From: Ministeria vibrans ATCC 50519 | Lineage: Eukaryota; Protista; Filasterea | Direction: 5' to 3' | NCBI GenBank assembly: GCA_943704425.1 | Contig: CALSCP010002175.1 | Location: 62,674-126,673 of the forward strand | Length of the DNA stretch: 64,000 nucleotides | Shown: positions 1 to 64,000 of the stretch, piece by piece | Position numbering within the stretch: position 1 is the stretch's first letter | How the letters are laid out: each line of letters opens with the position of its first letter | Program-made: the position numbers and the translations under genes | The notes under the pieces: model-generated | What the model saw: only the letters and a program-made list of their open reading frames with translations | The model's database searches: none | What the model was told of the DNA's origin: nothing

Positions 1-24141: not shown

Positions 24142-24337
24142 ACGGATATATTAATAAGTTTTACGGTTATATAAAGACAAAATGAAGTGAATTAGTTCTC
24201 AGATAATCACAATTGTTTTTGTTTGTTTTGATTTTTGCATTTTCATCAACTCCACTAAAAAATTTAAAAATAGTTTCAGTTTCTATTTGACTATTCGGCG
24301 CCTCAATCTTTATTGAGACACTTGTATCCAACGGAGC

Positions 24338-24605
24338 ATGTCCAGCGCATTGGACGAGCAGCTGGCGACAGGCATCCGCGATGCGCTGAGCCGCTTAGGG
24401 TTGAAATTGATCATCGTGGCGCGCATCAAAAAGTCCGTCCTCGAACTGCTCACTGCCCTCAGCGAGCCTGCCTGCCACGCCGCCGTGGCGACAGCCTTTG
24501 TTGCCGAATGCAAGATGCTCACAGCGGGCACTCAGGACGCGTTTTTGAGCCTGATGCGCCGAGTCATTGACAACACCAAAGGCACCTCCTCAACAACAAC
24601 AACAT

Positions 24606-24647
<42 letters not shown>

Positions 24648-27600
24648 CTTCAGCCGCCTGCGCATCCTCTTCCCCTACTGTGCCGCCGCCCCCCATTTTG
24701 CCACGCCACCTCGACGGAACTGTCTTCAGAGTGACGCGCGACACGATTCAGTGCCGTGTCGACTACTCCTCGACGGAACAACGCAAGCATTTCCCTTCGG
24801 AGCTCTCTGCTCGCCTCAATCAAGCCGCCCAGCCATGGGGGTATGCCCTTCGCTCTGATGACAAGGTCCGCCTTGCAGTGGGACCAGCCAGAGGGCAGAC
24901 AAAGAAAATTTACGTCCATTCTGTCACTGTCACAAAGATCTCATCGCCCGTGCCTCGTCCGAGGGACATTTTGGTCGCCTTCGAGAACGACAATCCGACT
25001 CGCATTATTGAGATTCTTGCTGACGGCGGCGAAGCGGTTCTTGAGGCTCTGCTCACGCATGACTCGAGAGAGTGGATCAACACAACGCACCTTGCCCAAT
25101 TCATCCGTGCGTGTGAGGCCGCACTCTCGTGTCCCACTGCAAACTTGCAGATGACGCGTCGGCAAACGCTTGCCGCACTCATTGGCGACAGTGAATTTTT
25201 CACCGTTGCTCTCGTTCGTCTGGCACCCAAGCTCAGTTGCGCTCGCCTCCCGGTTCTCGAGCTTATGAAGCTTATGCGTCTCATTGTGCTCAGTGCGCCA
25301 CACCTCTCGCCCCACATTGTGTCTATGTGTCGCGCACTCAGCGTCAACCCCTTGGTGCGCCTTGATCCCAGTGCCATTCTCGACATCTTTGATCCGCTTG
25401 CCGACGAGTATGCGCGCAAGGACACGCGCGCACGCACACCGGCCTCCATTCACCGCCAACTCCAACAACAAGACTACACCAAACTCTCTCTGATCCCACA
25501 CGTTTCCGAACTACGCTGGCCCCTACCCCTTAACATGCTTCCCGACGCTCAAATTCACTATGAAAGCGCTCACACCATGCTCGACACACTCTTCAAGCTC
25601 TACCGTGCCGATGCCTTCCTCCAACTCCAAGCTCTCGTCGTGGAGCACATCAACAGCAAAAAAAGCACGCCTGCTTCGCCATCCAAGCGCGTAGGTACGG
25701 CTAGCACAAGTCGCAACTATGTGCACACGAACGTGCAGTTTGTCGGCTTTCATCAGACAGAGCGAGTCTACATGCACGCTCAACGCAACTGGAGTGTGCT
25801 ACTGCGTCTCGACCGCAAGCCGAGCTCCTCCTCCCTTATGTACGGCAACCTTCTTGCTGTGTCGCCCAACGGCTCTTTTGCGCAACACAACACTCTCTTT
25901 GTCGCCATTGAGCGTGATGACGACAAAGGCTCTTCCAAGAAGCTCCTCATTCGAGTGCGACTGCTGCAGACTCCCACCTCACCCGATGCGACCACTGCAT
26001 TGCTAATGCTAGCCCACAGTCCGTCGCTAACCTGCATTGAGAGCCCCGTCTTTTTCGTTGCCTTTGCCTCAGTCATGACTGCTCTTCAGCGTCTCTCCGA
26101 CACCTCGCTGCCGTTCCCCGACGATCTCGCTGCTCCAGCCAACCTACCCTCTACCGCATCTGCTCCTCCTGCATACGTCACTGAGCAAACAAACAACACC
26201 TGTGATTGGAGCATCATCTTTCCAGGTGCTTCCAAGGGTCCGTGCACGCCCAAGCACCTTGCCTTGTTGCGCACCTCCATGACCGCTTCCCACCTGGACG
26301 TGAGTCAACTTGAAGCTCTTGAACACATCCTCTCGCATCGCCTCGCGCTTGTTCAGGGGCCCCCTGGCACCGGCAAGAGCCGCCTTGCTTCTCACCTTGT
26401 TGCGTTGCTCCTTTCCAACCCTACGCAAGACCGTCCCATTGTGGTCATCACATACAAGAACAAGGCTCTCGATGACTTTTGTCTCTCCTGTATGGAACTT
26501 GCGGGTCTTTCTCCAGGCGAGCTTGTTCGTCTCGGTAGTCGCTCTCAAGACCCAAAGGTGAGGGATGGGGGATGATTGTTTTCGGCTCTTTCAGCTTACA
26601 TCACCACTTTGTACGACTTCAATAGATTGCCGAATGCAGTGCGTCGAAACTGTTGTGGAAAACGCTCACCCACGAGCAACGGAGCTCAGTGAAGCGACTT
26701 GAGGAACAACTGTCGCCGGACAATCTACCGCTTGAGGAGGAAGTAGAGAGGTCCATTGCGAAACTTGAAGACGCTCTGTCACTGGAGTGTGCGGTTGAGG
26801 CGTTGCTTGAGGTGTGGACGGACCGTGCGGAGCTAGTCAGCGAATTGATGGCGCTGGTGGAGCCGCCGTCGTCGTTGAGTGCATCAAAGAAGAGTAATAG
26901 AGGAGCGGTCGACTTGGACAAGAAGGAGACGTTGGAGATGCTCATTGCCGAGTTTCAGTCAATGGAGCCCGGGCAAATGCTCGATGTGGTGCGCGGGGAT
27001 GAACAGTCTCAAGTGAGAGGAAGTCTGAAAGAGCGTCGTTTTCTGATGCTCAACTGGCTCACCAAAGCAGTCGCTACGTGGCTCGATGTTGCACACTGCT
27101 CTGACGCTGCCACTGGCTTCCTCGATGACCAGACCGACGACACCGTTGCCAGTGCGCCTGACAGTGACATTTTGCACGATATCAATGACCTCGAGATGTC
27201 GCAGAACGAAGAGCGCTCGTCGACTGTGCACGAGCGTGTGGCGGCCACGAGCGAGTCGCTGGGCAACGACTTGACGAAGGAAAAGGGAAAGCGCGCAAAA
27301 GAGATGGACATAGGCGATGGTGTCGCGAAGGGACAGCCAGATGACTATCGACGTCCAGTGAGCGAGTCGGTCGAGTTGCTTACGCACGCCGTCCTGAGCG
27401 CCCTTCGTCTTGACGCTCAGCCGAACACCACAAGCACGGCCGACGGCGACGATGCCACTTTGTTGGCCTCCATGTCACCGTTAACGTCACTGTCACACCC
27501 ACGGAGCCTTGCGTCAAGCGCACCGGCCGAACGTCGCCTCTACCTCGGAGGTGTGCTTCTTGCCACAGGCCGAGTATCGCAGCTTTGCTCCCACATTAAG

Positions 27601-30208
27601 CGACAGCTTGCCACTGCTGACTCGCTGCACGCTCAGCTCATTGAGCAATATCAAGAGGCGCTCAAGTCGCTCTTGAGCCGTGCTCGCATTGTGGCCATGA
27701 CGACCACAGGTATGACAAGAGACTAATCCCAGCGCATCATTATATTATTTTTACTATTAGTATTAGTATTAGTATTATTATTACTTATTCTTATTATTCT
27801 TATTCTTATTCTTATTCTTGTCCTTATTCTTATTCTTATTATTATTATTATTATTATATTATTATATTATTTATGTTTTTCATGCTCCAACTTTTTTTTT
27901 TCTCTTTCTGCAGGCGCTGCCATTCACGATCGCCTTGTGCGGTCCATTGAAGGCCGTGTGCTTGTTGTGGAGGAGGCGGCGGAAATTTTGGAACCACAGT
28001 TGTTGGCGTGCCTTCACGAGCGGATTGAACACGTCATTCAGATTGGCGATCACTTGCAGTTGCAGCCAACGGTGAACACGCACCGTCTCAAGGTCGACAA
28101 GAAGTTTCGCTGGTCTCTCTTTGAGCGTCTCGTCAAGGCGAAGCGTCCCTTTGCCACCCTGCGCTTCCAAGGACGCCAGCTGCCCACTCTTGTGCCGCTG
28201 CTCCAGCAGGTGCACACTGGCTACAAAGGTCTCGAGTCCAACATGAACTCGGTCGCACACCTCAAGGCCATCAATTGTCTCTACCCTCAAGAGGCTCCTT
28301 TTACCTTTCTCGCTCATTCCAATCGATCACAGGCCATGTACAATGAGCACGAAGCATTCCTTGTCCTGCAGCTGCTCCACCTCCTTACGACTGGCTCGAA
28401 TCCCCCTGTCATCCTTAACAAAGTGACCGTTCTCGCTGGCTACGCTCGTCAGGTCTGTCGAGAAAGAGAAATAATCCGTGATGTTTTATAATAATTTATT
28501 ATTATTATTATTATTTTATCAAATTGATGTGACTTTGACCATTCTGTTATTATTAGTGTTATTGATGTGATTTTGGCCTTTATTATTATAATTTTTTATT
28601 ATTTATTATTATTATTATAATTATTATTATTATTATTGTAGACATTGATTGATGTGACTTTGATCATTCTGTAGGTTGAATTGTTGAAGAAGTTGTTGTC
28701 GAACCACGACATGTCGGAAGCGACAGTGATGACAGTCGACGCAGCCCAGGGTGCCGAGAACGACGTAGTGATTGTGTCGCTGGTGCGAAGCGCTGGTGCA
28801 GGGACGCCCATTGGGTTCATGAGCACAAACAATCGCATTGTGGTGCTGGCTTCGCGTGCGCGACGTGCTCTCTACCTGGTCGGCCACGGCGAAACATTTA
28901 AGTCTGCTCGCAAGTCTGTTTGGCCCAATCTCATCAAGTTTATGAGCACCAAATCAGCCGTGGTCTCCCAGCTTGACTACGTCTGTCCTGTACATGGGCG
29001 CACCAAGAACACCTTTTCACTCAAAGCAAACGGTATGATAATATAATAATTATTAGAATAATTAGAATTATATAATAATTATTAATGATATTTAAACAAC
29101 AATAAACAACCAAAGGTGCGTCTACCGGTCTTGACACTCTCTTTGTAGTGCCTCAACAGCAGCAGTGGAAACCACCTCTATTGTGCTGCGAACAAGTGAA
29201 GCTGAATTGCAAGCACACAGCTCTGTGTAGTGAAGCCACAGCCTCCTTGTTTGTCTGTCGCGACTGTATCAAACCCGTTATGACCGTACGAAAAGTGACA
29301 AAACCAAAATATTATTATGTTATTAATTATTTATTTATTTATTTTGGGGGGGACCTTGTTCTTTGTGATCTTTTCAGGGCAACAGAGTGCCGCCCTCTTA
29401 CTGGACAAGCATCAAGGCGAACAAGCGTCCCGATCATGGCAAAGAGTTTTTTGATGTAACAGACTCTATGCGACATTGCGTGGAGGACCTGATGAATGCG
29501 ACCGCCGAGCCCGCAACGCACGGCACCGGTGCCGACTCGCACAAGGAAATATTTATCAAGTTTAAGGTGCTCAAAGTGGAGCGGTGTGAAAACTGGCCGC
29601 TGTGGGAACGCTATGCACAGTATCGTCGACAGCGCCTGGAGGAGTTGGTTGGAGAGAGAGCTGTGCTGCGCGACGAATACGAAACGCAGCTGCAAAAGGG
29701 CATTTTGAAGACGCACGAAGTATTGACGGACGCCTGGCGCAGGGGAGATGATAAGATGCACAGCTTTTGCGAGTCTCGTGCGAACGAACATTTTTTGTTT
29801 CACGGGACGGATGCTGCCGCGAGCAACAACATTGGCAGTGGGGGTTTTATCGACAAGATTGGCAAAGGCATGTTCGGCGAAGGCTGTTACTTTGCCGAGC
29901 GATCGTCCAAGTCAGACCATTACACGGGGACTTCACCTCCTTACACTATGTTTGTCGCTCGCGTCACTCTGGGTCTCTACCACGAGCAGCTACATTCAGA
30001 CAACACTTTGAAAATGCCGCCTTGCTCTCGCCCGTACTGCCACGACTTCAAGTTGTGTGCGTCACAGCGTCACGTACGCCCTCACAGTGTCGTCTTTGTG
30101 GCTGGCCAGCGACCCCAATCCCATCCTGCTCGCTTCCGTGAGTTTATTGTGTACGACAAGGCGGCCGCCTACCCCGAGTATCGCGTGACCTACAAGAGGG
30201 TGACATGA
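24338..30208 (+). CDS. ZNFX1-like (Upf1-type SF1) helicase fused to a C-terminal PARP catalytic domain (H-Y-E)
   Basis: ZNFX1-like motifs LDTLFKLYRADAF, LMYGNLL, IESPVFF...ALQ...LPF, QGPPGTGKS, RLGSRS, MTTTG|AA, VVEEAAEILE, IGDHLQLQP, SLFERL, TVDAAQGAENDVVIVSLVRS and SRAR. In-frame GT-AG splicing through a small Cys exon (about 29116/29148-29285) reaches exon 29378-30208 with FLFHGT, GMFGEGCYFAERSSKSDHY, MFVARVTLG and FREFIVYD...YPEY. Confidence 0.88.
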
Positions 30209-30599
30209 AAGTGACATATTGAATGAAACCCAATGCAAACCCAAGCAAGGGTGAAATACTTTCAAAAAGCTTAACCGTATTTAGTGACTAGCTATGGCTA
30301 GCTAGGGGTAAGATGATAAAACAGTGACAGGAATCCCATTATATTAATGGAGTCACAGAAGGAAAAGTAAAATATAAATAATTTTATTGATCTTTTCGAA
30401 TTTCGCCGCAACAGAGGTAAGCCCGCCTCAGACGAACCCCAAATCTCCAAAGAATGAAGCGCCCATATAGATCCACAAAAAATAAATCAAAATAATTAAT
30501 TAAAATAATTATTTAGATTTTAGAATAAGTCAAATTATTTCGTCCTCTTCCTTTTTTGTCGCCCCCCCTTAGTGTACCTCCCCGCTCGAAGAGGAGAGC

Positions 30600-31959
30600 A
30601 TGTCGGGAATCGGCGCAGCGACGGTGCGATCTACATTTTGCTGAAAAAAAAGAAACTGGTTTTGTCGACCAGTGTTTTCCGCTCGTTTAACACACACCCC
30701 GGCTTTGCCCTACCACGCCCTGTGTCTGCTGCATGTCCTCCCATCGCGCTTTTGCCTCAATCTTCGCCGATTGTCTTTGTTGAACCGGCTTTTTTTTTTT
30801 CTCACCTTCAAATGTTTCGCTCCTGCAAACGTCCGGACTTCTTACCGCATTTCCAAGCCGCATGCGGACTCTTCTTGGTGAAAAAATGTTGATTGGCGCG
30901 CGCGGGCTAGAGGGTGACGCTGTTGGAGTGGCAAATGGCGCAAAATCAACATTGGCTTCGACCGTCTGTGTTCAACTTACGTCTCTCCTTCGCTTCTACA
31001 GCAAAAGTATGCGGACGCCGTCATCAAGGATGTCATTGCGAGTATTCGTGAAGAGTTTCTTGCGCAGGGAGTTGGCGAGGATGTCGTGGATGATCTGCAA
31101 GAGGTACACAACGACAGCAGGAGATTGGTGGACGAGACACTGACCTTTCGATCAACTGCAGTTGTGGAGAGAGAAACTGAACCAGGCAAGAGTATTTCCG
31201 ACGTCGGCCAATGTGGTGTACGCTCCAGCAAGTCGTGCGCGCGGAACCGTAATCAAGCGAGAGAGAGAGGAGAAAGAAACAAAGTGATAGAGAGAGAGAG
31301 AGAGAGCGAGAACACAAACCTCAACTCATCATTCCTTGTTACATATATGCAGTCAAGCAAAACCAACGACAAAAACACGACAGGCACAAACACAGACGCA
31401 AGCACATCATCAGGTGACAACCCAACAACAACAGCAGCAGCAGGAGCAACATTGCCGTATCCCCTGCGCAACAGCACAGCCGATCAGACCCCCTCTGTCC
31501 CCGCATCACTCGCCGCGCTCCCTTCGCTCCCGCTTGCTCCTTCCGCCTCACTCGCCGCCACTCCCACACTGGGTATCCACTATCTTCCGAAATCTCCATC
31601 CCAGTCCCTTATATTCCTTGCGATCGTATTCCTTGTGGGGCACCACTAACAACACACATTCACAGATAAACCCAAAGACGGATCAACGAGCAAAAAATCG
31701 GCTATGGATCTGCGCACTGAGGGTATGATTGATCCAGACGACGACGACAACAGCTCACTGGGCGATGATGATGATGACGATGAGCCTGATGATGTGAGTG
31801 AGAGCGAGAGAGTGTCTGTGATTATCATGAAGACTGTGCATTTTTGTTGTTTTACATGTTGCTCACTGTCTTTTTTGTGTTTAGAATCCTGATGAATTTT
31901 TGGTCTGTCAGTACACTAAAGTAACGCGAAAGAAGACCCAATGGAAATGTCAATTGAAG
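30600..31959 (+). CDS. TOA1: Transcription factor IIA large (alpha/beta) subunit; last exon not found
   Basis: Spliced AVIKDVIASIREEFLAQGVGEDVVDDLQE|LWREKL, an acidic tract, and EFLVCQYTKVTRKKTQWKCQLK. The first exon at 30600 is tentative. Confidence 0.85.
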
Positions 31960-32024
31960 GTAGACACTCATTAAATATAAAAATAATATTATAAAACATT
32001 ATAATAATAATACTAATAATAATA

Positions 32025-32075
32025 CTCTCTCTCTTTCTATCACTTTGTTTCTTTCTCCCTCTCTCTCTCTCTCTC

Positions 32076-32164
<89 letters not shown>

Positions 32165-32186
32165 ATCACTTTGTTTCTTTCTCCCC

Positions 32187-32281
<95 letters not shown>
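32025..32281. repeat. (CT)n microsatellite; likely collapsed assembly join
   Basis: Seen directly; both flanking convergent genes lose their 3' ends here. Confidence 0.9.
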
Positions 32282-32285
<4 letters not shown>

Positions 32286-32331
32286 AATATAATGTATTGT
32301 CCCTCGCTCTCTCTCTCTGCATCTTTCTTAC

Positions 32332-33105
32332 CTGAGGTCGCTCAATGACTTCTGCCTCGCGAATGACAATAGAGTAGCCGCGAAAGTAACCCGCGTAGAG
32401 ACGACGGGGTGACTGCGAGGCCAGTTGGCTCATAAGACGAGGAACATACACATAGCTGTCGTCGTCAATCTGCACAATGGGAGTCGCTTGAGACACAGCA
32501 AAAACGTACAGACTACGGACCTTTGTGAGCCATTTGAAACGAAAGTGGGTTCGTGCGTGCTTGATGGAGAGAATGACTTTGGTAGTGAGGTTGCCGTAGG
32601 ACTCCCTGTAGTCGTCGAGAAGCACAATGTCGTTGTGCTGGGCGAGTTCTTCGCGGAAGAGCCGAGCGCGTCGCCGCTTCACCATGTCCGACGTGTTCTC
32701 GTCGCTCTCGAAGCCTAAGATGCCCACGTAGAAGCGGAGGATGCAGTGATGGCGTGGGGTTGGATCGGACGCACCCTGTGGCGAGCAGTAGCGTCCGTAC
32801 GTGTCGCGAATCACCTTGCGAAAGGCCAATCGGTCGAGGTGAGTGATCGACACCAAAAGCAGGTCTGTCTCGGCCAAACACTCGGCAGCGCCCTTTCCCG
32901 CGCCACACTGCGGTGTCTGTTCCAGATTGACACCCAGTGTGTCGGTTACGGCCCGTCGCATTCGTCTCGGAGCGGAGGAGGGCGCCACATCGACTTCGCG
33001 CACGCCGACGGGATTCACAGGTGCCTCTGGCCCTCCCGACGACAGCAACAGGGCAACAAGCCAGCCCACGATCAGACCCAAAAGGACTGCTCCAAACGGG
33101 CGCAT
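32332..33105 (-). CDS. GT31 beta-1,3-galactosyltransferase family, type II membrane protein, 3'-incomplete
   Basis: N-terminal TM, RKVIRDTYG, FYVG, EELAQHNDIVLLDDYRESYGNLTTKV, WLTK|IDDDSYV and LYAGYF. Confidence 0.85.
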
Positions 33106-33184
33106 ATAATGTCAAAAAATGAATGAAAGTATGAAACCAGTCCTCAAACTGAAACCACCAAAGTGAAATTGTGTAAACAATCAT

Positions 33185-35500
<2,316 letters not shown>

Positions 35501-35696
35501 GCCGACAGCGTCCGCAGACGACGACCTAATGCATGAAGCATACTTGACAGTAAAGAGAGGATCAAGGGAGAAAATCGATTGAATGTTTATTGTTTAATGT
35601 TGAGTGTTGAGTGTTGAATTTTTGATGAGAAAGAATATTAACAATAGAACCGTTGAATAGTTATTATTTTCGCTTTTGCTTTGCTTGTCCAGGACC

Positions 35697-37390
35697 ATGT
35701 CTGAACCGACTGGTGAGACGTCCAAGCGTCCCAAGGGTAAGGATATTTTGCGTACAGGAAATGGGTTTCTCTTTCTGACTCTCTCTTTCCCTCTCTCTCC
35801 TCTCTCCTCCCGTCTGATTCTTGGCGGGTGCAGACACGGCGTTCCGCCAGCAGCGGCTGCCGGCCTGGCACCCCTTAATAACGCCCAAGTCGGTCATTCC
35901 CGTGTTTCTTCTTGTCGCAGTCGTCTTTGTGCCCCTCGGCATCGGCATGCTCGTCACCACCAACGCCGTATGTGCCATTCCCCTCCCCCTTGACCCCTCC
36001 ACTCTCTCCATTTCGTCGTCTGTGTTGTGTTGGCGCAAAAGGGGAATTTTTTTTTCTGTCGTTTTGATGTTTTAAAAATATCCTCAACACAAAAGAGACT
36101 GAAGTGAGTGTCTATTCTGCAGCTGTCCGAGTACTCTTTCGACTATACCAACTGTGCGGCGCTCGAGGGAGGCGGTACGTGTGCATCGCAGGTAAGAACA
36201 GATTCTTTAGAATCAACCTTCAAACTGACACACAATCTACACAATATTTACACTATCACTTTGCTTCTCTCTCTCTATCACTCTCTCAAACTCTCAAACT
36301 CACACACACACACACACACTCACTCACTTTGTTTCTAAACCCTCCCCTCTCTTTTTCATACGCACAGGTCGCAATGGGCTTTCAAAACTGCACCTGTAAC
36401 ATCACCGTCACTATTCCCAAGACACTCGACGGCACCGTCTACATGTATTATGGCCTGACCAACTTTTACCAGGTACAAAAAGGGTTTTGTCTTGGTTTGT
36501 CATCATTTTCACCTTTCTTCTTCTTCTGTAGAACCACCGTCGCTACGTCAAGTCACGCGACGACGTTCAACTGAACGGCGCTCTTGCAGCCGCTAAGACG
36601 TGTGACCCTCTGACAAGTGCCGGCGGAGCGCCTTACGCGCCCTGTGGACTTATCGCCAACAGCATGTTTAACGGTACGAAACGACTGTGCACACTGCTTG
36701 CTTCTTACGTTACTTGCGTAGACACCCTCCGCCTTGTTCCAGCACTGGGCGGCCCGCCGATCTTCCAGAAGAGCACGGGGATTGCGTGGACGAGCGACGT
36801 TGACACCAAGTTCAACAACCCGCCGCCCAGCAGCAACCTGACGCTCGCCTTTGCCGGCTCCCTCCAGCCGCCCAACTGGCCCTTCTCGCCCGCCGAAATT
36901 GGCAACACCGCCGGGCACCCCAACGGCCCTGGCTTCAAGAACGAGGACTTTATTGTGTGGATGCGTGTGGCGGCTCTCCCCAACTTCCGCAAGCTTTACC
37001 GCATTCAAGAGAACGGTCTGCAGGCCGGCGACTACTTTCTCCTTGTAGACTACAGTACGCGCGCAAAAAATTCTCTCTCGTGTGTGTATGTGTCTTTGTG
37101 TGTGTGTGTGTCTTTGTGTGTCTTTGTGGTGCGTGTGTTTGTGTGTGACTGACCAGTGTGTGTGTGTGTGTGTTATGTGTTGCGTAGACTTCCCTGCGCT
37201 CAACTTTGAAGGCACCAAGTCGATGATTGTGACGCAGAGCAGTTGGATTGGCGGCAAAAGTGCATTTCTGGGCGTTGCGTACATTGTTGTTGGTGCTATA
37301 TGTCTGCTCATTGGCGCCTTCTTCATCCTCCTCAACCGCATCAAGCCCCGCGCTCTTGGCGATCCCGCCCTCCTCAAGTGGTCCTACTGA
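35697..37390 (+). CDS. CDC50: CDC50/LEM3 family P4-ATPase (flippase) beta subunit
   Basis: TAFRQQRLPAWHP, YYGLTNFYQ|NHRRYVKSRDDVQL, PCGLIANSMFN|DT, GIAWTSD, NEDFIVWMRVAALPNFRKLY, SWIGGK and two TM helices. Confidence 0.96.
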
Positions 37391-37512
37391 TCCTCTCTTT
37401 TTGTTTTTCGAAAATGAACGATTGTATTTTCTTTTCAGTACTATTACTTTTTAAAACGAACAAACATCACAATAACAGTACATTTTCATTTGGGTTTTTA
37501 TTATTTTGTCTC

Positions 37513-38275
37513 ATGTCCTCCCAACGAATCCTCACCCTCCAACAACACCTTACTCCTTTCTCCATGTCTGCCGCAAGCACTGCCGACCTCTCTAAAATCA
37601 ACAATCTCTCCAACGCAGATGCACAATTGTGCTTTGAACAGTACGCCAAAAACCATCACTCCACGCTCCTGTGTCTATCCCGCGTCTCCTATCCTCGCAG
37701 AGTATGTGCCAGCCAGGTATGGGCCTCGAGTATGGTACATCAACGTCCATTTGCCTCTCTAGCGGCGCTCATCGACACCGCCGAGCTTCTCTGGTTCGAA
37801 ACGTACGCGAAACACCGTTCGCAGCTGCTCACAGCCATCGCTGCGCACGGCACACTCGGCCAGGCGGTTGCTGAACAGCGTGATGCTGTCAATCATGCCC
37901 ACGACGGCGATCTAGCGACGCTACGTCAAGCAAATGAGCAATACGAGACGCGACACGGTCACAAGTGCATTGTGTTTGCGTCGGGTCTCACTGTGCCCGC
38001 CATGATCAGTGCCGTCCGCTCACGACTTGGCAACTCTGTCGACACTGAGTTTGATCTATGTGCTCAACAGGTAGGCACACGCGCGCACCACAAAGACATA
38101 CACACACACCACAAAGACATACACACCACAAAGACACACACACCACAGAGACATACGCACACACCACAAAGACACACTCACACACCACAAAGACACACAC
38201 ACACCACAAAGACATACACACACGCACCACAAAGACATACACACACACCACAAAGACATAAACACACACCACAAA

Positions 38276-38326
<51 letters not shown>

Positions 38327-38953
38327 TCGTAAATGCATACATACGCACACACCCGTACACTAACAGACTCACCCACCTGCACAAAACGCACCTCATTCAA
38401 TTTGGATGTGTAGGTGAGTTTTATCAATGTCCTGCGATTATGCACCCTTGTCCAAGTGGACGCCCTCTCGCTCTCCACTGCTCCAACGTCATCACACAAG
38501 AACGGCCGCTCGCCTATCACATCACACGTTCTCGACACGTCACTGGGTCGTCCCGCAGCACATTTGCCTATTCAACTGCAGCGCAATATTTCCGGCACTT
38601 TTGTTCCCATTGCTCAACACTCTACCGACTCCGACGGACGTGTATCCGCCTTTTACCCTCCCTTCTACGCTGCCCTCTTTCAAACAGGTGCGTTTCCAAA
38701 AAAAAATATATATATACAATACAATACCATGTTCTGGGGTGTCTGGGGGAGAAGGAGAAAGCTCATTGTCACTTCTCTGCGTTTAGGTTCGTTTCGTCTG
38801 CGTTTCGATACCAACGTCTACTTTTCACGACTGTCCCTGTCTGCGTTTTACCCACATGTTACGATTGATTTCGTCGTGGCCAATGCCAGTGAGCACTACC
38901 ACGTGCCACTGCTGCTCAATCCCTACGGCTACTCGACCTATCGCGGAAGCTGA
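37513..38953 (+). CDS. Bifunctional OHCU decarboxylase / 5-hydroxyisourate hydrolase (transthyretin-like) with N-terminal PTS2
   Basis: WASSMVHQRPFAS...NEQYETRHGH (decarboxylase). SPITSHVLDTSLGRPA...TDSDGR...HYHVPLLLNPYGYSTYRGS* (HIUase with YRGS C-terminus). N-terminal RILTLQQHL fits R-[LI]-x5-H-L. Confidence 0.92.
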
Positions 38954-39073
38954 TTGGGAACCAATGTACAAAAACGAATTTAAAACCCATAATTATTAAA
39001 ACTGGAGCACACACACAAAAGAGCCTGTATTGGATTGAGCGAAGGACAAGAACCACAGCAGATGCATGGGTGA

Positions 39074-43286
<4,213 letters not shown>

Positions 43287-43472
43287 CGGTAGGGCGGATG
43301 TAGGCTTGGGGTGGTGTGCGTTACTTCGATACAGAAAGAAGAGTGTGGAATTAGTGATTTATCAGTATCGGATTCCGATAAAAATCAGGTACGGAATTCC
43401 GATCATCGGACAGTCCGATTTCAGGTAAATCTCAAATTCTTTCAGATAGATCTGACTTTCCGATCCACGTCA

Positions 43473-43555
43473 GATGTTTTCCGATGTTTTCCGATGTTTT
43501 CCGATGTTTTCCGATGTTTTCCGATGTTTTCCGATGTTTTCCAATGTTTTCCGAT
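43473..43555. repeat. 10-bp tandem repeat (GATGTTTTCC) x about 8
   Basis: Seen directly, about 190 bp upstream of the PARP2-like start codon. Confidence 0.95.
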
Positions 43556-43615
43556 GCTCTCATAAATGATCCCCAAATGCCTGTATTGTGCTCTAAACCT
43601 CTCTCGCTATCTCTC

Positions 43616-44591
43616 TCACTCGCAACCCATCTCAATGTAACATGTCAGAAGCCCCTCATCCTCACTCTCACGCTTGTTTTTCTTTTGCGACGCCTCCTTG
43701 TCGTCGTCGTCGCTCTGTCGCTTGCGCTTCCGCATTGCATCATCGAGCCCCGTGTCCGGGCGCACCCACCGTCGACGCGCAGCCACCTTCGCGTTGTACT
43801 GTTGGCGTCGCGCCGGGTCCGCCAGCAGCCGGTCCTTGTACGTGTGGTGCAGGAAGATCATCGCGTCAAAGATGTCCGGCGACTTAAAAAAAACTTGAGT
43901 ATTTTGAATGGATGAAAGGCCATCGAGCATAGTCGAAAAAACGCATGAGACGCTGCGCTACTGTAGGGCGCGTGGCGCCCTATAAATGCGCCCAGTGGCA
44001 CTATTGTAAAGCAAAAGGCACTCTTCAGCAGCTTTACCATTGAAGACATCGCGAATATGGTCAAGGCGATTTATGATGCCACTCATGAACGCGATCAGTA
44101 TCACAGTCTCGCGTCGCTCGCTACCTGACCGCGCGCCAGAGATGTAAGCGAGGGTCTCATTCTCCCTGCGACACTTCCTACACGCGTCAATAATAAGTCG
44201 CCACAACTCGATCCTCCAACTCTCCGATAACCATCCATGTTGTGATTTTAAGTGTGCTTCTTCGTCGACGAGAACCAGCTCACAGTGACGAGAACACTAT
44301 GCGGGTACTATGAGCATAGGAGCACGAACAAGAGGGTAAGCATGGTGTTAAAAATGGGCCTCTGTAGATGCGCGCACCGCAGATCAACTTGCTGCGCACT
44401 CCAGGGACAGTCTGCGCGAGCTTCATCCCAGCTAAGCACTTGAGCGTGGACCCAACGAAAGCGCGACGCCGCAAGGTCAGCAGAAACGCGTCCGCCTCGA
44501 CTCTAGATTGCAAAAGGACACGACTGTCGATCGGGGTGGCACGCAGGCGTCCTCCGCTGGTGGCTGGGGCGGGTTGGTAGATGTGGGTCAT
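43616..44591 (-). other. Possible interrupted gene of unknown product (three collinear minus-strand ORFs)
   Basis: ORFs 44280-44591, 43958-44206 and 43616-43930 have protein-like composition and a basic RKRKR tail. No family recognised and no clean splice model built. Confidence 0.3.
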
Positions 44592-45469
44592 GGCAGGGGC
44601 GAGAGCAGGGAATTGAAGTGATCTCGTTTAATGAGGGACAGGGAGTTGCGGGATCGGTCAGCCTCATTCTCTAATCTCTATCTTAGCAACTCATACTCTC
44701 ACTGCTTTTCTAAGTTCTCAGTGTGGCGCCTTCTACGAAAACACAAAGCCGAACAGTACGCGTGTGGGTTGTTTAGTTGTGGTCCGTTGATGTTGATTTG
44801 ACCAGCCCGAAACACTGCTAACCTCTACAAATCGGGAGCATTTCTATGGGCACAACAATCCCCAAACTGAAGCCCATCGGGGAGCTGAATCTGTTCAATC
44901 ACAATAGGTAGCAGGGCCGATGGTTTGACGTCCACAACTGTCGTGATCGCTTGGGCTATCGCCTTTTGAATCATCGTAGGTGTTGCTTTTTTGGACTCGG
45001 TCACCCACACAGTTGAATCCCAGGAAAACTACAAATGAAGTCAATAAAACAGCAACATCGTGTCAGCGATCTTGTGGTGACCTGATTTGGTACAATGGAC
45101 ATGTTGATTGAAGCCTTGGAATTGTGTGGAATCAGGAATGGAAGGAATAGAATTGATCGTGAACCCTAACCCCGTGGCCAAGCAAGTGCACAATCAGCAG
45201 CGAGTCGCGTCCCACTGTTGTTGGAACATCACTGGCATCACAACTGCACTCAATTCTGTCGCCACTGATCCAAACTCATATTATTAGTATTAGTTGTGTC
45301 ATTATTACAATTTTCAATCATACGAGCGTCAGTTCCACTTCTTCAGTTGCAGTGGCATACTCTTCGGATGGTTCTGCTGGAATGTTGGTCGAGGGCTGAT
45401 CCTGCACAGAACAGAATCAAAATGAAAACCATAAGAAAAGAAAGAAAAATTTAATACATTTTTGTAGTA

Positions 45470-47188
45470 TTATTGTACCGTTGAAGGGAAAATTGGAAAA
45501 GGAATACGATTTAAAGTTGTAGACAGGGATGAGCGTTCACCAACTCCACTCACAAAGGGCACCAGAGTACTCTTGAGCACAGCCTCAGCTCTGGTAGATG
45601 AGCTGCTCCCACGTTCATTTTCGTTGGATCCCACTAACGCGCCTTGGAGAGAATTATCCATGTCACGACTCACACAGCTTTGTTGACCGATGTTGCTTGG
45701 GGACAATTCTTCTGATGCAGTATCCGCATGTGGTTGTACCTGCTTGAAATTAAAAAAATTTAGATCAGCGCCCAATAGTTTAAGTCGCGCTTGAGTTTTT
45801 GGCCTGAGTCCATATTGGCCATCAAGATCTCTCTGAAATTCAGCGTCCCTCCTGAAACGCGGAATCAACCATTTCAAAAGTACGGTAGTCTCCCTCAGAT
45901 ATGTGGCGTGTGCAAGGCATGTGACGTTCTTATTTTTGGCTGTGGTCGCAAGCGTGTCTAACTCTTCCAAAGCGTTAACAGCAGTTTGATTGGGATTAAT
46001 TGTTGAGATGTTGAATAGATTCTCAAGCGTCCTTATGTGCTCGTCCACATCACCCTCAATTTCGTCTTTCCGGGTCGGCTTGCCATCAGCAGATGATAAG
46101 TACTTGTCACGCCAGACAGCCATGGGGTTCGAATTTCGGTACCGATTTGGCAGAAGAGATGCTTCAAATTTTTCGCGTTCCATATCCCATGATAAGTCTA
46201 CTGCGTTAATATACTGCTCGGAGGCGCTGCGCAATGATGATATCCAGTGACTCAGCCCTTTTCTTTGCATACAGTATACCGCTTTGATATTTAAGCCTAA
46301 AGCGTCGAGGCTGTCCAAATCGGAGCTTGGGTATAGGGTTTCCAGAGTGGATTGAATCGCTTTTACCGACCAATTGGACGGAACTGTATATATTCCAAAG
46401 GAGTAAACCCAACAGACGTTGTGAATGAAACACACATTGAGTAGGATTGCCGCAAAGAAAAGAACTCCCAACCGAAAGGACATTATATGATCGACACTGC
46501 ACAGAGCTTGCACGAATATATACGTCGTATCGTTTAAAGAACCTCCATAGAGAAACTGCCTACGGTACGAGTCGCACTCATTGTCTTTCAGCAGCAGCTG
46601 GCTTGTATTGAAATTGGCGCAGACAGTGCAGTGAAAGCTGGTGCTCTCCATCATAGGTATGCCATAGATAAAGAGCAATATAAGGTACAACCCGGACGCC
46701 AGAAAAAGGAGGATAGACAAGATGCAGGCGCAGTAGGAGCGCAGAATGTAACCTGCTTCCATATCCGCTATAGGATTCGCGATCGCTTGTGACCAGCTAG
46801 CATCTTCAGCAGAATCTTCGCTCACCACCGCCTTCGTCCTCTCAACAATTTCGCTCACGTTCTTGAAGTGGGGCGAAAGTACGACGAAAAAGAGGAGAGC
46901 AACTGCGAAAGAGGTGCCGATGAAAATGCCAGCGTTGAGAGCGGCAAAGCTGCTGCTATTGTCGCCAAAGTCGGTTGCGACGTTACAGCGCGTGTTCAGC
47001 CACGCACGTGTGGAAGATAGGTTGGTCGATGAGAGAGAGGGGACGCACGCAAGCTCAGCCGGGAAAAAAAGAGAAAATGAATTCAAAAGTAACATCAATC
47101 CCGATGTGTACACGAATAAGCGCAAGAACCAAGGAAGAGGGACGCCCAACAATGAGTTCGACGCCTCGCGGGCGATAGGGATATCCAT
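45470..47188 (-). CDS. Four-TM protein resembling the pannexin/innexin/LRRC8 large-pore channel domain
   Basis: First ATG at 47188: MDIPIA...LPWFLRLFVYTSGLMLLLNSF (TM1), loop 1 ELACVP...WLNTRC, TM2, TM3 YILRSY..., loop 2 FHCTVC...ALCSV, TM4 and a long soluble tail. The tail may splice further 3'. Confidence 0.6.
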   Translation of the reverse strand: MDIPIAREASNSLLGVPLPWFLRLFVYTSGLMLLLNSFSLFFPAELACVPSLSSTNLSSTRAWLNTRCNVATDFGDNSSSFAALNAGIFIGTSFAVALLFFVVLSPHFKNVSEIVERTKAVVSEDSAEDASWSQAIANPIADMEAGYILRSYCACILSILLFLASGLYLILLFIYGIPMMESTSFHCTVCANFNTSQLLLKDNECDSYRRQFLYGGSLNDTTYIFVQALCSVDHIMSFRLGVLFFAAILLNVCFIHNVCWVYSFGIYTVPSNWSVKAIQSTLETLYPSSDLDSLDALGLNIKAVYCMQRKGLSHWISSLRSASEQYINAVDLSWDMEREKFEASLLPNRYRNSNPMAVWRDKYLSSADGKPTRKDEIEGDVDEHIRTLENLFNISTINPNQTAVNALEELDTLATTAKNKNVTCLAHATYLRETTVLLKWLIPRFRRDAEFQRDLDGQYGLRPKTQARLKLLGADLNFFNFKQVQPHADTASEELSPSNIGQQSCVSRDMDNSLQGALVGSNENERGSSSSTRAEAVLKSTLVPFVSGVGERSSLSTTLNRIPFPIFPSTVQ

Positions 47189-47276
47189 CTCGCCACACAC
47201 TCGAACGAACAAAACAGTGAGTTGACTCAGTACTCAGTTGAGTCAGTTCAGTCTTCGAAATTCTAGTTGAGTAGTT

Positions 47277-48876
47277 TTACTGTTTTGCCTCGGTTTCGTA
47301 AAACTGGCGGTGAACCTCCTCCACCTTGTTCTGGTATTGTGGTATCACCAGCGTCTTCCATCCACCTTGTGACAAAGAAGATAATCGCACAAAAATGAGC
47401 CTGGTGAGGATACTTAGTGGTAGCGCCTGGAACCATGCCTTGCAATCAACGGAGGCCATCGGGTTCCCCGTAATATCAAACGTGACAAGGCTGGCGCTGG
47501 AAACAAGCTCTTGGAAATTGGAGAGGAAACATGGCTACAGCAGAATTGGGAATGGGACGTCAAGGGTTTTATGTCATGTCCATGAGATGCAGGTTATGCA
47601 GTCCTTACCGCGCTGTCCACCTGGCCACCTATGCACCCATGCAGACGATTGTGGCGCAAGTTGACAAATTCCAGTCGGCGCAGCGTGTAGACGAGCTCGC
47701 TTAGGTCTGCGAGATCGCTGTCCATCAGTGAGTTTTCGGCGAGGTGCAGTCTCTCAATTGACATTCTATCGCGGCCAGTCAAGTTCGCGATGACCGTAGC
47801 TAAGGTCTGCTTGTGTGGTTGCAAGAAGGCAATGTCCTTCGGTGAAATTCTCGAGGTCAAATCGAGGACAGTGAGATCGACAGTGCAGCGTATTGGGATT
47901 GTGTACCCATTGCCACTGCCGGTGGCGACGATGGACAAGTGTGCACCAGTGTCTATCCTGGGCGCAAGCCCCTCAGCCACGAATCTTGGAATATATCCAA
48001 CCTGTTTATAAGCGCAAAAATAAAAAAATGTGAGGTCCCCCTTGCAAATTGAGAGCACGTACCCGCGTTCCACAGCTGTTCACGATGCAAATAGCGTTCT
48101 TGTCATACGGATTGTTCCTTTCCCGCGCTGCGGTCAAGACACACCCGGTGCTCGTGCTTCTGCTTCCCTGCGTTAAAGAGCAAACACAATCGTAAGCTGG
48201 TCGCATAAGATTTGCTTGCATTGCATACCGTGTAGTGGTCTACACCAACAATTTCGGTGTCCAATTCGTAACCGTCTTTCGTTGCGTCTTCCATTTTCCT
48301 TGCCGCACCGGGTCCTTCGTTAATAATGCTCATCACTTTTCGACGAGGCCCAATCGGTAAACCAAGTTCGGTGAGGTCCTTGAACGTCATCATGAAAAAC
48401 GTCTCAAAGTCGATCTGCAAAAACAAAGGGAGAGAATGGGTAAGTTTTTTTTTTTCGCGACACCCTGGTGCACTCCTATGCTTGTAGATGAGGACTCAAT
48501 ACACATTCCTCACCTCGCTTTTGACAAAGGTTTGCACAAGACGATCCATGCCGTGGTCTTTCAGAAGAGCAGTGAGGCGAGGGTCAGCAACAAACGACGG
48601 ACAGGACAGACTGTGGCGTTGGGAGGCTCCTCTTTCTTCGCTGGCTATCGTCGATTTCCCTGCTTGTTCAGTTGGAACGATAGGGGTATCGAAATCCGCG
48701 TCCGGCAGTGTACCAGCCGTTGTCGAGGTAGATGTGCTCTGAGATGAAAAGGCGTCATTGCTGTCTTCGTCCATCGGAACGCTGCTTGCGCCTGGCCTTG
48801 TTTGTCCCTGCTCCTCTGCCTTGTCGAAGCTACACTGGCTCATGGCGTTGATCGGTGGTGTGTGGTTGCGTGACAT
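47277..48876 (-). CDS. SAM + HIRAN + leucine-rich-repeat protein
   Basis: SAM: LLKDHGMDRLVQTFVKSE|IDFETFFMMTFKDLTELGLPIGPRRKV. HIRAN: IVGVDHY|...RERNNPYDKNAICIVN|VGYIPRFVAEGLAPRID. LRR: IERLHLAENSL, LEFVNLRHNRL and LVTFDITGNP. Confidence 0.8.
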
Positions 48877-49264
48877 TAGATGAGACGGGAAATAATTTGA
48901 AATTTTGAATTAGAGAAGAAATAGAGTAGAAAGCGTTGTATTCAGTGCCAAAACAAAACAAAACACAAAAGGACAAGGAATAACGCAATGCTTCCGCCGT
49001 AGACCGCCCAAGGGAATTTCCCGAGAGAAGTCCGTAGACCCACTATAGAGAGTTGAGTCAGAAACGAAATAAAAAATCTATGACACCCTTCCGATTCTCT
49101 TTGTGATACAAAAACATTTTATATTCCCTACATTGCTGCGGTTCGCTGGGGACGTGTGAAGGTGACGAAATCGAGTCTAGTCCATAATTATTCACAAATA
49201 TTTCATTGTTGAAAATCGGTGATTTGATGAACATGACCAATCTAATGGGTGGACGGAACAAAAT

Positions 49265-50337
49265 TCAATCGCTTGCAGACGCGCACGAAAGACGGCCCGC
49301 GCGGACGACTCAGAGTCTGGCTGCTCACCAAACACAGCGAGTTCCTTTTCGAGGTCGGTGATACGCTGTTTGATCTTGGGACGTGTGTTGAACAGTGTCT
49401 CACGGATACGCTCCGACTGCAGCGCCACGAGCTTGCGTGAGAGTGCTGCGACACCCACTTCGTCTTCGGGGAGCTCGCCAAGCTCGTCGTGGCCTGCGAA
49501 GAAGGCACGCTCACGCTCACGTGCCTCATCGAGACTCAGCTCCTCGTCGTTCTACGCCTGACTGCGGTTGCGCACGCAGAAGACGGAGCATTTGAAGTTG
49601 GTGGACGCGTTGCGGATCTTGGTGTGCAGGCCGGGCTCGGCGTGCTGGTCGACCTTGGTGAAGCAGAGTAGCGTGCGCGTGCCGTCGGTATCGAGTTCGC
49701 GAGACATTTGCAGCGTCTTGCTGGTGGACACGTCGACCATGGCCGAGACGACGTTGAGCAACACCGCCTCGGGTGGTGTCATGTAGCGGCGGTACATCTT
49801 TGTGATGGTCTCCTCTATGTCCTCGCTCTGTCCGCCGACCGCAACGCGTGTCATACCGGGCAGATCAATCAGTGTGAGGTCGTCTTGCTCATGGCGGAAC
49901 ACGGTGAGCTCGAGCGGCTTGTCCACCACGTCTTTGCGGTCGCCCGCGAGTTGCTCGGTGCTCGCCTCAACCTCGCGCGCAATGTCACTCAGCTCGATGC
50001 GCTTTTCCAGTCCATCGCCCTTAATGAGGGCATGCTCCCGTTCGCTCGTGGGGCAGGTGCGAAGCATAAGCACGAGCGGGACTCGCGTCTTGATGCCCTC
50101 ACCGCGCGGCAAATCGACTCCACTTAGCGCCTCTAGCGCCGAAGTTTTGCCGTGGCTCTGATCACCAACAGCGACGATCGACGTCACGTTGATGTCCTTT
50201 TCGTCGCTGGACAGCTTGCGCAGCTGGTCATTGAGCTGCAGCACCGGCCGGATGTGTTTTTCAGAGAAGGTCGCAAGAGGTTTTATGGAGCAGCCGCTTC
50301 GGAGGGCTAGATTGTCTTGAACAATGAAGCTTTCATC
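49265..50337 (-). pseudogene. Mx/dynamin-like GTPase pseudogene (nonsense codon plus C-terminal truncation)
   Basis: IRPVLQLND.LR, IVAVGDQSHGKTSALEALSGVDLPRGEGIKTRVPL, LTLIDLPG and TKVD. In-frame TAG at 49552-49554, after which the same frame continues (EARERERAFF...VGVAALSRKLVALQ...I) until about 49265. Stalk and GED are missing. Confidence 0.85.
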
Positions 50338-51425
50338 CTAGGTTTTCAAAAAAAAAAAGGTTAGGACTGTGCGGCAAGGTGGGCTGTGCTAACTATTCAA
50401 AGAGACAGAACACGCGAATCTGAGCGAATCTGGATTGAACCAAAGAAAAAAACTCGTTACAGTGGAATTGTGAGTAGTGAGTTGGGAGTGAATCTTTGAG
50501 TTTTAGTTGATTAATTGTCAAACTTGAAAGTTAAAAAATATCACCACGGTATAGAGTACCACGCTTCCACACAGGCCACCGTATAGATTATAGATTTGAA
50601 CTGATCTAGCCAAGCAAGAGCGTCGAAGTGGACGTTTTCGTTTCTCACTGATCGTTTCATACTTCGCTTGAACTTCGCTTGAGCTCCTCTCCTCCTCTCG
50701 TGTGCCAGCATCCTATCTCACCCACCCACCCACACACACACACACACACTTAACAGTTAGCACTACACAGTACACAGCCTGTGCGTGAGTCAGTTGTACT
50801 CTATTCTCCTATAGGATGCCTCGTTTACTTGTGATAACAATGATTATTATCACTCCTCTGGAGCGTGCGCCTTCGGAATTTGAGTTCGAGTGACATCCTA
50901 ATCAGACGCGCACGCGCGTATCATCTCAAATCAGCTTGCGCGTGCTTGGCTGCGCGCATCACCCCTTTAATAACCCATCCTCACGCATCCGACTGAAAAC
51001 AAGAGGATGGATCGCGCGTAGTGAGGTTCGCTCGTTAAAATTCAAACCGCGACGATCGTTTACTCTTAAAGAGAAATACATAACTCCCACTCACAAATTA
51101 ATTCTAGTTCAAGCGTCGCCTCCCCTCTCCGTGTGATCGCAGCACAGCCACTCAGAGACCCTCGCCGCCGAATCCTAGTGATCCAGGCTCGAGGATTGTC
51201 TGTGTGTGTCTCTCCGCGTCCGAATTTTTTTTGTGTCCTTTTTTTTTTTTTGACAACATTCCAAATATCAGTGGNNNNNNNNNNCGCGCCCAACATCCGT
51301 CGTGTATTCTATGTGCGCGTCAAAGTCAAGTTGACAACATTCCAAATATCAGTGGAGACGCTACGCACGGAAATCTTCGTCCGCGTGTGTCCCCCTGCGT
51401 CTACAAGAGTGTCCCCTGACACGAC

Positions 51426-54400
51426 ATGCGCGGAAAGAGCGTTGAAAGCAGCTCTCCTGTCGCATCTCCCACCACCAAGCAACGCGCGTCGCTACCCACC
51501 AAAGACATGTCGGCGCCCCTCACTGCCACCGCACTCCCGGCACGGACGCCCTTGGGTGTCCAGACGTCCCTTGCGCGAACAATGGGCTCGCTAGGGGGCT
51601 CGTCTGTCGGCCGTTTCACAGCGCCCATTCCAAGCGAAATGAGAATTTCAGTTAGCCGCTGTGCGCTTTCGCGTGCCGACAACTACTTTATCAAACTCGA
51701 AATCGCCTGCGACTCCACCTCAGTCTACAGGTTTCGCACAGACGTCGTCTCTGGCAGCGCGTCGCCTCGCTTCTCCTGCGCTGACTTCTCCTTTCGCCTC
51801 GCGGACGCTCAGGCCATCCTGGCTCCGGGCACTGCTGCGACGCTCCGCCTCGACCTGTGTGTTGCCTCCGTATCCGCCCCCGTACGTCGAGTTGCACGTG
51901 CTGCACTTCTTTTGCCTCGAAGAATATCCCTTGGTGGGCCCCCAGCACCGCTGCGTGTCGACATTGGTGCCGACCAAGCACTCACTTCCACCCCCACCAC
52001 CACTACAACCTCAACGCCGTCCTCCGCGGACCTCTCGGGCTCCATTGAGCTGTCCATCTCGCTTGTACCTGCCACTGTCACTCCCACTACCACCTCCTCT
52101 GGCTCGCCTTCGTCGTCGTCAAACACAACTCCTCGCGGTCGTGCCTCCCCCACCGCAAACAGCAGTACACCCGTGTCCCGGAGACAGAGCGCTGCCCAGC
52201 CCCTCTCGGCACTCACTACAGCATCAACCTCGCCATCTTTGGGCCTTGCCGCCACTGCCACATCCTCCTCCTCGTCGTCGTCATCGGCGCCCCTCTCATC
52301 CTGGTCTATGCCTGCCCCCGCCACGCCCGTCTCGCCGTCCCCCTCGCAAACCACCGGTGGTCCCGTCAAGCGTGCCGCCTCACGGCAACACACCCTCTCG
52401 CGCCCACACGGCACTCGCTCAGAGTCATTGTCGTCGTCCTCATCTGCATCCTCACCAACTCAACCATTGACCCCAGCGCATCGCCGCACCTCACTTCAAT
52501 CCCAACAACTTCAACAACTTCAACTCCAGTCAATCTCCACCGCTTCCCTTGCTTCGCCCTCCCTCGTCTCCCTCGGTCCCGCACCATCGGAAGCCGCAAC
52601 GACAGCAATGACAACTAATGTTGCTCCTTCTTCGTATACTATGAGTCCTTCATCGAGTGTCACTGCATCTTCGCCAAAGCACGCATTACCTTCCACCACC
52701 GCTTCGACTACTACTACTACTACTACTACTACTGCCGCCAAGAGTCTGGTCGCTCCCGCCACCGCCCATCGCTCCAACTCGTCGCCCATGTCGTTTAGCA
52801 CACACACCGGCGACACTGGCTTGCGTATTGGTCAATTGCGTGCCAGCGTCGCCGAGGGAACCGTCACCGTCGTGGTCGTAGCTCACCGTGCCGATCAGGT
52901 GCCCCAGATCAACGGCAAAATCCCGCGAGCGTTTGTCACGGCCAAGACAGGCAAAGACGCTGCCGAGCGGCTGCCCGCGCGTGCTGCTACTCACGCTGCC
53001 GACCCTTCGTGCTCGCCCGTCTGGTCCGAGGTGCTCGTCCTCGAAGGCATCCCCGACTCACGTCGTGACGCTGGCGAAACCATTCTTTTGACTCTCGCTG
53101 ACTCAGTCACCAAGCGCTATTTGGGTCGCTATACCCTTGCCATGAACGAACTGGTGCCCATGCAACAGTACAATCTGGCATTGCGTGCGTCGCCAACTGC
53201 AAAGTCACCCTCGTCCGCCTGCCTTTGGGTCACTGTCACCCTCTTGCCCCATGGCATCCCCGACTCTCTCCCACCCGACCTCCTCGACTTCACTCTCTCT
53301 GGTTTCAACTCAACGCTGCCCTTTGTCGACACAGTCGTTGCCTGTGCTCGCATTGTGCGCGACTACGATGCCTATGTGGCCTCCCTGAGCGACGCCAACA
53401 GCTCACGCGCCCACTCTATTCCCGTGACCGACTTACAAAGACCCGGCTCGAGCTCCACCGACTCATTCAAACTGCAGGGTGTCGACAACATGTCGGAGAC
53501 AGACGTGTGTGCACCACAGCTTACCTTGCCTGTGGGTCCGTCGGACCACCCCATTTTCAATCACACCTTCATGTTCACCGACGCCCGCTCGCTCCTTGGC
53601 AAACCCAACGTGAACGCACTTTATGTTGTACTCGAGTTTTACCGCGCCTCCGACACAACCTGGCCCAACGGTGCCTACTTTGCTCACGGTGTCGTGCCTC
53701 TCTCGCGCATTCACAGTGCCCTGGCCATGGTCGCGTCAGGCACGCCCACCCGCATCGACCGCATTCCCGTCCATCTCGCCCCTACCATGAGCACGTCTCA
53801 AATGCCCGACGATGGTTTCTTCATTGACTGCACCGCCGCACTAACTCGCTCGTCGTCACCCCTTCACACTCGTCGTCCCGTTCAACTTGCAGTCGACACC
53901 AAATTGCAGTCATCGTCAGTCGCCGACACCACTGTCGCCGCCGTCGTGCCTGACTCGCGGCCGCCCCCAGGACTTTCTCAGCAGCTTCCATTGAGTCGTG
54001 GTCCTTCGAGTGCCGATAGTAGCTCTGGGTCTACCTCGAGCGTGACGCGTCCCATGGCTCACTCGCGCACGAGCAGTGCCACCGGTCGCAGTGCCATGCC
54101 CTTTTCGCCCGACTCCTTCTACGACGATCGGGGCCTCGTCATGTCACCTCGCAGTCCAAGTCTTGTCTCACCCCGCTCACCGCGTGTCTACTCTGGCGCA
54201 CCACCCTCGCCCACTCATCGCATGTCGAGCCCCGACCCTAACTTGTCGTACGAGGCTCTCAGCGAACGTTGCCGTGCGCTTGCCCGCGCCCTCAAGCAGG
54301 AGACTCGTCGTGCCGCCCAACTTAAAATGCAACTGGCCGGCTCTGGTATGGACCGCGAGACGCAAGCGCGCATCCGCGATCTCCAGCGTCAACTCGACGA

Positions 54401-54950
54401 TGCTCATTCGACACTTGAGGCGCAGTCCGCTGCCAGTTCGGCCGGCGACACAGATACTCCCGTGACGGCCCAGTCATCGCCGTCGTTGATCGAGACGGAG
54501 TTGCGTGAGCGGCTCGCCCTTGTGACAGAGGAGAAGGAACGCGCGCATCGTGATGCCGAGGAGGTTCGCATGGAGTTGCTTATGCGCTGTCGTCGTGCCG
54601 AGGGGCGAGTGCACACACTTGAGACGGAAATGCGTGACATGCGCGACAGTCATACGCGGGACATGGAGACGTTGAAAGAGCAGATGGCGTCGCTCATGGC
54701 GCGTCAGGGTAGCAGCAGCAACACCAGTAGCAGCTCGACGACGCCCCCGAGCAACAGCAAGACACTCTCCCTCAACATGGGCACAACTAACTCGTCATCG
54801 TCGTCGTCCGGCTCGCCACACCATCGCTCGCCCCTCAGCGACCCAATTCCCTCGACCTCCTATGTGCCGTCGGCGGCAAATGCTGCCTCGCCCACGCGCT
54901 CCGCGTCCCGTCCTTCTTCGGGCACCTCGTGGCGCACTCCAAACCATTAG
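51426..54950 (+). CDS. Multi-C2-domain, Ser/Thr-rich, coiled-coil protein (CCDC33-like)
   Basis: Intronless 1174-aa ORF. C2-like segments (RFRTDVV...SPRF; PRAFVTAK...SPVWSEVL...ELVPMQQYNLAL; PQLT...PIFNHTFMF...LEFY) and a C-terminal coiled coil. CCDC33 likeness is from recall. Confidence 0.6.
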   Translation: MRGKSVESSSPVASPTTKQRASLPTKDMSAPLTATALPARTPLGVQTSLARTMGSLGGSSVGRFTAPIPSEMRISVSRCALSRADNYFIKLEIACDSTSVYRFRTDVVSGSASPRFSCADFSFRLADAQAILAPGTAATLRLDLCVASVSAPVRRVARAALLLPRRISLGGPPAPLRVDIGADQALTSTPTTTTTSTPSSADLSGSIELSISLVPATVTPTTTSSGSPSSSSNTTPRGRASPTANSSTPVSRRQSAAQPLSALTTASTSPSLGLAATATSSSSSSSSAPLSSWSMPAPATPVSPSPSQTTGGPVKRAASRQHTLSRPHGTRSESLSSSSSASSPTQPLTPAHRRTSLQSQQLQQLQLQSISTASLASPSLVSLGPAPSEAATTAMTTNVAPSSYTMSPSSSVTASSPKHALPSTTASTTTTTTTTTAAKSLVAPATAHRSNSSPMSFSTHTGDTGLRIGQLRASVAEGTVTVVVVAHRADQVPQINGKIPRAFVTAKTGKDAAERLPARAATHAADPSCSPVWSEVLVLEGIPDSRRDAGETILLTLADSVTKRYLGRYTLAMNELVPMQQYNLALRASPTAKSPSSACLWVTVTLLPHGIPDSLPPDLLDFTLSGFNSTLPFVDTVVACARIVRDYDAYVASLSDANSSRAHSIPVTDLQRPGSSSTDSFKLQGVDNMSETDVCAPQLTLPVGPSDHPIFNHTFMFTDARSLLGKPNVNALYVVLEFYRASDTTWPNGAYFAHGVVPLSRIHSALAMVASGTPTRIDRIPVHLAPTMSTSQMPDDGFFIDCTAALTRSSSPLHTRRPVQLAVDTKLQSSSVADTTVAAVVPDSRPPPGLSQQLPLSRGPSSADSSSGSTSSVTRPMAHSRTSSATGRSAMPFSPDSFYDDRGLVMSPRSPSLVSPRSPRVYSGAPPSPTHRMSSPDPNLSYEALSERCRALARALKQETRRAAQLKMQLAGSGMDRETQARIRDLQRQLDDAHSTLEAQSAASSAGDTDTPVTAQSSPSLIETELRERLALVTEEKERAHRDAEEVRMELLMRCRRAEGRVHTLETEMRDMRDSHTRDMETLKEQMASLMARQGSSSNTSSSSTTPPSNSKTLSLNMGTTNSSSSSSGSPHHRSPLSDPIPSTSYVPSAANAASPTRSASRPSSGTSWRTPNH

Positions 54951-54965
54951 TGAATAGTGAGAGGA

Positions 54966-54996
<31 letters not shown>

Positions 54997-55266
54997 TCAT
55001 TTTCACCTTTTGTATAAGAATGCAATAATCAATGTCAACTCCAAATCCCTCCCTTTTCTCTCTGGCCGTTGCCTCAACGAAACTTTTTATCTGATTGCCA
55101 GCAACCTAGTGTTCATCTAGGCGATCATTTTGACATTCTCAGAATGAGGTGCTTCCTTTTGGTTTAATTTATAAGAGCTGTACTCAATGCATATCACATT
55201 GAAAAATAATAATAATAATAAAATTTTTAACTGAATATTAATATTAATTAATTTAAATTAGTTGAC

Positions 55267-56142
55267 ATGACCCTCGACACACCCGCATCTCCCATCGCCG
55301 AGGACACCCCCGACGACCTGTGTTTCGACGCGCACTTGTTGGGAGAGCGCAGTTTCTCGGCCGACCAGCTCATTGGAGAGTGTCGTCGTCGCCATGTCAC
55401 TCTGCCCGTGCTACGCGACGACCTGCACACGTACGCACGCACCCTGCGCTCCGAGCTGGTCGCGCTCATCAACCGAGACTACGCCGACTACGTCAACCTC
55501 AGTGGCAACCTTGTGGGCGTCGACAAGGCCATTGGCGAGCTTCGCAGACCGCTCGACGATTTGCGCCACAGCGTCACCGCCGTACGCGACGACATGCTCC
55601 ACACCACCGAAACAGTCGATGCGCTACTCAGGGAGCGCACCGAGCTCCGCGAAAAGTCCACCATTCTCCAAAATTTCCTCAATCTGTCCATGTCCGTCGA
55701 CAAGATTGAAGCGCTCCTCAGCATTGGCGATGCTGCCGGCGCCAACGTCGCCGGTGCTGCGCCCACCCTTGCCGGATCAGACTCATCGCGGCTCATGGAA
55801 CGCGTTGCGAGCGAGTTCAACCAACTGAGCTTCTTCCAGGGCCAGTGTGGCAACGTACCGTTTGTGCGCGAAATCCATCCACGTATCACACGCATTGAGG
55901 ACACTCTCCTGCAAGGACTCGAGACGGCGTTTCTGGCGGGCCTTGACAGCGCTTCCGAGGCTGCCTTGCACCAGTGTTTGAGCACGTACGCCATCATTGA
56001 TCGCGCCGAGGAGGCCGAACGGGTGTTTCGTACCGCGCGTGTACGCCCCTTTGTTGACGCCCTCATCAACGAAGTGACCGCCTCCTCAGATCAAAAACGC
56101 GGCGGTGGTAGTGCAGCGAAACAACAACAACAACAACAACAA

Positions 56143-56173
<31 letters not shown>

Positions 56174-57754
56174 CGGTGTCGTTGTCTTCGACCGGGCGTC
56201 TTGCGCGTGGTGTCACCCTAGAGAGCCTCTATACGCGTCTGCTGGAATTTGTCCCGTCGCAGTGCACACAGCTGTTGCGCTGTGCCACCTCTAATTTCAA
56301 CTTTCTCACGCAATCGGTCTTTCCAGAGTTTGTCGAAGCCCTCGACAAGCGTCTCGGCAGCATCTTCCTGCCTGGCAATCCCGACGTGTTCCACGCCAAC
56401 TACGTCTGCAGCATGGAGTTCCTCTCGGCCTTTGAGCGTCTCCTCCCGTCCCTCTCCGCCGTCCGCGATCTCCGTGCCCTTGATGCCTTCCAACACTTTG
56501 ACAAGCGCTGGAGCCTTCCAGTCTACTTCCAACTGCGTGTTCAAGAGATTGCAGCACTTTTTGAATCCGCATCGGTGGCATCAGCACAGCTCACTACCGA
56601 CAACGATGTTAACAAAAACAAGCATCCACACCAGCTCGTTCTTGCCGCCTCGCACGCCCTCACTACCGCTCTCTCCCGCTGCTGGCATTCCTCTGTCTTC
56701 CTCCAGCCTCTTGCCCCTCGCTTTTGGAAGCTCACCCTCCAACTGCTTGCTCGCTATGCCCTGTGGGCACACGACATGGCTCGCCAACAAGACAACTCTG
56801 TATCAGACCACTTTCCCAATGTGTACACTGATTTTCACTCACACTTACTTGGTAATGTTATTGTAGGAATCCCAGTTGGTATTGTGTATGCTAATTGCGC
56901 AGGACATTGCGATTCTGCGCAAGACTGTTGTCCCCTCGTTCTTCCAACGCGAAGTCATCGTGCGTGTTTTATCAGAGGACAGCACAGCAGCAGCCGCCAA
57001 CGCAACGGTTGTGTATGCGATGGAAACGGCACTGCGCGACTCTGATGAGGCACTGGCGCAGGCGGCGGGTGTCTGTGTGGAGCATACCAATACTGAGCTG
57101 AGACGCCAGTGCATTATGCGACTGACGGGCACTACCTCCACCTCCACCACAGACACAACATCCATGAGCGGCAGTGGCGGCGCACGCGCCGTCAAGAGCA
57201 TGTACCGCATGACTGGCAAGGGTGCCCCCACCACCTCTTGCTCATACGCGGCGTCGATCCTCGCTTCCCCCGTTGCCGTCCTTGTCCGTGCCGTCCGTCT
57301 CCCCTATCCCTCTGCTTCCTCTCTCGTCGAATCCTCTCTCATCTCTATTGTCAATGACACTGCCAAAAAGTATCGGAACCGTCTTTCTTTTCTCTTTCGA
57401 GCGATGACCGCACACTAAGAGTCATGTCTTTGCGTTTAGATTTGAGGAAATTGTAGTGGAGGAAATGGCGACAGTGCGCAAAACGGAAGACAGTCTGGCG
57501 CGCATGAAAAAGGTCAAATCAGTGGTAAGACAACAAAGGGAGAAACTGGCTGTGCAACGAGGTAGATTCTGATTCGTCTGTTGTATATGTATGATATTTA
57601 GAGCACAGTTTCGGGCACGCTGAGTGACTTGGAGAAGATCCAACAGCAGTTCCGATTGGACGTGAGTGCGTTTGTGGCACAGGCGCAGTCTGAGTGTGGT
57701 GTGGACACAGCGCAGTGTGCGCATGTCAGGGCACTTCAAACGACAGTTGCCTGA
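55267..57754 (+). CDS. COG2: Conserved oligomeric Golgi complex subunit 2
   Basis: LCFD...LRDDL...LRSELVALINRDYADYVNLS, IFLPGNPDVFHANY, RWSLPVYFQLR, FWKLTLQLLARY, MYRMT, RKTEDSLARMKK and LSDLEKIQQQFRLDV. Confidence 0.95.
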
Positions 57755-57756
57755 GA

Positions 57757-57780
57757 ACACACACACACACTACAAAGAGT

Positions 57781-57835
<55 letters not shown>

Positions 57836-58030
57836 CGCAAAGACATACACACACACCATCAAGACATACACCACAAAGACACAAACACACAAACAAAGAC
57901 ACATACACACCCACAAAGACACACACACACACACACACACACACAAAGACACACACAAAGACACACACACACACACATACATACATACATACATACATAC
58001 ATACACACACCACAAAGACACACACACACG
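57757..58030. repeat. Degenerate (CA)n / CACAAAGA repeat; related tracts at 37081-37172 and 38087-38322
   Basis: Seen directly. Confidence 0.9.
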
Positions 58031-58089
58031 TGCGCGCGCGCAATGTTTTTGTCGATTGTAAAATTGAAGTTTCAGTTTTTTATTTCAAA

Positions 58090-60668
58090 TTATTTGAAGG
58101 GATCGTCTTCGTCGTCGTCATCGTCGTCGTCAAAGATGCCGGTGGAGCCCGGAGCGCGATGTCCTCTAGACGGAGGTTTGCGCGCAATGCTAGCGGGACG
58201 TAGAGTGCGACGCAGAGTGCCTGTGGTACGCGCGGTGGCGCCGCTTGTCGTCTCGTCGTCCTCCGTGTCGACTGTGTCCGATGAGACGGACGCCTTCTTG
58301 GCCTTGACTGGCGGCTTTCCGCTTCCCATGATGGGTACGCCGCTCGTCTCAAACAGCTTCGCTGTGCCGCTCACACTGGACTTCTTCGCGAGAATTGCTG
58401 GCTTCTCTCCCACTCCACTCGCCACACTCGGCTTCTTCGCCAACACCGCCGGCTTCTCACTTGACACGCTGGGCTTCTTGGCCACCACAGCGGGTTTCTC
58501 CGTCGACACACTCGGCTTGCGCGTCGACACTGCCGGCTTCTCCCCCACTCCACTCGCCACACTCGGCTTCTTGGCCAGCACAGCGGGCTTCTCCATCGAC
58601 ACGCTCGGTTTGCGTGTCGACACAGGTGGCTTGTCGCCACTCGACACACTTGGCTTCTTGGCTACCGCAGCTGAGCTGCCGCCCACATCCGACGCAACGC
58701 TTGGCTTCTTGGCCAACACGGCAGGTTTGTCGCTTGTCACACTCGGCTTCTTGGCAACCGCCGCAGGCTTTGCCTTCTCCACCTCTTCCTCCTCCCTCTT
58801 CTCCTTCTTCTTCGCCAGGGGTGCCGGCTCCTCGGCTGCTGCTTCTGCTGCTGCAGCTGCCACTTCCGCTTCAGCTCCAGTTGCATTGCTCAGCAACTCA
58901 CGCAACTCATCAATCTCCTCCTCAAGCTCCTCAATGCGCGTCTCCGCCTGCTCCACATCGTCACTGGCCGTCATAAACTGTTGCTGTGACGTCAAATAAG
59001 CCTTCTTGGTCGCCGCCAGTTCCGCTCGCAGTGCCTCCAACTCCGCCTCGCTAGCACCAGTACTGCTACTGCTTTTGCTGTTGCTGGCCATCTTCTGCGC
59101 CTCCTCGATGATCTTCTCGCCTTCCAGCATCTTCTTCTTCATCTTGGTTGCCTCCAGCTCACTCTCGTCCATCTTCATCTCCAGCAAAATCTTCATCTTC
59201 TCCACCTCAGCCAGTTTGCGTGTCAGTCGATTGTTTTCCTGCTCCAGGTTCTCCGCGCGTGCCTCGGCGCGTTTCGCCCGCAACTCACATGCGCGTACAG
59301 CATCACCACCGGCCTTTTGGCCCTCGTTAGCTGCCTCACTCAGACTCCCCAACTGCCCCTCGAGTGACTCCACTTCCCGCTCCAGTCGCGTCACTTGTGT
59401 CTCTGCCTTGGTTGCTGCCTCACGCGCCTTCTTTGCCTCTCGCTCGGCCTTTTTGCACGCCTCACTGCTCTCCTCCGCCGCTGCCTCTGCCTGTGCCTTG
59501 GCGACACGCGCCGCCTTGAGGTCGCCCGCAAACTTCTTTGTACTCGAAGCAAGCTCAGCCGCACTCTCACGCGCAGCTTTCTCCGCTTCGGTTGCACGCA
59601 CCTCCAACAGCGTTGTCTGCTTCAGTGCTTCATCCAGCACCGACTGCAGATCCACTCCACTGCTCTCGCGTCGATCGCTCAAGTCGGCCCGCGCCACCAC
59701 CGTCTTCTTCTTCTTCTTCTCATTCTCCTCCTCCTTCTCTTCTTCTTCGTCTTCTTCTTCGTCTTCTTCTTCTTTTGTTTCTTTCTCCTCCTTTGCCACT
59801 TCGGTCACCTTCTCCTCCTCGACAACCGCCGCTTCTTCGACAACAACATCCTCCTGTGTCTTCTCAACGGCCGCCTCCACTTCCTCCTGCTCACCCTCAC
59901 TGTCGTCGCCATCGGCAACATCAAAGCTCCCGGCTGCGTCACGTGCCAATCGTGACTTGGCTGCGTCCGCTTGCTTAAGAATCTCCGCCATGCGCTCGGC
60001 GCGCGACTTGGTGGTGGTGGCGGTGGGCGAGGCCAGCGCGTTGGCTTCGGTCGGCGCTGGTGCGGCTGCTTTCCTTGCGCTCGTGACACCCCCAAACAGC
60101 TCGTCGTCGTCGTCGTCGTCGTCGCCACCAAACAGGTTCTTGGCGGCTGCCGATATCTTGGGCTTGGGCACGACAAGGGGGGTCGGGATGGGGTCGGGAG
60201 AGGCGGAGGACGCCGTCGCCTTGTCGAGCGTATCTTGCACTGCTCCCTGCGCCGCCGGTGGTTCCGGCGCCGCCTTGTCGCTTTGCAGAGGCGCGTCGGA
60301 CACAGCACTGCTCGGCGTCGGCGCAAGAAAGCCGTCGTCGGCGCTGTCGTTGTCGTCTACGTCGGCAAAGAGCGTCGAGGCTGTCGACGCCTTTGTCTTT
60401 GCACTGCCCCCAAACAGATCATTCTCAATCGCCGCCGTTTTGCTCTTCGTCTTGGTCTTCACCACAAACAGATCTGTCGAGAGAGATGAATAGCGGCCCT
60501 TGTGAGCCCTTCGTCTTTTCTTTTTTCTTTTTTATTGTTATAATCATTTTCGTTTTGTCATTTGGACGAAAAAATAAAAACTCTTTCTCTCTCTCATTCA
60601 CCCTTCACCCGCTTACCATCTTCGTCATCATCGTCATCGTCAAAGAACAGGTTGGCTTTTTTCGACAT
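58090..60668 (-). CDS. Acidic coiled-coil protein with multiple LF-acidic motifs and KPAVxxKKPSV repeats
   Basis: Exon 1 MSKKANLFFDDDDDDED (ATG 60668) splices to the long ORF, which has NDLFGG, TLFADVDDND, NLFGGDDDDDDDELFGG, a coiled coil, about 9 [KR]KPSV/KKSSV units and GIFDDDDDDDEDDPFK*. Confidence 0.75.
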
Positions 60669-60997
60669 GATTAAATCAAAAAAATGCTTTTTTTTTACTT
60701 TTTCCGTTTTCGTTTTTCGGAACTTTTTCGTTATTTTAGATAATTGAATAATGATCAGGTTTTAGTTTACGAAACAGTTTGTACAATGCTTCCGCCAGAG
60801 ACAGATCACAACTTGAAAAAAAAGTCAAAAGATATTAAAGATGGAGCGTTTGTGATTTATTGGAAAGAGTAGCAATAATCCAAAATCAAAACAATGTGTG
60901 GGGTCCAAGTGGGAGGGTTACTCTGCCATAGGACGCATTGGGGTGTGGACAACATGGTCAGGTGTGCATCGTGAATGAGACCAACCAGAGAATTGTT

Positions 60998-61794
60998 TCA
61001 GTCGTTGAAGAAATTGAGTTTCTAAAGAGAGACAGTAAGAGTGCACACACACACACGCACGATAAGACTTTACCGTCAAATCTTGAATCTGCTGTGCGCT
61101 CAGCTTCCCTTGACGCTTCCGCGCTCGCATTTCACGCGCCCACCGAGCCAAGGCAGGCTGCTCACGGTACACAGCCGGCACCCGCGAATGCCCGTTCTGT
61201 GCGAAGTACTCGCTCAACTGTAGAGCGAGAGGCGAGTCAGACGCCCTTCTGTCTCACTCACTCTCTCTCTCACTTCTCTCACACTCAAAATCTCCCTCAA
61301 CAATATCAACGTACCTCGCGGTAGCGTGTTGCCCAGGCACTTTTACGGCGCCTCACGCCAATCTGAACGCCCAGGATCTCGAGGCGACGCTGTCGCAGTG
61401 CGGGCAGGCGGTGCGCACGACACGCCGCCACTTGGCGGCTCAACCACCGGCCCAGATCGCTTCGTGACGGCGGATCCAGCCGCCCATGGTTGGCGTCCTT
61501 GAATGCTTCCAGCTGGCCAAAGCGGCGGTTCCACTGAACGACTGCCATTGGCGTTGGTTGCACCAAAGCAGACGGCCATGTCAACGGTTCCGCACCAAAC
61601 TCAATCCCTGCCTCGCCTGTGCCCGTCGCGGCAGCGGTGGCAACGGCAGCAGCCGCAGTAAGAAGCAAGGGGGGCCATCCGCCGTCGCCTGGCGCAGAGT
61701 CGGCCGTGTTGGAGCGAGGAGAGGCGTCGTGTGGTTCATCCTCCTCGTCCGAAAGCTCGTTGATAAAATCCGATAATTCCGTGACACCGGTCAT
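60998..61794 (-). CDS. Helicase-associated (HA) domain repeat protein with no helicase domain
   Basis: WNRRFGQLEAFKDANHG...LGRWLSRQ...L...RLEILGV and WATRYRE|LSEYFAQNGHSRVP...LARWAREMR...GKLSAQQIQDLT|KLNF. Confidence 0.85.
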
Positions 61795-61925
61795 CAAAAC
61801 GGCAAGTTGCTACGGGTGAGGAAAACACGGCAAGTGGCGTAAAAGCCGTAAATTGCTGAGTTGGGCAGTTGGCTGTTTGATCAAGGGATTTTAATTATTA
61901 TTATTCATTAATCGATGTATTTTAT

Positions 61926-62487
61926 TTACACTGCTGCACTGGCGGCCGCTCCTCTCCCTGCCGACGATGGCGACGGCGTTGACGATGATGCGTCGGTGGG
62001 CTGTGCTTGGGCGGCGTGTCGCTCGCGCCACCATTCGTCAATGACCACTTGAAAGTGCGCATCGTCTTGACTGAAAAGAGGATTGATCAATCCGACAAGC
62101 GTCTCTCCTCATCTCTCTCTCTCTCCCTCTCTCTCTTACTGGTCCTTAAAACACGTCTGCAAGTCGGCAAGCTCATCGCGGCAGTTCCAGGCCATGCCGA
62201 CCGTCTGGCCCTTGGTGCAGTCGGCCCACACTGAGCGGAGAGGGCAGAGGGGAAGAGAGAGAGAGCAGTGCGAGATCACAAATGGGAACGATAGAAGCGA
62301 CGCAAAAGCAACAGGCGACTCCGCCCGACACTCACACACACGACCAAGACCACCCCAATCCACACTCACCCTTGAAGACGGGCGCACACGACTTCTCCGC
62401 CCGTTGACGGACAATTTTCGAGAGACACCGATACGACATCTGTCGAAGATCCTCTTTTCTCGGCGCCGGGGGGATGTCGTCAGCCAT
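61926..62487 (-). CDS. CMC1: Twin CX9C mitochondrial intermembrane-space protein, CMC1-like
   Basis: Three exons: RQRAEKSCAPVFK|VWADCTKGQTVGMAWNCRDELADLQTCFKD|..., giving two exact CX9C motifs. Confidence 0.85.
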
Positions 62488-62705
62488 TGAATCAGGCTAG
62501 GAGTCGATGGAAGTGCACAAAAAAGTATGTGAATTGTGATCGGCTGATCGCAGATCGACTGACGGCGCAATGAGTACCAACTAACATATAGTGACTAATC
62601 CTTTGGTCATTCCTTCAAATAAAAAATTGGATGACCAACAACTCCTAACAAAAAAAAAAAAAAAATCAACAAACGTTTTCTTCAGCTAACAAAAAAAAGT
62701 GTATA

Positions 62706-64000
62706 ATGAGCGCAGGTCGACGGCAAGGGAGAGGACGACCGCGGTCGATCTCGGACGCCTCGCGGATGCCGGTGGACGCGGCGGTGCTTGCGGCGGCCGC
62801 AGCGGCCTCTTCCAACGGACGGGTTCAGCCTGTCGCCATTGCCCGGCGCATTCCCCCTCCCACGGCAAGCAAACCGGCGCGGCCGCGGCGCCGTCCGTCG
62901 CTGGAGCTGCACGTGAGCCCCATGCAGCGCGGCCCGGCCGGCGTCAGTCTCGACATCACGGCGCTTCACGAACGAGCGCAGGCGCACCCTTCCACACCCG
63001 CACCCGCCGGCCCGGTCGCGCCTGTCCAGCGCACCGCCGACACGAGCACCCTCAGCGACGACAGCGACGACGAAACATCCGACATTGCCAAACTCGAAGA
63101 GTTCGACGCCGTCATTGCCGCCGCTGCTGCCGCCGCCGCCCCCAGCAGCTCCGGCACGCCCGCAGCCGCCGCCAGCGCCTCTTCAACGGTTGCCCAGCGG
63201 CGCGAGGCCTTGGTGCGCGCCGCCGAAGCCGAACAAGTCGCCGTCCACAATGCGTCGTTGGCGTCGCGCGATCGTCGAGTTCAGCGGCCCCGCTCGCTCA
63301 GCGACCCCAACCGCCACGCCGGCGGCGTCCACGCAACGGCCGCCACGCTTGCCGGATTGCTTTCGCCCCGTGGTCCCCTTTCGCCCCGTGGTCCCCTTTC
63401 GCCCACAGGCGCCCTCTCGCCCACGGGAATGCTGTCGCCTCGCAAAATCGACCTGACCTCCCCCTCCAACGTCCTCAACCGAAACACCCTCACGCGCAAC
63501 CTTGGCGCCGAACTCACACAGATGCTCCAGGCCCCAAAACGCCCCACCGCCCGACCAACAGCTGTACCGACTCTCGTCGAAGAGTCCAGCGAGAGCGCCA
63601 CAGCAGCCTCGACTGCACCTGACGTGAACACAGCCGCGTCTACTGCGCAAACAAGCTTTTCACTCGACATGGACCATACTGCCGAAGACGAACTCGACGA
63701 AGACAACGCATTTGCAGCCGCACAACTCCAACAGTCGATCGACACGCAGCTTACTCAGGCCGATTACAAGCGCATGTGTGACGAGCGCGTCAAAATCACT
63801 CTCGCTGCCAGTACCATACACAATGTTTTTATTTTAACCCGCTATTTTCTTCTCATGAATTGTATTTGATGCTTGTAGATCTGCCCGTGCCCGATCTTGA
63901 CGAAGATATGCCCAAACTTGACAAGAACCTTGAAAGAGCACTCAAGAAATATCCTCGTAAGCAAAAAACCTTTGACCGTCCTTCACTTGTCCACCTATCC
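62706..64000 (+). CDS. Unknown protein with low-complexity N-terminus and LSP[RT] repeats; runs off the window
   Basis: Long ORF from 62706 with splice-like breaks near 63811-63878 and 63957; LSPRGPLSPRGPLSPTGALSPTGMLSPRK. Confidence 0.65.

What the first reader, a model, noticed from the sequence alone, without database searches (positions are those of the whole stretch)
24338..30208. ZNFX1-like RNA helicase fused to a PARP effector
Seen: a full ZNFX1-type SF1 motif set joined by phase-compatible introns to an H-Y-E PARP. The NF-X1 finger array typical of ZNFX1 is reduced to a short Cys-rich linker. The N-terminus has a beta-rich, possibly OB-like segment. Some motifs deviate from consensus (TYKNKALDDF, TVDAAQGAE). 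Established: ZNFX1-family helicases act in antiviral RNA sensing and small-RNA inheritance. Inference: an intracellular RNA sensor that switches on ADP-ribosylation.
Basis: partly seen in the sequence, partly recalled or inferred. Interest (0 to 1): 0.85.

Follow-up and report, generated by a model that had tools for sequence, protein, structure and literature searches.

The report
ZNFX1-family RNA helicase ending in PARP
This is one six-exon gene for a 1,725-residue protein that joins a ZNFX1-type RNA helicase to an apparently active ADP-ribosyltransferase (PARP) domain; the same combination occurs uncharacterised in many animals, plants and protists, and I found no paper that describes it.

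Summary
Window 24338-30208 (+) reads as six exons joined by five GT-AG introns that keep the frame (5,178 nt, 1,725 codons). Four introns are AT-rich (GC 0.20-0.27, against 0.49-0.57 in exons).

- **Helicase:** each helicase exon, searched on its own, has human ZNFX1 (PDB 9q9z) as its best solved relative. The matches are collinear and about 4-13 orders of magnitude better than UPF1, Aquarius or Sen1.
- **PARP:** the last exon is a PARP catalytic domain (Pfam 64 bits) with H-Y-E intact.
- **Fusion:** I obtained no RNA data. However, 39 of the 70 long proteins closest to exon 1 carry C-terminal PARP domains. Three that I checked are single uninterrupted ORFs, and five match the window's exons in order.
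- **Already in databases:** 117 proteins share such a PARP tail. Named ones come from horseshoe crabs, cnidarians, a flatworm, brine shrimp, conifers and a moss. No paper I could find describes the combination.
- **What differs here:** the zinc-finger stalk is about 100 residues with 7 Cys, against a median of 252 residues and 25 Cys. There is one PARP domain, not two, and no detectable cold-shock domain. The PARP groups with this genome's own PARP paralogues, though not decisively.

That RNA binding activates ADP-ribosylation is an inference from human ZNFX1 and is untested. This scan noted the same stretch once before (s1-763962).

The parts
24338..26557 (+). Exon 1 (740 codons). Holds the N-terminal region, an ARM-like helical region, the 1B beta-barrel, and the start of RecA lobe 1 with Walker A and motif Ia.
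   Evidence: phmmer residues 405-737 match ZNFX1 9q9z_A 446-772 (E 7.7e-12). The AF2 model's best Foldseek hit is the ZNFX1 core (E 2.5e-12).
24704..24880 (+). Beta-rich segment (residues 123-181). It lies where relatives carry one to three cold-shock domains. Its fold is not established.
   Evidence: AF2 strands with pLDDT 52-74. Folded alone, pLDDT 57. hhalign against the relatives' cold-shock domains is not significant. No Pfam hit.
24995..25663 (+). All-helical region (residues 220-442). It occupies the position of the armadillo-type domain of ZNFX1.
   Evidence: AF2 helices H220-H442. The family profile aligns with the ZNFX1 ARM region. Equivalence for this gene is an inference.
25709..25972 (+). 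1B beta-barrel, the Pfam 'ZNFX1 domain' region (residues 458-545).
   Evidence: PF25396 scores 19.7 bits, E 8.9e-4, below the cut-off of 27. AF2 strands 462-543 have pLDDT about 80-94.
26357..26380 (+). Walker A motif, GPPGTGKS.
   Evidence: Q673 and G674-K680 are invariant in the alignment of 41 family members, except T678 (90% or more).
26558..26625 (+). Intron 1 (68 nt, phase 0, GT-AG).
26626..27709 (+). Exon 2. Encodes the long 1C insertion of RecA lobe 1, with an acidic stretch (DSDILHDINDLEMSQNEE) that is a candidate counterpart of the ZNFX1 plug helix. Ends in the MTTT motif.
   Evidence: weak collinear match to the family's 1C region. No direct PDB hit. The plug-helix reading is an inference.
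27710..27913 (+). Intron 2 (204 nt, phase 1, GC 0.21). It splits the MTTTGAA motif.
27914..28452 (+). Exon 3. Holds motif II (VVEEAAE, 27964-27984), motif III and the first part of RecA lobe 2.
   Evidence: matches ZNFX1 residues 1083-1233 (E 2.2e-18), against Aquarius at 1.9e-5. Pfam AAA_11 and AAA_12.
28453..28674 (+). Intron 3 (222 nt, phase 0, GC 0.20).
28675..29032 (+). Exon 4. Holds motif V (28732-28764), motif VI (28843-28884) and the CPVH start of the finger remnant.
   Evidence: matches ZNFX1 residues 1254-1359 (E 5.7e-11), against Sen1 at 6.9e-7. Pfam AAA_12, 56 bits.
29033..29148 (+). Intron 4 (116 nt, phase 1, GC 0.24).
29149..29294 (+). Exon 5. A Cys-rich linker (6 Cys, 1 His), the remnant of the NFX1-type zinc-finger stalk.
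   Evidence: No Pfam hit, even at E 10.
29295..29377 (+). Intron 5 (83 nt, phase 0, GC 0.27). A donor at 29286 is an in-frame alternative.
29378..30208 (+). Exon 6. Encodes the whole PARP catalytic domain and the stop codon. H is at 29801-29803, Y at 29888-29890, E at 30140-30142. A Cys/His-rich loop insert lies at 30017-30085.
   Evidence: PF00644 at 64.1 bits. Best solved relative is tankyrase-2 (E 5.8e-11). Triad confirmed by alignment.

Best explanation
**What it is (shown by sequence and comparison).** One gene of six exons encodes a 1,725-residue protein. Its order of parts is:
- an N-terminal beta-rich segment;
- an armadillo-like helical region;
- a UPF1-like SF1 helicase of the ZNFX1 family, with a 1B barrel and a long 1C insertion;
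- a short Cys-rich remnant of the zinc-finger stalk;
- one PARP catalytic domain with H-Y-E intact.

The PARP stands where human ZNFX1 has its Miz/RZ ubiquitin-ligase module.

**How it probably works (inferred from human ZNFX1).**
- The helicase is the sensing and motor part.
- Binding of single-stranded or structured RNA in the groove between the two RecA lobes relieves an inhibited state.
- The enzyme may also cluster on RNA.
- This brings the PARP domain to ADP-ribosylate itself, bound proteins or possibly the RNA.

The likeliest role is defence against RNA viruses or selfish RNAs.
For: **Gene model.** Five GT-AG introns keep the frame. Splicing restores the MTTTGAA motif.

**ZNFX1 family.**
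- Exons 1, 3 and 4 each have 9q9z_A as their best hit, collinearly (E 7.7e-12, 2.2e-18, 5.7e-11). The next families score 6e-5, 1.9e-5 and 6.9e-7.
- The AF2 model of exon 1 matches the ZNFX1 core (Foldseek E 2.5e-12).
- The profile of the relatives matches ZNFX1 at E 9e-266, against UPF1 at 1.5e-62.

**PARP.** 64 bits, with H, Y and E aligned to those of tankyrase.

**Fusion.**
- 39 of the 70 long proteins closest to exon 1 carry PARP domains.
- Pfam gives AAA_11-AAA_12-PARP for all five relatives tested, with the ZNFX1 domain in four.
- P0043, P0017 and P0022 are single uninterrupted ORFs.
- Five relatives match exons 1, 3, 4 and 6 in order.
- Only 345 nt separate exon 4 from exon 6.
- The conserved PPSYW start of the PARP domain has no upstream ATG in its frame, which opens only at 29369.

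**Position in the family.** A tree of the exon-1 region puts this gene inside the PARP-bearing group.

**Copy number.** This is the only ZNFX1-like gene in the 29.7-Mb assembly.

**Mechanism by analogy.** In human ZNFX1 an acidic plug helix in 1C blocks the RNA groove and RNA displaces it. The C-terminal module is the catalytic effector (10.1101/2025.10.14.682297; PMC13710534).
Against:
- **No biochemistry.** Nothing here shows RNA dependence of the PARP.
- **The stalk is almost gone.** Human ZNFX1 needs its zinc-finger stalk for function, so the coupling geometry must differ.
- **Helicase departures.** Two family-conserved positions are changed: H to K in motif Ia, and the aromatic residue of motif V to A.
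- **Divergence.** Exon 1 sits on a very long branch (2.44 changes per column), and residues 1-375 have no detectable relatives.
- **Weak 1C match.** Exon 2 aligns with the family's 1C region only weakly and not with any solved structure. The plug helix is therefore conjecture.
- **A defence role is not shown.** ZNFX1 relatives in C. elegans and S. pombe work in small-RNA pathways.
Confidence: 0.6

Rival explanations
1. Two genes lie head to tail. A ZNFX1-like helicase gene ends after exon 4 (a retained intron 4 gives a stop at 29044-29046), and a small PARP-only gene begins in exon 6.
For: There are no transcript data. The exon 6 frame has an internal ATG about 28 codons in, which a prokaryotic gene caller used on a near-identical contig (P0001). 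This genome also has PARP domains in other contexts.
Against: - Only 345 nt lie between exon 4 and exon 6. They contain a coding-like Cys-rich exon flanked by AT-rich GT-AG introns in matching phase.
- A start at the internal ATG would cut off the conserved N-terminal part of the domain, which is shared with own-genome paralogues and P0043 from residue 2-3.
- Dozens of relatives carry helicase and PARP in one ORF.
Confidence: 0.07
2. The fusion is real but serves RNA housekeeping rather than sensing of foreign RNA. Possible roles are granule assembly, transcript surveillance or transposon silencing, as for C. elegans ZNFX-1 or S. pombe Hrr1. The PARP would supply poly(ADP-ribose) as a condensate scaffold.
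For: - ZNFX1 relatives act in small-RNA inheritance and RNAi (cited in 10.1101/2025.10.14.682297).
- An H-Y-E triad is compatible with polymer synthesis.
- The divergently transcribed neighbour (22732-24141, minus strand) begins with a long RGG/GGR-rich tract. From general knowledge, such tracts often bind RNA and poly(ADP-ribose).
Against: - No Piwi/Argonaute and no RdRP match was found in the assembly. These are weak negatives in a draft genome, and the RdRP search had no positive control.
- The gene lies in a region rich in lineage-specific PARP and macro-domain genes, and its N-terminus evolves fast. From general knowledge, this pattern is more usual for conflict genes.
- 6 of the 7 exon-6 differences from a second isolate change the protein. 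The numbers are small.
Confidence: 0.25
3. One of the two enzymes is a pseudo-enzyme. Either the helicase only binds RNA, or the PARP only binds NAD+ or ADP-ribose, so there is no catalytic coupling.
For: Motif Ia has K for a nearly invariant H, and motif V lacks the family's aromatic residue. The second PARP domain of most relatives is much more divergent than the first. First-stage notes report pseudo-PARPs elsewhere in this genome; I did not check them.
Against: Walker A, motif II (EE), motif VI arginines and the H-Y-E triad are all intact. No exon has a stop or frameshift. The triad is also kept in the second isolate.
Confidence: 0.08

Closest known systems
Human ZNFX1 (NFX1-type zinc finger-containing protein 1; PDB 9q9z)
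   Same: UPF1-like SF1 helicase core with a 1B barrel, an expanded 1C insertion and an N-terminal helical domain. It is the best solved relative of every helicase exon. Both proteins follow the same overall logic of a helicase followed by a C-terminal catalytic module.
   Different: Human ZNFX1 has twelve NFX1-type zinc fingers and a Miz plus RZ-finger ubiquitin-ligase module. This gene has about one finger's worth of Cys/His and a PARP domain instead, with no RZ or NFX1 finger hit. Identity is only about 20-35%.
Uncharacterised ZNFX1-like helicase-PARP proteins in public databases
   Same: Same order of parts: ZNFX1 domain, AAA_11, AAA_12, then PARP with H-Y-E in the first PARP domain. The exon-1 tree places the window gene in this group. 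Examples: Limulus polyphemus LOC106460493; 'NFX1-type zinc finger-containing protein 1-like' of Tachypleus tridentatus, Rhopilema esculentum and Xenia sp.; proteins of Macrostomum lignano, Artemia franciscana, Cryptomeria japonica, Taxus chinensis and Ceratodon purpureus.
   Different: - Most have one to three N-terminal cold-shock domains, a stalk of about 250 residues with about 25 Cys, and two PARP domains in tandem.
- The window gene has none of these and shares at most 33-38% identity.
- Its PARP domain falls outside the clade of 32 helicase-linked PARPs in the best tree (100/100), beside paralogues of its own genome. The AU test does not reject the alternative (p 0.216).
Tankyrase-1/2 catalytic domain
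   Same: Closest solved PARP catalytic domain (E 5.8e-11). H-Y-E is aligned, and the helices before the catalytic core also match.
   Different: There are no ankyrin repeats and no SAM domain. The tankyrase zinc site (CPVH...CYIC, before the LLFCRVTLG strand) has no counterpart. Instead a Cys/His-rich insert sits later in the domain.
RNA-binding antiviral PARPs of vertebrates (ZAP/PARP13, PARP12, PARP14)
   Same: An RNA-recognition part is joined to a C-terminal PARP-type domain. The PxxW start of the catalytic domain resembles that group, which I state from memory. PARP14, PARP10, PARP12 and PARP15 are the next-best solved hits after tankyrase.
   Different: Those proteins read RNA with CCCH fingers, KH or macro domains, not with an ATP-driven helicase. 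ZAP is catalytically dead and the others are H-Y-I/L mono-transferases. The triad here is H-Y-E.
C. elegans ZNFX-1 and S. pombe Hrr1
   Same: Members of the same helicase family without the vertebrate RZ finger. They show that the C-terminal module varies within the family (10.1101/2025.10.14.682297).
   Different: They act with Argonaute and RdRP pathways. No Piwi or RdRP match was found in this assembly. They have no PARP.

Membership tests
ZNFX1 family of SF1 helicases | UPF1-like SF1 helicase core with motifs I, Ia, II, III, V and VI, closer to ZNFX1 than to UPF1, Aquarius, Sen1 or IGHMBP2. | tested here: met
   9q9z_A is the best hit for all three helicase exons, by about 4-13 orders of magnitude. 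Motifs located.
ZNFX1 family of SF1 helicases | ZNFX1-type 1B barrel (Pfam PF25396, 'ZNFX1 domain'). | tested here: inconclusive
   PF25396 scores 19.7 bits, below the cut-off of 27. However, a confident AF2 barrel at residues 462-543 and a phmmer alignment to ZNFX1 residues 446-772 cover it.
ZNFX1 family of SF1 helicases | Expanded 1C insertion in RecA lobe 1, with an acidic plug helix. | tested here: inconclusive
   A 361-codon insertion (exon 2) lies at the right place and contains an acidic stretch. Similarity is only weak to the family profile and absent to the PDB.
ZNFX1 family of SF1 helicases | N-terminal armadillo-type helical domain. | tested here: inconclusive
   AF2 predicts an all-helical region at residues 220-442, pLDDT mostly 53-94. 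There is no sequence match before about residue 375.
ZNFX1 proper (vertebrate type) | Array of NFX1-type zinc fingers forming a stalk. | tested here: not met
   The linker is about 102 residues with 7 Cys and 3 His, with no Pfam finger hit.
ZNFX1 proper (vertebrate type) | C-terminal E3 ubiquitin-ligase module (Miz-like domain and RZ finger). | tested here: not met
   The C-terminus is a PARP domain. Pfam found nothing in exon 5, even at E 10, and only PARP in exon 6 at E up to 0.1.
PARP (ARTD) family | PARP catalytic fold (Pfam PF00644 above its gathering score). | tested here: met
   64.1 bits against a cut-off of 26.7. 72 solved PARP chains match at E up to 0.01.
PARP (ARTD) family | H-Y-E catalytic triad. 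| tested here: met
   H142, Y171 and E255 of exon 6 align with the tankyrase-2 triad and with the relatives.
PARP (ARTD) family | NAD+-dependent ADP-ribosyl transfer (mono or poly). | not testable with these tools
   Needs an enzyme assay.
Tankyrases | Ankyrin-repeat clusters and a SAM domain before the catalytic domain, and a zinc site within it. | tested here: not met
   No Ank or SAM hits in any exon. The zinc-site residues are not aligned.
ZNFX1-like helicase-PARP proteins (database architecture) | Helicase and PARP in one polypeptide, in that order. | tested here: inconclusive
   The splice model is phase-compatible and collinear with five single-ORF relatives. No transcript data exist for this organism.
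ZNFX1-like helicase-PARP proteins (database architecture) | N-terminal cold-shock domain(s) and tandem PARP domains, as in most members. | tested here: not met
   There is one PARP domain only. Cold-shock domain not detected.

The most novel reading that the evidence does not exclude
Helicase-PARP proteins of the ZNFX1 family may be RNA-activated writers that put ADP-ribose on the bound RNA itself, or on viral ribonucleoproteins. This would be the ADP-ribose counterpart of the RNA ubiquitination recently reported for human ZNFX1. On this reading the ZNFX1 helicase is an ancient, exchangeable sensing chassis on which eukaryotes have more than once mounted different modifying enzymes. In this lineage it took a PARP from a locally expanded PARP family.
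Probability: 0.12. Interest if true: 0.85.

Novelty: new variant of a known kind. Interest (0 to 1): 0.6.

Why it matters
Human ZNFX1 has only recently been shown to couple an auto-inhibited RNA helicase to a C-terminal ubiquitin-ligase module, and its loss causes severe immunodeficiency.

A widespread natural version has a PARP domain in place of the ligase. That suggests a modular rule, one RNA-sensing motor with interchangeable modifying enzymes. It also links two branches of antiviral biology, ZNFX1 and the antiviral PARPs.

The gene described here is a compact form with almost no stalk and a single PARP domain. It comes from a small genome, probably of a unicellular opisthokont related to animals. 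Its small size could make it a convenient protein for testing whether RNA binding switches on ADP-ribosylation.

The claim is limited. The architecture was already visible in databases, and nothing about its activity is shown here.

Tried and rejected
- **The 99%-identical public contig (L001).** It is collinear with the genome, intron included, so it is DNA and says nothing about splicing.
- **Joined protein.** Every exon was searched separately by reference. The full-length protein was therefore never compared as a whole.
- **OB or cold-shock fold of the N-terminus.** No Pfam hit at E 10. hhalign against the relatives' cold-shock domains gave probability 2.5%. The single-sequence AF2 model had pLDDT 57, too poor for a fold search. 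The fold remains undecided.
- **Exon 2 against the PDB.** No hit.
- **Origin of the PARP module.**
  - The quick tree separated it from the helicase-linked PARPs. Its AU test was unusable because the free search was poor.
  - The careful tree again grouped it with own-genome paralogues.
  - The AU test did not reject a single clade with the helicase-linked PARPs (p 0.216). I therefore do not claim an independent fusion or a module swap.
- **Protein Atlas search with relative P0017.** It gave only generic SF1 helicase clusters and no useful taxa.
- **Literature.** Seven full-text searches and a PARP survey (PMC4245714) gave no description of a ZNFX1-PARP or SF1 helicase-PARP fusion. Blasi et al. 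2022 on metazoan ZNFX1 helicases is not held, so prior description cannot be excluded.
- **Tankyrase membership.** Rejected (no ankyrin repeats, SAM domain or zinc site).
- **Species.** The organism could not be named.

Full report
**1. What is in the sequence**

Between 24338 and 30208 on the + strand, six open stretches follow one another in three different frames. They can be joined by five GT-AG introns: 26558-26625, 27710-27913, 28453-28674, 29033-29148 and 29295-29377. The intron phases are 0, 1, 0, 1, 0.

The resulting coding sequence is 5,178 nt (1,725 codons plus stop), with no internal stop in any exon. Four of the introns have GC 0.20-0.27 and the first has 0.46, against 0.49-0.57 in the exons. 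They end in pyrimidine-rich tracts.

Intron 2 cuts through a helicase signature. Exon 2 ends in MTTT plus one base, and exon 3 supplies the rest of a Gly codon followed by AA. This rebuilds MTTTGAA, which is exactly what human ZNFX1 has at that place. A chance arrangement of unrelated reading frames would not be expected to do this.

I did not build, search or fold the joined protein. Each exon was searched by reference.

**2. The helicase belongs to the ZNFX1 family**

- **Pfam.** AAA_11 and AAA_12 are found in exons 1, 3 and 4. There is also a sub-threshold hit to the 'ZNFX1 domain' PF25396 (19.7 bits, cut-off 27).
- **Solved structures.** Exons 1, 3 and 4 each have human ZNFX1 (9q9z_A) as best hit, in the right order:

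| Exon | Residues matched in 9q9z_A | E-value | Next family | Its E-value |
|---|---|---|---|---|
| 1 | 446-772 | 7.7e-12 | UPF1/NAM7 | 6e-5 |
| 3 | 1083-1233 | 2.2e-18 | Aquarius | 1.9e-5 |
| 4 | 1254-1359 | 5.7e-11 | Sen1 | 6.9e-7 |

- **Predicted structure.** An AlphaFold2 model of exon 1 was built with 40 relatives (mean pLDDT 70.9).
  - It has a confident beta-barrel at residues 462-543 (the 1B insertion), followed by the first RecA lobe.
  - Its best Foldseek match is the ZNFX1 helicase core (E 2.5e-12).
- **Motifs.** Walker A, motif II (EEAAE, as in ZNFX1), motif III, motif V and the arginines of motif VI are present.
  - Two real departures remain: K replaces a nearly invariant H in motif Ia, and the aromatic residue of motif V is lost.
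- **Exon 2.** Its 361 codons lie where ZNFX1 has its long 1C insertion.
  - It matches the family profile only weakly and no solved structure.
  - It contains an acidic stretch that could correspond to the ZNFX1 plug helix. That is an inference.

**3. The PARP domain**

Exon 6 alone encodes a complete PARP catalytic domain. Pfam PF00644 scores 64.1 bits against a cut-off of 26.7. The best solved relative is tankyrase-2 (E 5.8e-11), followed by PARP14, PARP10, PARP12 and PARP15.

H142, Y171 and E255, counted within exon 6, align with the catalytic triad. The protein is not a tankyrase. It has no ankyrin repeats or SAM domain, and the tankyrase zinc site has no counterpart. A Cys/His-rich insert sits later in the domain instead.

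**4. Is the fusion real?**

The only near-identical public contig is genomic. The case is therefore comparative, but it is strong.

- A search of 1.84 billion representative proteins with exon 1 found no close orthologue. The best hit has 33% identity, and only residues from about 375 to 740 match.
- Of the 150 best hits, 43 carry PARP domains at the C-terminus. Of the 70 that are at least 1,400 residues long, 39 do. This was measured with a PARP profile built locally.
- Pfam on five of them gives AAA_11-AAA_12-PARP, with the ZNFX1 domain in four. One has a cold-shock domain above the cut-off, another has one below it, and all but P0043 have two C-terminal PARP domains.
- P0043, P0017 and P0022 are single uninterrupted ORFs on their contigs, with gene length equal to three times the protein length plus the stop codon.
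- Five such proteins match window exons 1, 3, 4 and 6 in order by tblastn.
- Only 345 nt separate exon 4 from exon 6. The reading frame of exon 6 opens only at 29369 and has no ATG before the conserved PPSYW start of the domain.

I put the probability of one transcript at about 0.9.

**5. The architecture is already in public databases**

A search with the tail of relative P0017 returned 117 proteins at E up to 1e-10. Nearly all combine AAA_11 or AAA_12 with PARP, and more than half also carry the ZNFX1 domain.

Named entries come from:
- chelicerates: Tachypleus tridentatus and Limulus polyphemus;
- cnidarians: Rhopilema esculentum and Xenia sp.;
- a flatworm (Macrostomum lignano) and a crustacean (Artemia franciscana);
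- conifers: Cryptomeria japonica and Taxus chinensis;
- a moss: Ceratodon purpureus.

Two EukProt entries have identifiers that look like Ginkgo and Euglena. That reading of the identifiers is mine.

The profile of these relatives matches human ZNFX1 at E 9e-266, against UPF1 at 1.5e-62. The match covers the ARM domain, the helicase and the fingers. They are true ZNFX1-family members whose E3 module is replaced by PARP.

The databases call them 'NFX1-type zinc finger-containing protein 1-like', 'uncharacterized protein' or 'Poly [ADP-ribose] polymerase'. I found no paper that describes the combination. One relevant paper on metazoan ZNFX1 helicases is not held.

**6. How this gene differs from its relatives**

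- **Stalk.** The stretch between motif VI and the PARP domain is about 102 residues with 7 Cys and 3 His. In 26 relatives the median is 252 residues and 25 Cys.
- **PARP number.** It has one PARP domain, whereas most relatives have two.
- **Cold-shock domains.** Here only a beta-rich segment is predicted at residues 123-181, at low confidence. No test identified its fold.
- **Position of the helicase.** In a tree of the exon-1 region the gene lies in the PARP-bearing group (38 of 45 rows carry PARP). The other group of 20 has none. The gene sits on a long branch, and the split has only moderate support (SH-aLRT 82).
- **Position of the PARP.** In a careful tree of PARP domains, exon 6 groups with paralogues of its own genome.
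  - These include the PARP of the neighbouring receptor gene (96/73).
  - It is separated from 32 helicase-linked PARP domains by a branch with 100/100 support.
  - An AU test does not reject a tree in which exon 6 joins them (6.8 log-likelihood units worse, p 0.216).
  - Whether the PARP was inherited with the helicase or replaced from the local family stays open.

**7. Genome and neighbourhood**

The assembly has 29.7 Mb in 2,860 contigs. A COG2 gene in the window is most like animal COG2 (36-39% identity), and next most like chytrid and mucoromycete proteins. The upstream neighbour has Kelch and EGF repeats. The organism is therefore probably a unicellular opisthokont near animals. This is an inference, and I could not name it.

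- This is the only ZNFX1-like gene in the assembly.
- The assembly gives at least 17 PARP matches. Several lie in this window, together with a macro domain at 535-1006 on the minus strand.
- No Piwi/Argonaute or RdRP match was found. This is a weak negative, and the RdRP search had no positive control.
- Against a second isolate (L001), exon 6 has seven substitutions. Six change the protein, four of them in or next to the Cys/His insert, and none touches the triad. The numbers are too small for a selection test.

**8. Most likely mechanism**

Shown: the protein has a ZNFX1-type helicase with catalytic motifs in place, and a PARP domain with its triad intact, in one reading frame after splicing.

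Inferred, from the human enzyme (bioRxiv 10.1101/2025.10.14.682297; PMC13710534):
- Human ZNFX1 is a 5'-3' RNA helicase held inactive by an acidic helix of the 1C insertion that sits in the RNA groove.
- RNA displaces this helix.
- The protein polymerises.
- Its C-terminal Miz/RZ module ubiquitinates targets, reportedly including RNA.

I propose the same logic here with a different output. RNA binding opens and clusters the helicase, and the PARP domain then ADP-ribosylates itself, bound proteins or the RNA. The near absence of the stalk means the PARP must sit close to RecA lobe 2, so the geometry differs from the human enzyme.

A defence role is the likeliest, but a role in RNA granules or surveillance is a serious rival. 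I give the architecture about 0.9, the RNA-gated ADP-ribosylation model about 0.4, and the combined statement 0.6.

**9. Verdict**

This is a new, compact variant of an uncharacterised but widespread ZNFX1-PARP class. It is not a one-off invention of this genome. Interest is moderate to high. The main reasons are that ZNFX1's own effector chemistry has only just been worked out, and that this natural effector exchange makes the sensor-effector coupling directly testable.

Noticed in passing
window 18621-22304 (+): The upstream neighbour is a long gene with Kelch and at least six EGF repeats (Pfam). Its 3' exons (about 21228-22286) encode a PARP domain related to exon 6, ending in REFIVFD...YPEYYLEYKRE. 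In the PARP tree it is among the closest relatives of exon 6.
   Followed up: partly
window 22432-22767 (+): Just downstream of that gene lies what looks like a decayed second copy of its last PARP exon. The residues resemble the end of the domain, but the catalytic E context is lost.
   Followed up: no
window 22732-24141 (-): A 469-residue ORF is transcribed divergently from the helicase-PARP gene, with start codons 196 bp apart. Its N-terminus is a long Ser/Gly/Arg (RGG-type) tract. It has no Pfam hit. It could be a co-regulated partner that binds RNA or poly(ADP-ribose), but this was not tested.
   Followed up: no
window 535-1006 (-): Macro domain (ADP-ribose reader or eraser) matches lie at the left edge of the window: PF01661, E 6e-16 and 3.4e-4, in two pieces. 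They may be 3' exons of the gene whose large ORF is at 1064-2401 (-).
   Followed up: no
window 39693-40109 (-) and 5249-5440 (-): Further PARP-like pieces lie in the same window (C2175:102366-102782; tblastn E 5.6e-4). The region is unusually rich in ADP-ribosylation genes. The large ORFs at 2947-3993, 5887-7164, 10263-11306 and 13871-15136 gave no Pfam hit at E 0.001.
   Followed up: partly
L001 (public contig, 99.1% identical to window 29291-30404): A second isolate differs in exon 6 at seven positions. Six change the protein: I58R, H138R, H206R, S207P, N209K and Y220H. Four of them cluster in or next to the Cys/His-rich insert.
   Followed up: yes
whole assembly G000: No Piwi/Argonaute (PF02171) and no RdRP (PF05183) match was found in the 29.7-Mb draft assembly. 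The PARP family gives at least 17 matches, several inside long ORFs.
   Followed up: partly
window 55267-57045 (+) and 37243-38868 (+): Ordinary genes. COG2 (both Pfam domains) has its best hits in animals at 36-39% identity. The second ORF carries an OHCU decarboxylase domain.
   Followed up: yes
relatives P0025, P0188, P0061 and others: Many ZNFX1-like helicase-PARP proteins carry two or three N-terminal cold-shock-like domains in tandem. One relative (P0245) also carries a ubiquitin domain (PF00240), and some Artemia relatives carry dsRBD or C2H2 fingers.
   Followed up: no
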